A stretch of DNA of 62,414 nt, counting the filler. It is 5 parts of 5 records of this genome, joined end to end, with 100 filler letters (N's around TTAATTAATTAA, not from the genome) between each part and the next. Parts side by side here need not be neighbours in the genome. Positions count along the whole stretch, not along the records: positions 32,786 to 49,803 come from DRR723986_7756; 4 more parts are not named here. The stretch is one strand, 5' to 3'. Shown one piece after another: positions 1-62,414 of this stretch. The stretch's first letter is position 1, and the number at the start of each line of letters is the position of its first letter. The translations under genes and the position numbers were made by a program. The notes under the pieces are model-generated. The model had not been told where the DNA came from. It did no database searches and saw nothing but the letters and a program-made list of their open reading frames with translations.

Positions 1-357
1 TGCGCCGCCGCTACCACCGCCCATGCCGGGAATAGGCAGAGCGTCCAGACCGGGCAGGCTTGGCGTGCCGCCACCGCCGAGGCCGGCGAGGGCGTCAAAT
101 AAGGGTGACAGGGCGTCTAAGCCCGGGGCACCACCGAGAGCATCGAGCCCGGGGAGGCCGCCGTCGGGTAAGCCGTCAAGCCCTGGCAGTCCGCCGCCAC
201 CCAGTGAATCCAGGGGCAGGGCGCTAAGGCCGGGAATACTGCCCAGCAGGCCAGTCAATGCGTCCAGTGGCAGAGGAGCGGTTTGCGCGTGTCCCGCGCT
301 AGAGGCCGCGAGCGCAACGCTCAGGGCCAACGTGTTTTTAATCTTTTTAAATGGCAT
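1..357 (-). CDS. Secreted Gly/Leu/Pro-rich protein with (L)PGLD(A/G)L repeats, 3'-truncated at the window edge (not in ORF track)
   Basis: Manual translation of the minus strand from ATG at 357: MPFKKIKNTLALSVALAASSAGHA-QTAPLPLDALTGLLGSIPGLSALPLDSLGGGGLPGLDGLPDGGLPGLDALGGAPGLDAL... Open for 119 codons, with a signal-peptide-like N-terminus and an AAGGGAG SD upstream. Confidence 0.85.
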   Translation of the reverse strand, partial: MPFKKIKNTLALSVALAASSAGHAQTAPLPLDALTGLLGSIPGLSALPLDSLGGGGLPGLDGLPDGGLPGLDALGGAPGLDALSPLFDALAGLGGGGTPSLPGLDALPIPGMGGGSGGA

Positions 358-647
358 GAGAAGTCTCCCTTCATCCTTAATTATTACTTTGAGCGGAGCG
401 AGATCACGACACCGCCTGTCTGCGAGATACCGCTAGGTGTCGCTCTAGAAATATCACGGACAGCGCCTGTTGCGTCTTAGTTGTGATTTGAACAGGGGGT
501 AGTACGAATGTACCTAGGTATTTACCCCTATATTGGTCGGGGTGCTGAGTGGGTCACATCTTTAGCAAGCGATGGCGTTCTTGATCGAGCGCATGTTTTG
601 CTGGTGAGGGGCTGTGTTTGAATGGTTGCTTGGAAAGGAGAACCCCT

Positions 648-1085
648 ATGCAAGCACTTCCCCATTTGTACACGGTCAGTGGTCGCGCCGAGTCGGCTTC
701 CGACGTTAGCTTGAGCGCGGCAGGGCTGGAAACCATGCTATCGGCACCGCCCGCTGAATTTGGTGGCCCGGGTGACAAGTGGTCGCCGGAAACGCTGTTA
801 CTGGCATCGATGGCCGATTGCTTTATTTTAACCTTCAAGGCGGTGGCCCGGGCCTCTCATCTTGAATGGTTGAGTCTGTCCTGCGAGGTGGATGGCACTT
901 TGGAGAAAAGCGACGGTGCTGTCCGGTTTACGCGTTTCCTTACCCGCGCTCGCCTGGAAATACCGGAGGGCATCAGTGTGGAGGTGGCTGAGCGCCTGCT
1001 GCACAAATCTGAGAAAGCCTGCCTAATCGCGAACTCTGTCAGCGGTGAGAAGGTGTTAGAGGCGGCTGTCAGCGTGGCGACATAG
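648..1085 (+). CDS. OsmC/Ohr family protein
   Basis: PPAEFGGPGDKWSPETLLLASMADCF and KACLIANS two-cysteine motifs; AGGAG SD before ATG 648. Confidence 0.88.
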   Translation: MQALPHLYTVSGRAESASDVSLSAAGLETMLSAPPAEFGGPGDKWSPETLLLASMADCFILTFKAVARASHLEWLSLSCEVDGTLEKSDGAVRFTRFLTRARLEIPEGISVEVAERLLHKSEKACLIANSVSGEKVLEAAVSVAT

Positions 1086-1175
1086 CCTCTGCGATGGCGG
1101 TGTTGTGCACCTCAGCGGGACGTTGGCAGGCTGAGCGGTTATGCTTGGGCGCTAATCACGTTGATGAGACTGCCA

Positions 1176-1670
1176 ATGAAAACACCTGCTATATTGTTGT
1201 GCGCATGCCTGTTCGCGATGCCGGGTTATGCGCAATCTGCTGATGAGAAACACGTACTGGTTGATAGCTTGCTTGAGCTGACGGGCCAGTCAGTGCCAAC
1301 CATCGCCAGCCAATTTTCCCGCCTGTTTAACGACAGCCTGACCCGTCAGTTGCGGGCCAGTTACCCGAATTTACCCGCAGCGGCGAACAGTGTGGTTAAA
1401 GAAGAGGTTGATGCGGTGATATACAGCCAGCTCATTGCCAGCGATGCCTATGCCAATGCGATGCGCGAGATTTACACGGAGGCATTGACCGGGCCTCAGC
1501 TCCGTGAGCTATTGACGTTTTATCGTAGTGACCTGGGAAAAACGCTGCTGCGCGTCACGCCGGCAATCAATGCGCGCAGCAGTCAACTGGGGCGAGAGTA
1601 TGGTGAACGCCTGTCTGCGGAGATTCGTCGTCGCGTTAGTCAGCGACTAGAGAAGGAGAAGCTCCTCTGA
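1176..1670 (+). CDS. Exported DUF2059-like protein
   Basis: Signal peptide; ELLTFYRSDLGK motif. Confidence 0.7.
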   Translation: MKTPAILLCACLFAMPGYAQSADEKHVLVDSLLELTGQSVPTIASQFSRLFNDSLTRQLRASYPNLPAAANSVVKEEVDAVIYSQLIASDAYANAMREIYTEALTGPQLRELLTFYRSDLGKTLLRVTPAINARSSQLGREYGERLSAEIRRRVSQRLEKEKLL

Positions 1671-2108
1671 CGATTCGCGCTAGGGGTTAATGCGAATACA
1701 ACGGTTATTAATTTGCCCGCAACCTTAAAGGCCCGTTGTAAGTGGTAAAAGTGGCATGCGACGGACGTCCTTTAATGGTGATGTTGGCATGGAACGGTCG
1801 CATGAATTCCTGAAAATGACCCTCGATACGATGAGCGAGCATATCGCCGTCATCGACGAGACCGGTTTGATCCTCTACGTAAACAGCCGTTGGCGGCAGT
1901 TTGCTGAGCAAAACGCTTGCACACCCCACTGCGAGTGGAAGGGGCAAAACTACTTGTCGGTGTGCGACCGCTCGGCGGCATCGGGAGACGAATTAGCGGG
2001 GCGCGCGGCGGCAGGTATTCGCGATTTGATTGGCAGTCAGCGTAACCATTTTTATCAATATTGCGCGGAAAACCCGTTAGCTTTAGCTGACGGGATGTAG
2101 AGCGCAGC

Positions 2109-2136
2109 TTGCTTGAATGTTGGCACTGTATATAAT
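2109..2136 (+). promoter_or_regulatory. Putative sigma70 promoter for tnpB (leaderless transcript)
   Basis: TTGCTT (2109-2114), 16-nt spacer, TATAAT (2131-2136), then 6 nt to ATG 2143; no SD. Confidence 0.55.
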
Positions 2137-2142
2137 GCCAGT

Positions 2143-3204
2143 ATGGCTACCAGAACACTAAAAGTCCGTGTTAAAGATCGTCACGCCAATGTGTTGCGTG
2201 AGATGTCACGTTCAGTGAATTTTGTCTGGAACTACATCAATGAACTTAGCCATCGCTCGATCAAAGAGCGGGGCCAATTTCTTTCAGCCTACGACCTGCA
2301 CCCCTATACCAAAGGCGCGGGCAAAGAACTGAGGCTTCACAGTCAAACCTTACAGTGCATCGCCGGGGAATATGTTACCCGGCGTAAGCAGTTTAAGAAG
2401 TCGCGCCTGAATTGGCGCAAGTCAGGTGGCGCTCGACGGTCGCTGGGCTGGATACCGATTAATACGGGGCAGGCCCAGTGGAAGAATGGTCAGGTGTTAC
2501 ACAACGGACACTATTTCAAGGTCTGGGATAGCTATGGTCTTAGCCAATATCAATTCCGTACTGCCAGTTTTAATGAAGATGCCCGAGGTCGCTGGTACTT
2601 CAATGTGGCGGTCGATGTCGATGTCGAGGTGGAACAGGCTAAAGGTAAATCAGCCGTTGGTATTGATTTGGGCTGTAAAGACACGGCGACGGATAGTAAC
2701 GGCGATCAGGTTAAAGGGCGAGAGTATCGCGCTCTGGAGGAGAAGCTGGGTATTGCCCAGCGAGCCAGAAACAAAAAACGCGTGAAGGCGATCCACGCTA
2801 AGATAAAGAATCGCAGGGCGGATGCCCTGCACAAATACAGCCGCAAACTCGTAAATGAGAATGCGGCAATCTTCGTTGGTAACGTATCAAGCCTCAAGCT
2901 GGTAAAGACCAAAATGGCGAAATCCGTTTTGGATGCCGGTTGGGGTCAGCTCAAAACCATGTTGGAATACAAGTGCGAAAACGCAGGCGTGGTCTTTGAG
3001 GAAGTCAACGAAGCCTACTCCACCCAGACGTGCTCGTGCTGCGGGGTCAACCCGGATAGCAGTCCGAAAGGTAGGGCCGATCTTGGAATAAGAGAATGGG
3101 TCTGTTCAGAGTGCGGAGCTGAGCATCAGCGCGATATCAATAGCGCTAGAAACATTCTTGCGCTGGGACACCAGCGTCTTGCGGAAGGAAAGGTAGCGGC
3201 GTAA
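2143..3204 (+). CDS. tnpB: RNA-guided endonuclease TnpB (353 aa), RuvC-II-rearranged type
   Basis: N-terminal VNFVWNY helix, GRWYFNV, RuvC-I VGIDLG, DAGWGQLKTMLEYK, VNEAYSTQTCSCCG/CSECG zinc ribbon, RuvC-III RDINSARNI. Confidence 0.95.
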   Translation: MATRTLKVRVKDRHANVLREMSRSVNFVWNYINELSHRSIKERGQFLSAYDLHPYTKGAGKELRLHSQTLQCIAGEYVTRRKQFKKSRLNWRKSGGARRSLGWIPINTGQAQWKNGQVLHNGHYFKVWDSYGLSQYQFRTASFNEDARGRWYFNVAVDVDVEVEQAKGKSAVGIDLGCKDTATDSNGDQVKGREYRALEEKLGIAQRARNKKRVKAIHAKIKNRRADALHKYSRKLVNENAAIFVGNVSSLKLVKTKMAKSVLDAGWGQLKTMLEYKCENAGVVFEEVNEAYSTQTCSCCGVNPDSSPKGRADLGIREWVCSECGAEHQRDINSARNILALGHQRLAEGKVAA

Positions 3205-3290
3205 GCCGCCCTGGGACAAAGGCGGTAATAGCTTTTGGAATCTCGGAGAGCTTTAGCTCCCGAGAGGATGTCAACTGGAGTACCCCTGCG
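3130..3290 (+). ncRNA. Predicted omegaRNA (reRNA) scaffold plus a guide taken from flanking host DNA; 5' boundary approximate
   Basis: Established TnpB biology: the scaffold overlaps the tnpB 3' end and right end, and the guide is the ~16 nt beyond the end (CTGGAGTACCCCTGCG). Hairpins visible at 3196-3209 and 3241-3265. Confidence 0.6.
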
Positions 3291-4028
3291 ACAGTCCCGA
3301 GCAGTCGCGCTGGTTCATGATGCGCGTCACGCGTTTTTCTCTCTGTGACGTCAGTTACTTTGTCATTTCCCATCAAGATATTACCGAGAGGAAGCAGGCT
3401 GAAGAGCTGGTAAGTAAGCTCGCCCGCTCGGATGGTTTAACTGGCGTGGCGAATCGACGGTGTTTTGACGAGTTTTTGCGCAATGAGTGGCGGCGCTGCG
3501 CCCGCCTTGGGCTGCCTGTTAGCCTGGCAATTATTGATATCGACTATTTCAAACTGGTCAACGACACCTACGGTCACCAGTCCGGGGATGACTGCCTGAG
3601 GCAGGTAGGGCAGTTGTTGAGCCAGTTTGCAAAGCGCCCCACAGACATCTGCGCCCGCTACGGTGGTGAGGAGTTTGCGCTGGTGATGGGCAATACCTCC
3701 ATTGAGCAAGCGCGGGCACTCCTTGAGCCGTTGAATGCCGCGATCAAGCAACTTGCCCTGCCAAACCGAGCGTCGCCAATAGCGTCGGTGCTCACCGCCA
3801 GTGTGGGCTTGGCCTGCTTGGCTCCCAGGCCTGATAGTAGCGAGGATGCGCTACTGGCCTTGGCCGATGCGCAACTCTATGCCGCGAAGGCTGCCGGACG
3901 TAACCAGCTTGCGGCGGCGAGTTGAGGTATGCCTAGTGATGCCTTACAGATCTAAGTATTACCCCAGATGGCTGTCTCTACTATAACAGCTACCCTATGG
4001 TGCAAATTTTTCTATAAGGATTGTTGTT

Positions 4029-4544
4029 ATGAAGGGATTCGCTCCTTTTGTTTGTTTGGGTATTTTGTCGTCTCCAGTGTTGGCGAATGAGCAAGATCCT
4101 GTCGTCTATGTTGGTGCAATCTACTCTCACATACTCTACGAGGCTGGTGATTTTGACGGTGATCTAGCTGCCTACGGTGCATTGTTGGGTTTCCCTGTAA
4201 ACGAGCACTTCGCGATTGAGCTACGGTATTTGGTCGGTGAAGAGGGGGAAACCACGGACGTAGGAAGTAGCATAGACGTGAATCATATGTTGGGTGCCTA
4301 CCTTCGCGCTGGTATGCCACTTTCGGATCGCCTCTATCCTTATGCGTTGCTCGGTAGAAGTAAGTTTGAACTGAATGGCGGCGCCCCAGGTGATGGCGGT
4401 AAGAGTGGGTTGAGTTACGGCTTGGGTATGCAGGTTTCTTTTACTGAGTCGCCAGCGCTCATCAATATCGAGTATGCGAGTTTGCTAGACAGGGACGACT
4501 ACGAGTTGGCTGGTCTCACAGTAAGTCTGCAGGTGCAGTACTAG
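4029..4544 (+). CDS. Small outer-membrane beta-barrel protein (OmpA transmembrane-like)
   Basis: Signal peptide, NEHFAIELRY, YPYALLG, GLSYGLG, terminal aromatic residue. Confidence 0.8.
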   Translation: MKGFAPFVCLGILSSPVLANEQDPVVYVGAIYSHILYEAGDFDGDLAAYGALLGFPVNEHFAIELRYLVGEEGETTDVGSSIDVNHMLGAYLRAGMPLSDRLYPYALLGRSKFELNGGAPGDGGKSGLSYGLGMQVSFTESPALINIEYASLLDRDDYELAGLTVSLQVQY

Positions 4545-4565
4545 CTATCATAGGGCGGCGGACGC

Positions 4566-5465
4566 TCACAGTGTTGCCGCCAATGCGATGAGCTGTTCGC
4601 GTAGCCAGCGATGCCCCGCGTCGGCGTTGGCGCTGCGGTGCCAGTAGAGCGTCATATCGAGTGTGGGGGTAAGCACAGGCAAGGGTTGCAGCGCCAAGCC
4701 GAGCAAGTCGGCGTAGCGCTCACCCAGTTGCTGGGGAAGAGTGAGCAGCAGCGATGATGCAGCCACGACGTGGCAGGCTGCATGGTAGCTCTGACCGCGT
4801 ACCTGCACCTGACGTTTGAAGCCCTGCTGCTGTAACTGTATGTCCTCAAACAGTGCTCCCTCCCGCCGCCCGGAAACACCGATATGCCGCGCCTGCAGGT
4901 AGCCTTCCATGGTGAGAGCTTGCGCGGCCAGTGGATGGTCGGCACGCATTAGTACGCAGAGTGGCTCGCTGCGCAAGGGGCGCTGCTCAATACTGCTGTC
5001 GACAGTCTGGGGAACATCCACCGCTAATGACAACTCCCCAAGGGCGAGGTGGCGGCTGAGTTGATCCCGACGCAGCCGCCGGCTGTGTATAGAAAGCCAG
5101 GGTGCACTTGCTGAAAGTTGCTTGATCAGTGGCGGCAGCAGCAGGAATTCCATGGTGTCGCCCAGACCTAATACAAAGCGCCGCTGTGAGGCGCTTGGCT
5201 CAAAATGCTGCCCGCGGTGCACGCTGTCTTGCAACAAACTCAGCGCGGATTGGATGTCGTCGGCGATGGTGTCAGCGACCGGCGTTGGCGCGATGCTACG
5301 ACCACGCCTGATGAACAGGGGGTCGTCAAAATGTTCGCGCAGGCGCGACAGGGCGTTGCTCACCGCCGGTTGGCTTAGGTGGAGGTCGCGGGCGGCTTCC
5401 GTTAGCGAGCCAGCGCGGTAGATCGCGTCAAAAACGCGAAAGAGATTCAGGTCCATGGCGGTCAC
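4566..5465 (-). CDS. LysR family transcriptional regulator
   Basis: DLNLFRVFDAIY...SLTEAARDLHLSQPAVSNALSRLR HTH plus substrate-binding domain. Confidence 0.95.
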   Translation of the reverse strand: MTAMDLNLFRVFDAIYRAGSLTEAARDLHLSQPAVSNALSRLREHFDDPLFIRRGRSIAPTPVADTIADDIQSALSLLQDSVHRGQHFEPSASQRRFVLGLGDTMEFLLLPPLIKQLSASAPWLSIHSRRLRRDQLSRHLALGELSLAVDVPQTVDSSIEQRPLRSEPLCVLMRADHPLAAQALTMEGYLQARHIGVSGRREGALFEDIQLQQQGFKRQVQVRGQSYHAACHVVAASSLLLTLPQQLGERYADLLGLALQPLPVLTPTLDMTLYWHRSANADAGHRWLREQLIALAATL

Positions 5466-5472
5466 TCAATTC

Positions 5473-5487
5473 ATTCATAATTAGAAT
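5473..5487. promoter_or_regulatory. LysR-type T-N11-A box
   Basis: Palindrome ATTC-N7-GAAT in the divergent lysR/acyl-CoA dehydrogenase intergenic region. Confidence 0.6.
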
Positions 5488-5567
5488 AATAACTGATTTA
5501 TAAAATAAATTAGACTGATGTTTTGAGTCGCCGTAATCTGATCGGCTAAACCCGTAAGGAGCCGATC

Positions 5568-6794
5568 ATGGATTTCAGTCTCAGCCCTCGTGCCCAGGAC
5601 TTGCGCGACCAAGTTCGTCATTTCATTGATAACCATATTATGCCCGTTGAAGAGGCCGTACTGCCGGAGTTGCTGCTTAGCAAACACGGCGGTGACTGGG
5701 GGCAGTGGTCGGTGTTGCCGCAGGTGGAAGCACTGAAGGAGAAAGCCCGCGAACTCGGGTTGTGGAATTTGTTTTTGCCCGATGCCGAATTCGGCGCCGG
5801 CCTGTCAGTAAGCGAATATGCGGTGCTTGCCGAGCAAATGGGGCGTTCGCATTTTGCGCCTGAAGTCTTTAACTGCAATGCGCCCGACACCGGCAATATG
5901 GAGGTGTTGTGGAAGTATGGCAGCGAGGCGCAAAAAGCCCGCTGGCTCACCCCGTTGCTGAATGCTGAAATTCGATCGGTGTTCTTTATGACCGAACCGG
6001 ATGTTGCTTCTTCCGATGCCACCAATATGGAAGCCACCATAGCGGTAGACGGCGACGAGCTGGTGCTCAACGGTAAAAAATGGTGGTCGACAGGGGTGGG
6101 TGATCCGCGCTGTGAAGTCGGCGTATTTATGGGGCTGAGCAACCCCGATGCCGCGCGCCACAGTCGCCATTCCATGGTGTTGGTACCGATGAATACGCCA
6201 GGCGTGACCATCAAACGCATGCTGCCGGTGTTTGGCGGTTTTGATGAGCCTATCGGTCATGGCGAGGTGTGGTTTGACAATGTGCGCGTGCCTAAAGACA
6301 ACTTGATTTTGGGTTTGGGGCGCGGTTTTGAAATTGCTCAGGGCCGACTGGGGCCGGGACGTATTCACCACTGTATGCGCGCCATTGGCGCCGCTGAACG
6401 CGCATTGGAGTTAATGATTAAGCGCGGTCAGTCGCGGCAGGCCTTTGGCAAGCCGCTGATTAAGTTGGGCGCCAACCCCGAGCGTGTTGCCGACCTGAGA
6501 ATTGCCATCGACCAAGCCCGATTGCTCACGCAATATGCCGCGTGGAAGATCGACCAGGTCGGCGCCATGGCGGCGCTCAGCGAAATTTCTGCGATCAAGG
6601 TGGTCGCGCCCAATGTGCTGCAAAATGTCGTGGATGAAGCCATTCAATTATATGGCGGAGCGGGTCTAAGCAATGACACGCCGCTGGCATCCATGTTTGC
6701 AATGGCAAGGGTATTGCGCATCGCCGACGGCCCAGATGCGGTGCACCGCAATTTGATTGCCCGACTAGAATTTGCCAAATACAACACACCCTAA
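5568..6794 (+). CDS. Acyl-CoA dehydrogenase (ACAD10/11-like group)
   Basis: FNCNAPDTGNMEVL, MTEPDVASSDATN, QGRLGPGRIHHCMR, LRIADGPD. Confidence 0.95.
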   Translation: MDFSLSPRAQDLRDQVRHFIDNHIMPVEEAVLPELLLSKHGGDWGQWSVLPQVEALKEKARELGLWNLFLPDAEFGAGLSVSEYAVLAEQMGRSHFAPEVFNCNAPDTGNMEVLWKYGSEAQKARWLTPLLNAEIRSVFFMTEPDVASSDATNMEATIAVDGDELVLNGKKWWSTGVGDPRCEVGVFMGLSNPDAARHSRHSMVLVPMNTPGVTIKRMLPVFGGFDEPIGHGEVWFDNVRVPKDNLILGLGRGFEIAQGRLGPGRIHHCMRAIGAAERALELMIKRGQSRQAFGKPLIKLGANPERVADLRIAIDQARLLTQYAAWKIDQVGAMAALSEISAIKVVAPNVLQNVVDEAIQLYGGAGLSNDTPLASMFAMARVLRIADGPDAVHRNLIARLEFAKYNTP

Positions 6795-6814
6795 GGCGAG
6801 GCACAGAGATCACT

Positions 6815-7636
6815 ATGGCAAGTATGACAACGCAGGCTCCGCGCGTATTTATTACCGGCGGCGCATCGGGATTGGGGCGCGCCTTGGCCGAGCGCTATGC
6901 GCAGGCGGGTTACTGGGTGTGCATCGGCGATATCCATAAGGAGCGCGGTGAAGAAACCCTGCAAGCGCTTCAGGCGGTTACCACCGCGCAATATTTGCAC
7001 TGCGATGTGCAGCGCGAAGACGATCTGCAGTCTGCCGCTGATTGGCTGCGCCAGCACTGGTCCGGTGTGGATGTGGTGATCAACAATGCTGGGGTTGCCA
7101 CGGCCGGTGCGATAGATGAGCAGAGCATGGAAGACTGGCAGTGGGTAATGGACATCAATGTGTTGGGTGTGGTGCGCGGTTGCAAGGTGTTCACGCCGCT
7201 GTTGCGCCAGCAGGGCGGTGGCCACCTGGTGAATGTGGCGTCGCTGGCAGGGGTGATTCATCCACCGAAAATGGCGTCCTACTGTGCAACCAAAGCGGCG
7301 GTGGTGGCGTTATCGGAAACGCTGACCCTGGAGCTGGATAGCGACAATATTGCCGTTTCGGTTGTGTGCCCGGCGTTCTTTCGAACCAACCTGGCAGAAT
7401 CGCTGCGCGCCTCAGACCCGACGTCGACGGTATTAACTCAGAAGTTGGTTAACAAGGCGAAAGTAAGCGCTGACGAGATTGCCGAGAAGGTATTTCGAGG
7501 GGTGGAGGAGAAGCAGTTTAAAATTCTTACCCACGACGACAGCAAGCGTTTGGTGATGCTAAAACGCCTGCTGCCCTATCGCTGGTTTCGCAAAATTATG
7601 CTGAAAAATACTGCGGGCATGATGCGTAAGCGCTGA
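6815..7636 (+). CDS. SDR family oxidoreductase
   Basis: TGGASGLG, NNAG, YCATK. Confidence 0.93.
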   Translation: MASMTTQAPRVFITGGASGLGRALAERYAQAGYWVCIGDIHKERGEETLQALQAVTTAQYLHCDVQREDDLQSAADWLRQHWSGVDVVINNAGVATAGAIDEQSMEDWQWVMDINVLGVVRGCKVFTPLLRQQGGGHLVNVASLAGVIHPPKMASYCATKAAVVALSETLTLELDSDNIAVSVVCPAFFRTNLAESLRASDPTSTVLTQKLVNKAKVSADEIAEKVFRGVEEKQFKILTHDDSKRLVMLKRLLPYRWFRKIMLKNTAGMMRKR

Positions 7637-8059
7637 TTAGATCAGTGCCAACAGTGCATTCACTGCCATGCCGAGCACGGCCAGGCTGCTTAGCGAAAAA
7701 ATACTGAATCGCAGCATCACCACGTTGCTGGTGCTTTGCACGATGCTGTGGGCAACACGGCATGCCACATAAAACCAGGCGAGCGCCAGGTTAATGCCAT
7801 CGCCCTGGCCAAGCATAGCCAGCACGATTGCCGTGGCATAAAAGATGGTCGGTTGCTCCATTAGGTGGTTGTAGTTGTCCGCCTTCCATTGAATGCGCTT
7901 GTCCATCATGGTTGCCAGCTCGGCGGTGCGCTCGCCAGTGCTGGGCGGCATGCGCGCTTTTCGCATTGCCGGGAGTCGCGCCATGGCCATCCAGCTGAGC
8001 ATAACCATGCTCCACAGCACCAGGATGATCACCGGCAGTAAAATGGGAGAGGCGTCCAT
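7637..8059 (-). CDS. MAPEG family membrane protein
   Basis: ADNYNHLMEQPTIFY, CRVAHS; four hydrophobic helices; AAGGA SD. Confidence 0.85.
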   Translation of the reverse strand: MDASPILLPVIILVLWSMVMLSWMAMARLPAMRKARMPPSTGERTAELATMMDKRIQWKADNYNHLMEQPTIFYATAIVLAMLGQGDGINLALAWFYVACRVAHSIVQSTSNVVMLRFSIFSLSSLAVLGMAVNALLALI

Positions 8060-8157
8060 AGTCTTTTCCTTTGTTGTGATTTTTATCGATGTGGCCGCTT
8101 TGGCCTGAAGCGAATATAACAATATCCATGTGAATAGAAATGAGATCGGGGGACGTT

Positions 8158-8907
8158 ATGTTTAGAAAGAATGTGTTGATTACCGGCGCCAGCTCGGGCC
8201 TTGGCGAGGGTATGGCGCGGGCGTTTGCTGCGAAGGGGTGCAACTTGGCGCTGTGCGCACGGCGGGTTGAAAACCTGGAGGCGATTAAATCGGACCTTGA
8301 GGCAAAACACCCCGATGTTCAGGTGCTGATTAAAGCCCTGGATGTGTGTGACTATGAGCAGGTGTTTACCGTGTTTAATGCTTTTCGCGATGAGTTGGGT
8401 AGCCTCGATAGAGTGATTGTGAATGCGGGAATGGGCAAGGGGGCGTCGATGGGCACCGGGTATTTCCACGCCAACCTTCGCACCGCACAGACTAATTTCA
8501 CGGGTGCCTTGGCGCAGTGCGAAGCGGCAATGACCATATTTCGCGAGCAAAATGCCGGGCACTTGGTCACCATCTCTTCAATGAGTGCGCTGCGTGGCAT
8601 GCCGCGTGCCATCAACATTTACGCTGCTACCAAAGCGGGGCTGCGCACCATGACAGAGGGGCTGCGCGCCGATGTTATTGGCACGCCGATCAAAGTGAGT
8701 TGTATCCTTCCGGGCTTTATTCTCACGCCCATCAACGAAGACTTGAAAAAAGCGCCAATGCGGGTCGACCTGGAAACGGGGTGCAAGGCCTTGGTCAAGG
8801 CTATTGAGAAAGAGCCGGGCGAAGCCAAAGTGCCGGGTTGGCCCTGGGTGCCGATGGGGTGGTTAATGAAGGTGTTGCCGCTGAGCGTGGTTGCCAAAAT
8901 GACATAG
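8158..8907 (+). CDS. SDR family oxidoreductase
   Basis: TGASSGLG, VNAG, YAATK. Confidence 0.93.
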   Translation: MFRKNVLITGASSGLGEGMARAFAAKGCNLALCARRVENLEAIKSDLEAKHPDVQVLIKALDVCDYEQVFTVFNAFRDELGSLDRVIVNAGMGKGASMGTGYFHANLRTAQTNFTGALAQCEAAMTIFREQNAGHLVTISSMSALRGMPRAINIYAATKAGLRTMTEGLRADVIGTPIKVSCILPGFILTPINEDLKKAPMRVDLETGCKALVKAIEKEPGEAKVPGWPWVPMGWLMKVLPLSVVAKMT

Positions 8908-9000
8908 GGCCAATGTCATTCGGTGATGCGCCTGTCGCGCAGCACCGTCCCGCCTTGCTATTCTGTAGTGGCAATTCACCAGGATGCGAGTGCTGACTAC

Positions 9001-9723
9001 ATGCCGGAGAAGGATGACGCGCCACTGGCCTTCCATGTACGGGGGCTAACCAAAACCTATGGCGCTGGCGAATCCAAGGTATACGCGCTGCGGGGGGTTG
9101 ACCTTGATGTGCCACGCGGCGAACTGGTGGTGCTGCTCGGCCAATCCGGCAGTGGTAAATCGACCCTGTTGAACATCCTCGGGGGGCTCGATTCACCCAG
9201 TGATGGGCAGGTGTTTTTTAATGGCGAGGAGCTTACTGCCTTTAATGACCGTCACCTCACCGCCTACCGTCGCCAGCACGTTGGGTTCGTCTTTCAGTTT
9301 TACAATCTCATTCCCAGTTTGACCGCGCGCGAGAACGTGACCCTGGTAACCGAAATAGCCGAGCAGGCAATGGCGGCTGAAGAGGCGCTGCAGTTGGTGG
9401 GATTGGGTGAGCGTATGGACCATTTCCCTGCCCAGTTGTCTGGCGGTGAGCAGCAGCGAGTCGCCATTGCCCGAGCGATAGCCAAACAGCCGCGCGTGCT
9501 GCTTTGCGACGAGCCAACCGGGGCGCTGGACAGCAAGACCGGTGTCGTTGTGTTGGAAGCCTTGTCCAGTGCCAATCGCAGGCTCGATACCACGACCTTG
9601 GTGATTACCCACAATGCTGGCATCGCTGAGATGGCGGATCGGGTATTAATTATGGCCGACGGGGCGATTAAGGAAACCCGTGTTAACGCCCAGCCACTCA
9701 AGCCCTCGGAGCTGAGCTGGTAA
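9001..9723 (+). CDS. MacB/LolD-like ABC transporter ATP-binding protein
   Basis: [40 protein letters not shown]. Confidence 0.95.
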
Positions 9724-12125
9724 TGGCCGGTTGGTGGCGCCGGGCCCGAGGCTTACTGTGGCTGAAGCCGCTGGATCGAAAATTACTGCGCGACCTCTGG
9801 CATATTAAAGGCCAGGCATTTGCTATTGCCATCGTGATTGCTTGCGGTGTGGGCATGTACGTGATGTCCAAGGGGATGCTGGTGTCTCTGGAGGCGACTC
9901 GCAGCGCTTACTATGAGCGCTACCGCTTTGCTGATGTGGTGGCGCCGGTTAAGCGCGCCCCGCGTGCGCTGCTCGATGAAATCGCTGCTCTCCCCGGAGT
10001 GCGCCGTGCCGAGAGTCGCATTCGCGTGGCGGCGATATTGGATGTTGTCGGCGCGCAGGCACCGATCTCAGGGCAGATCATTTCACTGCCCGATGCGCCG
10101 CAACCCGGTATTAACGATATCGTTCTGCGCAGTGGGCGCTATTTAGATCCTCAGCACAGCAATGAGGTGTTGGTGTTGGAGTCCTTCGCCAATGCGCACA
10201 AGCTGGCGCTCGGCGATCATCTCTATGCCATTCTCAATGGTACACAGCGACGCTTAACGCTGGTGGGAACCGTATTATCTCCCGAGTATGTCTATGCCAT
10301 TGCGCCGGGAGAATTGGTACCGGACGACCGCCGTTTTGGCGTGCTGTGGATGAGTCGAAAAGCGCTGGGTTCGGCATTTGACCTCGATGGCGCGTTTAAT
10401 GAGGCGCTGATTTTGCACTCGCCGGGCAGCAGTGAAGACGCTCTGGTTGATCGTCTGGATACACTGCTTCGACCCTATGGCACGCCGGGCGCGTATGGTC
10501 GCTCCCATCAAATATCAGATCAATTTTTATCTAACGAAATTGACCAGCTCAATACGATGGGAAAGCTGCTGCCACCGATCTTTTTGTTGGTCGCCGCCTT
10601 TCTGCTAAACGTTGTTGTGAGTAGGCTTATTGAAACCGAGCGCGAGCAAATTGGTTTACTCAAGGCCTTTGGCTACGGCGACCTGTTTGTCGGTTTACAT
10701 TACTTGAAAATGGTTGGAGCGATTACTGCCCTGGGCATTGCGATGGGTTGTATGCTGGGGCTGTGGTTGGGGCAGGGTTTGGCGGCTCTGTATATGGACT
10801 ATTTTAAGTTTCCCTTCCTGCTGTTTCGCGCGCCAGCGTCGGTATTTCTCGTTGCCGCAGGGGTAAGCCTGCTGATCGCGGTGTTTGGCACCTTCTCTTC
10901 GGTTATCAAGGTGGTTCGGTTGCGGCCCGCGGTGGCGATGGTGCCGCCACCGCCACCTGACTACAGCCGCTCTGCATTGTGGCTCGAGTCCTTGTCGCGT
11001 TGGCTGGACCAACCCTCGCGGATGATATGCCGGCATATCTATCGCTGGCCGAAGCGCTCCGGCCTGACCTCGCTGGGCATTGCCCTGTCCATGGCGCTGC
11101 TTATCGGTTCGAGTTTTTCCATGGATGCCATGGTGCATATGATTGATGTGAGCTTTAACGTTATCGATCGGCAGGATGTAACGGTGAGCTTTGTCGAGCC
11201 CCGTAACGAGCGAGCATTGCAAGATTTACTGCACGAGCCCGGTGTCCTGGCGGCAGAGCCGTTTCGGGCAGTGCCTGTTATTTTCAAGAACGGCCAATAT
11301 CGTCGACGAGAGTCGATAATCGGCCTCGCCCAGGGGAGTGAGTTGAGTCGCGTGGTCGATACGCACTACCAGCCTGTGGTCATTCCCGCCGAGGGGATTG
11401 TGTTGTCTGATAAGCTCGCTGAGTTACTCCACGTGGATGTTGGCGACCTGCTGTCTGTGGAGGTCGCCGAGGGGCGGCGGCCGGTGCTGGATGTTCCCGT
11501 GGTGGCAGTGGTGAAAACCTACATGGGAACATCGGCCTACATGAACTTGGTTAGTCTGAGTCGCTTGTTGAAAGAGGAGGTCGCGATTTCCGGTGGCTAC
11601 CTGCTGGTCGATGGCGATCAGACCGAGGCCCTGTATCGCGCATTAAAAAATACCCCCATCGTCGCGGGTGTCGGTTTACAGGAAAGCGCTCAGCAATCGT
11701 TTAACGATACCCTTCAAGAGAGTCTCGGCACCTTTGTCTTTTTCAATACCTTATTTGCCGGCCTGATTACGGTTGGGGTGGTGTACAACAGCGCGCGCAT
11801 TTCTTTGTCTGAGCGCGGGCGTGAGTTGGCCAGCCTGCGGGTGCTGGGCCTGACCCGTGGTGAAGTGTCTTATATATTGCTCGGTGAGCTGGCGCTGCTG
11901 ACTCTGTTGGCGTTGCCGCTGGGCGCGGTACTCGGTTACGGTCTGGCTTGGCTTATGGTCGCCTCGTTTGATACCGAGTTATTCCGCATCCCATTGGTGA
12001 TTAACACAGCGACCTATGGTTATGCGGCATTAGTGGTGGTGCTGGCCGCCATTGTTTCGGGCTTGTTGGTGAGGCGTCGTATCGATCACCTCGACCTCGT
12101 TGCCGTACTTAAAACAAGGGAATGA
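9723..12125 (+). CDS. FtsX/MacB-like ABC permease (duplicated)
   Basis: 800 aa with two TM clusters containing [12 protein letters not shown] and [13 protein letters not shown]. Confidence 0.92.
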
Positions 12126-13342
12126 ACGCGATGGTAGCTCCCGCAGAAAGTAAAACCATTAAGCGCAGCATTATTGCGGTGCTTGTGGTGTCTTTGCTCG
12201 GTTTTTTTATCTACGCCTTTTCGCCCGACCCAGTGCCGGTTGATATGGCTGGTGTCTTTCGAGGCGATATGCAGGTGACTGTGAAAGATGAAGGTTATAC
12301 CCGCATTGAGGATGTTTACGTGGTTTCAGCGCCGGTTGCCGGCCATTTATTGCGAATCGATCAACAAGTCGGCGATGCGGTGACGGCCGGCGAAACCCTA
12401 TTAGCGAAGCTGCTGCCAAGCGATCCGGTGGTGTTGGACTCGCGCAGTCGTCGCCAGGCCGAAGCGAATTTGCGGGCTGCTAACGCCGCTCTGGTGTTGG
12501 CACGAGCGCAGGGCCAGGAGGTGGCCGCACAGCTTGATTTTGCTCGCAGTCAGTTGCAGCGCATTCGCCGAATGGCCGAGCAGGGCAGTGCCTCGGATGC
12601 GGAGCTGGATCGCGCCGAGTTAGCGCTGAAGTCCGCGCTTGCGGCGAGTCGCAGTGCGCAGGCGGCCGAGGGTATGCGTGCCGCCGAGCTGGAAAATGCC
12701 AAAGCGGTGTTGGCGACAGCGGACGATCGCGACGAGGTGCAAGTGGTACCGCTGGTGTCGCCGATTAGTGGCCGCATCCTGCGTATCTTGCAGGAGAGCG
12801 AGAATGTGGTGGCAGCCGGAACTCCGTTGCTGGAGTTAGGCGATCCAGCGGAGCTGGAGGTGGTGGTTGATTTACTGTCGCGCGACGCTGTCAGGGTGGA
12901 AGACGGTGCTGAGGTCCACATCAGTGGCTGGGGCGGGGAGCAGCCGCTCCGAGGCCGTGTTCAGCGCGTTGAGCCCTATGGTTTTACGAAAATTTCCGCT
13001 TTGGGTATTGAAGAGCAGCGGGTGAATGTCATCGTGGAGTTGATTGGCGCGCAGTCGCTTTGGCAGGGGCTGGGCCACGGCTATCGGGTTGATGCTGAGG
13101 TGGAGCTTTGGCGCGGCAGCGATGTCGTACAGGTTGCCACTGGCGCATTATTTCGCAGTCAGGGGCAGTGGGCCGTATTCAGGGTGCTCGACAATAAGGC
13201 GGTACTGACGCCGGTCGTGGTGGGGCAAAATAATGGCCGCAGCGCGCAGTTGTTAGACGGGTTGAGTGTCGGGGAAACGGTAGTGCTGCACCCCAGTGAG
13301 CGCATCGCTGACGGTGTGGCGCTGGCCCTGAGAGAGCTATAG
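12122..13342 (+). CDS. HlyD/MacA-type periplasmic adaptor
   Basis: N-terminal TM, VSAPVAG and SPISG lipoyl half-motifs, coiled coil, KISALGIEEQRV. Confidence 0.9.
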   Translation: MNAMVAPAESKTIKRSIIAVLVVSLLGFFIYAFSPDPVPVDMAGVFRGDMQVTVKDEGYTRIEDVYVVSAPVAGHLLRIDQQVGDAVTAGETLLAKLLPSDPVVLDSRSRRQAEANLRAANAALVLARAQGQEVAAQLDFARSQLQRIRRMAEQGSASDAELDRAELALKSALAASRSAQAAEGMRAAELENAKAVLATADDRDEVQVVPLVSPISGRILRILQESENVVAAGTPLLELGDPAELEVVVDLLSRDAVRVEDGAEVHISGWGGEQPLRGRVQRVEPYGFTKISALGIEEQRVNVIVELIGAQSLWQGLGHGYRVDAEVELWRGSDVVQVATGALFRSQGQWAVFRVLDNKAVLTPVVVGQNNGRSAQLLDGLSVGETVVLHPSERIADGVALALREL

Positions 13343-13472
13343 CGGCGCCGTCAATCGCGGTGAAGTGTGTGGCATCGCTGCTCTCGGATTGCCAATGCTC
13401 GCCCCTTTCGGTAACGTTCGCTCACATTTTGTTTGCCGCCTAGGGCGGTTTGTCGTGTATTCAGGAGTGACC

Positions 13473-15134
13473 ATGGCGCAATTCGTCTACACCATGAATC
13501 GCGTGAGCAAAGTCGTGCCACCCAAGCGCGAGATTCTCAGCGATATTTCCCTTTCTTTCTTCCCGGGTGCCAAAATCGGTGTGCTGGGCTTGAACGGTGC
13601 CGGTAAGTCTACCTTGCTGCGCATTATGGCGGGGGTTGATACCGAATTTAATGGCGAGGCGCGCCCGCAGCCGGGTATCAAGATTGGTTACCTGCCCCAG
13701 GAGCCAGAGCTGGATCCGAGCAAAGACGTGCGCGGCAATGTCGAAGACGGCGTGGCAGAGGCGAAAGATGCGCTGGCCGAGCTGGACAAAGTCTACGCCG
13801 CCTACGCCGAGGCTGACGCCGACTTTGATGCGCTTGCTAAGCGCCAAGCCGAGCTGGAAGATATTATTCAGGCGACCGATGCCCACAACCTGGATCACAA
13901 GCTGGAAGTGGCGGCCGATGCCTTGCGTCTGCCACCCTGGGATGCCGACGTAACAAAAATCTCCGGTGGTGAGCGCCGCCGTGTCGCGCTGTGTCGCTTG
14001 CTGTTGTCGAACCCGGATATGCTGCTGTTGGACGAGCCGACCAACCACTTGGATGCCGAATCGGTGGGCTGGTTGGAGCGCTTTTTATGTGACTTCCCTG
14101 GCACCGTGGTGGCGATCACGCACGACCGCTATTTCCTCGATAATGCCGCCAACTGGATTCTGGAACTCGACCGCGGCCGCGGTATTCCCTACGAGGGTAA
14201 CTATTCCGACTGGCTGGAAGCCAAGGAACAGCGCCTGGAGCAAGAGGCCAAGTCGGAGGCGTCGCGCAAAAAAGCAATTGCCACCGAGCTGGAGTGGGTG
14301 CGCAGTAACGCTAAGGGGCGTCAAAGCAAGAGCAAGGCGCGTCTGGCGCGCTTTGAGGAAATGCAGTCGCAGGAATTCCAGTCGCGCAGCGAGACCAATG
14401 AGATCTACATTCCACCGGGCCCCCGCTTGGGCGATAAGGTGATTGAGGTGAATCACGTTAGCAAGGGCTACGGTGATCGCGCGCTGATTAACGATCTTAG
14501 CTTCAGTATTCCCAAGGGCGCGATTGTAGGTATTGTCGGTGGTAACGGCGCCGGTAAGTCCACCCTGTTCCGCATGATCAGCGGCAAGGAACAGCCTGAT
14601 TCCGGCAGCATTGAGTTGGGCGAGACGGTGAAGCTGGTATCGGTAGAGCAAATGCGCGATGCCCTCGATGACAGCAAAACCGTGTGGGAAGCGGTGTCTG
14701 ATGGCTTGGATGTATTGCGCATCGGCAGCTACGAAATTCCCTCGCGGGCCTATATTGGCCGCTTTAACTTCAAGGGCAGTGACCAGCAGAAGCGCGTGGG
14801 TGAGCTTTCCGGTGGTGAACGCGGTCGACTGCAATTGGCCTGCACGTTAAAAGAAGGCGGCAATGTGTTGCTGTTGGACGAACCATCCAACGACCTCGAC
14901 GTGGAAACCCTGCGTGCACTGGAAGACGCCATGCTGGACTTCCCCGGTTGCGCGCTGGTGATCTCCCACGATCGCTGGTTCCTCGACCGAATCGCCACCC
15001 ACATTTTGGCCTATGAGGGCGACAGTGAGGTGGTGTTCTTTGAGGGCAATTACAGCGAATACCACGAGGACTTTGTGGCGCGCAAAGGCAACAATGCTGC
15101 GCCCAAGCGCATGAAGTACAAAAAACTAAAATAG
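13473..15134 (+). CDS. ettA: Energy-dependent translational throttle EttA (ABC-F)
   Basis: MAQFVYTMNRVSKVVPPKREIL..SLSFFPGAKIGVLGLNGAGKST; two ABC domains. Confidence 0.97.
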   Translation: MAQFVYTMNRVSKVVPPKREILSDISLSFFPGAKIGVLGLNGAGKSTLLRIMAGVDTEFNGEARPQPGIKIGYLPQEPELDPSKDVRGNVEDGVAEAKDALAELDKVYAAYAEADADFDALAKRQAELEDIIQATDAHNLDHKLEVAADALRLPPWDADVTKISGGERRRVALCRLLLSNPDMLLLDEPTNHLDAESVGWLERFLCDFPGTVVAITHDRYFLDNAANWILELDRGRGIPYEGNYSDWLEAKEQRLEQEAKSEASRKKAIATELEWVRSNAKGRQSKSKARLARFEEMQSQEFQSRSETNEIYIPPGPRLGDKVIEVNHVSKGYGDRALINDLSFSIPKGAIVGIVGGNGAGKSTLFRMISGKEQPDSGSIELGETVKLVSVEQMRDALDDSKTVWEAVSDGLDVLRIGSYEIPSRAYIGRFNFKGSDQQKRVGELSGGERGRLQLACTLKEGGNVLLLDEPSNDLDVETLRALEDAMLDFPGCALVISHDRWFLDRIATHILAYEGDSEVVFFEGNYSEYHEDFVARKGNNAAPKRMKYKKLK

Positions 15135-15295
15135 TGCTGCCACCATGTGCGGCGGCAGCAATTGCCCCCGCGCACCGATAAAAGCCGCTTTTATTGGTCC
15201 AGCGGCCATTTTTACGCTCCTGATATTTGCTGTATCGCGCGGGGTAGGGGAAAATAGCGCCCTCTTTGCCGCCATCACAATTTCAGGAGCTCCCG

Positions 15296-17296
15296 ATGCC
15301 TTCACGTAGCGACCTCGCTAACGCCATTCGCGCTTTGAGTATGGACGCCGTCCAGAAAGCCAAGTCCGGCCATCCGGGTGCGCCCATGGGCATGGCCGAT
15401 ATTGCCGAGGTGTTGTGGCGCGACTACTTGCAGCACAACCCGGCCAACCCTGAGTGGGCCAACCGCGACCGCTTTGTGCTTTCCAATGGTCACGGCTCCA
15501 TGCTGATCTACTCGCTGCTTCACCTGAGCGGTTACGACCTGTCTATCGATGACTTGAAAAACTTCCGCCAGCTGCACAGCAAAACCCCCGGCCATCCTGA
15601 ATACGGCTATACCCCCGGTGTTGAAACCACCACTGGGCCGCTGGGCCAGGGCATTGCCAACGCGGTGGGCATGGCCACGGCTGAGAAAATTCTCGCGGCG
15701 CAGTTCAACCGCGACGGCCACGACATCGTCGACCACTACACCTACACCTTTATGGGCGATGGCTGTCTGATGGAAGGTATCTCCCACGAGGTATGTTCAC
15801 TGGCCGGTACCCTGGGCCTGGGCAAATTGATCGCGTTCTACGACGACAATGGCATTTCCATCGACGGTGAAGTGGAAGGCTGGTTCAGCGACGATACCCC
15901 CAGACGCTTTGAAGCCTACGGCTGGCAGGTGATCCCAGCGGTCGACGGCCACGACAGCGATGCCATTGCCGCTGCCATTGAGGCGGGTCGCGCCGAGCCG
16001 AACAAGCCCACACTGATCTGCTGCAAAACGGTCATTGGTAAGGGCTCGCCCAATAAGCAGGGCAAAGAAGAGTGCCACGGCGCGCCACTGGGCGATGACG
16101 AAATTGCCCTGACTCGCGAAGCGCTTAACTGGCCCCACGGCAGCTTTGAGGTGCCTGAGGATGTCTACAGTGCCTGGAGCGCTCGCGAGCGCGGCGCTGC
16201 TGCCGAGCAAGCGTGGAATGAAAAGTTTGCCGCCTACCAGGCTGCCCACCCAGAGTTGGCCGCTGAATTTAAGCGTCGCCTGAGTGGTGACTTGCCCGCC
16301 GACTTTGCCCAGAAGGCAGATGCCTTTATTGCCCAGTGCCAGGACGAGGGTAAGGAAGTCGCCACCCGCAAAGCGTCGCAGCTGTGTCTGGATGCCTATG
16401 GCGAGATGCTGCCAGAACTGCTCGGTGGCTCGGCTGATTTGGCGGGCTCTAACCTCACATGGTGGAAGGGTTCCAAGGCGGTTGAAGCCGACGATGCCAG
16501 TGGCAACTACCTGCACTACGGCGTGCGCGAATTCGGTATGTCGGCCATGATGAACGGTATTGCCCTGCACGGTGGTTTTATCAACTACGGCGCGACCTTC
16601 CTGGTGTTCATGGAATACGCCCGCAACGCGGTACGTATGGCGGCGCTGATGAAGCAGCGCAGTATCTTTGTTTACACCCACGACTCCATCGGCCTGGGTG
16701 AAGACGGCCCGACTCACCAACCAATCGAGCAAATTGCGTCACTGCGTGGCACCCCGAATATGGCGCTGTGGCGCCCCTGCGATATGGTCGAATCGGCCGT
16801 GGCCTGGCGCAGCGCACTGGAGCGCGCCGATGGCCCAACGGCACTGATCTTTACCCGCCAGGGTTTGCCTCATCAGAACCGCAGCAGCGCTCAGATTGCC
16901 GCCATTGCTCGCGGCGCCTATGTATTGAGTGACTGCGAGGGCGAGCCCGAGGCCATTATTATTGCCACCGGTTCGGAAGTGAAACTGGCGATGGCAGCCC
17001 AGCAACAGCTGGCTGAAAATGGTCGCAAAGTACGCGTAGTGTCTATGCCCTGCGCCGAAGCCTTTGAAACGCAAGACGGCTACTATCGCGAGTCGGTATT
17101 GCCTAGCAACGTATTGGCGCGCGTTGCCGTTGAAGCGGCGCACAAAGACTATTGGTACAAGTACGTTGGCCTGGACGGCCGCATTGTCGGGATGGACAGC
17201 TTTGGCGAGTCGGCGCCGGCGGGTGAACTCTTCAAGCACTTTGGCATTACCACCGAGGCGGTGGTTGCTGCTGTTGAGGACTGCATAGGCGAATGA
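15296..17296 (+). CDS. tkt: Transketolase
   Basis: [32 protein letters not shown]. Confidence 0.98.
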
Positions 17297-18294
17297 TTCG
17301 ACTGGCGATCAATGGCTATGGGCGCATTGGGCGCTGCGTATTGCGTGCGCTCTACGAGTCGCCAATGCGCGACGCCATGCGTATTGTGGCCATTAACGAG
17401 CCTGCCGATCTGGACACCATCGCGCACTTAACGCGCTACGACAGCACCCACGGCCGTTTTGTGGGTACGGTGGAAAAAGGTGTTGAGTGTTTGCGCATTA
17501 ACGGTGACGAGATTGCCGTGAGCCACTGCACCGCGCTGCGCGATGTTGACTGGAGTCGGCACAACATCGATGTGGTACTGGAATGCAGCGGTACCCTCGG
17601 CAGTGAGGCCGCACTCCATGAACACCTGGAGCGCGGGGCACGGCATGTGTTGTTGTCGCAACCCGGTGAGGCGAGTATTCCGACCTATGTGTTTGGCTTA
17701 AATCACCACGGCCTGACCAGCGAGCAGCGGGTGATCTCCAATGCTTCGTGTACCACCAATGGCATTACCCCGGTCATCGATGTGCTACACCAGGCCTTTG
17801 GTGTGCGCTCGGGTTGTATTACCACCATTCACTCGGCAATGAACGACCAGCCGGTGTTGGACGCCTATCACCACACCGACCTGCGCAAAACGCGCGCGGC
17901 GGGTATGTCGATGATTCCGGTCGATACGGGATTGGCGGCGGGTATTGGTCGCATCTTGCCGGATCTGGATGGCCGTTTCGCGGCGCGGGCGGTGCGTATT
18001 CCCACGCACAATGTCTCGGCAATGGAGCTGAGCGTGACCCTGCAATCTCGGGTGTCACCCAGCGATGTGAATGCGGCCCTGCAAATGGCCGCGCGCGGTC
18101 GGCTGAGTGCTGTACTGGGGGTGAGCGAGGAGCCGCTGGCGTCCTGTGATTTTAACCACGATCCGCGCTCCGGTATTGTCGATGCCGGGCAAACGCGGGT
18201 GGCGGACGAGCTGGTGAGTGTCTTCACCTGGTTCGACAATGAATGGGGCTATGCCAACCGTATGTTGGACATGGTCGCACACTGGCTGCATTAG
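17293..18294 (+). CDS. epd: Erythrose-4-phosphate dehydrogenase (GAPDH family)
   Basis: [16 protein letters not shown], Epd-type [29 protein letters not shown]; tkt-epd-pgk-fba gene order. Confidence 0.85.
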
Positions 18295-18396
18295 GCGGCA
18301 CTGTTAGCGTGCCCCGGGCAATGTTGCTGTGGGTACACAGATCTGCACAAGCAGGCGAGTTTAGTTCGGTAAACGGATAGTGAAACGGGAAGTGTT

Positions 18397-19557
18397 ATGA
18401 ACGTATTGAAAATGCGTGATTTGGATCTGGCGGGCAAGCGTCTGCTGATACGTGAAGATCTGAACGTGCCCATCAAGGATGGAAAAGTGAGCTCCGACGC
18501 TCGTCTGCGGGCGGCCCTGCCAACCTTGAAACTGGCGTTGGAAAAAGGGGCCAAGGTGATTGTGATGTCTCACCTCGGGCGCCCGACTGAGGGTGAGTTT
18601 GAAGAAAAATACTCAATGCGCCCTGTAGCGGACTACCTCAGTGATGCCCTCGGCCAGCCGGTACCGCTGGTAGCCGATTGGCGCGACGGCGTAGAGCTGG
18701 AGGCCGGGCAGCTGGTGCTATTGGAAAACGTTCGCTTTAACCCCGGCGAAAAGAAAGATGATGAGTCCCTGGCCAAGGCCTATGCTGCGCTCTGCGACAT
18801 CTTCGTTATGGACGCTTTCGGTACGGCCCACCGGGCGCAGGCGTCGACCCACGGCGTTGCCAAGTTTGCGCCAACGGCCTGTGCCGGCCCGCTGCTGGCC
18901 AATGAGCTGGAGAATTTGGAAAAGGCCTTGGCTAACCCCGCGCGCCCGATGGTTGCCATTGTCGGTGGTTCAAAGGTTTCCACCAAGCTAACCGTATTGG
19001 AAACACTGTCTGACAAAGTTGACCAGCTGATTGTTGGTGGCGGCATTGCCAACACTTTCCTGGCGGCGGCGGGCTATAACGTCGGTAAATCACTTTGCGA
19101 GGACGACCTGATTCCACAGGCAAAAGCGCTAATGGAAAAGTGCGATATCCCGCTGCCCAGCGATGTAATGACGGGTAAGAAGTTCGACGAGAACGAGCCG
19201 GCAACATTGCGCCCAGTGGAAAATGTCGGCGACGACGACATGATTTTCGATGTTGGCCCAGTGACCGGCTCCGTGCTGGCGGCCATTCTGCGTCAGGCAG
19301 GCACCATTATTTGGAACGGCCCGGTGGGTGTATTTGAATTCGACCAGTTTGCCGATGGCACCGAAGACATTGCCAACGCGATCGCAGAGTCAGACGCCTT
19401 CTCGATAGCGGGTGGTGGCGATACGCTGGCGGCGGTAGACAAATTTGGTATTGCCGACAAGGTGTCCTACATTTCGACCGGGGGCGGCGCCTTCCTCGAA
19501 TATGTTGAGGGCAAAGTATTACCGGCAGTTGCGGTACTGGAAGAGCGCGCCAAGTAA
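18397..19557 (+). CDS. pgk: Phosphoglycerate kinase
   Basis: [30 protein letters not shown]. Confidence 0.98.
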
Positions 19558-19609
19558 GCGCGCTCGCCGATCAATAATTCATATTTAAAAGACTGAAAAG
19601 GGAACTCAC

Positions 19610-20674
19610 ATGGCACTTATCAGCATGCGTCAAATGCTGGATCACGCCGCAGAATACGGCTATGGCGTACCGGCATTTAATGTCAATAACCTGGAGCAAA
19701 CCCGCGCCATTATGGAAGCGGCGAGAGAAACCGACAGCCCAGTGATCATGCAAGCCTCGGCTGGGGCGCGAAAGTATGCTGGCGCGCCTTTCCTGCGTCA
19801 TATGATTCTTGCGGCGATTGAAGAATTCCCTGAAATTCCCGTAGTGATGCACCAGGATCACGGCACCAGCCCCGCCGTTTGTCAGCGCTCGATTCAACTC
19901 GGCTTCAGCTCCGTAATGATGGACGGCTCGCTGCGTGAAGATGGCAAAACGCCCTCCGACTACGACTATAACGTCGATGTTACCCGCACGGTTGTCGACA
20001 TGGCTCACGCCTGTGGTGTTTCCGTTGAAGGTGAGTTGGGTTGTCTGGGGTCGCTGGAAACCGGGCAAGCCGGTGAAGAGGACGGTGTGGGTGCAGAGGG
20101 CACCTTGTCTCACGAGCAGATGCTTACCGACCCCGAAGAAGCCGCTGACTTCGTTGCAAAAACGGGTGTTGATGCTCTGGCTATTGCCTGTGGTACCAGC
20201 CACGGTGCCTACAAATTTACGCGTCCGCCCACTGGCGATATTCTGGCGATCGACCGTATTAAAGCTATCCATGCGCGTATTCCCGACACGCATTTGGTAA
20301 TGCACGGCAGCTCCAGTGTGCCCCAGGAGTGGCTGGCGATCATCAATGAGTTTGGCGGTGAGATTCCCGAGACATACGGTGTGCCCGTTGAGCAGATCGT
20401 CGAGGGCATTAAATACGGTGTGCGCAAGGTCAATATCGATACCGATTTACGCCTGGCGTCCACGGGTGCGGTGCGTCGCTTTATGGCGCAAAACCCCAGC
20501 GAGTTTGATCCGCGCAAATACCTGAAAGAAACCATCAAGGAAATGAAGGCAATTTGTGTTGCGCGCTACGAAGCCTTCGGCACGGCCGGCAATGCCTCCA
20601 AAATTAAACCTGTTAGTTTGGAAGCGATGTTTGGTGAGTACGAGTCGGGTCGTTTAAACCCAAACATTAAATAA
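19610..20674 (+). CDS. fba: Class II fructose-bisphosphate aldolase
   Basis: [29 protein letters not shown]. Confidence 0.97.
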
Positions 20675-20704
20675 TCGCGGCGCGCATCGCGCACTAGTGA
20701 TTGT

Positions 20705-20732
20705 AAAGCCCGGTACCTGCCGGGCTTTTTTT
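20705..20732 (+). terminator. Intrinsic terminator after fba
   Basis: AAAGCCCGG-loop-CCGGGCTTT followed by a T run. Confidence 0.85.
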
Positions 20733-20804
20733 TGCCCTTTATTTTGTGCCTGCAGGCGGGGCACACTAGGGCCCGCGAAAAAGAATAAACCTAAGGACCT
20801 TGTT

Positions 20805-21767
20805 ATGCCGTGGCCCGATAATATCGACCAAGAAAACCTTCCTTCGCTCAGCCCCTTGTCGTTGCAATCGACCGTCAACAGCCAGCCCTGGCTGCCGGAG
20901 TACTGTGCTTACTATGGTATTGACCTTGAAAAGGACTACGCGGGTTTGTGCCATTACATTGGCTATTTCGAGGCGGAGGGCGAGCGCATTGCCACGCAGG
21001 TGTTCAAGTTACCCAACGCGCAGCGCACCGCGTTTGTTTATCACGGCTATTACGACCATGTGGGTTTGTTCAACAATGTAATCAATTACTGCTTGAAACA
21101 CAGTTGCAGTGTGGTGGCTTTCGACCTGCCGGGTCATGGCCTGTCCAGTGGTGAGCGGGCATCGATAGACAGCTTTTTTCGCTACCGCTCCGTATTGCGC
21201 GCCGCCTTTGCCGCGGTGGCCCCTTTCGAGCTGCCACAGCGACGCTTTGCCATGGCCCAAAGTACGGGTTGCGCCATTGTCGGCTCGCATATTCTGGATG
21301 GCGGCAGCGATGACTTTGAGCAGGTGATTTTAATGGCGCCGCTGGTGCGCCCGCGCGCGTTTTGGTGGGGTAAGCCCGCGCACAGTGTCTTAAAGTATTT
21401 CCTTCACAGTTTGCCTCGGCGCTTTGCCGACAATTCCGACGACCAGGCCTTTCTGGAGTTTTTGCGCGAGCGCGATCCGCTTCAGCCGCGCATATTGCCG
21501 GTAGCCTGGGTGGGAGCGTTGAAAAAGTGGTTGCCGTGGTTTCACGCTCAGCCAGCGTGTGACTGCCCGGTATTGATACTGCAGGGTGACGCTGATGACA
21601 CGGTGGATTGGCAGTACAATTTGCCCGTGCTGAGGAAGAAATATCGTCGCTTGCGCGAGGTGATTATTCCTGGCGCGCGCCATCACCTGGTAAAGGAGGG
21701 CGAGCACTACCGCGCACAAATTTGGCAGGCCTGTGACGCGTTTTTGTTTGCCGACCCAGCAGAATAA
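20805..21767 (+). CDS. Alpha/beta hydrolase (lysophospholipase-like)
   Basis: HGYYDH, FDLPGHGLSSG, AQSTG nucleophile elbow, QGDADDTVD, ARHHL. Confidence 0.9.
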   Translation: MPWPDNIDQENLPSLSPLSLQSTVNSQPWLPEYCAYYGIDLEKDYAGLCHYIGYFEAEGERIATQVFKLPNAQRTAFVYHGYYDHVGLFNNVINYCLKHSCSVVAFDLPGHGLSSGERASIDSFFRYRSVLRAAFAAVAPFELPQRRFAMAQSTGCAIVGSHILDGGSDDFEQVILMAPLVRPRAFWWGKPAHSVLKYFLHSLPRRFADNSDDQAFLEFLRERDPLQPRILPVAWVGALKKWLPWFHAQPACDCPVLILQGDADDTVDWQYNLPVLRKKYRRLREVIIPGARHHLVKEGEHYRAQIWQACDAFLFADPAE

Positions 21768-21789
21768 AAAACGGAGCCGTAAGGCTCCG
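21766..21789 (-). terminator. Intrinsic terminator after yceI-like gene
   Basis: CGGAGCC-4nt-GGCTCCG with an A6 run on its left, i.e. a U tract on the minus strand. Confidence 0.7.
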
Positions 21790-21847
21790 AAAGAGGGTAT
21801 CGAGATAAGTCGATAGTAAGACCGGGTGGAAATCTAAAAAGTTCCGT

Positions 21848-22429
21848 TTACATCATGGTTTGTGCAATGCCTTCAATATCCAGCGTCATTTGTACCGTGC
21901 GCGACGCGGGACCCAGGTCAAAGTCGATGCCAAAATCCTTCAGGGCGAATTCAGTGGTGCCGGTAAAGCCTTGGCGATAGCCGCCCCAGGGGTCTTTGCC
22001 GCCGCCAATTTCTGTCACATCAATACTAATTTCACGAGTTACGCCGTGTAGCGTCAGCTGGCCTTTCAGTTCGGCCTTCCCGTTACCCTTAGGGATAAAT
22101 GCAGTGCTTTCAAAGCGGGCCTGAGGATACTTCTCAACGTGAAGGAAGTCCTTGCCGCGCAAGTGCTTGTCGCGTTCGGCATGGTTGCTGTTGACGCTGG
22201 CAGTATCAATGACAACGGTCACATCCGAGTCTTCGGGCTTTTTGGGGTCGTAACTAAAGCGGCCTTCGAAGTCGTCAAAGCGACCGTGCAACCAGCTGTA
22301 GCCCAAGTGCTTGATCTTAAATTGAATGAAGGCGTGGGCGCCGGCGGTGTCGATTTTGTATTCAGTGGCGTGAAGGTTACCGCTCAGGCCAATGAGCAGG
22401 GCGGCGGTGAGTGAGAGTAAGGTTTTCAT
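21848..22429 (-). CDS. yceI: YceI family polyisoprenoid-binding protein
   Basis: Signal peptide; HAFIQFKIKHLGYSWL, NHAERDKHLR, LTLHGVT, DPWGG. Confidence 0.92.
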   Translation of the reverse strand: MKTLLSLTAALLIGLSGNLHATEYKIDTAGAHAFIQFKIKHLGYSWLHGRFDDFEGRFSYDPKKPEDSDVTVVIDTASVNSNHAERDKHLRGKDFLHVEKYPQARFESTAFIPKGNGKAELKGQLTLHGVTREISIDVTEIGGGKDPWGGYRQGFTGTTEFALKDFGIDFDLGPASRTVQMTLDIEGIAQTMM

Positions 22430-22470
22430 ACATACATCCTCTGTTATTGAGTGGTGAGCCAGTGCTGAAA

Positions 22471-23046
22471 CTACTTCGACCGCGAGTCCGGTGCTTGGTT
22501 GGCAAGTCCGAGCATTTTTTTCAGGGTGTTGTCGCGGTTGTAAAAATGGTGCTTGAGGGCCGCCAGTGCGTGCACACCGGCCAGCAATACAATGGCCCAG
22601 GCAAGAATCTCGTGAATCTCGCCGGCAACGTCTTCTTGGTTGGGCAGGTCCTGTACGGTAGCTGGCACACTAAACCAATTAAACACCTCGATGGCACGCC
22701 CGTCGGCGGTTGAGATCAGATAGCCAGCAAGCATCATCACGACCAGCATGGCATACAGGCCATAGTGGGTGAGGTGTGCGCTCAAACGCTCCCAGCGCGG
22801 GCTATTCGGTGGGCCCTGCGGTGTGGGGTTGGTCGCGCGCCACAGCAGGCGAAAGACCAGCAGCGCCAACAGGATAAGGCCGATGCTTTTATGAATATGG
22901 GGGGCGCGCTGGTACCAAGTGTCATAGTAGCCGAGGTCGCGCATCCACAAGCCGAGCCCGAACATGGCGAAAATGGCCAGGGCCATGCCCCAATGCAAGG
23001 CGATGCTTACCCAGCCGTAGCGGGTGCTGGTGTTTCTAAGGGGCAT
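22471..23046 (-). CDS. Cytochrome b561 (YceJ-like)
   Basis: LHW, HKSIG, HEILAW, HALAALKHH; adjacent to yceI. Confidence 0.92.
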   Translation of the reverse strand: MPLRNTSTRYGWVSIALHWGMALAIFAMFGLGLWMRDLGYYDTWYQRAPHIHKSIGLILLALLVFRLLWRATNPTPQGPPNSPRWERLSAHLTHYGLYAMLVVMMLAGYLISTADGRAIEVFNWFSVPATVQDLPNQEDVAGEIHEILAWAIVLLAGVHALAALKHHFYNRDNTLKKMLGLANQAPDSRSK

Positions 23047-23148
23047 AAGGCTCGCGTCTCCATACGATGACAATACGCCCAGTATAGATAGGGTGAGCTG
23101 ATAAAAAAGCGGATTTATCTGCGTTAATTTATCAGCTATTTCGATACA

Positions 23149-24027
23149 TTAACGACCGGCGAGCAAATTGGCGAGGCGGTCTACCTCGGCCAAATCGGCG
23201 CTGGCGGGCACCAATTGAATTTCGTCGCAACCGAGTGCTTCAATGGCGTCGAGCCCGTCGAGTATGGCCTTCGGGTCGTGCATGCGCATGGTTGCGGCGA
23301 CCTTTTCCGCTTCGGCGTCGCCGAAAATTTTCAGGTAGTCGAAAACATAGTCGCGCAGCGCCTGCTCACCATTGTCGGCCAGAGAGTACCAGAAACCACC
23401 CATGCGATAGGGTTTGTCGGGGCGCTGGCTGTTCGCCCAGGCTTGGTCGGCAGCCTTGAAAAAATAATCGATCAGCCCGGCGTCGCCGTCCATGGCAAAG
23501 CCATACAGGCCATCGGCCCACTTGGAAACGCGATCGATACTTTTGGGGCCCATCGCACCGGCGAGAATAGGCGGCCCACCCGCTTGCACGGGCTCGGGGC
23601 CAATCTCGTCATAGTCCTCGATTTGCTCTCCCCGCCATACCCGTTTCATCAACGCGATTTGATCGTCCATGCGTTGGAAGCGGCCTTTCATACTCGCGCC
23701 GAGTGCTTGGTAGTCTTTTTCACGACCACCCACGCCCACGGTGAGCGTGACGCGACCCTCTGAAAGAATATCCAGAGTGGCAATTTCTTTGGCGGCTTGA
23801 ACCGCGCTGTGCATGGGCAGCACATACAGTGCCGGGATAATGCGCACGCGCTCGGTACTGGCGGCAGCGAAAGCCAGTATGTTGCGCATTTCCATGCTGT
23901 AACCAGTGATGCGCTCACCACATGACAAGCTGTGGAAGGGGCCTTGGTCGATAATGCCGCACCAGTCTTTAAAGGTTTGACGGCTCAGGCCGCGTTTCAT
24001 ATAAGGAAGGCAAACGCCGATTTTCAT
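23149..24027 (-). CDS. LLM-class flavin-dependent oxidoreductase
   Basis: AKEIATLDILSEGRVTLTVGVG, GPEPVQAGGPPIL. Confidence 0.88.
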   Translation of the reverse strand: MKIGVCLPYMKRGLSRQTFKDWCGIIDQGPFHSLSCGERITGYSMEMRNILAFAAASTERVRIIPALYVLPMHSAVQAAKEIATLDILSEGRVTLTVGVGGREKDYQALGASMKGRFQRMDDQIALMKRVWRGEQIEDYDEIGPEPVQAGGPPILAGAMGPKSIDRVSKWADGLYGFAMDGDAGLIDYFFKAADQAWANSQRPDKPYRMGGFWYSLADNGEQALRDYVFDYLKIFGDAEAEKVAATMRMHDPKAILDGLDAIEALGCDEIQLVPASADLAEVDRLANLLAGR

Positions 24028-24163
24028 TGCTGTTCTCTTATAGTGTTTTTTTACCATTCTAGGCGGATGAAGCACTTAGCGACTCACCCAGAAAGAGGAT
24101 GCTATGAATACGCTAGTCTGCGCCTCGATGGCGTGCGATGATCCAGAAAACGGTGGAGGCTTT

Positions 24164-25150
24164 ATGAGCGAATCAATTATCTACGCCTTTATTTTCGATG
24201 GGCGAGGCGGCGCGCGGGCAATTACGCGAGAGGAAATTGACCTCTGGAAACCCGAGCAGGGCGTGCTCTGGGTGCACGTGGACTACAGCCACAGTGATAC
24301 GCGTTCGTGGTTGTCAGCCTTCGCGAGCCGTGAAGATATTACATCGCTGGATGATCTGGCTGTTGCCGCGCTGTTGGCCGAGGAAACACGCCCCCGCGCG
24401 GCGGCCCACAATGGCGGTCTGTTGATGGCGCTGCGCGGCGTTAATATGAACCCCAATGCCGACCCCGAAGATATGGTGTCGGTGCGTATATTTGCCGACG
24501 CCAATCATATTATTAGCTCGCGAAAGCGGCGCTTGCTGTCTATGGACGATGTGGTTGGTCGGTTTGCGCGTGGTGAGGGCCCGTGTTCTAGCGCGGAGTT
24601 TGTGGCACTGCTATGTGAGCGTTTGGTTAGCCGTATGGCCGGGCCAATAGAGGAAGCTGAAGATTGCGTGGATCTGTTGGAGGAGTCATTGCTGACGACG
24701 CCGCGCGCGCGACTCAGAAATCAATTGAGCGATTTGCGTCGCCAGGCAATATCACTGCGCCGTTACCTGGCGCCGCAGCGAGAGGCTCTGAACTGGATAT
24801 TAAGTGAACGTGTCGCCTGGTTTGATAATGATGCCCGGGCCACGGTTCGTGAATCCGGTGATCGCTTAGCGCAGTATATTGAAACGCTCGATAGTGTGCG
24901 TGAGCGCGCCGCCGTTACGCAAGAAGAATTGGTTAATCAAATTTCCGAAGAGTCGAACGCGCGCATGTATGTGCTGTCCATTGTTTCGGCGATATTTTTA
25001 CCGCTTGGCTTTGCTACCGGTTTATTAGGGGTGAATGTTGGCGGAATTCCGGGGGCGGATAATCAGCAAGCCTTTATGCTGTTCGTTGGCATGCTAATAG
25101 GCGTAGCGGTATTGATGTTGGTTTATTTTCGATATAAACGCTGGCTTTAA
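24164..25150 (+). CDS. zntB: ZntB/CorA family metal transporter
   Basis: LRGVNMNP..DPEDMVSVR, LRRYLAPQRE, GLLGVNVGGIPG, C-terminal TM pair. Confidence 0.88.
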   Translation: MSESIIYAFIFDGRGGARAITREEIDLWKPEQGVLWVHVDYSHSDTRSWLSAFASREDITSLDDLAVAALLAEETRPRAAAHNGGLLMALRGVNMNPNADPEDMVSVRIFADANHIISSRKRRLLSMDDVVGRFARGEGPCSSAEFVALLCERLVSRMAGPIEEAEDCVDLLEESLLTTPRARLRNQLSDLRRQAISLRRYLAPQREALNWILSERVAWFDNDARATVRESGDRLAQYIETLDSVRERAAVTQEELVNQISEESNARMYVLSIVSAIFLPLGFATGLLGVNVGGIPGADNQQAFMLFVGMLIGVAVLMLVYFRYKRWL

Positions 25151-25198
25151 GGCACCTCTGATTAATTTGGTAATGGCTCAGCGGAGCCTCTCGCGTGC

Positions 25199-25298
25199 NN
25201 NNNNNNNNNNNNNNNNNNNNNNNNNNNNNNNNNNNNNNNNNNTTAATTAATTAANNNNNNNNNNNNNNNNNNNNNNNNNNNNNNNNNNNNNNNNNNNN
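25199..25298. other. Artificial contig linker
   Basis: N44-TTAATTAATTAA-N44 (stop codons in all six frames). Confidence 0.98.
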
Positions 25299-25328
25299 AA
25301 AGTGTTACCTATGTCTCCGGGTCGGACA
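25299..25328. mobile_element. Probable IS481-like terminal inverted repeat remnant at the contig edge
   Basis: AAAGTGTTACCTATGTCTCCGGGTCGGACA ends in ACA (5'-TGT on the other strand) and resembles IS481-family ends as I recall them. Confidence 0.5.
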
Positions 25329-25338
25329 CAGAAACGAA

Positions 25339-25415
25339 TGGTGGGCCCGGCAGGATTTGAACCCGCGACCAAACCGTTATGAGCGGTCCGCTCTAACCAA
25401 CTGAGCTACAGGCCC
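25339..25415 (-). tRNA. tRNA with CAT anticodon, most likely tRNA-Ile2 (lysidine-modified)
   Basis: GGGCCTGTAGCTCAGTTGGTTAGAGCGGACCGCT-CAT-AACGGTTTGGTCGCGGGTTCAAATCCTGCCGGGCCCACCA forms a cloverleaf with encoded CCA. The paired G1-C72 excludes initiator tRNA. Confidence 0.92.
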
Positions 25416-25552
25416 ACCGAAACACCCGTTTAGGCGGGTGATGTGCGCCTTGCAATGGGCCTGATGAATCCGATCGAATCCCGTAACGGAGTCTTACCGC
25501 TCTTGTGGTTAACACCCTTAAACCCGGCGCGATTTTTGCTAGGTAGGGGACC

Positions 25553-26572
25553 ATGACACGCGTACTTGTCACCGGCGGAGCTGGATATATCGGATCGCAC
25601 ACCTGTGTGGAGCTTGTCTCGCGCGGGTACGAGCCCGTGATCGTGGACAATTTCGTCAATTCCTCACCGAAGGCGATCGACCGGATCTGCCAGTTGACCA
25701 ACTCGCCGGTGGAATGGTACGAGGCCGATGTTCGCGACACCGGCCGGATCGTCGAAATTCTCTCAAAGCATGATTGCGAAGCGGCCATCCACTTTGCTGG
25801 CCTGAAGGCTGTCGGCGAGTCGACGGAGAAACCACTCGAATATTACAGTGCCAATGTCACCGGCACGCAAAGCCTGATCCAGGCAATGCTGGAAGCGGGG
25901 GCAAGCCAGATCGTGTTCTCGTCCAGCGCGACGGTCTATGGCGAGCCGGAATTCCTGCCCTACACCGAATCCCACCGCCTGCGCCCGACGAACCCGTATG
26001 GCAACACGAAGCTCGCCGCAGAGATGCTGCTGAATGATGTGGCCGGATCCGGCGCGCTGACCGATGTCGCGATCCTCAGATACTTCAACCCGATCGGCGC
26101 GCATCCGAGCGGCATGATCGGCGAAGACCCGAACGACATTCCGAACAATCTGATGCCCTATGTGGCACAGGTTGCGGTGGGGCGCCGGCCTCGTCTGAAC
26201 GTGTTCGGCAATGACTATGACACGGCCGATGGGACCGGCGTGCGGGATTACCTCCACGTCGTGGACCTTGCCCGTGCGCACGTGCTGGCACTGGACCGGT
26301 TCCAGCATACACATGGCCCTTTCACCGTGAATATCGGCACGGGTCACGGCTTGTCTGTTCTCGATGTCGTCCGGGCGTTCGAAGCGGCGAGTGGCAAGTC
26401 CATCGCGATGGAATTCGCGCCGCGGCGGGCAGGCGACATCGCTGCCTTCTGGGCCGATGCGTCCCTCGCACAGGAACTGCTTGGCTGGCAGGCCGAGCGG
26501 ACGCTGGAAGACATGTGCCGCGATCAGTGGGCCTGGCAGAGCCAGAACCCGCACGGCTATGAAAACGCCTGA
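25553..26572 (+). CDS. galE: UDP-glucose 4-epimerase
   Basis: TGGAGYIGSH, HFAGLKAVGES, YGNTK, LRYFNPIGAH, PNNLMPY. Confidence 0.97.
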   Translation: MTRVLVTGGAGYIGSHTCVELVSRGYEPVIVDNFVNSSPKAIDRICQLTNSPVEWYEADVRDTGRIVEILSKHDCEAAIHFAGLKAVGESTEKPLEYYSANVTGTQSLIQAMLEAGASQIVFSSSATVYGEPEFLPYTESHRLRPTNPYGNTKLAAEMLLNDVAGSGALTDVAILRYFNPIGAHPSGMIGEDPNDIPNNLMPYVAQVAVGRRPRLNVFGNDYDTADGTGVRDYLHVVDLARAHVLALDRFQHTHGPFTVNIGTGHGLSVLDVVRAFEAASGKSIAMEFAPRRAGDIAAFWADASLAQELLGWQAERTLEDMCRDQWAWQSQNPHGYENA

Positions 26573-26662
26573 TTTGTCATTGGCCTGAGACACAATCGGA
26601 ACAAGATTGCCTCCCAGTGTGTTCGGTAGGACATTAGAGACAACTACCAATGGGAGATTCTC

Positions 26663-27463
26663 ATGCGCCGATTTTTGCCCCTCATCATATCGACCGCCGC
26701 CCTGGCGCTGATCGTGCCTCAGGCTGCCTGTGCCCAGATGCAGGGCCCGGCGCTCGGCCTCACACAGCAATCGGTGGCAGGCGCCTATCAGGCACCCAAT
26801 TCGATCCAGCCTGAAACCACGCTTTCGATCTCCGCCCAGTCGACCGTGAAACGCGAGCCCGACATTGCCTTCATCAATGCCGGGGTTCAGGCGGAAGGCG
26901 ACACGGCATCCGAGGCAATGGAATCGCAGGCCGAAGCCATGACCGGCGTGTTCGACGCGCTGGAAAAGGCCGGTGTCGCCAAGAAGGACATGCAGACCTC
27001 CAATTTCTCGCTCTGGCCGCGCTACACTTATATCGAGACCAAGCTGAAGGACGGCTCTTCCCGCGGCGAACAGAAGCTGATCGGCTACACGGCCTCCAAC
27101 CAGCTGACCATAAAGGTACGGGATCTCGACAGTCTGGGCACAATGCTCGACAGCCTGGTGAAGGCGGGTGGCAATACGTTCAATGGTCTGAATTTCGCGC
27201 TCGATGACAATACCGAAGTGCGTGACGAGGCCCGCCGCGAAGCCATGGCCATGGCCCGCGCCCGGGCAGACCTCTATGCCGAAGCGGCCGGTCTGCGCGT
27301 GCTGCGTATCGTGACAATCAGCGAAAGCGGAAACTACTCGCCTCAGCCCATGCCGATGGCGCGCATGGAAGCCATGGCGATGGACAAGGCCTCCACACCG
27401 ATGGCGGGCGGCGAAGTCGGCTACAGCGCGACGGTCAACGTGGTCTTCGAACTCGGCCAATAA
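26663..27463 (+). CDS. SIMPL (DUF541) domain protein
   Basis: Signal peptide; GYTASNQLTIKVRD, ARARADLYAEAAG, VNVVFEL. Confidence 0.9.
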   Translation: MRRFLPLIISTAALALIVPQAACAQMQGPALGLTQQSVAGAYQAPNSIQPETTLSISAQSTVKREPDIAFINAGVQAEGDTASEAMESQAEAMTGVFDALEKAGVAKKDMQTSNFSLWPRYTYIETKLKDGSSRGEQKLIGYTASNQLTIKVRDLDSLGTMLDSLVKAGGNTFNGLNFALDDNTEVRDEARREAMAMARARADLYAEAAGLRVLRIVTISESGNYSPQPMPMARMEAMAMDKASTPMAGGEVGYSATVNVVFELGQ

Positions 27464-27493
27464 GCCTTCGAGTAAGCTCCGGCGCAAGCCCGA

Positions 27494-28504
27494 TCAGACA
27501 TAGCCTTCGGCAAGCAGGTCCTTCATATCAATGATGCCGACCGGCTTGCCGTCGACTGTCACGAAGGCGTTCGAGATCCGCTGCTCGGTGAAAGTCTTGA
27601 TGACCGCAGACATGCGGTCGCCCGGGCTGAGCGCTTTCGGATTGGCGGTCATGATATTGGCGGCCGTGCCCGACAGCTTGCCGGCCAGCATGGCGCGGCG
27701 AAGGTCGCCGTCGGTGACCATGCCGATCAGGCGGCCATCCTCGTCGATCACGCCGACACAGCCCTTGCGGCCTTTGGAGACCGCCAGGATCACCTCGCGG
27801 ACATCGGCTGAGGTGCTGATGATCGGCATATGATCCGTTTTCGTCTCGATATAGTCGCCCGCAGTCTGCAGGGAGCGGCCCAGCTTGCCGCCCGGATGGC
27901 GGAAACCGAACTCTTCGCGCGAGAAGCCCCGGCGGGCCATCAACACAATGGTCAGCGCATCGCCAAGCGCCAGCGCCATGGTGGTTGAAGAAGTTGGTGC
28001 CAGGCCATTCGGGCAGGCTTCGGCCACGACCGGCATCTCCAGCAACACGTCGGAAGCGCGGCCCAGCGTCGACTCGGCAGAGCGCGTCATGCCGATCAAC
28101 GGGATGTTGTTGCCTTTGCAGAAGCGCAACAGATCCACCAGTTCGCGGCTTTCGCCGGAATAGGAAATCGCGATCACGACAGAGCCTGGCACGACCATGC
28201 CAAGGTCGCCATGGCTGGCCTCTGTCGGGTGCAGGAAGAAGCTCGGCGTTCCGGTTGAGGCGAGGCTGGCGGCGATCTTCTGGCCGATATGGCCCGATTT
28301 GCCGACGCCCGCGACAATCACATGCCGGTCGGTTGCCATGATCCGGTCCGCGGCTTCAGCGATGGACGGTCCGATACTGGCTTCCAGCTGCTCAAGCGCG
28401 TCCCGCTCGATGCGGATCGTGTTTCGGGCGAGGTCTAGGTCGGATTCTTTGGCCACGGGCGCTGCTCCTGCTGGATCGCGCGTGTTGTCCGGCAAGCCGG
28501 GCAT
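27494..28504 (-). CDS. kdsD: KpsF/GutQ arabinose-5-phosphate isomerase (SIS plus CBS)
   Basis: GVGKSGHIG, HPTEASHGDLG, APTSST, HPGGKLG, TDGDLRR. Confidence 0.92.
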   Translation of the reverse strand: MPGLPDNTRDPAGAAPVAKESDLDLARNTIRIERDALEQLEASIGPSIAEAADRIMATDRHVIVAGVGKSGHIGQKIAASLASTGTPSFFLHPTEASHGDLGMVVPGSVVIAISYSGESRELVDLLRFCKGNNIPLIGMTRSAESTLGRASDVLLEMPVVAEACPNGLAPTSSTTMALALGDALTIVLMARRGFSREEFGFRHPGGKLGRSLQTAGDYIETKTDHMPIISTSADVREVILAVSKGRKGCVGVIDEDGRLIGMVTDGDLRRAMLAGKLSGTAANIMTANPKALSPGDRMSAVIKTFTEQRISNAFVTVDGKPVGIIDMKDLLAEGYV

Positions 28505-28514
28505 GGTGACAACC

Positions 28515-29720
28515 CTACTTGGCCAGTTGGCGGCGGCGGTACTCTTCCGGCGAGAAAGCAGGCTCTTCGACAACGGGTGCTTCCGCGAAGTAACGCCCGA
28601 TCGATGTCTGCTCGGGATCGATGGGCATAGCGGTTTCCGCCGGCGCCGGTTCGGACTCGGCTACCAGAACAGGTGCATTCAGTACCGGCGGGGCCGGCGT
28701 ATCGTCTGCATCGCCCTGCGCCGAGGTTGCGTCGTCATTGTCGTTGGCGGCCATCTGTTTCGCTTCAGCCGCTTCGGTGGCCAGGATTACCGACAGAGGC
28801 TTGCCATTCAGCATCGGCTCGGCCGCCGCTTCCGGGCTCAGCGGTTCATCCAGCATGGCGAAGGCGAGGCGGGTCCGCAGCGCCGGGTCGTCGGCTGGCA
28901 GTGTGTAGGAGCTGAAGGCGGCTTCGATCAGGGCCTCGACGTGACGGTCGCGCGCACGGGCCGTCGTGCCGCCCAGCATCACGGCGATGATCCGGTGGCC
29001 GTCGCGCTTGGCGGAGGCCATCAGGTTGAAGCCTGAGGCGCGGGTGTAGCCGGTCTTGATGCCGTCCACGCCGTCCACATCGCCAAGAAGATTGTTGTGG
29101 TTCTTGTAAGTCTTGCGGCCCCAGGAGAACTGCTCGGTCGCGAAATAGTGATAATAGTCCGCATGATCGGTCAGCATGGCCTCGGCCAGGATGGCCATGT
29201 CGCGCGCTGTGGTCAGCTGCCGTGTATCGGGCAGGCCGGATGCGTTGACGAAACGGGTGTTCTCCAGCCCAAGCGACTTGGCCTTCACGGTCATCAGCTG
29301 GGCAAAGCGGCTCTCGGTTCCGCCCAGACGTTCGGCGACGACAACGGCGACATCGTTTGCAGACTTGGTGATCAGGGCGCCGATCGCGTCGCGCACAGTG
29401 ATACGGGAACCGGTTCTCAATTTGAGATTCGATGGGGCCTGGGCCGCGGCGTAGCGGGAAACGACCATGCGCTCATCCAGGGAGACTTCGCCGCTCTTGA
29501 GCGCGTCGAACAGCATGTAAAGCGTCATGACCTTGGTCAGGGAAGCGGGGTAGCGCGGTTCATCGGCGTGGCGATCATGCAGCACCTGCTGGGTGTCGGC
29601 ATCGATCACGATCGCGGCATATTTTTCTGCCAGAGCCGTCCCGCCACCGAACGCCATGACCATCATGATCGCTGCGGTGCACACGGCTCGGGTCAGGGCT
29701 GCGAAAGCGCGCAGGAACAT
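28515..29720 (-). CDS. D-Ala-D-Ala carboxypeptidase (peptidase S11)
   Basis: PASLTK, SAN, KTG motifs; acidic low-complexity C-terminal tail. Confidence 0.93.
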   Translation of the reverse strand: MFLRAFAALTRAVCTAAIMMVMAFGGGTALAEKYAAIVIDADTQQVLHDRHADEPRYPASLTKVMTLYMLFDALKSGEVSLDERMVVSRYAAAQAPSNLKLRTGSRITVRDAIGALITKSANDVAVVVAERLGGTESRFAQLMTVKAKSLGLENTRFVNASGLPDTRQLTTARDMAILAEAMLTDHADYYHYFATEQFSWGRKTYKNHNNLLGDVDGVDGIKTGYTRASGFNLMASAKRDGHRIIAVMLGGTTARARDRHVEALIEAAFSSYTLPADDPALRTRLAFAMLDEPLSPEAAAEPMLNGKPLSVILATEAAEAKQMAANDNDDATSAQGDADDTPAPPVLNAPVLVAESEPAPAETAMPIDPEQTSIGRYFAEAPVVEEPAFSPEEYRRRQLAK

Positions 29721-29867
29721 TCAGGTCTCCCGACATGTTAACCCCGGCCCTCCGGGATTTAACTTAGAATCGTGCAAATCCCTTGACCACACCTTAACGG
29801 CACAAGGTGGGCCGGATTGCGCAATCGTAATAAAACCGATGCAAAAAACGTGCACGCCGCCTTATGT

Positions 29868-29879
29868 TGCAGCGCACAA
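29868..29879 (+). promoter_or_regulatory. PhaR-like operator upstream of the phasin gene
   Basis: TGCAGCGCACAA fits the alphaproteobacterial PhaR consensus TGCRNYGCASMA as I recall it, about 90 nt before the phasin start. Confidence 0.6.
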
Positions 29880-29966
29880 AAATATATTGCGATCGCGAAG
29901 AAAAAGCGCTATATGTTTTCGTAGGGTAAGCGCAGGGTAGTACAAGTTAGTACAAAGGAACGATCG

Positions 29967-30392
29967 ATGACGAAGGCAAAGACCGCTGGCACCGCAAAAC
30001 GCGCAAAAGCTGAAGCGAGTGCAGCGATGGACACCACCACCAAGATGCTCGACGAGACCATGGGACAATTTTCCGGTTTCGCTGGCATGTTCGGCGAGTA
30101 TGCTGAATCCGGCCTGAAAGCTTTCAGCGAGCGCACGGCGGCTTCGACCGACATGGCGCGCCAGCTGGGCAGCCGGAACATGGATTTCTTCACCAGGTCG
30201 CTGGAACAGGGCGTTGAAGCCACCCAGGCGATCACGTCGGCGAAAGATGTTCGCGAAGTGATGGAAATCCAGGCAGGATTTGCGAAATCCATGTTTTCCG
30301 CATATACTAAGGAAATGAACGCGCAGGCAGAACTCTGCATGTCTGCATGGCGCGACGCAGCAAAGCCGTTCATGGCGTTCGCTGCGAAATAA
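29967..30392 (+). CDS. Phasin family protein
   Basis: Amphipathic helical protein with SAKDVREVMEIQAGFAK; usual dac/phasin/clpS/clpA context. Confidence 0.8.
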   Translation: MTKAKTAGTAKRAKAEASAAMDTTTKMLDETMGQFSGFAGMFGEYAESGLKAFSERTAASTDMARQLGSRNMDFFTRSLEQGVEATQAITSAKDVREVMEIQAGFAKSMFSAYTKEMNAQAELCMSAWRDAAKPFMAFAAK

Positions 30393-30442
30393 GCTTCTGG
30401 GATCGGGCCGCGAGGCCTGATTGTAGAGTGCAGTAGACTGGA

Positions 30443-30473
30443 AAGAGCCGGACCTGATTGGTCCGGTTCTTTT
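30443..30473 (+). terminator. Intrinsic terminator after the phasin gene
   Basis: AAGAGCCGGACC-loop-GGTCCGGTTCTTTT. Confidence 0.7.
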
Positions 30474-30557
30474 GTTCCGGAAACGTGTTTCCGCCGGTCC
30501 ATGCCCGGGAAAAATGCCCGAAAAACAGGATTGGCGAGTCTCGCCGTGCACGGTTAG

Positions 30558-30977
30558 ATGCCTCTCATGTCACGATTGCCTGATCTGATTGAGTTTCCGG
30601 CGTTGAAGCGCCCCGCCCGGCCGAACAATTGCCTCGTGGCGCCGGAGGGGTTCACCGGCATGGTTCGGATCGATGAGGCGGCGCCTGTCTTCGACAAGAC
30701 GCCGAAGCAGGTCTTCAATGTCGTGATGGACCTGGTGCTGGAACGGGTCGAGTGGCGCTTGCGCGCCTCGGACCCTGATACGCTGCGGATATCGTTCATT
30801 GCGGTGACCCCGCTGATGAAATTCAAGGACGATGTCTACGTGCAGGCTGTGCCTGTGGACGGGCAGGCGGACCGCTCCAGCGTGGCGATCTATTCCGGTT
30901 CCCGTCTTGGCTATTCCGATCTCGGAACCAATGCCAAACGGGTGAAGGAACTGCTCGAATTGATAGGTACTCGCTGA
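30558..30977 (+). CDS. DUF1499 domain protein
   Basis: RPNNCL, TPLMKFKDDV, SRLGYSDLGTNAKRV. Confidence 0.85.
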   Translation: MPLMSRLPDLIEFPALKRPARPNNCLVAPEGFTGMVRIDEAAPVFDKTPKQVFNVVMDLVLERVEWRLRASDPDTLRISFIAVTPLMKFKDDVYVQAVPVDGQADRSSVAIYSGSRLGYSDLGTNAKRVKELLELIGTR

Positions 30978-31063
30978 GCACGCCTGCCCTAAAAGCAGGC
31001 AGGAAATGAATTTGCGGCCTGTCACATCTTCAATCTTGCCCTGAACCGTATATCTTAAGACTC

Positions 31064-31444
31064 ATGAGCAAGGGCATTCCGCATTTCCGAATGAACGATC
31101 CCGAGCCGCCGGCACCGCCCGGCGACGGAGGAACTGGCGATGACGGGATCGAGTATGGCCTGTCCACGCAAACGCGTGTGCGGACCAAGAAACCCTCGCT
31201 CTATCGTGTGCTTTTGCTCAATGATGACTACACGCCGATGGAATTCGTCGTGTTCATTCTCGAACGGTTCTTCAACCGGTCGCGCGAGCAGGCGACCCGC
31301 ATCATGCTTCACGTGCATCAGAAGGGTGTCGGACTGTGCGGGGTCTACACATATGAGGTGGCCGAAACAAAGGTTGCCCAGGTGCTTGACCTTGCGAAGC
31401 GGCACGAACACCCTCTCCAATGTGTCATGGAGAAAGACGACTAG
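31064..31444 (+). CDS. clpS: Clp protease adaptor ClpS
   Basis: [35 protein letters not shown]. Confidence 0.97.
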
Positions 31445-31470
31445 ACCTCTAACCCCGGAAGGCTTCCACA

Positions 31471-32685
31471 TTGCCACGCTTGTCCCCCTCCCTGGAAACG
31501 GCTCTTGAAAAGGCCCTCACCCTGGCCTCCGAACGGGAGCATGAGTACGCCACACTCGAGCACCTCCTGCTGGCTCTGACAGAGGATGAGCACGCCAAGG
31601 AAGTGATGGGGGCCTGCAAGGTCGATATAGAGACCCTGACCTCGGAACTGGTCCGTTACATCGATGACGAGCTGACCAGCCTGATCGTCGAAGATGGGGA
31701 AGGCCGCGTTCAGCCGACCGCCGCCTTCCAGCGCGTGGTTCAGCGTGCCATCCTTCACGTCGAAAGTTCCGGCCGGGATGAAGTGACCGGTGCCAACGTG
31801 CTGGTCTCGATCTTCTCCGAGCGCGAAAGCCACGCTGCCTACTTCCTGCAGGAGCAGGACATGACCCGCTATGATGCGGTCAACTTCATTTCCCATGGCG
31901 TTGCCAAACAGCCTGGCATGTCGCGCCCGTCCAGCCCGCGCGGCGCCGAGCCGTCCGAAGAGGAAGCGGTGAAACAGGGGCACGAGGCGCTCGATGCCTA
32001 CTGCGTGAACCTCAACGCCAAGGCCCGCGCCGGCAAGATCGATCCGCTGATCGGCCGCGACATGGAAATCAATCGCTGCATCGAAGTTCTTTGCCGGCGG
32101 AACAAGAATAACCCGATCCTCGTGGGTGACCCGGGGGTCGGCAAGACGGCCATTGCCGAGGGCCTCGCCAAGAAGATCGTCGACGGCGAAGCTCCGGAGA
32201 TATTGGACGAGGCCATCATCTGGTCGCTCGACATGGGCGCCCTGCTGGCCGGGACCCGCTATCGCGGGGATTTCGAGGAACGCCTGAAATCGGTGATGAA
32301 GGAGCTCGAGCAGCAGGAGAAAGCCATCCTGTTCATCGACGAGATCCACACGATCATCGGCGCCGGGGCCACTTCCGGCGGCGCAATGGACGCGTCGAAC
32401 CTGCTGAAGCCAGCCCTTCAGAGCGGCGGTTTGCGCTGCATGGGTTCGACCACGTTCAAGGAATACAAGCAGCATTTCGAGAAGGACCGCGCCCTGTCCC
32501 GCCGGTTCCGGAAGATCGACGTGGTGGAGCCGACCGTGGCAGACGCCATCAAGATCCTGACGGGGCTGAAGTCCCGCTTCGAGGATTTCCACGGCCTTCG
32601 GTATACCAATGACGCGATCAAATCGGCGGTCGAACTGTCTGACCGCTACATCACGGACCGCAAGCTGCCGGACAAGGCCATCGAC
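31471..32685 (+). CDS. clpA: ATP-dependent Clp protease subunit ClpA (3'-truncated)
   Basis: HEYATLEHLLLAL, GDPGVGKT, FIDEIH, LPDKAID; follows clpS. Confidence 0.96.
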
Positions 32686-32785
32686 NNNNNNNNNNNNNNN
32701 NNNNNNNNNNNNNNNNNNNNNNNNNNNNNTTAATTAATTAANNNNNNNNNNNNNNNNNNNNNNNNNNNNNNNNNNNNNNNNNNNN
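32686..32785. other. Artificial contig linker
   Basis: N44-TTAATTAATTAA-N44. Confidence 0.98.
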
Positions 32786-33143
32786 AGCCTCGCTGACCGA
32801 TATGACTGAGGCCGAACTGCAAAAGGTCCTCAAACGCCTAGTTGCCTCCGGGTTCAGAGCCACTTCAAAGGGTGCTCGAAAAAACAAGCCTGCCCCCCGC
32901 GCGGATCTTCGCCTGGTGCATGTGCTCTGGGCCAAACTGGACGAGGTCGGTGCGCTGAAACAGCCGGGCCGTGCAGGCCTCAATGCGTTCATTCGCACCC
33001 AGTTCGGCAACACATGGGGCAGCGTTCCCGCTGATATCGACATGCTGCGGGACCAGCATCAGATCAACGCGGTGATCCAGTCCCTGATGGCCTGGGGCAA
33101 GCGGGCGGGCATCGACTTTGACTGGTCGGGCAATCTCACATGA
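32786..33143 (+). CDS. Mu GemA/gp16-like protein (5'-truncated)
   Basis: SLTDMTEAELQKVL, HVLW..L, GLNAFIR, VIQSLMAW; immediately upstream of the mor-like gene. Confidence 0.8.
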
Positions 33144-33520
33144 GCAAAGACCGCCCCTACCCCAAACCACCCGCTCAGGCCGAGCCTTACATCGAGGCTC
33201 TCGGGCTGGACGATACCTTGAAGCTGATCGAAGCATTCGGCGGAACTGAGATCTACATCGCTCAAAAGCCAGGTGCCCGCTCAAGCGTTTCGGCTTTGGT
33301 CGGCTATCCCAAAGCTAAGGCGCTTGCGAAAATCGAACACCGCCTTGCGCGCCGCGTCCCGCTGGTGAAAGAATGGCGCGCTCGGGTCTATAAATCTCAG
33401 GGCTTGAAAACTGTAGCAATAGCTCGCAAGCTGGGCGTGGCGGAAAGCACGGCGCGCACGTACCTTAAGGCGCTGCCCAAGTTTGACGATCCAAACCAGC
33501 CCCCTCTTCCACTGTTCTGA
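33140..33520 (+). CDS. Mor/C-like late transcription activator
   Basis: LIEAFGGTEIYI dimerisation motif, C-terminal HTH IARKLGVAESTARTYL, QPPLPLF tail. Confidence 0.82.
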   Translation: MSKDRPYPKPPAQAEPYIEALGLDDTLKLIEAFGGTEIYIAQKPGARSSVSALVGYPKAKALAKIEHRLARRVPLVKEWRARVYKSQGLKTVAIARKLGVAESTARTYLKALPKFDDPNQPPLPLF

Positions 33521-33528
33521 TCCGCTCC

Positions 33529-33575
33529 CCCACCGATCCCGGTGGGTGTAATCGCCCCGATCAAATCCGCATTCT
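33529..33575 (+). promoter_or_regulatory. Late promoter 1 (lysis/head operon): activator palindrome plus -10
   Basis: CCCACCG-ATCC-CGGTGGG-TGTAA, then 18 nt, then CATTCT; near-identical copy at 41701. Confidence 0.75.
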
Positions 33576-33614
33576 GATCCTCAACGACACACTCAATTGT
33601 CAGGGGTTTGGGGT

Positions 33615-34523
33615 ATGAGTTTCATAGGCGGCATTCTAGAGGGTGTCATTGTTCAAAACCCCATGTGGGTCGGCGACGCTATCACCCCTGAAATCGTTGT
33701 TTTGCATGACACCGCGTCGCGTATTTCTTACGGGTCCGCTGCCAACTATCTGGCCAACAATGACCGCAAGGTGTCCGTTCATTTTGTGATCGAGCGCAAT
33801 GGTGAACTTGTCCAGCAAGTCCCAATCGACCGCCAAGCCAATCACGCGGGCCGCTCGTCCTATCATGGCCGCAAGTGGTGCAACGGGTTCTCTATCGGAA
33901 TTGAAATCGTCAACCCCGGACGCATGACCCGGTATTCCGAGACCGAAGCGCAAGCCTGGTATGGACAACGCTTCGACATTCAGGATTTCGGCATTCAAGA
34001 GATCACAACGCCGGAACACGGTCACGGGCTTTGGATGCCCTACACTGAAGCGCAGATGGACACGCTCATCGATCTGCTTGCGGCCCTGTTCAATCAATCG
34101 GATGCGCTCCGGGACATCACCACCCATTGGTATGTGTCCCCTGGGCGCAAAGTGGATACAAACCCGCTCTTTCGGCTGGAGCATATCCGCTCTTTGATCC
34201 TTGGGCGCGAAGACCCTCAGAGCGAAGCCGCTGACAAGGCATCAACCCCGGTTGGCGGCGATGAGCTGGTGCAAATCGACGTGCCCGGAGACGCGCTGAA
34301 TTTCCGCCGCTGGCCCAGCTTTAACCCCAACGTGATCACCACCATTCCCGATCAGGCCATCGTGCCGGTTTTGCGCCAGGGCATGTTCAGTGGCCGTCAA
34401 TGGCTCTGCGTTCAATACGCCGGTCAGGAGGGGTGGATAGTTGCGCGATATGCGGCCCCGATCACCTCACCAAACGATACGGTGACCGGCTTAAAACGCA
34501 TCTTCACAGGAGGCACACCGTGA
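33615..34523 (+). CDS. Endolysin: N-acetylmuramoyl-L-alanine amidase (Amidase_2) with a C-terminal SH3b-like domain
   Basis: VVLHDT, VSVHFVI, NHAGRS, SIGIEIVN, THWYVSPGRKVD; C-terminal LNFRRWP...WLCVQYAGQEGWI. Confidence 0.9.
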   Translation: MSFIGGILEGVIVQNPMWVGDAITPEIVVLHDTASRISYGSAANYLANNDRKVSVHFVIERNGELVQQVPIDRQANHAGRSSYHGRKWCNGFSIGIEIVNPGRMTRYSETEAQAWYGQRFDIQDFGIQEITTPEHGHGLWMPYTEAQMDTLIDLLAALFNQSDALRDITTHWYVSPGRKVDTNPLFRLEHIRSLILGREDPQSEAADKASTPVGGDELVQIDVPGDALNFRRWPSFNPNVITTIPDQAIVPVLRQGMFSGRQWLCVQYAGQEGWIVARYAAPITSPNDTVTGLKRIFTGGTP

Positions 34524-35053
34524 ATACCAAACGCAAGATATTCAAGATCCTCGGGGCAGTCGCACCGACACTGGCAACCGCGCTTGGCGGGCCATTGGCT
34601 GGCGTCGCCACGCAGACGCTGGCTGACAAGCTGCTGGGCAACCCTGACGCCACACCGCAAGAGGTCGAGACCCGACTGATTGGCGCGTCCAGTGACGATC
34701 TGGTGCGCTTGAAAGAGATCGAGTTCGAATTCAAGGCCAAGATGCAGGACGCGGGGATCGAGCTGGAGCGCATCGCCGCTAGTGACCGCGACAGCGCCCG
34801 CACCCGTCAGGCCACTATGCGCGACTGGACGCCTTCGGTTTTGGGGCTCGCCATCATTGCCGGGTTCTTTGGGGTGCTTTGGTTTATTTTCCGCTCTGGG
34901 CTGCCTTCTGAAGGCGGCGAAGTCCTGATGATCATGGTCGGCGCGCTGGCCGCTTTGGTGTCTCAAGTAGCCAACTACTTCTTTGGCTCCTCGGTTGGGT
35001 CCAAAAGTAAGGAGGCCATCATTGCCGCCCTGAAACGGGGCGAGATCAGTTGA
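34520..35053 (+). CDS. Putative holin
   Basis: APTLATALGGPLAG, DRDSAR, two TMs, NYFFGSSVGS; directly after the endolysin. Confidence 0.75.
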   Translation: MNTKRKIFKILGAVAPTLATALGGPLAGVATQTLADKLLGNPDATPQEVETRLIGASSDDLVRLKEIEFEFKAKMQDAGIELERIAASDRDSARTRQATMRDWTPSVLGLAIIAGFFGVLWFIFRSGLPSEGGEVLMIMVGALAALVSQVANYFFGSSVGSKSKEAIIAALKRGEIS

Positions 35054-35397
35054 ACGTGGATATTGATCTCGCGCTAAAGGTCGTCAGCATTGCGCTCCCT
35101 TTATTTGGTGTTGGCTACACATTCTTTGCAACGCGTCGCAAGGATATCGACCGGCGTCTGGATACAGGTTCCAAACGCATGGATCAGCATGATCTGGACC
35201 TTCAGGCCTTGCAGCAGACGGTTTCGGCCTTGCCTGCAAAAGAAGACGTACACCGAATTGAGTTGGCCATGATGGAAATGACCGGCGAACTAAAAACCAT
35301 TGGCGCACATTTCGGCGGACAGCGCGACTTCATGCGCCGCATGGAAACCATCGTTACCCGACACGAAGACCACCTACTGAAAGAGAGCCAGAAATGA
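35050..35397 (+). CDS. Mu gp25-like (DUF2730) protein
   Basis: N-terminal TM, LPAKEDVHRIEL; position in the Mu gene order. Confidence 0.7.
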   Translation: MNVDIDLALKVVSIALPLFGVGYTFFATRRKDIDRRLDTGSKRMDQHDLDLQALQQTVSALPAKEDVHRIELAMMEMTGELKTIGAHFGGQRDFMRRMETIVTRHEDHLLKESQK

Positions 35398-35690
35398 GCT
35401 ATTCTGAAACCCTGCGCGAACACGCCCGGATTGCAATCCTGCGCTTTTTGGAAGGCGCGCCGCAATACACATCCAACGTATCGATGCTGAGCGCGCAGCT
35501 CCCTGCCGTCGGTATCGTCTATTCGCGTGATCAGGTCGAAACGGAACTGAGCTGGCTGGAAGACCAAGGCATGGTCGAGCTGGAGCGCAACGGCAGTTTC
35601 ATCGTGGCCACCGCTACCGTGCGCGGTGTCGAAGTCGCCCAGGGCATCAGCCGCCACCCCAAGATCCAACGCCCCCGTCCGGGGAGCTGA
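35394..35690 (+). CDS. Mu gp26-like winged-helix protein
   Basis: RIAILRFL, SRDQVETELSWLEDQG, RGVEVAQG...RPRP. Confidence 0.8.
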   Translation: MSYSETLREHARIAILRFLEGAPQYTSNVSMLSAQLPAVGIVYSRDQVETELSWLEDQGMVELERNGSFIVATATVRGVEVAQGISRHPKIQRPRPGS

Positions 35691-35693
35691 CCT

Positions 35694-36260
35694 ATGCCTC
35701 CGCCCAAAAAGCTGGACCTGATCCCCACTGAGATCCGCCAGTGGCTGGCTGAGCTGCTGATGTCCCACGGCTTTGGCAATATCGTCGAGGTCACAGAGGA
35801 GCTAAACACCAAGCTAGAAACCGAAGGCGTCGAAATCCGCCTGGGCAAGAGTTCGGTCGGGGATTTCTCCAAACTGCTAAAAGACCAGCGAGACGCCTTT
35901 GCGATGGCGGAAACCTTGCTGAACGACATGGACGTCGAAGCTGAAAGCAACATGCACAAAGTATTGATGCAGATGATTGCAACAGCGGCGTTTCAAATGA
36001 TGCAGAACATGTCTCAGCAGGACGGGCACTTCGATCCTAAAGGCCTCGCAAACCTAAGCCGCATGTTGAAAGACTTGATGCATTCGGCTGGCATCCGCGA
36101 AAAGCTCTTGGACGACGAACGCACCCGGATAGCAGAAGAAGCGCGCAAGTCGGCAGAAGCTGCTGCCAGCGAACGGTTCGAAGACGTCATCGGGGAAGCC
36201 GGTTTGAGCGAGGATCGGATTTCTGCCATGCGCACGAAATTCCTAGGGCTGAAGTCATGA
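35694..36260 (+). CDS. Mu gp27-like (DUF3486) putative small terminase
   Basis: KLDLIP.EIRQWL, GKSSVG, GLSEDRI...FLG; precedes the large terminase. Confidence 0.8.
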   Translation: MPPPKKLDLIPTEIRQWLAELLMSHGFGNIVEVTEELNTKLETEGVEIRLGKSSVGDFSKLLKDQRDAFAMAETLLNDMDVEAESNMHKVLMQMIATAAFQMMQNMSQQDGHFDPKGLANLSRMLKDLMHSAGIREKLLDDERTRIAEEARKSAEAAASERFEDVIGEAGLSEDRISAMRTKFLGLKS

Positions 36261-36356
36261 GCCAAGCCGACCTCATGATCAGCGCAATTGCCCTCGTAGG
36301 CGACCACAATTGGCGCAGCGAACTCGTTCTGGCCCCCCTTGCCGCATCAGGGGGCA

Positions 36357-38045
36357 ATGATGACCCCTCAATCTAGCGTCGCGCCCGAAAACCAAGTTCT
36401 ATCACGCGACCCCAAGCGGCTCCCCTCTGATCTACCGCTTGGCGCGGATCTACCCGACGACTTTGATCCGCTGGCCGACGGCATTCTGATGCAGCATCAG
36501 AAAGACTGGCTTGAAGATGCTAGCCCGCTCAAGCTCTGCGAAAAGGGACGCAGGACCGGCATCACCTTTGCCGAAGCCCTAGACAGCACCCTAACCGCCG
36601 CCGCCTCTCGAAAAGCGGATGGCGACAATGTGTTTTACATTGGCGACACCAAGGACAAGGGCCGCGAGTTTATCGGCTATGTGGCGCATTTCGCAAAGGT
36701 GATTGCCGGCGAGCTGGCCGAGATTGACGAATACATTTTCAAGGATGAACGCGAGGACGGTACATCCAAAGACATTACCTCTTATCGCGTCACCTTCAGC
36801 AGCGGGTTTCGGGTTGAGGCGCTCAGTTCCCGCCCCGCCAACATTCGCGGCCTTCAGGGAACCGTTGTCATTGATGAAGCCGCCTTTCACCAGGACGTTC
36901 GCGAAGTCATTGACGCAGTGAATGCCCTTTTGATCTGGGGCGGTCGTGTGCGGGTTATTTCCACCCACAACGGCGCATTGAATGCGTTTAATGAGCTGGT
37001 CCGCGAAGCCCGCGCTGGCAAGAACCCGTTCTCGGTCCATCACATCCCGTTCCAAGCCGCCATTGATAACGGGCTGTTCAAGCGCGTGTGCTTGATGAAA
37101 GGCTCCAAGTGGAGCCAAGACGCACAAGACGCCTGGGAGGCCCGGATCAGGGGCTCCTACGGGTCTCGCACCGCATCCATGATGCAGGAGCTGGACGCCG
37201 TCCCTTCGGATCTCGAAGGCGCGGCCCTGACCCGTGTACAGATCGAAGCTTGCATGGCGCAAAACATCCCCTTTGTGCATCTGCACAAACCGGACGCATT
37301 CAAGAACGCCCCCGATGAGGTGCGCAAATCCGAAACGCTGGAATGGTGCGAAGAGCACCTGAAGCCGGTTCTCGATAAGCTTGTCAAAAAGCGCAACCAC
37401 GTCGTGGGCGAGGATTTCGCGCGCAATGGTGACGCCACCGACATTGTAATTCTGGAAATCGGCGTCGATCTGGTGCGGCGCTCTAAACTGATTGTTGAGC
37501 TGCGCAACATCCCTTTCGATCAGCAGCGCGATATATTCTATTACATCTGCGACCGCATTCCGAACTTCATCAAGGGAGCCGTCGATAAAACCGGCAACGG
37601 TGCGTATCTGGCCGAAAAGGCCGCTCAGAAATACGGCCAACGCATAATCGAGGTAAGCCTGAGCCAAGACTGGTATGCCCGCGAAATGCCACCCTACATC
37701 GAGGCGTTTGGCGATAAGACCATCCTATTGCCCGCGCATGAAGACGTTCTGGCCGACCATCAGGCGTTGCAATACGTGAACGGATTGATCCGGGTTCCGA
37801 AAGATTTCCGCTTCAAAGGATCAGACGGCCTTTATCGGCACGGCGACAGCGCTGTCGCCAGTGCCCTGGCCTTTTTCGCAAGCCGTGAACCTTTTGGTGA
37901 AATCGATTATGAGCCGGTTACGGATACCCGCCAGCAAGATCTCTTTGGGGCGCAGCAGGGCGAGGCAATGTACGCGGACAACTCAGACGGCGGGCGCGAC
38001 TGGTGGGATCCGCCTTTGGGCAATCATCTGCGAGGGGGGATCTGA
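36357..38045 (+). CDS. Mu gp28-like large terminase
   Basis: EKGRRTGITFAEA, VIDEAAF, ISTHNG, DFARNGD, DKTGNG, RHGDSA. Confidence 0.93.
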   Translation: MMTPQSSVAPENQVLSRDPKRLPSDLPLGADLPDDFDPLADGILMQHQKDWLEDASPLKLCEKGRRTGITFAEALDSTLTAAASRKADGDNVFYIGDTKDKGREFIGYVAHFAKVIAGELAEIDEYIFKDEREDGTSKDITSYRVTFSSGFRVEALSSRPANIRGLQGTVVIDEAAFHQDVREVIDAVNALLIWGGRVRVISTHNGALNAFNELVREARAGKNPFSVHHIPFQAAIDNGLFKRVCLMKGSKWSQDAQDAWEARIRGSYGSRTASMMQELDAVPSDLEGAALTRVQIEACMAQNIPFVHLHKPDAFKNAPDEVRKSETLEWCEEHLKPVLDKLVKKRNHVVGEDFARNGDATDIVILEIGVDLVRRSKLIVELRNIPFDQQRDIFYYICDRIPNFIKGAVDKTGNGAYLAEKAAQKYGQRIIEVSLSQDWYAREMPPYIEAFGDKTILLPAHEDVLADHQALQYVNGLIRVPKDFRFKGSDGLYRHGDSAVASALAFFASREPFGEIDYEPVTDTRQQDLFGAQQGEAMYADNSDGGRDWWDPPLGNHLRGGI

Positions 38046-38188
38046 TGCCACGCAAATCTGATCAGCGTCACGGATACAATCAGCGCAGCCAATCCCCTGC
38101 CCCTGAAGAAACTGCGGAAATGGTTCACCGATTATGCATGTCCGCCCTGTTTCTCTTCGTCTTGTTCTTATGCCTCGGAGGTCTTTGA
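38045..38188 (+). CDS. Small (47 aa) putative membrane protein
   Basis: TGATG-coupled to the terminase stop and ends 1 nt before the portal start; hydrophobic C-terminus. Confidence 0.5.
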   Translation: MPRKSDQRHGYNQRSQSPAPEETAEMVHRLCMSALFLFVLFLCLGGL

Positions 38189-38189
38189 C

Positions 38190-39800
38190 GTGGCCAATAC
38201 ATCCCAAATCATCGACCGCTGGGGCCGCCCGATGCGCCGCGCAGCTCTTCTTGGAGAGGTTGCCGCCCCGACGATTGGTGGTGTGCGTTCTCCGGCAGCC
38301 GGCTACCCGGCGGACGGCCTAAACCCATTGCGCCTTGCAGCGATCCTGCGCGCCGCTGATCAAGGTGATCCGGTGCGCTACATGGAACTGGCCGAAGCCA
38401 TTGAGGAACGCGATCCGCACTATGTCGGCGTTCTTGGCACCCGCAGGCGGTCTGTCAGTCAATTGGACATCCGCGTGAAACCGGGCGGCAAATCCCCCAA
38501 AGCCAAGGAAATGGCCGCGCGTGTTGAGGACTGGCTGGACCGGGACGAATTGTCCGGTGAATTGTTTGATATCCTAGACGCGGTCGGCAAGAGCTACAGC
38601 TTTACCGAAATTCTCTGGGATCGATCCTCAGGCCAGTGGCAGCCGGGACAACTGGTGCGGCGTGACCAGCGCTGGTTCCGATTTGACCGGCGCGACCTCA
38701 CCACCCCCCTTATGCTTAATGAAGCGGGTCAAGAGGCCCCTCTGACAGCCTTCAAATTCATCTATGCCCGAATGTCCTCCAAATCCGGCTTGCCGCTCAG
38801 ATCCGGTCTTGCACGTGTTGCCTCGTGGGTCTGGTTGTTCAAGGCGCTCACCCAGCGAGATTGGGCGATTTTCACCCAGACCTATGGCCAGCCGCTTCGC
38901 CTAGGGCGCTATCCGGGCGGATCTTCTCAAGAGGACCGGGATAAGCTGTTCCGTGCTGTAGCCAATATTGCGGGCGACATGGCGGCCATCGTGCCAGAAG
39001 GCATGGATATCGAGTTCACCTCTGCGCCCAATCTCGCAGCCGCTGCCGACATCTATGAGAAGCGTTGCGACTGGCTGGACAAGCAAACGTCCAAGCTTGT
39101 TATCGGTCAGACCGCCACGACGGATGCAGAAACCGGCGGGCTTGGATCAGGCACAGAACACCGACAGGTTCAGGAGGATATCGAACGCGCCGACGCCAAA
39201 CAGCTCAGCGCCATCATCAACCAGGATCTGATCCAACCCTGGATGCAGCTTGAATTTGAAACGCTGGATGAAATCCCCCGCATTATCATTGGTCGCGAGG
39301 AGGAAGAGGATCTGGCCGCACTCTCGACCGCCATTGCCCCGTTCCTGACGCTTGGGTATCGCCCGAAACCGGAGACGGTCGAGAAATTTGGCCTCATTGC
39401 GCCCGAAACCCTATCACAACCAACACCGATGGGGCGCAACAGACCGGACAATACACCTGAGACTGGATTTGAATACCATTTGAATACCCGTGAAGGAAAT
39501 TCAGGGGCACTGACGACCCATCAGACTCAAGGGCACTCAGAGGGCCGCACAGCGCCTGAAGAACCTGAGACCATTTTGACCGGCGCGCTGGATCAGGCCG
39601 CAAGCCCAATGGTGGAGGCGATGATCGCCCAGATTGAGGCCATGCTAGAGGCGTCAAGCGGGTTGGATGAATTCCGCGAAATGATCCGCACTGGGTTTCC
39701 TAATTTAAACGAAAAGGAATTGGCGGACCTGTTCACGCAAGCGATGCAAACGTCTGAGGCCGGTGGGCGCGCAGCCGTTGAAGAAGACGCCGATGGCTGA
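38190..39800 (+). CDS. Mu gp29-like portal (DUF935)
   Basis: AILRAADQGD, EERDPH, YGQPLRLGRY, SKLVIGQTATT. Confidence 0.93.
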   Translation: MANTSQIIDRWGRPMRRAALLGEVAAPTIGGVRSPAAGYPADGLNPLRLAAILRAADQGDPVRYMELAEAIEERDPHYVGVLGTRRRSVSQLDIRVKPGGKSPKAKEMAARVEDWLDRDELSGELFDILDAVGKSYSFTEILWDRSSGQWQPGQLVRRDQRWFRFDRRDLTTPLMLNEAGQEAPLTAFKFIYARMSSKSGLPLRSGLARVASWVWLFKALTQRDWAIFTQTYGQPLRLGRYPGGSSQEDRDKLFRAVANIAGDMAAIVPEGMDIEFTSAPNLAAAADIYEKRCDWLDKQTSKLVIGQTATTDAETGGLGSGTEHRQVQEDIERADAKQLSAIINQDLIQPWMQLEFETLDEIPRIIIGREEEEDLAALSTAIAPFLTLGYRPKPETVEKFGLIAPETLSQPTPMGRNRPDNTPETGFEYHLNTREGNSGALTTHQTQGHSEGRTAPEEPETILTGALDQAASPMVEAMIAQIEAMLEASSGLDEFREMIRTGFPNLNEKELADLFTQAMQTSEAGGRAAVEEDADG

Positions 39801-41055
39801 GCCGTTTGCAGCCACGTTTCGAAAGCCGTTCAAAGAACAGGTCGCGGCCTTTCGTTTGCGCCTGGGCAATCTGGTGCCCACCTCCGCTTGGGACGACATC
39901 GAGCGCAACGCCCATGATCGCGGGTTTATGGTGGCGGGTGCGGTGAAGGCGGATCTGCTTGCGGATCTGGGCGCGGCGGTGGACCGAGCCATTTCCGAGG
40001 GCACCGGCTTTGAAGCCTTCAAAAAGGATTTCCGATCCATCGTATCGCGGCGCGGTTGGCATGGCTGGACCGGCGAAGGCACCAAGGGCGGCGAAAACTG
40101 GCGTATGCGGGTGATCTACAACACCAACATGCAGGTGAGCTATCAGGCGGGGCGTTTGGCCCAGCTCCGGGCCGGGAATTACAAATATTGGGTCTATCGC
40201 CACGGCGGGTCGCACGATCCCCGGCCAGAACACCTGGCACTGGACGGGTTGATCCTGCCCGCCGATCACCCCTTTTGGTCGATCTGGTTTCCGCCCAATG
40301 GGTGGGGCTGTAGTTGTCGGGTCTTTGGGGCGCGCTCTCTCAAGGGCGCAATTCGGCGCGGGGGTAATCCGGCTGTTGTGTTACCCCAAGGCTGGGACGT
40401 TCCCGATCCCCGCACGGGCGCACCAAAGGGTATCGATAAGGGCTGGGATTATGCGCCCGGAGCCTCCACGGCAGAAACAATCCGCGCGTTGACGCAAAAG
40501 GCCGTCAAATGGGACAATGTGCTGGCCAAAGAGTTTATGGCCGATCTGCCAACGCGCACGGTGGATGATTTCGCCGAAGGCTATCGACAGCAGCCAACGC
40601 TTCAAATCGAAACGCGCCGCTATGTCGAGCGGGTGCTGGGCGAGCGTGGTGGTGCGCCGATCTCAGCAGGCACCATCCAGCCCCAGCGCACTTTGGGGCG
40701 GCTGACGTCGCGCCATGTGACCGAACTGGAGCGGTTCGGCGCAAAAGCCGCCGGGTTTGATTTCTCAATAGAGCCGAATTCGGTGCAGCACGTGGTGCGC
40801 CGTCACACAAACACCAAGGTGGAACGATCCAGAGGTCAACGCGCCGTCACGCCTTTGGACTTTGCCCGCCTGCCCAGTTTTCTGGACGGGGCTTTGAAGG
40901 TGTCGGAAAACACTAGCTTCACCCCCGGACCTGGGCTGCGCTTGATGGAGTTTAAAATCCCGGTTGAAGGCGAAACTTGGCACGCGGTTTTTGAAATCCG
41001 CAAGCGTCGCCGAATGCTGGTCCTGAAAACGCTTTACATCAAAGGGAGAAGCTAA
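39793..41055 (+). CDS. MuF/gp30 head morphogenesis protein with a C-terminal extension (putative BECR-fold RNase)
   Basis: MuF motifs FMVAGA, IYNTN, PRPEH, PPNGWGCSCRV, GIDKGWDYAPG; extension carries QHVVRRH..E..RGQRAVT..DFARLP and LVLKTLYIK. Confidence 0.88.
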   Translation: MAEPFAATFRKPFKEQVAAFRLRLGNLVPTSAWDDIERNAHDRGFMVAGAVKADLLADLGAAVDRAISEGTGFEAFKKDFRSIVSRRGWHGWTGEGTKGGENWRMRVIYNTNMQVSYQAGRLAQLRAGNYKYWVYRHGGSHDPRPEHLALDGLILPADHPFWSIWFPPNGWGCSCRVFGARSLKGAIRRGGNPAVVLPQGWDVPDPRTGAPKGIDKGWDYAPGASTAETIRALTQKAVKWDNVLAKEFMADLPTRTVDDFAEGYRQQPTLQIETRRYVERVLGERGGAPISAGTIQPQRTLGRLTSRHVTELERFGAKAAGFDFSIEPNSVQHVVRRHTNTKVERSRGQRAVTPLDFARLPSFLDGALKVSENTSFTPGPGLRLMEFKIPVEGETWHAVFEIRKRRRMLVLKTLYIKGRS

Positions 41056-41136
41056 GGCGACCCGATCCCAACGTCCGAAGCGTTTCGCGGTAATTAGCGC
41101 GACGGTATGTGCCGCCTCAGCCAGTGAAATATAGCA

Positions 41137-41652
41137 ATGTTTGAAGTCAAAATCAATGAGGACACGATCACGACCGCGCTCAATAAGGCGCTGACCCGGC
41201 AAGATGATCTGTCAGACCTGATGCAAGATCTGGGCGAGCTGATGGTGGTGCGCACCCAAGATCGAATGACACAGGGCAAAGATGCGGACGGTCAACCTTT
41301 CGCGCCGCGTTCAGCATCGACCGAAAAGAGATACAAAAAACTAGGCCTCAAGTTTGGTGTCCCGTTGGATCAATCGGGTGGATTGCGTAAATCAATTGCC
41401 TATGACGCCGCCAAAGATCAGGTCTCTTGGGGCTCGAACCTCATTCAAGCCGCTGTGATGCAGTTCGGAGCCGAGGCCGGGGCATTTGGCGCACGTATTG
41501 GCAAGAACAAGCTGGGGCGTAGCTTTTTCATGCCCATCCCATGGGGTAACATCCCCGCCCGGCCTTATCTGGGGGTTGGAACAGCCGATAGCATGGCCAT
41601 TGTCGAAGAGATTGAAGATTGGCTGGCGGAAGGTTTTGAGGTCAGTGATTGA
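41137..41652 (+). CDS. Mu gpG-like virion morphogenesis protein
   Basis: DGQPFAP, GSNLIQAAVMQFG, IPARPYLG. Confidence 0.88.
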   Translation: MFEVKINEDTITTALNKALTRQDDLSDLMQDLGELMVVRTQDRMTQGKDADGQPFAPRSASTEKRYKKLGLKFGVPLDQSGGLRKSIAYDAAKDQVSWGSNLIQAAVMQFGAEAGAFGARIGKNKLGRSFFMPIPWGNIPARPYLGVGTADSMAIVEEIEDWLAEGFEVSD

Positions 41653-41700
41653 CCTGAAACGCAGATGATTGCACCTTGAGCGCAAGCCCATTCCGGCCAC

Positions 41701-41747
41701 CCCACCGACCCCGGTGGGTGTAACGGAAAATGCCAAGCAGCGATATT
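41701..41747 (+). promoter_or_regulatory. Late promoter 2 (protease/capsid operon)
   Basis: CCCACCG-ACCC-CGGTGGG-TGTAA, then 18 nt, then GATATT, 6 nt before ATG 41754. Confidence 0.75.
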
Positions 41748-41753
41748 CGCTGC

Positions 41754-42854
41754 ATGAATACGCTTCACCAAACCACAGCGCTTTGCGCGCAATCCCTACC
41801 CGCTGACGCGGGCGACGGGGGTGTTCCTGAATGGGTTCACCTGCTGCCCACAAATGGCGGCGGCGTCTACACCAACGACAATCGCGGACCTTACAACGTG
41901 AGCGATGCAAACGCCTTGATCGCGTCGAGCCTTCAAGCCGGTGATCGGCTGCCTATCGATGAAAGCCACGCCACGGATTTGGCCGCGCCCAAAGGTCTCC
42001 CCGCCCCGGCGCGCGGCTGGATTACCGAGCTGCAAGCGCGAGAGGACGGGATCTGGGGTCGTGTCGAATGGACAGAGGAAGGCCGCGAACTGGTGGCTTC
42101 GCGCTCCTATCGCGGCCTGTCTCCGGTGATTTCCCACCCCCGAAAAGGATCAAACGAGATTATCGCAATCCAGCGCGCAAGCCTGGTGAACACGCCCAAT
42201 CTTTTGGGCCTGACAACCCTGCACCAAAAGGAAACCGACATGAATTTCCGCGAAACCCTCGCGAAGCGCTTCGGGCTCGACCCGGAAGCCTCGGAAGAGG
42301 ACGTTCAAAAGGCCATCATTGCCCTGGAAAAGGGCGGCGACAAAGAGACCAGCCTGCAATCGCAGCTTACCGAGATCGGCACCGTTCTGGGCGTGGCACA
42401 AGGCGCTGACGTAGTGGCTGCAGCAAAGGCCGCGAAAGCGGCGCAATCGGGAACAAACGACGATATCGTGACCTCTCTGCAATCCGAGGTCACCACATTG
42501 GCGACCCAAAACGCCGCGCTGACAACCTCGCTGAACGCGATGCAAACGGACCGCGCAACGGAAAAGGCGACGACTTTCATTGACGGTGAAATCGAGCGGG
42601 GCCGGATCATCCCGAAATCTCTGCGCGATCACTTCATCACCCGCCACCAAGCCGACCCCGAAGCCGTTGAAAAGGAAATTCTGGCGATGCCCACGCTCGG
42701 GCCGTCCGGGCTGACTGTCACCCCACCTCCGGCCAAAGACGGCACTGTCACGCTTCATGCGGAACAGAAGACCGCCGCCCGCCTTCTGGGGGTTTCCGTT
42801 GAAGAATACACCAAGACGCTCCAGTCGGAGCAAGGCAATGGGGAGGTCGTTTAA
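41754..42854 (+). CDS. Mu gpI-like prohead protease with nested scaffold
   Basis: PEWVHLLP, LPIDESH, APARGWI, VEWT, YRGLSPV, LVNTPNL; internal SD plus ATG at 42240. Confidence 0.92.
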   Translation: MNTLHQTTALCAQSLPADAGDGGVPEWVHLLPTNGGGVYTNDNRGPYNVSDANALIASSLQAGDRLPIDESHATDLAAPKGLPAPARGWITELQAREDGIWGRVEWTEEGRELVASRSYRGLSPVISHPRKGSNEIIAIQRASLVNTPNLLGLTTLHQKETDMNFRETLAKRFGLDPEASEEDVQKAIIALEKGGDKETSLQSQLTEIGTVLGVAQGADVVAAAKAAKAAQSGTNDDIVTSLQSEVTTLATQNAALTTSLNAMQTDRATEKATTFIDGEIERGRIIPKSLRDHFITRHQADPEAVEKEILAMPTLGPSGLTVTPPPAKDGTVTLHAEQKTAARLLGVSVEEYTKTLQSEQGNGEVV

Positions 42855-43285
42855 TGGTGGCCCTTACGTCAGACCGCAACACCGCCCGCGCCGATGGGGA
42901 TGTCCGCCAAGGCCCAGTGGCCGCTGCCACCCGGATTTTTGCCGGAGCCATTGTTATGCGTGACGCCGCCGGACACATCGTCCAGGGCAAAACCGCCGTT
43001 GGCTTGGTCGGCATCGGGCGTGCGGAAGCCCGCGTTGACAATTCCGCCGGGGCCGCAGGTGACGAAACCGTCCCTTACCGGCCCGGCGTCTATCGCTACG
43101 CCAATTCCGGCGGCGGCGATGAAATCACCAACGCCGAGTGTGGGGCCAAAGTATTTGCCGTGGACGACCACACCGTCGCCAAGACGGACGGCACCGGCAC
43201 CCGCTCCCCTGCTGGCATCGTTGATCACGTGGACGCCGACGGCGTCTGGGTGCGCTTTGACGAAGCCCTGACAAACGCATCTTAA
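42854..43285 (+). CDS. Putative head decoration/cement protein
   Basis: ALTSDRNT, IFAGAIV, VDDHTVAKT, GVWV; lies between the protease and capsid genes. Confidence 0.7.
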   Translation: MVALTSDRNTARADGDVRQGPVAAATRIFAGAIVMRDAAGHIVQGKTAVGLVGIGRAEARVDNSAGAAGDETVPYRPGVYRYANSGGGDEITNAECGAKVFAVDDHTVAKTDGTGTRSPAGIVDHVDADGVWVRFDEALTNAS

Positions 43286-43296
43286 GGAGCCCTCTG

Positions 43297-44196
43297 ATGC
43301 TAGTGAATGCCGCAAACCTCGACAGCCTGCGCGTGGGCTACAAGACCTCGTTCCAAAACGGTTTGGGACAGGTCGAACCGATGCGCGACCGGATCGCCAC
43401 AACAATCCCGGCGACCCAGAAAGAACAAAAATACGGCTGGCTGGGCAAAGTGCCCAACATGCGCAAGTGGATCGGTCCGCGCGCAATCCAGAATATGACA
43501 CAGCACGACTATTCGATCAAAGAAGAGCCTTGGGAGCTGACGATCGGTGTCGACCGCGACGACATCGAAACCGACAATCTCGGTATGTACGGGCCTATGT
43601 TCAATGAAATGGGCATGTCGACCGGCTCGAACAAAGAGCTGCTGGTCTGGAACCTGATCGAACAGGGCTGGACCACGCCGTGTTACGACAAACAGAACTT
43701 TTTCGACACCGACCACCCGGTTCTGGACAAAGACGGCAATATGATCACCGTCGCCAATACCGATGGGGGTGCAGGCGCGCCCTGGTTCCTGATCGATGAC
43801 AGCCGCGCAATCAAGCCTGTCCTCTTGCAGTTGCGCAAGGACGACGAGTTTGTTGCCATGGATGATCTGACCTCCTCGAACGTCTTTAAGAACAAAGAAT
43901 TCGTTTACGGGGTCGATGCGCGTTACAACGCCGGGTTCGGGTTCTGGCAGTTTGCCTGGGGTTCCAAGCAGCCCCTCAATGCGGCGAATTATGCCAACGC
44001 CCGCTCCAGCCTGAGCGGCATGAAAGGCGATCATGGCCGACCGCTTGGCATCCGTCCCAAATTGCTGGTGGTGCCGCCCTCGCTGGAAAGCGCAGGCCGC
44101 AAGATCCTCAATTCTGACAACGCCGCCGGTGGCGAAACCAACGAGTGGAAGGGCACCGCCGAGTTGATGGTCTGCCCTTGGCTCCAAGCCGCTTAA
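43297..44196 (+). CDS. Mu gpT-like major capsid protein
   Basis: YGWLG..P.MRKWIG, DDIETDNLGMY, CYDKQNFFDTDHP, YGVDARYNAGFGFWQ, LVVPPSLE. Confidence 0.95.
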   Translation: MLVNAANLDSLRVGYKTSFQNGLGQVEPMRDRIATTIPATQKEQKYGWLGKVPNMRKWIGPRAIQNMTQHDYSIKEEPWELTIGVDRDDIETDNLGMYGPMFNEMGMSTGSNKELLVWNLIEQGWTTPCYDKQNFFDTDHPVLDKDGNMITVANTDGGAGAPWFLIDDSRAIKPVLLQLRKDDEFVAMDDLTSSNVFKNKEFVYGVDARYNAGFGFWQFAWGSKQPLNAANYANARSSLSGMKGDHGRPLGIRPKLLVVPPSLESAGRKILNSDNAAGGETNEWKGTAELMVCPWLQAA

Positions 44197-44208
44197 GGGG
44201 AAATTGAA

Positions 44209-44484
44209 ATGAGCGAACGCGAAACTCTCAAAGCCCGCGCGATTGAGCTGGGCCTCGACCTGCCCGGCAACATCCCGAACGACAAGCTGAAAGCTGCGGT
44301 GGTAGATGCCGAAGCCGCGCTGACGTCTGGATCGGTGGTGGTTGTTGTCGGCCCCAGCGAAGGGCGCTGGCGGCTCGGGCGTCACTTCACTTCCGAGCCG
44401 GTTGAAATCCCGGCCAGTGAATTGAGCAAAGACGACATGTTGGCCCTCAAAGGTGACGCACGTCTGATCGTCAGCACCCGCTGA
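44209..44484 (+). CDS. Mu gp35/HI1506-like protein
   Basis: GRWRLGRHFT.EP, LKGDARLIV; follows the capsid gene. Confidence 0.7.
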   Translation: MSERETLKARAIELGLDLPGNIPNDKLKAAVVDAEAALTSGSVVVVVGPSEGRWRLGRHFTSEPVEIPASELSKDDMLALKGDARLIVSTR

Positions 44485-44494
44485 TCAGATCCCA

Positions 44495-44526
44495 AAACGG
44501 GGGCGGTTTTAAATTCGCCCCCGTTT
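44495..44526 (+). terminator. Hairpin, likely terminator/attenuator after the capsid cluster
   Basis: AAACGGGGGCG-loop-CGCCCCCGTTT; short U tract. Confidence 0.6.
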
Positions 44527-44554
44527 CAAACCCCCTTCAAATCCGGTTTAAACC

Positions 44555-44983
44555 ATGTCTTATGCCAGCCTTGATGATCTGACAGACGCCTTTGGCGGAC
44601 GTGAATTGATCGCCCTGACGGATCGCGGCGAAGTGGCCACGGGCGCAATTGATATGAGCGTCATCAACGACGCGCTGGCTTCAGCGGATGCGCTGATCGA
44701 TGGCTATGTGAACCGGCGCTACACCCTGCCAATGTCCCCCGTGCCGCCCCTGATCCCGGATCTGGCCGTGGCAATCGCGCTCTACAAGCTGCACCGTTTT
44801 GGCCGCCCCGAGGAGATCAAAGACGACTACAAGTCCGCTTTGGTGTCGTTGCGAGATATTGCAGAGGGCAAAATCAAGCTGCCCGTAGAAGGCAAAGAAC
44901 CCGCTCAAACCAACGCCAACAGCGTGCAGATCACCGACCGCGAACGCCCGCTAGAAGCCAGTAAAATGACGGGGTGGATCTGA
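44555..44983 (+). CDS. Mu gp36-like (DUF1320) head-tail adaptor
   Basis: MSYASLDDL, ELIALTDR, ALIDGYV..RYTLP, IALYKL. Confidence 0.9.
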   Translation: MSYASLDDLTDAFGGRELIALTDRGEVATGAIDMSVINDALASADALIDGYVNRRYTLPMSPVPPLIPDLAVAIALYKLHRFGRPEEIKDDYKSALVSLRDIAEGKIKLPVEGKEPAQTNANSVQITDRERPLEASKMTGWI

Positions 44984-45411
44984 TGATCGACGCCGTCACC
45001 GACCGCCTCAAATCTCATGTCCCGGCCCTGGGCAATCGTGTCGAAGGGGCCGCTGCCCTTTTGGAGCTGGTGAAATCTGGCCGCTACCCACATTCGCTGG
45101 GAGCCTTGGTGATGCCCGCCGGGATACGCGGTGGAACTGCGGATGTTGCAACAGGCATTTATCAGCAAAACACGGTTGAGGCGGTTTCGATCATTCTTGT
45201 GATGCGCGCCACTGACCGCACCGGCATTGAAGCCCTCGAAAATATGAGACCCATCCGCCAAGCGGTTTTAACCGCCATAGCAGGCTGGGCACCCGAGAAC
45301 ACGGTCGGGGTCTTTGAACTGACCGATGGCCGCGTCGCCAGCTTTCTGGACGGTCATCTGATCTACCAGATCAATTTTTCAATCAACGACGAACTGAGGA
45401 TCTCGCCATGA
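44983..45411 (+). CDS. Gp37-like tail terminator
   Basis: Position after gp36; AIAGWAP, YQINF. Confidence 0.7.
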   Translation: MIDAVTDRLKSHVPALGNRVEGAAALLELVKSGRYPHSLGALVMPAGIRGGTADVATGIYQQNTVEAVSIILVMRATDRTGIEALENMRPIRQAVLTAIAGWAPENTVGVFELTDGRVASFLDGHLIYQINFSINDELRISP

Positions 45412-45557
45412 CCCGAGAACTGCCCAGCTCGGGCGGCAGCTACGAGCGCACCAAATCCACCGGCAAGCTGACCCAAAAAGAAGGCACCAAACCCGCCGAG
45501 GTGATCAAGCCAAAGCCTGATGCGCCAGTAAAACCAACCCCTGAAAAGGACGCCTGA
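45408..45557 (+). CDS. Small (49 aa) protein preceding the tail tube (not in ORF track)
   Basis: ATGA overlap with the previous gene; MTRELPSSGGSYERTKSTGKL...; ends 1 nt before the tube start. Confidence 0.6.
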   Translation: MTRELPSSGGSYERTKSTGKLTQKEGTKPAEVIKPKPDAPVKPTPEKDA

Positions 45558-45558
45558 C

Positions 45559-46491
45559 ATGTCGATCTATTTCCGCTCCAAAATCATGCTGGCCAACCTT
45601 GAAGGCGTTTATGGCACCGACGCTGGATTGACCGGCGCGCATGGGGTGTTGGCCAAAGATCTGAGCATCAAGCCGATGGAAGGTCAGGATCTCGACCGGG
45701 ATCTGGAACTGCCATACATGGGCTCGGTCGGGACAATCCCCGAAGGCCTGCACGTCAAAATGAGCTACAAGGTCGAGGCGGTGCCCTCGGGCACGGCGGG
45801 TGTCTCTCCGGCGTGGGGCCGATTGTTGCGCGCCTGTGGCTGCGCCGAAACCATCGTGGCCGATACGTCCGTGACCTACAATCCGGTCACCGACGGGCAC
45901 GAAAGCCTGACCCATTCCATGCAGATCGGGGGCACGCTCTATAAAATGTTGGGCGCGCGGGGCACGGCCAAGATCGCGTGGACCACCCGCAAGATCCCCG
46001 AAATCTCTTTTGAGTTCACCGGGCTTTGGACCAAACCTGCCGAAGACGTGCGCGTGGCCCCCACCAATCTGGGCGAATTCCAAGACCCCAAGGTGGTCAG
46101 CAAGACCAACACGCCGGTGTTCACTCTGGGCGGCGTTGGCCTGCATATGCGCACCTGCGAGCTGGATCTGGGCAATCAGGTCTCGCCCGAATTTCTTGTC
46201 GGTCATGAAGAGGTCGAAATCGAAGACCGCAAGGACATGCTGACAACAACCGTGCGCGCGGTGCCGCTGACGACCTTTGACCCCTACGATCTGGCCCTGA
46301 GTGGCGCAAACGCGCCGCTGGTGCTGACCCACGGCAAGACCGCCGGGCTGATCACCACCCTGAATGCCCCACATGCGCAAATCCAACGCGCCGATGGTCT
46401 GGAAGACGCCAGCGGCAAAGCCGAATGGCCTCTGCGCCTCCTGCCCCGTCCAAACGCTGGCAATGACCAATGGTCCCTGACCCTCACTTAA
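45559..46491 (+). CDS. Tail tube (major tail) protein
   Basis: EGVYGTD, PAWGRLLRACG, GARGT, FEFTGL; upstream of the chaperones and TMP. Confidence 0.82.
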   Translation: MSIYFRSKIMLANLEGVYGTDAGLTGAHGVLAKDLSIKPMEGQDLDRDLELPYMGSVGTIPEGLHVKMSYKVEAVPSGTAGVSPAWGRLLRACGCAETIVADTSVTYNPVTDGHESLTHSMQIGGTLYKMLGARGTAKIAWTTRKIPEISFEFTGLWTKPAEDVRVAPTNLGEFQDPKVVSKTNTPVFTLGGVGLHMRTCELDLGNQVSPEFLVGHEEVEIEDRKDMLTTTVRAVPLTTFDPYDLALSGANAPLVLTHGKTAGLITTLNAPHAQIQRADGLEDASGKAEWPLRLLPRPNAGNDQWSLTLT

Positions 46492-46502
46492 GGATTTGAC
46501 GG

Positions 46503-46835
46503 ATGTTCAAAATCAACCACACCCCCGAGTTCACCCGCACCGTCACTGTCCGCAAACCTGAAGGGGACGGCGTCCGCGAAGATACGTTTCAAGGCACATT
46601 TACCGCCCTTACAGACGAGGCCCTGAGTGAATTCAACACAGCCACGCTTGAGGGCCAAAAAGACCTGCTGCGCCGGGTTACAAATGACCTGAGCGATATT
46701 GTCGAAGATGACGACGAAACGCAGATCCCTTTCACCCCCGCCCTGTTGGAGCAGGTGCTTGCAGATGGCGCGGCGCGCTTAGCACTGCTGGAAACCTACA
46801 CAACCGCTTTGGTGGAATGTCGCCTGGGAAACTGA
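46503..46835 (+). CDS. Tail assembly chaperone (lambda gpG analogue)
   Basis: Lies between tube and TMP; ends in the slippery G GGA AAC TGA. Confidence 0.8.
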   Translation: MFKINHTPEFTRTVTVRKPEGDGVREDTFQGTFTALTDEALSEFNTATLEGQKDLLRRVTNDLSDIVEDDDETQIPFTPALLEQVLADGAARLALLETYTTALVECRLGN

Positions 46836-47185
46836 AATGGGCCGGACGCGCCTGGGCGGACGGCCTGCTTGATGAGGACGGCGAAGCGGACGAGCTGGAT
46901 CAAGACGCCGCTTTCTGGGGCATCGACCCGGCCCGTCTGAAACCCCACGACGCAACCGGCATCTGGCCCGAACACATCCCCGCCGTGATGGCCTTTCTTT
47001 CCGTTCAAAGCCAATGGCGCTGGGTGTCTCCGGGGCCGGGGTTTCTGCTGGCCACTGGCCTTGATTATTCGGGCGTCCGGGTCGGTCTGGAGTGCGAAGG
47101 GATCACGCTCAGCCCCGCCCTTTGGGGCGATCTGCGCGTCATCGAAGCCGGGGCGCGCGAAGCGCTAAACGAGGTCCAAGAATGA
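46826..47185 (+). CDS. -1 frameshift extension of the tail chaperone (gpT analogue, DUF1799-like)
   Basis: -1 frame open from GGGAAAC; IWPEH, QSQWR, GLDYSGV, LRVIEAGA. Confidence 0.8.
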   Translation, partial: GKLKWAGRAWADGLLDEDGEADELDQDAAFWGIDPARLKPHDATGIWPEHIPAVMAFLSVQSQWRWVSPGPGFLLATGLDYSGVRVGLECEGITLSPALWGDLRVIEAGAREALNEVQE

Positions 47186-49803
47186 CAATGCGCGCAAACG
47201 CCCTGATCACCGCCGACGCCTCTCAGGCGAAGACGGAAACGCGCGACTTTAAAAAGGAAGTCGACGCGGCAAAGACGTCCGTTGCGGGCGCGGGTGAAGC
47301 TGCCAACAAAGCCGCGCCCCCGATCAAAGCCGTGGGGGCAAACGCGCAAAAAACGGCCGCGTCGTTCAAGGCAAAGGTGATCCAGAGCGAAGCCGCAGCC
47401 GCCTCCGGGGGCCGTCTGTCTCGCATATTTGGGACTGTTGGATCAGCCGCGCGTGGCGTTTGGTCTCCCATCGCCGGATATGTGCAGCGCTTGCGAGGCA
47501 TTGATGACAGCCAAAAACTGGCCGGTGGCAGCGTCGCCAACCTGACCGCACAATTTAACGATATCGGCGTCATGATGGCTGCCGGGCAAGACCCGATGCA
47601 ACTTGCCATCCAGCAAGGGACGCAGATCACACAAGTGTTTGGCAATCGTGGCGCAGCAAGTGCTGTACGCGCTCTGGGCAGCGCTTTTGTGTCGATGCTC
47701 AGCCCGATCAACCTGATCACCATCGGCTCGATTGCAGCCGGTGCGGCCATGGTCCAGTGGCTCACAAAATCAGAAGAACAGGCCGAAAGCCTTGAAGACA
47801 AGCTGACCGCCACCGCCGATGCGGTAAAAGCCTTTGAAGACAACGCCAACCGCGCAAAAGGCAGCGCCGCAGACCTGCTTAAAGAGTTTGGCACCGCCGG
47901 TCCCGAAGTGCGTCAGGTTTTGAAAGACATGGCCGCCCTGGGCAAGCTTGACGCTTATAAAGCCATCGACAAGACATCAAAGAGCCTGCGCGATTTGGTG
48001 CTCGATCTGTCCATATGGGACGACCGTTCCTCCACCAGCGCATCCATGGATTTTCTCGGTCTGAGTTCTATCAGACGCTCCGCCCGAAGAGCCGGTCTTG
48101 AATTTGCCCGCAATCTGGAATTGCTCAAAAAAAGCAGTGACCCCGCCGAAAAGCTCAAAGCCGCGCTGGATCTGCGCAAGCAATTGCTGGACACCGCCGG
48201 AGGCTTGCAGGGGCTAAACGACAGACAGCGCCCCTTGTTCGATGGGCTGAACGACACCATCCGCAATCTGGTCACGCTCGGGGCCAAAACCAATCAGTTG
48301 GCCCCGGAAATCCAAGCCGCGCGCGCCTATTATGAATCGCGCAAGCGGGGCGAGGAGTATCTCAAGAATTCGCGTAAGCTGGAGATTGCAGAGCTTGCAA
48401 AAATCCATTCGGCCTATGCGCGCTCTCGCACCACCTCAGACGCGGCGGCCTCGACCGGCGCAAAGATGCTGGCCGAATTGCGCGAACAGGCCGCTTTGCA
48501 AGAGGCGATCAACACCTATGGCGAGGACAGCGCCCGCGTGGCTGATCTGCGCGCTGAGGCCGAGCGCAAGGTGTTGGAGGAAAAACTCGCCTCCCTGCCC
48601 ATTTCCGAGGATCTAAAGGACCAGATCCGCGCCGCCCTTGAAAACGCCCAAGCCCTGGCACGTACCGACATGGCCGGGAACCTCAGCGCCGCTGCGGTCG
48701 AGGCGCGCCGGGTGGCGGATGAAATCATCCGTGCTGTAGAGGCTTCAAACCAATTGTCCCTCTCGGGCGCGGCCTCTCTGGAGGACAGCCAATCCCGCCT
48801 CACCTATGCCAACGATCCGGTAAAGCTGGCCGGGGTGCTGGCGCGCGCCAAAATGCGCCGCACCCAAGGTGTGCGTCGGGACGGAGCCGAAGGGGGCGAG
48901 CTGGCGGCGCTCGACGCTGAGGTCGAAGCCTATGGGCGCGTGAATGAGAAAATCGCGGCCAACAACAAAGCCCGCACGGATGCGCTCAAATCCCAACGCG
49001 CGGGTGGGCGCGCCTCTGCCAAAAATGCCCAAGGGGCAGATCGGCTGATTGAACGCCTGCGCCAAGAACTGGCGGTGATGCGCGAACTGGACCCGGTGCA
49101 AAAAGAGTTGGCGCGCAATCGCTCGGTGTTGGACGGAGCCAGCGCAGAGCAACGCCAGACCATCGAAGAGCTGATCAGCGCACGGGTGCGGGAACAAAAA
49201 GCGGCGCAATCCTCCGCTGATCTGATCGGTTTGGTCGGGCAAAGCACCAATTCTGTTTTAGACGCCATGAGCCAGAAAGGCGCAAAGGCGGCGGATATCA
49301 TGCGCGATCTGGCCGTCTCGCTTGTCAAAGCCTATGCGCAAGCCCAGCTTTTGGGCACCGGGCCGCTGGCCGCAGCCCTTGGCACCGCTGGCGGTGGCGG
49401 CTGGATCGGGACTGCGTTTGGGCCACAGGCGGCCCAACAAAGTGTCGCCGCCCTGCCCGGCTACGCTGAAGGCGGCGGCATTCAACTGGGCGGGCGCGCG
49501 GCTGGACTGTTGAACGGCATCGGCGGGCCACGCCAGGACAATATCTTGTTCTGGGGGTCAAACGGCGAGTTCATGCAGCCCGCCGCCACGGTAGATTATT
49601 ATGGCCGCGACTTCATGGAAGCCCTGCGCCAACGCAAACTGCCCCGCTTTGCCAACGGGGGATCTTTGGGACGTCAGGCGGCCACTGCTATGGCTATTTC
49701 TGGCGCGGTCGCTGGATCCGGCGACACCAGCATAGTGTTCAACGACTATTCAAGTGGCGTTGCAATCGAGAAAAAAGAAACCCGCGACGCGGACGGCAAT
49801 CGC
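47182..49803 (+). CDS. Tail tape measure protein (3'-truncated)
   Basis: AQFNDIGV..GQDPMQLAIQQGTQI lambda-type motif, long helical region, SNGEFM...FANGG. Confidence 0.93.
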
Positions 49804-49903
49804 NNNNNNNNNNNNNNNNNNNNNNNNNNNNNNNNNNNNNNNNNNNNTTAATTAATTAANNNNNNNNNNNNNNNNNNNNNNNNNNNNNNNNNNNNNNNNN
49901 NNN
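49804..49903. other. Artificial contig linker
   Basis: N44-TTAATTAATTAA-N44. Confidence 0.98.
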
Positions 49904-50790
49904 ATGGTCAGGATGCGTTCGGAATTGTCGATGAACGAGGATAGCGCATTCAGCGTTGTGGTTTTCCCCGAGCCGGTGCCGCCTGATACGATGATATTCA
50001 GCCGCGTGGCCACAGCCGCCTGCAAATAGGCCGCCATATCGGGGGAAAAGGCACCAAACCGCACCAGATCTTCGATGCCCAGCTTGTCTTTCTTGAATTT
50101 GCGGATCGATACCAGCGCACCATCCACCGCCACTGGGGGCACCATGGCGTTGAAACGCGATCCATCGGCCAGGCGCGCATCGACATAGGGGTTTGATTCA
50201 TCTACCCGCCGGCCCACGGCAGAGACGATTTTATCGATGATCCGGGCCAGGTGTTTGTCGTCTTTGAAGGTGACATCGCTTAGTTCCAGCCGCCCGCCGC
50301 GTTCGATGAAAATGCGCTGGGGGCCGTTGACCAAAATATCGCTGACGGTGTCATCTTTCAGCAGGGTTTCCAGCGGGCCCAGGCCCCTGACCTCGTCATA
50401 AAGCTCTTGAAACAGCGCGGTGCGCTCTTCGCGGGTCAGCGCGATGCCCCGTTCGGCCAGATGTTCGGTGGTGATTGCGCCGATCTCGGCTTTCAAATCG
50501 GCCTCGCTGGCGGTTTCCAGCGCGCCCAGATTCAAGCTTTCCAGAAGCGCGCCGTGCATATCCAGCTTGATCTCGGCCATCCGCTCTTTGCGTTTACGGT
50601 CTTTGTCCAGGCTGGCCACCGTGGCGGGGCTGCGCGCGGCCACCACTGGCATTGTGGGCGCCGGGGTGGCGGGGCGGGGGGCCGCGGGTGCCGGCGCTGC
50701 AGCTGCGGGCGCTATGGCGGCGGCCGCGGCCGGGGCCGGCTGGGCGGGGCTGGCGGCGGAGGCTGGCGTTTTCTTATAGCGTGCGAACAT
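49904..50790 (-). CDS. cpaF: Tad pilus ATPase CpaF/TadA (3'-truncated)
   Basis: GLGPLETLL, GRRVDESNPYVDARL, SIRKF, GGTGSGKTT. Confidence 0.95.
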
Positions 50791-50807
50791 TTGGGGCCTC
50801 TTTATTA

Positions 50808-52064
50808 TCAATCACTTGGGGTGCCATTTTGGCCCAATGCGTGCAGCGACTGGGCCAGTTTGGCGATGTCTTTGCGCAACGGGTTTTTGGCGGCGGCCAT
50901 CGCCAGGGGCGTGCCGCCATCATTGGCCTGCGTCACGGCCCGGCCGCCATCGGACAGCTGCAAATCGATCGAAATGCCCAGGCTTTCTGCCATGCGCTTG
51001 ACCCGGCCCTTGCCGCTGATATCGGTGAATTTCGGCGCGCGGTTCAGCGCAAAACGCAGTTTGTCAAAGGCCATATCCTCGGATTGCAGCAACCGTTTCA
51101 GACGCAACGCATTCTGGGCCGAGCGCATATCAAGCTCGATCATGGCAAAATAAATCTGCGACAGGTTCAGCACCGCTTCGGTCCACATCACCAGCGTGCG
51201 GGGCATATCGATTAAGACATAGTCGAAATGATCGCGGGCCATGCCCACCAAACGGTTCACATCCTCGGGGCTGATCAGATCCAGCGGGATCATATCCGCC
51301 GGGGCGGTAAGCACCTGCAGCTTGTTTTCAAAGGGCAACATAGCGCCGCTGAAACTGTCGAAATCCATCGCCTCGGTATCAGAGAGCAATTCAAACACCG
51401 CCTCGCGCCGGGGCAGATCGAGATAGGTGGACACGCCGCCATATTGCAGGTCGAAATCCAGCAGGCAGACGCGCGGCGCGGTTTCGCCTTTGGCGGCGAT
51501 ATTGGCCAATTCCCACGCCAGGTTTATCGCCAGCGTGGTGGCCCCGGTGCCGCCTGCCAGCCCTTGAACGGCCAAAATCACGCCATCGCGGCCGCCAGTG
51601 GATGCCGGGCGTGCGCTGGGTGCGGCCTGGGGTTCGGCGGGGCCGGGCGCTGCGGGCGGGGGGGCATGAAGGCGCGCCAGCGCGGCCTGCAATTCGCCTT
51701 CGGGCAGGGGGTATGGCACGAATTCGCGCGCACCGGCACGCAATAATTGGTGCAATGTCGCGGGGCTGACATCTTCGGCAATTAAAATCACGCCAATCTG
51801 GCGCGCCTGCGCTTGGGCGACGATTTGAACCAGCATATCCAGCTGGGCCTCGTCTGCCGCCTCTAGGGCCAGGGCCAGAAATTCTAGCTGTTTTGCTTCG
51901 GGCTGTGCCAGATAGGCCAGCGCCTCGCTGATGTGGATATCACCCCAATTTGTGCCCAACAGGCTGTCCATGTCCTCGATCAACAGGTCAAAAGCCTGCA
52001 CATCACGGCTGATGGTGCAGGCCCGGATCGGGCCGGGATCTTGGGGCGTGGGCAATGTGCTCAT
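50808..52064 (-). CDS. cpaE: Tad pilus localisation protein CpaE/TadZ
   Basis: Receiver-like N-terminus (LRAGAREFV) plus atypical ATPase GGTGATT, LDFDLQYG. Confidence 0.9.
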   Translation of the reverse strand: MSTLPTPQDPGPIRACTISRDVQAFDLLIEDMDSLLGTNWGDIHISEALAYLAQPEAKQLEFLALALEAADEAQLDMLVQIVAQAQARQIGVILIAEDVSPATLHQLLRAGAREFVPYPLPEGELQAALARLHAPPPAAPGPAEPQAAPSARPASTGGRDGVILAVQGLAGGTGATTLAINLAWELANIAAKGETAPRVCLLDFDLQYGGVSTYLDLPRREAVFELLSDTEAMDFDSFSGAMLPFENKLQVLTAPADMIPLDLISPEDVNRLVGMARDHFDYVLIDMPRTLVMWTEAVLNLSQIYFAMIELDMRSAQNALRLKRLLQSEDMAFDKLRFALNRAPKFTDISGKGRVKRMAESLGISIDLQLSDGGRAVTQANDGGTPLAMAAAKNPLRKDIAKLAQSLHALGQNGTPSD

Positions 52065-52180
52065 CGGCGGTTCCTTTTCGGGCGCGTGCTGTTAGGCATG
52101 GCGGCGAAAAGGGGCAGGAATTTGGCCAAAAAGCTGTAATTTCTGGAAATCGTGCGTTTTCTTGGGCGCGGGTGCGGGCG

Positions 52181-52843
52181 TTATTCGGCTTTCTGGCCCC
52201 AGGTATTGCCCTGCAATGTGCTGGCGGGCTGGCCGCTGGCCAAATAATCGCGGTAAAGGCCTTCGCCAAAGCGCCCGCTCATCACCGTGGGCTGGCGTTT
52301 CCAGAACCCCGACACCTCGGTTACAGTGCGCCGATTGCGCCGCTCGCGGCCCTCTGTGGCCACCACGGGCTGCGCGGCGCCAAGGCTGAGCGCGGCCTCT
52401 AGGCGGTGGCGGCTGATCCCTTGGGACACCAGGTAATTGACCACAGTATGGGCGCGGCGCAGGCCCAGCGCCTTGTTGGCGGCGGGGCTGCCAACGGTAT
52501 CGGCATGGCCATAGACGCGGAATTTAACCTCGGGGTATTGCCTGATCCAGGCGGCTTGCCCGCGCAGCACCTCTTTGGCGCCGGCATCTAAGGCTGCGGA
52601 ATTAAAATCAAAATTCACCGTTGTGGTGACTTCGCTTGCAAAGCGCTGGGCGAGATCCACCAAATAAGGTTTCTGGCCATTTTGAATTTGCGTGTTGTTC
52701 AGCGTGGCCTCGCCCAAGGCGGCCGTGCCCGCGGGCATGCCCGCCTCGGGGAAATAGAGGGCGCCATCGGTGCCGGTGCTGCCGCAGGCGGCCAGCGCCA
52801 ATAGCAGGGCGGAAAGCGAGGCGGGAAAAAGGGCAGGGCGCAT
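52181..52843 (-). CDS. OmpA-family peptidoglycan-binding lipoprotein
   Basis: LAAC lipobox; FDFNSAAL, GHADTVG, NKALGLRRA, NRR. Confidence 0.9.
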   Translation of the reverse strand: MRPALFPASLSALLLALAACGSTGTDGALYFPEAGMPAGTAALGEATLNNTQIQNGQKPYLVDLAQRFASEVTTTVNFDFNSAALDAGAKEVLRGQAAWIRQYPEVKFRVYGHADTVGSPAANKALGLRRAHTVVNYLVSQGISRHRLEAALSLGAAQPVVATEGRERRNRRTVTEVSGFWKRQPTVMSGRFGEGLYRDYLASGQPASTLQGNTWGQKAE

Positions 52844-52846
52844 TTG

Positions 52847-54268
52847 TTAGTCCATCACATAGCCGTAAGAGCCGGTAAAATCTTGGCGTGCCACCTCGCC
52901 TGCACCGCCTGAAAGGGCGCGCGTGCTGCCTTCGGTGCGGCCAAACAGGAACAATTCCGCCTCGGATGGGGGTTTGATACGATCGGTTGGCAGGGCCAAA
53001 GCCTCGCCTCGGGTGGGGGTTACCAGATGGGCCGTGACGATGATCACCAGTTCCGATTGCTGGCGCTGGTATTCGGCGCTGCGAAACAGCGCGCCCAAAA
53101 CGGGCAAATCGCCCAGCCACGGCACTTGGCCGTTCAAATCGCGGAAATCATCTTGCAAAAGCCCGGCGATGGCAAAGCTTTCGCCGTCGCGCAATTCAAC
53201 GGTGGTTGATGTTTCGCGGCGCCGGAACGCATCGATCTTGATCGAGCTTTGCTGAAAGCCATTGGTTGGGTCGATCGCAGAAACGGCGGCGGCCAGTTCC
53301 AGGTTGATGATATTGTCATCCAGCACTCGGGGCACGAAATTCAGCTCGATCCCGAAAGGTTTGAATTCGATGGTGATGCGGTCGTTGTTTTGGCTGACTG
53401 GCACCGGGTATTCGCCGCCTGCCAGGAATTTGGCCTCTTGGCCAGACAGGGCAGACAGGTTGGGTTCGGCCAGGGTGCGCACAACGCCCTTGGATTCCAA
53501 CGCCTCTAGCAGCACGCCCACCTGCACGGCACCGGCGTTAAAGCCGAATAACGTGGCGCTTTTGTTTTCGTTGCTGGAGGGAATGTTGCCTGCCAAAGCA
53601 TTGGCTTGCGCGGCATTGGTATTGGTGGTCAATGACCCGCCCGAGACATTCACGCGCCCGTTCATCGGCCCTTTCAACGACAGCGAGGCGCTGAGCGATT
53701 TTGACACGCTGCGCTCCATCTCGGCGAAGCGCACTTTCAGCATCACCTGTTGCACGCCGCCGACGCTAAGTAGGTTTGACACGCGGCTGGGGGCATAGCG
53801 TTCGGCCAAATCCAATGCGCGCTGCATGCGCACAGTGCTGGATACGGTGCCAGATAAAACAATGCCATCATTGGCGGTGCGCACCTCGATTTTTTCGCTG
53901 GGCAGAATTTGGCGCAGGCGTTCCTTGAATTCCGAAATATCGGCCGCAACGCGCACATCGACATTGGTGATCAGCCGGCCATTGCCATCAAGCAAGGTCA
54001 GCGTGGTCAGCCCCGGCGATTTGCCCAGCACGTAAATGGTGCGGTCGCTCAGCGTTGAGATATCGGCAATGTCGGGGTTGGCGATAGACAGTTCGGCAAA
54101 GGGCGTTTCGCTTTCCACCACAACCGCGCGGTTCATCGGCACGTTCAACGTGCTGGCGGTATCTTGGTCAACCACCCGCAGGGTTTCTGCCATGCCTGTT
54201 TGCGGCAGCGCAATGGCTGCAAGGAAAAGGCCTGCCAAAGCGGCCCTGAATACTCGTACACACATCAT
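52847..54268 (-). CDS. cpaC: Tad secretin CpaC/RcpA
   Basis: QVMLKVRFAE, LAEPNL, FLAGGEYP, ELRDGESFAIAGL, PVLGALFRS. Confidence 0.95.
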   Translation of the reverse strand: MMCVRVFRAALAGLFLAAIALPQTGMAETLRVVDQDTASTLNVPMNRAVVVESETPFAELSIANPDIADISTLSDRTIYVLGKSPGLTTLTLLDGNGRLITNVDVRVAADISEFKERLRQILPSEKIEVRTANDGIVLSGTVSSTVRMQRALDLAERYAPSRVSNLLSVGGVQQVMLKVRFAEMERSVSKSLSASLSLKGPMNGRVNVSGGSLTTNTNAAQANALAGNIPSSNENKSATLFGFNAGAVQVGVLLEALESKGVVRTLAEPNLSALSGQEAKFLAGGEYPVPVSQNNDRITIEFKPFGIELNFVPRVLDDNIINLELAAAVSAIDPTNGFQQSSIKIDAFRRRETSTTVELRDGESFAIAGLLQDDFRDLNGQVPWLGDLPVLGALFRSAEYQRQQSELVIIVTAHLVTPTRGEALALPTDRIKPPSEAELFLFGRTEGSTRALSGGAGEVARQDFTGSYGYVMD

Positions 54269-54428
54269 GTGACCTGCCTTTTCGATCACGCCTCACCAAC
54301 GGGTCTTTTCGCCCGCGTTAGCACCAGCATGCATGAGTTGAGTGTGAATTGCAAGAAACAAGCAGGATTTGATCATGCATGATGCGAACCAGCATCAGTG
54401 GCTGCACCCTGTGGTGCAGCCGCTGGGC

Positions 54429-55304
54429 TTAGTTGCTGCAGGGAATTTCGATTTGCATCACCTCGGCGCCGCGGCGGGTGCGGATGGTGCAGCGTTCGGC
54501 CTGGGCCACCTGTTGGGGGGCAATCGCCTGCGTCAGGCCCAGCAATTTGGTTTGATCAACCTCGATGGCCCCGGCAATGGTATCATCCATGGCCCCCACC
54601 AGCGACAGCGACAGCTTGCCGGTGCTTTGTGCCTGCGCCAGGCTGGCCACCTGTTCGGGGCGCACGGCCACGGTGACGGTGCGTGCGATGGTGGCGGCCT
54701 GGGCCTCGCCATTGGCGGATTGGTCTACCGCGATCAGCTGCACGCCGGCCTCGATCAGCTTGGTGACATCGCCATTAAAGACCGGGCCGGGCGCGTTTGG
54801 CTGGCCAATGGTGCTTACACGGCCTGTCCAATAGACATCAACCCGGTCGCCCGGGCGCAAAAAGCCCGATACGCCGCTGCGCACGTCAACCTCGATGGCA
54901 AAGGCGCGCATGCCGCGTTCTAATTGTGAGGTCAGCCCGGCATCTTCGCCCGGTTCGGTCAGCTTGACGGCCAGCAACACCTCGCCCTGTTCCATGGTGC
55001 GCAAAACGATGCGGGGTTTGTCTGTTGTTTCGGGGAAAAGCACTGCGGCCTCGGTATAAACACCCTCGGGCAGGGCGTTTGCGGGCCAGGCAATTTGCAC
55101 CACGTCTTCTTGCGTCAGCGTTTCGCCATATTTCAGCTGCCGTTTGGCTGCATAGACCGGCACTGTTTCTACAAGCTGGGCCTTTACGGCATTGGCCTCG
55201 GCCAGTTGGGCCTGATAGCTGCCGATATAGTTTTGCGCCATCATCACGGCAAAACCGGCCAGTGCCAGACCTGCCACAAGAACCAATCCAAATACGATAC
55301 GCAT
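54429..55304 (-). CDS. cpaB: Flp pilus assembly protein CpaB/RcpC
   Basis: SAF domain, GMRAFAI, GVSGFLRPGDRVDV, LSLSL. Confidence 0.95.
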   Translation of the reverse strand: MRIVFGLVLVAGLALAGFAVMMAQNYIGSYQAQLAEANAVKAQLVETVPVYAAKRQLKYGETLTQEDVVQIAWPANALPEGVYTEAAVLFPETTDKPRIVLRTMEQGEVLLAVKLTEPGEDAGLTSQLERGMRAFAIEVDVRSGVSGFLRPGDRVDVYWTGRVSTIGQPNAPGPVFNGDVTKLIEAGVQLIAVDQSANGEAQAATIARTVTVAVRPEQVASLAQAQSTGKLSLSLVGAMDDTIAGAIEVDQTKLLGLTQAIAPQQVAQAERCTIRTRRGAEVMQIEIPCSN

Positions 55305-55329
55305 GGGCTATCCCCTTGTTTGCGGTGGT

Positions 55330-55503
55330 TTAGTCTGGAACCCCGGCGCCAGGGGCTGTGCCTGCGGCGCCTGCAACGATTGCATCCTCAAAGGCCGAGG
55401 TGGCCCCAACGCACAGGCCCATCACCAGGGCCGTCATAACCACCCAGTCAACTGTAACGGCGCCGCGATTTTCGCGTAGAAATTTTTGAAAAAACCGTAG
55501 CAT
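55330..55503 (-). CDS. flp: Flp-like pilin 2
   Basis: MLRFFQKFLRENRG-AVTVDWVVMTALVMGL. Confidence 0.75.
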   Translation of the reverse strand: MLRFFQKFLRENRGAVTVDWVVMTALVMGLCVGATSAFEDAIVAGAAGTAPGAGVPD

Positions 55504-55627
55504 GCGGCCCCCTTTGACCGGCAGTCTGTTTGGGCCCCGACAGGGCGATGTAAGGCAAGAAGGGGGCGCCCAAGCGCGATGGACGCCCCTTTGATGTGTC
55601 CTTTTCGTGCCGCGGCACGGGCAGGTC

Positions 55628-55798
55628 TTAGAATGTGGGCATCGTGGTTGCGGCGCCGGTGGCCAGTGCCGAAATGTTGGTGTCCAGCGCGGTGTAGGCG
55701 CCAACAGCCAGGCCAACAACAGCAGCGGTCAGCACAACCCAGTCAACAGTTACGGCGCCGTTTTCGTCGTTGCGGAAGTTTTTGATGAAGTTCAGCAT
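55628..55798 (-). CDS. flp: Flp pilin 1
   Basis: MLNFIKNFRNDENG-AVTVDWVVLTAAVVGL; GGAGGG SD. Confidence 0.88.
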   Translation of the reverse strand: MLNFIKNFRNDENGAVTVDWVVLTAAVVGLAVGAYTALDTNISALATGAATTMPTF

Positions 55799-55975
55799 TT
55801 GATATCCCTCCAAAGGATGTTTGGTTACACACCCAAGCCGCCGGTTTGTTTGGGCGCCACTCTCATCTGGCCCGCCGCCGTCTTGGTATGACCCTATATA
55901 CCTATCCGAATGGGGTAGCTTTTGGGCGCGATTGGCACTTTTTTGGAATTCTTAATACTTTCGGATATTATTTCG

Positions 55976-55991
55976 TTAAGTCATTGTTAAC
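55976..55991. promoter_or_regulatory. CtrA binding site upstream of flp
   Basis: TTAA-GTCATTG-TTAAC, an exact TTAA-N7-TTAA match. Confidence 0.75.
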
Positions 55992-56060
55992 GCGTAATAA
56001 AAAATTTCAAAAAATTTGATAAGCGGCTGTTTTTGGGGGGTGTTGAGTGAAATTGGCACG

Positions 56061-56091
56061 AAAAAGCCCGCCAACACGGGGGTGGCGGGCT
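56061..56091 (-). terminator. Intrinsic terminator after the CoA-transferase gene
   Basis: AGCCCGCCA/TGGCGGGCT stem with an adjacent A run (U tract on the minus strand). Confidence 0.75.
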
Positions 56092-56115
56092 GTGTTTTTC
56101 AGGCTGTCGCGCGGG

Positions 56116-56377
56116 TTAATCGACGATCGTTGCCTCGGTGGCTGCGCGCAGCTCGGCCTTGGTGACGCCATCGGCGCATTCCACCAGGCGCAAGCCGCCT
56201 TCGACCACGTCTAACACGCCCAAATTGGTGATGATGCGATCTACCACGCCTTTGCCTGTCAGCGGCAGGGTGCATTCTTTCAGCAGTTTCGATTCGCCCG
56301 CCTTGTTGGTGTGGTCCATCACCACCACAACGCGGCCAACGCCTGCCACCAGATCCATCGCGCCGCCCATGCCCTTG
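56116..56377 (-). CDS. scoB: 3-oxoacid CoA-transferase subunit B (5'-truncated)
   Basis: KGMGGAMDLV, CTLPLTG, RIITNLG. Confidence 0.85.
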
Positions 56378-56477
56378 NNNNNNNNNNNNNNNNNNNNNNN
56401 NNNNNNNNNNNNNNNNNNNNNTTAATTAATTAANNNNNNNNNNNNNNNNNNNNNNNNNNNNNNNNNNNNNNNNNNNN
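56378..56477. other. Artificial contig linker
   Basis: N44-TTAATTAATTAA-N44. Confidence 0.98.
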
Positions 56478-56836
56478 GATGGGGAGTGGTTCTAGCCCAA
56501 AGACTTCTGACTCCGCCGCACTGCATCCACTTGCAATGCTGACAGTTTCCCAATCGAAGACAAACAGGAAGGTATTTGAAAAACAAAAGACCCAAAACCT
56601 GCTCACAGCCCCAAAACACAAGTACTTAAGACAGACGACTCAAAAGCCGCGAGGGGCAATGAGCGGCGCGACCAAGACCAGATCGATTAGGACCAAAACA
56701 ACGGGTAGGAACAAATGCTACGAATGCAAAAACGCGATGCACGGATCACTCCATACATCGCGTTTGTATTCTACATCCGCACAGACCGCAAACTCAAATC
56801 CAGAGACGGAAACGAGGGCCGCGGCCGGCAGAAATT

Positions 56837-57838
56837 TTAGCGGATAACCAGCATCTGACGGACCAGAACGGCCTCACCAGCACGCAGACGGTAGTAGTAA
56901 ACGCCCGGCGTCAATGCGGTAGCGGACCACTGCAAACGATGCTCACCAACACCAAAAGCTTGTGTGTTTACAACTGTTGCAACCTGCTCACCACGTGCAC
57001 CCAGAATTTCCAGCGTGACGTTTTGTGGCTGCTCAAGTGTGAAATTGAAGCTCGTTTGGTTGTTGACCGGATTTGGCGTGTTGCCCAGGAGTTCAACGCC
57101 GGAAGCGGCAACGCGATCGCTGACGCTAACGATTTCTCCCCAGTTAATATCTGTGTAGTCGGTGTTGTAGAAGAATTCGACTTCTACATCTTCCGTAACA
57201 TTGTCAACGCGAAGGCGCCATGCTTCATCCGTTGGTGGAGCATCGTAGGCCTGGTTGTCATTGCCATCGACGTAAAAGTCAATGAAGTAGCTGGATCCGA
57301 TTTCGGCGCCACGCATGGCAACTTTGAAATTGGCTCCGGGCACTTCGTCACGGCTTGTAGACCAGACTTCTTCGCCACTTGCGATGTCAACAAGGCGCAT
57401 TTCCATCCAGCGTCCCTGCAGTTCGCCAAAACTGAAAATACTTACCGTTACGATCTGGCCTGGACCACTGGGGACGCTATTGGCAAATCCGGGGTTGGAG
57501 GCGTTCTGGGCGTCACCTGGCTGGGCATCACCTGGTCTCCACTCGCCGAATGGATCCAGCAGTTCTTCACCATTTGTAAAACCGTCACCATCGGAATCGA
57601 GCATAGCAAGTGCTCTGACCCATTCGACGCGGCCGGCGGCACTCGGTGGATTCGTAAAGCTGAAAGTTTCAATGCCAAAAGGATTGCGCGGAGTACCGCC
57701 ACCGGTAGTGTGGCATGTGTTGCAGCTGAATGGGCTGCTGTTAGGTACATCGTCAACACGGCGGCTGCGTGCTTCAAGGTCGGGACTGGCGTCCATTAAC
57801 AGGACGGCCGCTACAACAATGGTAGCCAAAATTTTCAT
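56837..57838 (-). CDS. Secreted protein: temptin-like domain with CxxCH, an acidic beta domain and a T9SS type A sorting domain
   Basis: Signal peptide; CNTCH; RNPFG...DSDGDGFTNGEELLDP...SNPGF; C-terminal PNPVNNQT...GVYYYRL...MLVIR. Confidence 0.85.
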   Translation of the reverse strand: MKILATIVVAAVLLMDASPDLEARSRRVDDVPNSSPFSCNTCHTTGGGTPRNPFGIETFSFTNPPSAAGRVEWVRALAMLDSDGDGFTNGEELLDPFGEWRPGDAQPGDAQNASNPGFANSVPSGPGQIVTVSIFSFGELQGRWMEMRLVDIASGEEVWSTSRDEVPGANFKVAMRGAEIGSSYFIDFYVDGNDNQAYDAPPTDEAWRLRVDNVTEDVEVEFFYNTDYTDINWGEIVSVSDRVAASGVELLGNTPNPVNNQTSFNFTLEQPQNVTLEILGARGEQVATVVNTQAFGVGEHRLQWSATALTPGVYYYRLRAGEAVLVRQMLVIR

Positions 57839-58554
57839 ATGGATGTTCCAGAAAGTAGAAAAAAGATGGGTATGGAATATAATCGTGCTACTCTTACATA
57901 GGTTTGACGGCGTGCGGGCGTACGACTTCCGGCGTACAAACCAGCCACGCTATCGCGCTGACATCGGGCAGAGCCTGACGTATGGCCAAGCAAACCGACA
58001 TTGCCGCGGACGTTGCACATTAAGCAGTTGAGCCAGGAAATTGGTCAAACGGAATTGAGCAAATCGGAATGGAGCAGATGACGCTAAACGGTCAGAAAAA
58101 CACCCCTGAAAGTCCGCAGATTACGTAGAGCTAAAATACTGCCTACAACTTAACTGCACAACGGTGGAAGTCTGGACTATTTTTGGCTTAAATGGCACAA
58201 ATCGCCGCTTCAAGCGTCGTGGACACACCCTCAAACGTCATGATGCCACAAAAAAAATTCCGGGTCATGATTTTTTCAATGGCATTTGGCATTCTTTTCC
58301 GCGATATTTGCGGACTGGATTTCCGGAAGGTTTTATCACCCGGATGAAGCAGACACACTGGCCGAGACACTGCCATTTCTCGCATACGCCGCCAAGGCGA
58401 ACCAGCCTGTGCGATTATACTCGACCACCGATGTTCTGAGCCAAGCTATTGATGTCCGGAATGGCCCGCCTTAATGCCGCGCCGCTATTCCGGTGAGTTA
58501 TATGTGCGCCCGGCAGCGCTGAACGTCACACACTGGATCACATGAGAGTCAGAA

Positions 58555-59439
58555 ATGAAATGGATCATCTTTGCGCTGTTACTCTGTATAGGAGTGCAGG
58601 ACGTCGCTGCACAGCAGCGATTACGTAGCTATCGGCCGTCCGTTTTCGGCATACGCGAGCAATTTAACTGGAGTCTCTCCTTTGCGCAGTCGGCGATTTC
58701 CGACTCGCGCTCGGGCGACAAACAAAACCTTGAGATTACCGGCTCATTTGATATTACACAGCCATTTGACCTTTCGGTGGTTGACCTCGTCATCAAAGCG
58801 CGCATGCGCCTGGGCGTCAGCCAGGAGACAACCGAAGAGTCGGAGTGGGTTCTGCCGACGGACAATGAGCTGTTCGTTGAGAACATCCTGATGTTGCCGC
58901 TGGACTGGAAGGCGGACCCTTATTTTGCGGCTTCGATGCAAACGCAGATCACGGAGTCCTTCCGTGTGCGCCGCAGTTTTGTGCTCGGCGACTATCTGGA
59001 GCGCACCGCCAACCTTTGGGATCCGGTCACAACGCGTCAGGGCCTGGGTTTCTGGTTCCGCGACCGCGGCGACTTTGGGACTTTTGGCACGCGCATCGGC
59101 GTCTCACTCAGCCAGGTACGAGCCAAAAACTACACGCGTTCCACCGATGACTTCCAGACGCGTGACGTAGTGGAGGCCTACAAGGCCCAGACCGGAATTG
59201 AATTTATCAATGAAGCCGATATAGACCTGGAAGAGGACATTAACTACCGCGCCAACTTTAGCCTCTACTCCACCTTTGATGACCTGGAGGTGTGGCAGAT
59301 GGACTGGACCAACCAGATTCGCGCGCAGATATGGCGCTTCATTGGTGTGACATTTAATCTCGATTTCACCTACAACGACCGCAGTGAGGACTTGCAGTAC
59401 CGCCAGTCACTCACCTTGGGCGTGGTTCAACGAATCTAA
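58555..59439 (+). CDS. Putative outer-membrane beta-barrel protein (DUF3078/DUF481-like)
   Basis: Signal peptide, alternating amphipathic strands, C-terminal LQYRQSLTLGV. Confidence 0.65.
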   Translation: MKWIIFALLLCIGVQDVAAQQRLRSYRPSVFGIREQFNWSLSFAQSAISDSRSGDKQNLEITGSFDITQPFDLSVVDLVIKARMRLGVSQETTEESEWVLPTDNELFVENILMLPLDWKADPYFAASMQTQITESFRVRRSFVLGDYLERTANLWDPVTTRQGLGFWFRDRGDFGTFGTRIGVSLSQVRAKNYTRSTDDFQTRDVVEAYKAQTGIEFINEADIDLEEDINYRANFSLYSTFDDLEVWQMDWTNQIRAQIWRFIGVTFNLDFTYNDRSEDLQYRQSLTLGVVQRI

Positions 59440-59469
59440 CATTGTAATGCCTGCGGGCAGGTTATTCTC

Positions 59470-61806
59470 ATGATGCGAATTACGCGCTCGGCGCTGGAAC
59501 ACCCTTATGCCTGGTTGGCGGCTTTTATGGTCGTGACTGTCCTGCTGGCCTGGCAGCTGCTTGGAATTGATGTGCGCACGGACGGTGCGGCGCTCTATCC
59601 GCATGGCAACGAAATTATTGACCGCTCAGCCACGGACCGCGTGACCTTTGACGATCCCGAGCATGTGATTGTTCTGGTGGAGGAGCAGGACGGCGGGCCG
59701 CGCCTGGAGTCTTTTGCCGGTTATGCGTTTCTGCGCGGTGTGCATCTGGCGCTGGACAGCCTGGAGATTACACATGAAAATGGCGTGATTTCGGCGGTTA
59801 ACCAGCTGGATGTGAGCACCAAGTCTTCGCTCTACAGCGTGCAGGCCTATCTGGATAATATTCCGCGCGACGAGCAGGACTTCCAGGCTTTGCGCACGCG
59901 GCTGCATTCTGAGCGCCTGACGAATGGTTTGTTTTTGGATCCTGCGGGTACAACGGCGGCATTCTATTTACCGGTAGCCAAGGGCGTGGACCGTCCGCAG
60001 GCGATAGCCGAAATCGAGCGCTGGATTGGCAGTTTAACAGAGCACAATTACGTCATCCGCACAACGGGGCCGGTGGTGGCCGAAGTGCTGCTGGGTGAGA
60101 TGGTGATCCAGGATCTTCTGTGGCTGGTGCCGCTGATGATGATGGCAATCACGATTCTACTGGCTCTGACGCTGCGCACGCCGGCAGGGATTATAATCCC
60201 GATGGTTGAGGTCTTGTTTACGCTGGTGTGGACGCTGGGCCTGATGGCGCTGGTGGGTGTACCGATTACGCTGGTAACGACGATTATGCCGATCATCCTG
60301 GTGGCGATGGCGATCACGGATGAGATTCATTTGCTGGAGCGCCTGCAGGCGCATATTGGTGTGCGTGAAAATGGCGCGATTTCACGCTCAGTGATTAAAC
60401 AGGCATTTATGGATGCCGTCAAAGATGTTAAACGACCTGTTATCTTAACATCTTTGACGACGTCGGCTGGTTTCCTCTCGTTTCTTACGACGTCGGTAGA
60501 GCCGATGCAGCACTTTGGCGTGTTCACGTCAATCGGCATTCTGCTTGCCATGTTTATCAGTTTTAGTCTGATTCCGGCGATGGGCATCCTGCTCCCCGGC
60601 GTGTTCTACCGTCCGTTTGTTCCGAACTTGTTTAAGCGGCGCACAAAGGCCGATCCGGCGAGCATTAGCGCATCAGCATACAAAAGCTGGGGCCTGCGGG
60701 CTACGCTGGTGATCGTTTGCATCAGTATCCCGGGCATGTTACTCTTAACGGTTCAGGACTCCTGGGTTGATAATTTCGATAACACGTCCGACCTGGTGAC
60801 GGCTGAGCGCAGCTTTAACGGTCACTTTTGGGGCAGTTATCGCTTTGATGTTATCCTGGCGGCCGAGTCCGATATCTTCCGTCAGCAGCAGGGTTTGCAC
60901 CTCGTACGCGAGTGTAAGGACATTGTTAAACGCGGACCATTTGTGGGCGGTGTGGCCAGTGTGCTCGATCCCTATGACGGTGCGGCCAAGGTATTGGGTG
61001 ATGATGCGGTTTTACTGAATTTGCCGGCCGACTCGCTGGAGATGGTGCACAATATTGCCAACTTCTTCCACTCACGCGTTTCGCTACATCAATTTCTAAG
61101 TGGTGGCGGCGACAGCACACGCCTGCGCATTTTTGTTAACAGTCCCGACTTTACACGCAGTGTAGAGTTGCGCAATTATTTGCAGGACAGCCTGGCTCCG
61201 CTGGCGGCGGCATCGAATGTGGATGTGCACTACAGCGGCGACATTCCGGTAGCCATGGAAGTTGTCGGCGACATTGTAGACAATCAATTGCGTTCGATTG
61301 GCGCCAGTTTAATCGGCGTATTTGTTTTACTCCTGATTTTCTTACGTGGCGACCGCATGGCGCTGGTCTTAATGGCGCCGGTGATGCTGGCGACTTTGTT
61401 AATGTTGGCGGCGATGGGCTACCTGGGTATTCCGCTCGGCATCGCCACGAGTATGTTTACCCCGCTGGCAATTGGTGTGGGTATAGATTTTTCACTGCAC
61501 TTTTCGCACAGATACCGCACGCAGCGCGAGTCGGGTCTGGACCACGCACAGGCCGTTGCGGCAACAACACAGAGCAGCGGACGTGCAATCGCCTGGAACG
61601 CCACAGTTTTGGCTTTGGGTTTCCTGGTGTTAACACTTTCGGCACTTAAACCGAATCACTCACTTGGTTTGTTGCTCGCCGGAGCAATGATCGCCTGTTA
61701 TGCCACAACGCTCTTTATCTTACCAAGGCTTTTATGGCGTCTGCGCAAGGGTGACGGCAGTGCTTCCACGAACTTCACGGCCTCCCCGAGTTTAAGCGAG
61801 GCTTAA
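59470..61806 (+). CDS. MMPL/RND-superfamily transporter
   Basis: Two 1+5 TM repeats; TSLTTSAGFLS, AIGVGIDFSLH, GRAIAWNA. Confidence 0.9.
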   Translation: MMRITRSALEHPYAWLAAFMVVTVLLAWQLLGIDVRTDGAALYPHGNEIIDRSATDRVTFDDPEHVIVLVEEQDGGPRLESFAGYAFLRGVHLALDSLEITHENGVISAVNQLDVSTKSSLYSVQAYLDNIPRDEQDFQALRTRLHSERLTNGLFLDPAGTTAAFYLPVAKGVDRPQAIAEIERWIGSLTEHNYVIRTTGPVVAEVLLGEMVIQDLLWLVPLMMMAITILLALTLRTPAGIIIPMVEVLFTLVWTLGLMALVGVPITLVTTIMPIILVAMAITDEIHLLERLQAHIGVRENGAISRSVIKQAFMDAVKDVKRPVILTSLTTSAGFLSFLTTSVEPMQHFGVFTSIGILLAMFISFSLIPAMGILLPGVFYRPFVPNLFKRRTKADPASISASAYKSWGLRATLVIVCISIPGMLLLTVQDSWVDNFDNTSDLVTAERSFNGHFWGSYRFDVILAAESDIFRQQQGLHLVRECKDIVKRGPFVGGVASVLDPYDGAAKVLGDDAVLLNLPADSLEMVHNIANFFHSRVSLHQFLSGGGDSTRLRIFVNSPDFTRSVELRNYLQDSLAPLAAASNVDVHYSGDIPVAMEVVGDIVDNQLRSIGASLIGVFVLLLIFLRGDRMALVLMAPVMLATLLMLAAMGYLGIPLGIATSMFTPLAIGVGIDFSLHFSHRYRTQRESGLDHAQAVAATTQSSGRAIAWNATVLALGFLVLTLSALKPNHSLGLLLAGAMIACYATTLFILPRLLWRLRKGDGSASTNFTASPSLSEA

Positions 61807-62042
61807 GCGAATTCGTTTTTGGGAAACTTGCACACTTCGCCCCGTTTTACAAACGTGGCTTGTTTTTTCTTTTTGTTAGTTGTTGAGAGAGGAGTCTCAA
61901 GGCGTTGAGGCTGGGAGTCATTTTGTCTCAAGCAATTGAGATATTAAGTGGTGAGGCTGTCGGAAGATTTTGAGGCTGGGAGGCTACTTGAATTGGGCTG
62001 ACGCTATTTGGTTTGCGGTTTTTGAGTTTAACATCAAGACTT

Positions 62043-62271
62043 AACACTTGAGTCTCAGTGGCTTGGGGCATGTGGTTCTTGCGGCTTGACGTTTTGCTTG
62101 CACCGGCGGTCTACTCTATTTCTGCCCGACACTCTTTGGCTTGTGGGTCTTGAGCATTTGCATTGACACTTGAACTCTTGTGTCTTGGTGGTTTGGGGCA
62201 TGTGGAGCTTGCGGCTTGACACCAACACTTAACTCTTGTGTCTTGGTGAATTGGGGCATGTGGTTTTGCAC
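62043..62271. repeat. Three degenerate direct repeats of about 48-58 nt
   Basis: TTGGGGCATGTGG at 62063, 62193 and 62251; CTTGCGGCTTGAC at 62078 and 62208; AACTCTTGTGTCTTGGTG twice. Confidence 0.8.
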
Positions 62272-62395
62272 TGAAAGGCTGCAGATTCTTGGGGCTCTTG
62301 GGATCAGGGACTTGGGGTTTGCGGCTGACCGGGCGGTGTGATGGTTTAAGTGGGCGGTGATTGGGGTTTAACGGGAATGCTGTAATTTTTGGGCG

Positions 62396-62403
62396 TACCT
62401 TTG
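62396..62403 (+). promoter_or_regulatory. Possible Bacteroidetes-type -7 promoter element
   Basis: TACCTTTG matches TAnnTTTG at the end of a long non-coding stretch. Confidence 0.4.
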
Positions 62404-62414
62404 CGTGATTCAGG

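Follow-up and report, generated by a model that had tools for sequence, protein, structure and literature searches.

A tnpB element inside a PAS-GGDEF gene

At positions 2056–3274 of the window (the whole 62,414-nucleotide stretch of DNA analysed), a 1219-bp element separates codons 89 and 90 in a gene for a 305-amino-acid PAS-GGDEF protein. The genome is that of a marine gammaproteobacterium resembling Spongiibacter marinus. The features of the locus are the following:

1789..2055, + strand: 5' part of the cyclase gene, codons 1–89 (ORF list; the intact Neomelitea salexigens orthologue shares 81 of 89 residues)
2051..2055, + strand: TTTAT, the target of insertion and presumed transposon-adjacent motif (TAM), abutting the left end on its 5' side (empty sites and siblings)
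2056..3274, + strand: non-autonomous IS200/IS605-family element, tnpB only (exact gap against L001, L108 and L109)
2056..2142, + strand: 87-nt left end that holds an imperfect hairpin at 2073–2094 (CCCGTTAGC-TTTA-GCTGACGGG) (DNA fold; left ends of tnpA-less siblings align)
2143..3204, + strand: tnpB, 353 aa (Pfam and NCBIfam matches; alignment to ISDra2 TnpB chains; family alignment)
2611..2628, + strand: hexanucleotide repeat (GTCGAT)2-GTCGAG in tnpB, encoding (VD)n (copy number varies among strains)
3040..3274, + strand: putative omega-RNA scaffold, 5' limit approximate, overlapping the tnpB 3' end and the right end (RNAalifold consensus fold)
3241..3274, + strand: right end, with a hairpin at 3241–3265, then GGATGTCAA; TCAA at 3271–3274 closes the element (DNA fold)
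3275..3290, + strand: presumed omega-RNA guide, 16 nt (could be ~20 nt), at the start of the 3' gene half (placed after the published TnpB mechanism)
3275..3925, + strand: 3' part of the cyclase gene, codons 90–305 and stop, with the end of the PAS domain, then GGDEF with RPTD and GGEEF (Pfam; N. salexigens 95% identical)

In three uninterrupted alleles (L001, L108 and L109) the site reads TTTAT followed directly by CTGGAGTACCCCTGCG, with TTTAT running straight into CTGG and no target-site duplication. In L001, which is N. salexigens DSM 19753, the counterparts of window positions 1–2056 and 3275–8000 adjoin at one base, the junction reading ...CATTTTTAT and then CTGGAGTACCCCTGCGACA, and the cyclase gene is a 305-aa open frame containing NHFY-LEYPC. 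The other two are long metagenome contigs, ~98% identical to the window, with the same empty junction. An earlier note on this DNA had described an IS200/IS605-type tnpB element 3' of TTTAT and ending in TCAA, seated exactly between a TAT and a CTG codon, whose removal would restore a 305-aa PAS-GGDEF frame, and had named orthologues reading FY-LEYPC across the junction as a check. The empty alleles and the family ends agree with this placement, the computed join of 1789–2055 with 3275–3925 is an open frame, and the orthologues read FY-LEYPC as predicted.

The boundary of the element is uncertain by 1 nt, because a C stands at both 2056 and 3275. The ends were set by family comparison, in which copy pairs within one genome fix the element ends: the left end begins directly after TTTAT, and the right end is ...GTCAA (3270–3274), immediately after which sibling similarity ceases. 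TTTAT also adjoins the left end in L094, L095 and L101–L104, and TTTAT or TTAT does so in siblings generally. The left-end hairpin folds as DNA at -12.1 kcal/mol (z -3.05), while the right-end hairpin covaries across 23 sequences and is found together with GGA(N)GTCAA in 23 of 25 sibling loci, the remaining two being cut by the locus end. The element thus has subterminal imperfect hairpins at both ends and no terminal inverted repeats, a specific target 5' of the element without duplication, and a conserved right-end cleavage motif, as is typical of the IS200/IS605 family. The IS608/IS605 group, with its Helicobacter pylori models, has subterminal imperfect hairpins without inverted repeats, a T-rich target that is not duplicated, and a TCAA right end. 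The hairpins, the short T-rich target and the TCAA end recur here, and close siblings carry a Y1 TnpA together with tnpB; unlike that group, the present copy has no tnpA, its target is TTTAT rather than TTAC, and the tnpA of its siblings is divergent from tnpB. The G+C content of the element is 51%, against 57% for the window. Scans of 1650–4050 gave no sigma-70 promoter sites (1.5 +/- 1.2 in shuffles) and five terminator-like sites (2.5 +/- 1.3 in shuffles); we draw no claim from either.

The window is a draft in which contigs are concatenated with N/TTAATTAATTAA spacers, which raises the question of whether a chimeric misjoin in assembly had placed the element in the cyclase gene. The locus, however, is well within the first 25-kb piece, its junctions match the TTTAT/TCAA rule of the family to the base, and independent contigs from other samples span both junctions (1795 nt in run X7 and 3296 nt in run X14). 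These contigs refute an artefact, to which we give practically no credence.

The joined 305-aa frame has GGEEF at residues 219–223 and RPTD at 210–213, five residues upstream, so that domain, GG(D/E)EF motif and RxxD inhibitory site together predict a GGDEF diguanylate cyclase. The C half alone matches the Pfam GGDEF model (PF00990) with 159 bits, while the N half alone matches PAS_8 weakly, with 17.8 bits, below the 21.8 cut-off; an intact orthologue (P0121) scores 159.7 bits on TIGR00254. Read as it is in the window, the 5' frame continues for 15 codons of element sequence to a stop at 2098–2100. Split in two by the insertion, the gene has most likely lost its activity. The earlier proposal that the element could lock c-di-GMP signalling off was overstated: relatives have 13 and 14 GGDEF matches, and signalling is therefore not "locked off" by the loss of one such gene.

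TnpB and its putative guide RNA

The 353-aa TnpB scores well above the cut-offs of PF07282 (88.7 bits; cut-off 26.3), PF01385 (49.1 bits; cut-off 30.5) and the NCBIfam guided_TnpB model NF040570 (239.7 bits; cut-off 100). It carries the RuvC-I Asp in GIDLG, the RuvC-III Asp in RDIN and a zinc finger (CSCC...CSEC), and its RuvC/zinc-finger part aligns to the ISDra2 TnpB structures 8EXA/8H1J with an E value of 7.8e-21. In the alignment to the ISDra2 chains, the position of the canonical RuvC-II Glu (E278 in ISDra2) is occupied by Gly246. An alternative Glu, Glu290 in VNEAY, follows 44 residues later and is kept in 23 of 23 family sequences. Nuclease-dead TnpB-like repressors (TldR) have lost RuvC residues or have a truncated C-terminus, and they sit in a fixed, non-mobile context. 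Such an identity was considered and rejected: this TnpB keeps its catalytic Asp residues as well as the alternative Glu and the zinc finger, and the element around it, with a transposon end on either side, is polymorphic.

In rearranged RuvC-II TnpB clades, as the accounts in PMC10691335 and PMC10530073 give it, an alternative conserved Glu lies "approximately 45" residues downstream. By its residues, the TnpB of the element would be of this known "rearranged RuvC-II" type, resembling "TnpB2" (PMC10530073) and RIIr clades such as RIIr-5 (PMC10691335), in which, as described there, Gly likewise replaces Glu in RuvC-II and an alternative Glu follows downstream. TvTnpB, a rearranged-RuvC TnpB, is described as cleaving DNA (PMC10530073), and the protein encoded here presumably cuts DNA as well. 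TvTnpB differs in being archaeal and in using NTGAC (PMC10530073), whereas the element here adjoins TTTAT, although its siblings L093 and L100 adjoin TGAC.

The hexanucleotide repeat within tnpB varies by +6 and -6 nt in runs X1, X2 and X7, and members of the TnpB cluster (96–100% identical) have 351, 353 or 355 aa, with 10 of 11 at full length. The C-terminus ...EGKVAA and the stretch of ~53 nt that separates the tnpB stop from the right-end hairpin were considered as possible lesions and rejected, as both recur in relatives (P0002, P0004, P0008, P0014 and P0020 and loci L110 and L111 have the odd C-terminus and/or the ~53-nt stretch).

The 3' end of tnpB and the right end together appear to encode a conserved structured RNA. 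In the RNAalifold consensus of 23 sequences, 13 of 35 pairs keep their pairing through changes on both sides, including a covarying stem at 3160–3177, and a subfamily-specific extra module of ~53 nt (about 3190–3240) is shared with L110 and L111. It would be transcribed as an omega-RNA. An Rfam scan of 1500–4300 (E up to 1) returned no omega-RNA family; a mir-194 match in it (E 0.76) was taken as chance. A contig from an RNA library (X14), which covers the whole locus at depth 185, was also set aside, since such a contig does not establish expression.

According to Meers et al. 2023 (PMC10055086), as far as its account is used here, the guide comes from the right-end flank, the TAM equals the transposase target, and the donor joint is the natural target. 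On that model, the omega-RNA of this element would carry the 16–20 nt 3' of the right end as its guide, which together with TTTAT would spell the uninterrupted allele by construction. The 21-mer of TAM and guide was found in 3 of the 109 loci compared, namely the three empty alleles, and the earlier prediction that TTTAT plus CTGGAGTACCCCTGCG is the repaired cyclase allele thus holds exactly in each of them. TnpB would then cut the excised donor joint, and recombinational repair would lead to retention of the transposon. This would hold for every such copy: a guide matching the repaired allele is a built-in property of IS605/TnpB elements as that account presents them, and not specific to this locus (PMC10055086). 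The "self-guarding" relation is accordingly generic, and the locus points to no new mechanism. Guide, TAM and donor-joint logic are assumed here by likeness to ISDra2 and Geobacillus IS605 TnpB, as outlined in the same source (PMC10055086), from which the element differs in the missing canonical RuvC-II Glu, the ~53-nt extra RNA module and the lack of a transposase that would make the donor joint.

Transposase, copy number and excision

The element contains no tnpA, and its 87-nt left end is too short for such an ORF. Of the 18 sibling loci examined, 8 have a tnpA upstream of tnpB in divergent orientation, and 3 of 3 sibling TnpAs tested score 146–152 bits on the IS200/IS605 transposase model. 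This copy was accordingly filed as a non-autonomous, tnpB-only derivative. A tblastn search of the 62-kb window with six sibling TnpAs gave chance matches alone (E 0.4 or more), and those near 44.4 kb (E 0.4–1.8) were rejected as tnpA, the ORFs there being phage-like by eye. S. marinus DSM 17750, the type strain of the same species, and N. salexigens each have a REP-associated transposase as their sole Y1 match, and neither genome contains the element's DNA or its TnpB. Because close siblings are full tnpA+tnpB elements of the IS605 type, delivery would have required a Y1 TnpA supplied from elsewhere, leaving an element that now has no transposase of its own.

In X7 and X14, contigs cross both ends of the element and continue into the cyclase flanks, which suggests a single-copy element, although a tnpA or further copies may lie beyond the window in this strain. 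In X1, a 1308-nt contig spans 2003–3304 and shares its endpoints with an 83-nt empty-site record; the two are therefore one branch each of a filled/empty bubble. A 1323-nt Logan contig with an identical TnpB was considered as a collapsed multi-copy repeat and, on the ground of this bubble, rejected as such.

The earlier note had further proposed a phase-variation switch with TnpA acting in trans. On this reading, precise excision by that TnpA would give back the cyclase, the TnpB-omega-RNA complex would cut the restored allele and bias cells towards the interrupted state, and c-di-GMP output would toggle within a clone. A precedent for precise excision with phase variation is documented for IS492 at the eps locus of Pseudoalteromonas atlantica, which encodes its own transposase. 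Both cases concern an insertion sequence in a surface- or biofilm-linked gene of a marine gammaproteobacterium, whose precise removal would restore the gene; the difference is that the present element has no transposase, and its excision is hypothetical. Scarless excision would indeed give back the 305-aa frame, the gene halves are without decay, as those of a periodically restored gene would be, and true IS200/IS605 transposases occur in 5 of 40 genomes of the same family. Nevertheless, neither the element, the window, the conspecific type strain nor N. salexigens has a tnpA, and the contigs through both ends are as expected for a single copy. Empty and filled forms are listed together in the seawater metagenome runs X1 and X2, but in metagenomes a mixture of strains suffices to explain this, the short sides of the empty-site joints (30 and 23 letters) fall under our 31-letter bar for bridging a junction, and X7 has the filled form only. 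The joints could reflect excision instead of strain mixture. TnpB would moreover oppose restoration in the published model, at least as set out in PMC10055086, leaving no stable ON state. We regard the switch as unsupported and highly improbable.

Insertion polymorphism, spread and loss of the cyclase

The insertion is a segregating polymorphism. It was found in 4 of 4 sequencing runs compared (X1, X2, X7 and X14), of which two also list an empty-site joint beside the filled form; these runs were chosen because the filled sequence was present, and the frequencies are biased accordingly. Since the X1 and X2 joints are under the 31-letter bar, the case for empty conspecific alleles rests on L108 and L109, and the two runs give a hint of co-occurrence. 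The locus is very probably an ordinary insertion polymorphism, in which a single-copy, non-autonomous IS200/IS605 element (tnpB and omega-RNA) has entered the PAS domain of one PAS-GGDEF gene. It offers a clean, base-exact tnpB-only insertion in a gene with natural filled and empty alleles and, with TAM (TTTAT), guide and target all known, a convenient natural test bed for rearranged-RuvC TnpB, whose bacterial members are little studied.

Neither gene half has stops or frameshifts, as the earlier note had stated. The window allele differs from an intact allele by nine synonymous codons and one non-synonymous codon. Its conclusion that the insertion is recent stands in part: the halves are clean, but several samples share the insertion on backgrounds that have diverged. 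At least two backgrounds carry it, as the X14 flanks share variants with L108 (codons 42, 130, 131 and 169) and the window resembles L109. Such a distribution would also arise by homing without transposition, in which TnpB and its omega-RNA cut intact alleles, homologous repair copies the element in, and the interrupted allele spreads across strain backgrounds. In a recombining population, the cut alleles would be either those entering an element-bearing cell or a cell's own allele after uptake of element DNA. All three empty alleles match TTTAT and guide perfectly, empty sites occur on both L108-like and L109-like backgrounds, and TnpB is full length in 10 of 11 variants. However, ordinary homologous recombination gives the same mosaic (X14 mixes L108-like and L109-like variants), both of the exact matches in the JGI metagenome collection are empty, and cutting is a prediction. 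Homing therefore appears improbable to us.

In the type strain DSM 17750, the same gene has deletions of 237 and 199 nt. The first lies between 8-nt repeats and takes out TAM and target; the second removes GGEEF and shifts the frame. We consider it similarly improbable, though conceivable, that the tnpA-less element persists as an RNA-guided homing allele in a recombining S. marinus population and that the 237-nt deletion is a scar of microhomology repair, an 'escape' allele. Either transposase-less homing or selected loss of the cyclase would, if true, in a wild population, give the locus greater weight than the insertion polymorphism that we favour.

Under selected loss, S. marinus would benefit from inactivation of the cyclase (or pay nothing for it), and the insertion would be one of several independent routes. 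This is possible, but we lean against it: only five alleles have been seen as sequence, intact alleles persist (L109 and L001), and relaxed constraint on one of 13–14 GGDEF genes would give the same picture without any advantage. One species nonetheless shows three different lesions, namely the insertion, the DSM 17750 deletions and a +1 frameshift at about codon 73 of L108. The frameshift falls within a G+C run in a metagenome assembly, where it may be spurious. Synonymous and non-synonymous codon differences between alleles, counted on the sequences themselves, stand at 9:1, 17:2 and 16:1, and since they are mostly synonymous, the cyclase gene would have been constrained until recently.

Insertion site and uninterrupted alleles

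The element, 1219 bp long with a G+C content of 51% (57% in the window), directly follows TTTAT (2051–2055), beginning CAATATTGCG..., and ends at 3274 with ...GGATGTCAA, after which the sequence continues as CTGGAGTACCCCTGCG; its boundary is uncertain by one base, C standing at both 2056 and 3275. When 1789–2055 and 3275–3925 were spliced by script, an open frame of 305 aa resulted, with GGEEF at residues 219–223 and RPTD (210–213) five residues upstream of it. Taken alone, the 3' gene part matched the Pfam GGDEF family (159 bits), the 5' part matched PAS_8 below threshold (17.8 vs 21.8 bits), and the middle ORF matched both TnpB families. The element comprises:

Left end, 87 nt: hairpin at 2073–2094 (DNA fold, z −3.05)
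2143–3204: tnpB, the middle ORF
3241–3265: right-end hairpin (DNA fold), then GGATGTCAA

Species-representative genomes scanned with the 3' gene half yielded matches in Neomelitea salexigens DSM 19753 (L001, 95% identical in aa) and, at 98% in its best segment, in Spongiibacter marinus DSM 17750 (L013). In L001, the counterparts of window 1–2056 and 3275–8000 adjoin at a single base (92–93% nt identity), the empty junction being CATTTTTAT joined to CTGGAGTACCCCTGCGACA. There the cyclase frame is unbroken over 305 aa and reads NHFY-LEYPC across the site; 81 of 89 residues of its 5' half are identical to the window. Two JGI metagenome contigs found with the exact left-flank 23-mer, L108 (51 kb) and L109 (77 kb), are each ~98% identical to the window and lack the element at this site. 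The insertion is therefore real, uninterrupted alleles being found in relatives; the empty contigs and the relatives' identities point to an S. marinus-like strain as the source of the window, and to an uninterrupted allele in that species. The spliced frame and empty alleles bear out the earlier note's proposal that the element splits the cyclase exactly and that removal restores a 305-aa GGEEF/RxxD protein, and N. salexigens shows the FY-LEYPC reading it expected of orthologues. Pro211 of RPTD (window 3638) is Ser in L001, L108, L109 and all four sequencing runs compared below.

Since the orthologue's PAS signal extends to about residue 133, the insertion splits the PAS domain, and the interrupted cyclase is, judged from sequence, most likely inactive. 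The S. marinus DSM 17750 gene carries lesions of its own: 237 nt are missing across the insertion site, between CCGCTCGG repeats, and a further 199 nt are missing with loss of GGEEF and a frame shift, the frame stopping after 80 aa. L108 is frameshifted near codon 73 by one additional G within a G+C run, which may be an assembly error. The suggestion that the element locks c-di-GMP signalling off did not hold: GGDEF matches number 13 (remnant included) in G001, the S. marinus type strain, and 14 in G002, N. salexigens, so loss of one cyclase does not shut the signalling down.

A tnpB-only element with a rearranged nuclease

TnpB relatives, sought in 301 genomes of the same order (E up to 1e-60), occurred in 15 genomes at 25 places. 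The right end was readable at 23 of these, the other two being truncated by the locus end, and all 23 showed GGAATC, a hairpin and GGA(N)GTCAA, with similarity ending directly afterwards. When the last ~200 nt of the 23 sequences were folded to a consensus, 35 pairs formed, of which 13 stay paired despite changes on both sides, the window stem 3160–3177 among them. This folded region is the expected, putative omega-RNA scaffold; no Rfam family matched it. In the window copy the stretch from the tnpB stop to the right-end hairpin is longer by ~53 nt, and the TnpB ends ...EGKVAA rather than ...VGIPVL. Damage was ruled out as the cause: both features recur in relatives, including L110 and L111, and are therefore a subfamily trait. 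L110 (genome G309, same family as the window host), a copy of this subfamily with 87% identity across 622 nt, retains its right end; it is 5'-truncated and contains a stop, and so represents a decayed relic in a further genome of the Spongiibacteraceae.

In an alignment to ISDra2 TnpB chains, Gly246 occupies the position of the catalytic RuvC-II Glu (...GTEHL vs ...VGNVS), and VG(N/D)V is the rule there across the family alignment. An alternative Glu (VNEAY) lies 44 residues downstream in 23/23 family sequences, all of which also keep Asp in RuvC-I (GIDLG) and in RuvC-III (RDIN) and the cysteines of the zinc finger. By these motifs the window TnpB has the published 'rearranged' catalytic site. 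The pattern of Gly for Glu plus a downstream Glu resembles RIIr-type TnpBs: PMC10691335 describes RIIr-5 as the largest rearranged group, in which Glu is replaced by Gly and an alternative Glu compensates, and PMC10530073 places the alternative Glu 'approximately 45 residues away'. The latter paper also reports that one rearranged enzyme, the archaeal TvTnpB, cuts DNA with the TAM NTGAC.

The ends proposed earlier (TTTAT on the left, TCAA on the right) find support at sibling loci. Same-genome pairs set the ends to the base: L083/L098 (...TTAT, then C...GTCAA), L102/L104 and L103/L095 (TTTAT at the left end), and L093/L100 (TGAC, the core of the TvTnpB motif). TTTAT adjoins the left end in L094 and L101 as well; other left-end neighbours are TTTAC (L091) and GTTAC (L089). 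L093 and L100 (both in genome G254) are full tnpA+tnpB copies, 99% identical to each other.

A divergent 133–156-aa ORF lies upstream of tnpB at 8 of 18 sibling loci examined (a fragment at a ninth), and all three tested scored 146–152 bits on the IS200/IS605 transposase model (cut-off 55). The family therefore includes autonomous IS605-type members, of which the window copy is a derivative with tnpB alone: a new copy of a known kind, tnpB-only IS200/IS605 with a rearranged-RuvC TnpB, and perhaps a new ISfinder-level member. Relatives with 70–76% aa identity are carried by plasmids of Shewanella, Azotobacter and Pseudomonas, which are plausible vehicles.

Proposed self-guarding, switching and homing

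According to Meers et al. 2023 (PMC10055086), excision by TnpA leaves the flanks rejoined as a donor joint; TnpB-omega-RNA, relying on the TAM that also serves the transposase, cuts this joint, which favours transposon retention. By analogy, the predicted TnpB target here would be TTTAT + CTGGAGTACC..., the intact cyclase allele. The 21-mer of TTTAT plus guide was present in 3 of 109 compared loci, exactly the empty L001, L108 and L109. The proposed identity of target and repaired allele thus stands as a sequence match, though as a generic property and not a locus-specific one, since it is true by construction for every such element copy.

The element contains no tnpA, and tblastn of the 62-kb window with six sibling TnpAs gave chance matches only; those within ORFs at 43297–44983, which by eye resemble phage head-region genes, were set aside. 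G001 and G002 yielded no match to the element's DNA and no relative of its TnpB. One Y1_Tnp match in each (34–39 bits) was rejected as an IS200/IS605 tnpA, being REP-associated (134 bits, cut-off 80, vs 28 on the IS200 model). This REP-associated tyrosine transposase gene (NF047646, 134 bits) is single-copy, at 1363–1821 of L082 in S. marinus DSM 17750 and in L081 in N. salexigens. Among 40 same-family genomes, five had a true IS200/IS605 transposase and one had two TnpB relatives, neither of them complete and one interrupted by a stop. With no transposase for this copy found in the element, the 62-kb window, G001 or G002, the reversible phase-variation switch put forward earlier lacks its key part. 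Without a transposase no donor joint would form, and the guard would be idle unless intact alleles entered by gene transfer; TnpB acting on alleles brought in that way, as in homing, is a possible reading.

Population variation and neighbouring features

Part of the 2137-nt stretch is present in 19 of 23 listed public runs, and 13 DNA or unclassified runs contain 70–84% of its words. Four runs (X1, X2, X7, X14) were compared as Logan contigs; all four have the filled form, a frequency biased by their having been picked for filled sequence. Contigs span 1615–3414 in X7 (1795 nt), 2003–3304 in X1 (1308 nt) and 1500–3923 in X14 (an RNA library; 3296 nt), and where one contig crosses both element ends, this speaks for a single copy in the sample. 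The X14 element has a ~110-nt replaced patch and a 9-nt insertion. A joint of 2055 to 3275, skipping 1219 nt, is listed in X1 and X2 at depths of 5.4 vs 9.6 and 27.7 vs ~5 (empty vs filled), with short sides of 30 and 23 letters, below the bridging threshold, and at contig level excision and strain mixture are indistinguishable for these joints.

Relative to the window's spliced frame, synonymous plus non-synonymous codon differences number 9+1 in L109, 17+2 in L108 and 45+18 in L001; being mostly synonymous, they indicate purifying selection on the cyclase gene. The interrupted allele shows no decay. At codons 42, 130, 131 and 169 the X14 flanks carry variants of L108, and at codon 25 one of L109. 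The insertion thus occurs on backgrounds that are mosaic, in a population that recombines; on these sequences it is not limited to one very recent clone. A recent insertion, as the earlier note held, accords with the undecayed gene halves but less well with these backgrounds.

Eleven near-identical TnpB variants (96–100%) occur in public assemblies, ten full length and one a fragment (914-nt contig). They mostly differ in VD repeat number (one to three copies): (GTCGAT)n at 2611–2628, in a variable linker ahead of the RuvC-I motif, gains or loses 6 nt between samples, giving TnpBs of 351, 353 and 355 aa. Leu119 (window 2499) is Phe in X1, X7 and X14, both residues occurring among the near-identical proteins. 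In X14 and the cluster member P0122, stretch 2607–2721 is swapped for a diverged patch resembling P0002, a relative of 85% identity, which suggests recombination between related elements.

Spacers at 25199–25298, 32686–32785, 49804–49903 and 56378–56478 (N runs around TTAATTAATTAA, a six-frame stop spacer) mark the window as at least five joined draft contigs, so synteny across them is not real. An ORF at 1–357 (minus strand) encodes a repetitive Gly/Leu/Pro/Asp-rich protein. The window's first 127 nt match at least seven tandem ~126-nt units in N. salexigens (L001 3062–3945), so repeat number differs between species. The region 3' of the cyclase stop (3928–4565) is variable and contains a 171-aa signal-peptide ORF (4029–4544); L109 has a different ~710-nt segment in its place, and the X1 and X14 contigs diverge immediately past 3923–3927.

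Follow-up and report, generated by a model that had tools for sequence, protein, structure and literature searches.

The window, i.e. the whole stretch of DNA that was analysed (62,414 nucleotides), contains two genes of a Mu-like head operon separated by a short gap. The following features are found at this locus.

39763..41055, + strand: MuF (Mu gp30-like) head protein gene; 430 aa from GTG, with a C-terminal nuclease-like domain
40615..41052, + strand: PBECR3-like (BECR-fold) RNase-like C-terminal domain (MuF residues 285-430)
41054..41118, - strand (likelier functional strand): three-helix RNA element, match to model R1 (50.3 bits, E ~5e-9)
41055..41059, unstranded: P1 first strand, AGGCG; overlaps the final base of the MuF stop codon
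41070..41084, unstranded: P2 hairpin, AACGT-CCGAA-GCGTT; one T.G pair; carries the invariant ACG and CC of the family
41085..41102, unstranded: P3 hairpin, TCGCG-GTAATTAG-CGCGA; its minus strand is an anticodon-arm-like hairpin
41113..41117, unstranded: P1 second strand, CGCCT; pairs with AGGCG 41055-41059
41128..41156, - strand: promoter-like site; TTGATT 41156-41151, 17-nt spacer, TATATT 41133-41128 preceded by TG
41137..41652, + strand: gpG-like virion morphogenesis gene (Pfam Phage_tail_S, E 1.6e-27)

The MuF protein matches Pfam Phage_Mu_F over residues 70-187 (E 9.6e-16). Its homologues begin at the methionine that corresponds to residue 11 of the window protein (alignment A1), which makes the ATG at 39793 the probable true start. 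The stop codon TAA (41053-41055) is separated from the gpG-like gene by 81 nt (41056-41136), in which no reading frame of at least 40 aa is found on the + strand. When the region was compared with a phage GenBank collection, one DNA match (gpG alone) and five weak protein matches were obtained, and none to the low-GC element described below.

The C-terminal domain matches PBECR3 only weakly (PF18812; 18.4 bits, E 0.0022, below the gathering cut-off of 30). It retains the conserved residues H343, H348, E354, RGQ357-359, D366 and E411. The AlphaFold model of the domain (pLDDT 94) matches best BrnT (Z 7.7), then CdiA-CT tRNases, RelE and the colicin D tRNase (Z 5.0), the matches ranging down to Z 4.2. 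Every structural match lies below Z 8, so the assignment to a BECR-type alpha/beta fold, in which His, Glu and Arg residues are conserved, is suggestive, not firm. Neither Foldseek with this model (E <= 0.001) nor a sequence search of the PDB gave any match. The PBECR-like domain is represented by 183 homologues. Many of the 'standalone' representatives among them resemble fragments of MuF genes, and a search with P0017 for contexts of the domain other than MuF returned two marginal loci.

The gap had been proposed, in a reading of the sequence alone, to fold into a compact structured RNA made of one closing helix and two hairpins. The P1, P2 and P3 pairings claimed are all present in the sequence. 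The compact fold is borne out by comparative data as regards its architecture, but not by thermodynamics: the window copy folds no better than shuffled sequences (z +0.55 for 111 nt, +1.05 for 82 nt), and its minimum-free-energy fold is partly unlike the structure proposed. The comparative data come from R1, a covariance model built and scored on the + strand, whose match at 41054..41118 is the sole one within the window. In the R1 alignment of 39 distinct sequences, paired cells make up 85.2% vs 66.1% after shuffling (0/500 shuffles as high), and the covariation score is 0.49 vs 0.16 shuffled, slid controls giving 0.03-0.08. Pairs changed on both sides are found at all six positions of P1, all five of P3 and three of the five of P2. 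In a plain MAFFT alignment of the 18 seed sequences, pairing is 80.7% vs 68.8% and covariation 0.307 vs 0.125. RNAalifold predicts no pair (0) on the raw MAFFT alignment, the ends of which are ragged; the structure signal needed trimmed alignments and a covariance model. An extra helix between the joining strands (e.g. GGATC/GATCC in L024 and L088) was seen by eye and dropped, its register being inconsistent. The covariation is strong and shows the gap element to be conserved in the manner of a base-paired RNA.

The absence of an intrinsic terminator, also claimed from the sequence, agrees with a scan that finds no terminator-like site in the gap on either strand; the minus strand has a T-rich stretch after P1, clearest in the low-GC relatives L174, L182 and L183. 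A ACGTCCGAA-like sequence, said in the sequence-only reading to occur near the ends of other phage BECR-domain genes, does occur there: 8 of the 52 distinct loci with a PBECR-like domain have the exact 9-mer near the stop. The shorter ACGYCC is present in 44/52 of these loci vs 5/84 other loci, and also in the distant low-GC lineage, in which the P2 hairpin is found as well (L174-L183). Rfam 15 searched over positions 38000-44000 of the window (E <= 10) gave two chance-level rows, of 13-18 bits against gathering scores of 95-105; across 17 related loci, none of its matches overlaps the class-0 element.

The element follows the domain across many Mu-like phages. R1 matches (E <= 0.01) are found at 39 of the 52 distinct loci with a PBECR-like C-terminus, 18 of these 39 having served as model seeds, and five further loci give weaker matches; none is found at the other 84 distinct loci, where MuF is short or has a different C-terminal domain. 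Enrichment behind homologous nuclease domains, on which the proposal of a nuclease with its cognate RNA had been staked, is thus observed, and the short MuF genes proposed as a control give 0/20. This comparison (52 vs 84 distinct loci) shows the element to be restricted to the PBECR-like class. A 27-nt degenerate pattern was found at 36 places in IMG/VR, 31 of them at most 35 nt from the end of a MuF-PBECR reading frame.

On a FastTree tree of the MuF N-terminal parts, which recombination may blur, at least 52 changes of C-terminal class are counted. The R1 match tracks the domain in 6-8 of 10 independent pairs and opposes it in none (median p 0.016), which shows, at the level of sequence comparison, that domain and RNA are exchanged together as a cassette. 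The nearest N-terminal relatives of the window protein (81-77% identity) have another C-terminus and another gap RNA; its best relative of the same class is 69% identical. At one locus (L225), a new C-terminal class is followed by the 3' remnant of the old domain, the R1 RNA and a TATAAC box. At another (L224), the RNA is an orphan: a MuF-PBECR gene is absent from the 3 kb inspected. The H..H..E..RGQ motif is missing from two clean members that have no RNA (L022, L030). The catalytic stretch is missing and the RNA retained in L053; the catalytic residues are retained in L117, where R1 finds no element. The low-GC relatives L174, L182 and L183, in which the order of the hairpins differs, escape R1, as do variants L013, L035, L041 and L077, in which parts of the element are visible by eye only.

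Altogether, three unrelated structured RNAs accompany three MuF domain classes: the PBECR3-like class; a class of 388-408 aa, whose gap element measures ~120 nt; and a MuF_C-like class, whose element has the full shape of a tRNA. Where MuF ends in an ART or peptidase-like part, the gap is 180-330 nt long and lacks the TATAG box.

Read on the minus strand, the P3 hairpin of the family has a 5-bp stem, a 7-nt anticodon loop, U33 and a purine at position 37. CAT is central in the loop in 27/39 elements and the remaining 12/39 are not CAU; the loops include CTCATAC (13), CCCATAA (5) and CTCATAA (3). The loop and its flanks match the tRNA itself (C32, U33, A37), and in some copies the match to initiator tRNA reaches the stem and flanks. 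Over 21 nt, the minus strand of L043 has 100% identity with E. coli initiator tRNA-Met genes in sense orientation; the match corresponds to tRNA positions 26-46 of tandem genes, with a median of four places per E. coli genome. Five Rhodobacteraceae genomes have an initiator-type tRNA with which L023 has 15 nt in common; L152 carries the same stem. The exact 17-nt and 13-nt patterns of L043 are absent from these five genomes, whose initiator-type tRNA has AGG where L043 has GGG. At the level of the family, sequence comparison thus shows that the main hairpin copies the anticodon stem-loop of tRNA-Met(CAU) on the minus strand.

The mimicry is confined to the anticodon arm: the element has neither D arm nor CCA, and ARAGORN finds no tRNA in the gap of the window or in L064, L031, L024 and L044. 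ARAGORN calls tRNAs on the minus strand in gaps of the sister class (L087, L093, L166, L171), which is tRNA-shaped on that strand only. The window copy keeps the three helices and the promoter-like site; its P3 loop, CUAAUUAC on the minus strand, has no CAU and is 8 nt long (CTAATTAC) instead of the 7 nt of an anticodon loop. A search of IMG/VR gave no other example of this variant. Since the loop is atypical, the window copy may have changed its specificity or may be decaying.

Mismatch, stability and promoter statistics favour the strand opposite to that of the operon as the functional one. On a + strand reading of P1, P3 and one P2 pair, 26 A.C/C.A mismatches are counted vs 6 G.U. In 36/39 elements the minus strand has the lower minimum free energy, and in 27/39 the lower z-score; both strands are only weakly more stable than shuffles (mean z -0.66 for +, -1.03 for -). 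L183 has C.A in P1 where the L182 pair is compensated. The wobble of the window P2 (T.G) favours the + strand. The promoter-like site, with its -35-like hexamer in codons 6-7 of the gpG-like gene, predicts a minus-strand start at ~41121, 3-4 nt outside P1. A site in the same register is found in 21/43 class-0, 11/20 class-1 and 7/13 class-2 RNA gaps vs 0/27 abutting loci, and the distance from the -10 to the end of the R1 model is 8-13 nt in 25/28 elements. It reaches 8/12 matches in only about half of the loci. Its -35 falls within conserved gpG codons, and the conserved TATAGCC could belong to the gpG translation start instead of a promoter; in the low-GC lineage, the promoter-like sites (11/12 and 10/12) lie in noncoding DNA. 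The minus strand is the likelier one because of the mismatch bias, the travelling promoter-like site, the greater stability and the minus-strand tRNA calls of the sister class. The RNA is therefore probably, though by no means certainly, transcribed from the minus strand, from a candidate promoter overlapping the gpG start.

The explanation that we favour, tentatively and at a little short of even probability, is that the gap contains the gene for a small structured RNA, the companion of the upstream PBECR-type nuclease-like domain. Since the hairpin copies the anticodon arm of initiator tRNA, the RNA may be an antidote or a decoy for the adjoining nuclease. From its start at the P1 edge, the transcript would extend backwards into the MuF 3' end; as a substrate mimic, the RNA would fill the active site of the nuclease and would protect translation in the producing cell. 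It would perhaps also shield lysogens from incoming particles, the role that immunity proteins have for other MuF toxin domains. The joint claim that the BECR-fold domain is a virion-carried anticodon nuclease and the RNA its cognate decoy or antidote is a possibility that we put slightly lower, the balance lying somewhat against it. A nuclease with a cognate RNA, analogous to type III toxin-antitoxin systems, had been proposed from the sequence; the tie of the element to the domain, within loci and on the tree, supports a structured RNA that goes with the nuclease-like domain, a putative antitoxin whose layout is not that of type III.

Another reading places the structure in the + strand late mRNA, as a cis-acting part of the intercistronic RNA between F and G. 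It could set the translation or stability of gpG, mark a processing site, or be bound or cut by the freshly translated RNA-binding or RNase domain in an autoregulation; AUG is exposed in its loop, to which the anticodon of initiator tRNA could pair. The orientation is invariably that of the operon and the gpG start follows 14-39 nt downstream, so the element is certainly within the late transcript; the T.G pair of the window P2 exists on the + strand only, and some P1 pairs are G.U on this strand. An RNA-binding role is predicted for inactive MuF-C/PBECR domains in the accessible sections of Iyer et al. 2017 (PMC5512222). The excess of + strand A.C mismatches and the sister class argue against the cis-acting reading, as does the copy of the tRNA itself, flanks included. 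In L225, moreover, it is the RNA that the TATA(G/A)C box accompanies, not the gpG start, and in L174, L182 and L183 the next gene is another one. A cis-acting role is rated as rather improbable. Still less probable, in our judgement, is a type I-like antisense RNA, convergent with MuF on the minus strand and overlapping its 3' end, that would pair with the late mRNA and silence leaky expression of the nuclease gene or operon, the helices serving stability or kissing contacts with no protein contact. The promoter-like sites and strand statistics fit it equally; the predicted transcript enters the MuF 3' end, and T-rich tracts follow the minus-strand P1 in the three low-GC relatives. It leaves unexplained the copied loop and stem of the initiator tRNA anticodon arm, the matching of three unrelated RNAs to three domain classes, and the orphan L224, away from any MuF gene.

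Two further alternatives keep or give up the link to the domain. The RNA could be a partner and not an antidote, i.e. a substrate, guide, cofactor or cargo bound by the domain, for example packaged with MuF and delivered, or aiming the nuclease. The association and cassette data fit this equally, and MuF proteins are, according to the accessible sections of PMC5512222, head components thought to be injected. The joint loss of the RNA and the catalytic residues in L022 and L030 suits an antidote at least equally, and we consider a mere partner quite unlikely. Very unlikely, finally, is the absence of any RNA function, the element being the relic of a captured tRNA fragment and a shared recombination junction of the cassettes, conserved by hitch-hiking and simply decaying in the window. 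The unique non-canonical loop of the window copy, its lack of a thermodynamic signal and the frequent cassette exchange (the class changes on the N-terminal tree) agree with a relic. Compensatory changes in all P1 and P3 pairs of 39 distinct sequences, at protein identities of 30-45%, and the P2 hairpin kept between the GC-rich and low-GC lineages disagree with it.

The antidote reading resembles several known systems, none of which it reproduces. In type III toxin-antitoxin systems (ToxIN, CptIN, TenpIN), known from phage and anti-phage contexts, an RNA neutralises the adjoining endoribonuclease, as the RNA would do here with the nuclease-like domain encoded beside it. Type III antitoxins are tandem repeats located upstream of the toxin on the same strand and processed by it. 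Here, a single non-repeated three-helix RNA lies downstream, probably on the opposite strand, and the nuclease-like domain is part of a virion protein; no repeat is visible by eye in the gap. The type III analogy thus does not extend to the arrangement, the RNA having no tandem repeats and not lying upstream on the same strand. In type I pairs, the toxins are small membrane peptides and the antisense RNAs, convergent and 3'-overlapping, pair with the mRNA. The predicted RNA gene would likewise be convergent with the toxin gene and overlap its 3' end; in contrast, a tRNA-like hairpin is conserved here, together with unpaired motifs outside the overlap. Several CdiA-CT domains, like colicin D, are tRNases, and BrnT/BrnA, RelE/RelB, CdiA-CT/CdiI and colicin D/ImmD are all neutralised by proteins. 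The predicted fold of the window domain matches these BECR-fold RNase toxins (Z 7.7 to 4.2), but no candidate gene for an antidote protein adjoins it. Mu-gpT-DE is a conserved RNA motif found after the major head gene of Mu-like prophages; it is likewise an orphan structured RNA motif within Mu-like head operons, with another position and sequence, the Rfam 15 search over 38000-44000 having given no match to it.

The closest likeness in organization is that of MuF polymorphic toxins, described with downstream immunity proteins in the accessible sections of Jamet et al. 2017 (PMC5576092). In both, a variable C-terminal effector is carried on a MuF N-terminus and swapped together with a downstream partner, and a displaced remnant (here L225) and an orphan partner (here L224) are found. 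The partner differs: here, it is an RNA of ~65 nt, in an 81-nt gap too small for a protein gene. Conservation is that of a base-paired RNA and the + strand gap lacks a reading frame of the above length, so an immunity protein is not what is found as partner. In the accessible text of PMC5576092, 'intergenic', 'non-coding' and 'BECR' have 0 occurrences. Phage-encoded RNA of tRNA type is also set against an anticodon-directed nuclease in the case of PARIS and the tRNA-Lys of T5, a virus-encoded tRNA that neutralises a tRNA-cutting defence (PMC11464382). There, the nuclease belongs to a host defence and the RNA is a working replacement tRNA; here, the phage encodes the nuclease-like domain and the RNA side by side, and the RNA is a partial mimic. 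In the literature covered, i.e. outside subscription journals and supplements, no described RNA at the F-G gap position was found.

Even without a mechanism, the element is a new and well-supported structured RNA family by sequence comparison, and at least two sister families occupy the same position; these 'gaps' of Mu-like head operons are thus probably genes. We would extend this only with reserve, as a somewhat unlikely generalization, to the proposal that Mu-like phages carry RNA 'immunity' genes, each RNase-type C-terminal class of MuF having its own antisense tRNA-mimic RNA in the F-G gap. Expressed from its own promoter, each such RNA would block the anticodon nuclease of the virion in the cell that produces the particles; against particles arriving from outside, it would be a defence in lysogens or in other prophages bearing an orphan copy. 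The shuffled units would be toxin-antidote cassettes of a domain and an RNA, the latter replacing the immunity protein of polymorphic toxins. If the antidote reading is true, a substrate-mimic RNA would be the antidote of a protein nuclease domain and would be inherited as a swappable cassette, which would join RNA antitoxins, polymorphic toxin-immunity systems and phage tRNA countermeasures, fields that have been separate so far. For a phage RNase family that is very widespread and uncharacterised, it would also yield a direct and testable prediction of the target, which for PBECR domains would be the anticodon loop of initiator tRNA.

The Mu-type head operon of the window, and the pairings in the gap between its MuF gene (Mu gp30-like head protein) and the next gene, gpG, are as follows.

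38190-39800, portal gene
39763-41055, MuF gene, whose stop codon ends at 41055
41055-41059 with 41113-41117, closing helix P1, AGGCG with CGCCT
41070-41084, hairpin P2, AACGT-CCGAA-GCGTT
41085-41102, hairpin P3, TCGCG-GTAATTAG-CGCGA
41137-41652, gpG-like morphogenesis gene
41730-42854, I protease gene
43297-44196, gpT capsid gene

All pairings proposed by the sequence-only reading, a closing helix around two hairpins, are present at these positions, and the terminator scan of the gap agrees with it that no intrinsic terminator is found there. Taken alone, the window gap shows no folding advantage over shuffles (z +0.55 and +1.05), and it matches no Rfam family. A second gap of this operon (41653-41729, 77 nt) separates gpG from the protease gene. 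The GTG start listed for MuF (39763-39795) lies 10 codons ahead of the Met that opens all close homologues. The ATG at 39793 is therefore the probable true start, from which MuF would overlap the portal gene end by a few bases.

IMG/VR, metagenomes and genomes yielded 173 loci surrounding MuF homologues; the distance from MuF stop to gpG start was measured in each, and the C-terminal extensions were clustered by BLASTP. The loci come from homology searches seeded with the MuF protein of the window, and many of those from metagenomes may be related to one another. Where MuF is short (264-318 aa), gpG abuts or overlaps it. Class 0, the C-terminal class of the window (52 distinct loci), has gaps mostly of 57-97 nt that share motifs with the window. 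Two further extension classes have their own conserved gap elements, of ~120 nt and ~92 nt. MuF genes with ADP-ribosyltransferase (ART) or peptidase-like ends have gaps of another kind (180-330 nt), which may hold small immunity genes, by analogy with those described for MuF toxins.

R1, a covariance model of the gap element with 16 pairs in P1, P2 and P3, was derived from 18 trimmed sequences. Over the 173 loci and the whole window, its matches at E <= 1 number 57, all in MuF-sense orientation at the end of a class-0 gene. Among the class-0 distinct loci, 39/52 match at E <= 0.01 (18 being the seeds), 5 give weaker matches and 8 give none; among the other distinct loci, 0/84 match. The window has a single match (41054-41118, 50.3 bits). 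In the 39 distinct matches, aligned by fitting to R1, 85.2% of cells pair vs 66.1% in shuffles, and the covariation score is 0.49 vs 0.16 (0/500 shuffles reach either value; 0.03-0.08 with partners slid); all pairs of P1 (6/6) and P3 (5/5) vary on both sides. A plain MAFFT alignment of the seeds gives 80.7% vs 68.8% pairing and 0.307 vs 0.125 covariation, observed vs shuffled. The proposed architecture is thus correct for the family, pairing and covariation both exceeding shuffles, while the single window copy carries no thermodynamic signal.

The element was also searched from the RNA side, with a degenerate 27-nt pattern across P2 and P3. It occurs at 36 places in IMG/VR vs a roughly estimated ~3-6 by chance; 31 of these lie -35 to +26 nt from the end of a frame that fits a class-0 extension profile and stands between MuF (upstream) and gpG (downstream). 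R1 was applied to 14 of these 36 places. Three places (L191, L210, L223), where the R1 structure is absent, were taken as chance. The other two are L225, described below, and L224, where the RNA (57.2 bits) follows an unrelated 486-aa gene near an integrase. The gap holds a conserved structured element specific to the class-0 domain. No earlier description was found in the openly accessible literature searched, and 'intergenic', 'non-coding' and 'BECR' have 0 occurrences in the available text of the MuF toxin paper (PMC5576092).

The element is exchanged together with its domain class. The N-terminal 250 residues of the window MuF are closest (81-77% identity) to proteins of the other C-terminal class, that with the 120-nt element; their best class-0 relative has 69% identity. 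On a tree of 134 distinct N-terminal parts, built by the quick method FastTree, there are at least 52 changes of C-terminal class. Across 10 phylogenetically independent pairs differing in class-0 status, R1 differs in the same way in 6-8, in the opposite way in 0 and not at all in 2-4 (median p 0.016). L225 carries, in order, a MuF of a different C-terminal class, the tRNA-shaped element of that class, a fragment of the last class-0 residues and the R1 RNA (70.5 bits). The two class-0 proteins without room for an RNA (L022, gap -4; L030, gap 30) both lack the conserved H..H..E..RGQ stretch. There are counter-cases: L053 lacks this stretch and keeps the RNA, and L117 keeps the conserved residues with another sequence after the stop. 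In L002 (2771-3034) and L011, which is identical to it in sequence, a frame of 87 aa opens 2 nt past the MuF stop, ahead of a weak copy of the RNA element (3023-3086, R1 E 0.03-0.055); this frame could have arisen by chance or be a gene that was inserted.

Several features point to the minus strand. Non-Watson-Crick cells, read on the plus strand, are 26 A.C/C.A vs 6 G.U in P1, P3 and the inner P2 pair, and 44 vs 10 in all pairs, so that 85% are paired on the plus and 91% on the minus strand. Minimum free energy is lower on the minus strand in 36/39 elements, and z after dinucleotide shuffling in 27/39 (means -1.03 vs -0.66, both weak). The window has a minus-strand promoter-like site from 41156 to 41128 (TTGATT-17-TATATT with TG), with a predicted transcription start 3-4 nt outside P1; its -10 box is the conserved (A/T)ATAGC before the gpG start. 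A fixed-register promoter-like site (>= 8/12) is found in 21/43, 11/20 and 7/13 gaps of the three RNA-bearing classes, in 0/27 abutting loci and in 0/7 ART or peptidase loci. A -10-like hexamer (>= 4/6) is present in 28/35 elements, ending 8-13 nt from the R1 edge in 25 of those; in L225, the box adjoins the RNA, 55 nt from the gpG start. The ART (L042, L068, L162) and metallopeptidase-like (L091, L118, L123, L139) gaps lack the TATAGC box.

A distant low-GC lineage (L174-L183), found via the homologue P0037, has a 125-nt gap with the ACGTCCGAAACGT hairpin as in class 0. Its closing helix of 12 bp shows one compensated pair (L182) and one C.A (L183); on the minus strand, T-rich tracts follow this helix, and promoter-like sites of 11/12 (L174) and 10/12 (L183) lie in noncoding DNA. 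In the stretch that separates the RNA element of L183 from its next gene, just past the promoter-like site of the minus strand, there is also a strong plus-strand terminator-like hairpin with a T run (2634-2655).

Sister elements were examined by eye, with ARAGORN and with Rfam. ARAGORN calls minus-strand tRNAs in 4/9 tested gaps of the MuF_C-like class (~92 nt), opposite to MuF:

L087, 2788-2867, minus strand, tRNA
L093, 2856-2938, minus strand, tRNA
L166, 2773-2849, minus strand, tRNA
L171, 2155-2225, minus strand, tRNA

They have canonical T and D arms and differing anticodons (Arg gcg, Arg ccg, Lys ctt, undetermined); in these tRNA-shaped gaps, the tRNA-clan matches of Rfam all stay below threshold. 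The ~120-nt element follows MuF of 388-408 aa, a C-terminal class without Pfam name (L005, 2665-2788; also L037, L038, L051, L052, L089, L109, L122, L130, gaps 114-143 nt). Its closing helix is GCAGGCG...CGCCTGC, its inner helices covary by eye, and the TATAGC box precedes gpG as in class 0; where the gap is -4 to 4 nt, proteins of this class show changes at conserved residues (HPEL to YRDL) or a tail that has been replaced. Two more conserved motifs, beginning CGGAGGGTCGGGGCACCCCTCATG or GGGGCGGCACCTGG, follow other C-terminal subgroups (L036, L072, L075, L084, 102-110 nt; L073, L149, L164, L081, 138-189 nt).

The element carries a copy of an initiator-type anticodon arm on the minus strand. 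There, the 5-bp stem of P3 closes a 7-nt loop (CTCATAC in 13 of the 39 elements, CCCATAA in 5, CTCATAA in 3, and others), with CAT central in 27/39. On this strand, L043 is 100% identical over 21 nt to tRNA-Met genes; each of the 5,426 E. coli genomes has such matches (median 4 places per genome). They are in sense orientation and fall on the anticodon arm (tRNA positions 26-46) in three tandemly arranged tRNA-Met genes. In five Rhodobacteraceae genomes, the arm of the homologous tRNA reads CGTCAGGCTCATAACCTGAAG; L023 has 15 nt in common with it, and the stem of L152 is the same. The window copy keeps the flanks CGTC...GAAA with the loop CTAATTAC, a variant not found elsewhere in IMG/VR. A tRNA-Met (CAT) gene called by ARAGORN on the minus strand (25339-25415), 16 kb upstream of the head operon, has an anticodon stem unlike that of initiator-type tRNA.

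The C-terminal part of the window MuF (~146 aa) matches PBECR3 weakly (E 0.0022, below the Pfam cut-off); homologues of the domain number 183 representatives at E <= 0.001. The structure model is confident (pLDDT 94), and by VIA-align it is most similar to RNase toxins: BrnT (Z 7.7), then a Salmonella toxin (6.4) and CdiA-CT domains (5.5), followed by RelE (5.2) and colicin D tRNase (5.0). This likeness is suggestive rather than firm, since all Z are below 8. In the available text of Iyer et al. 2017 (PMC5512222), PBECR domains are defined as predicted RNases fused to MuF, and their injection along with DNA is proposed.

We infer that the element is a separate minus-strand RNA. The class-0 domain would be an anticodon nuclease and the RNA its substrate-mimic decoy or antidote. 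Among the alternatives, most weight goes to an element of the plus-strand mRNA that regulates gpG or binds the domain as it is being made. Next comes a plain cis-antisense regulator, then a partner or cargo RNA; a functionless relic is given the least weight.

As a decoy or antidote, the element would act on an RNase in the manner of an RNA antitoxin; the defining architecture of type III toxin-antitoxin systems, to which the sequence-only reading likened it, is not found. It recalls the PARIS-neutralising viral tRNA (PMC11464382). Its behaviour is that of a polymorphic toxin-immunity cassette in which an RNA takes the place of the immunity protein.
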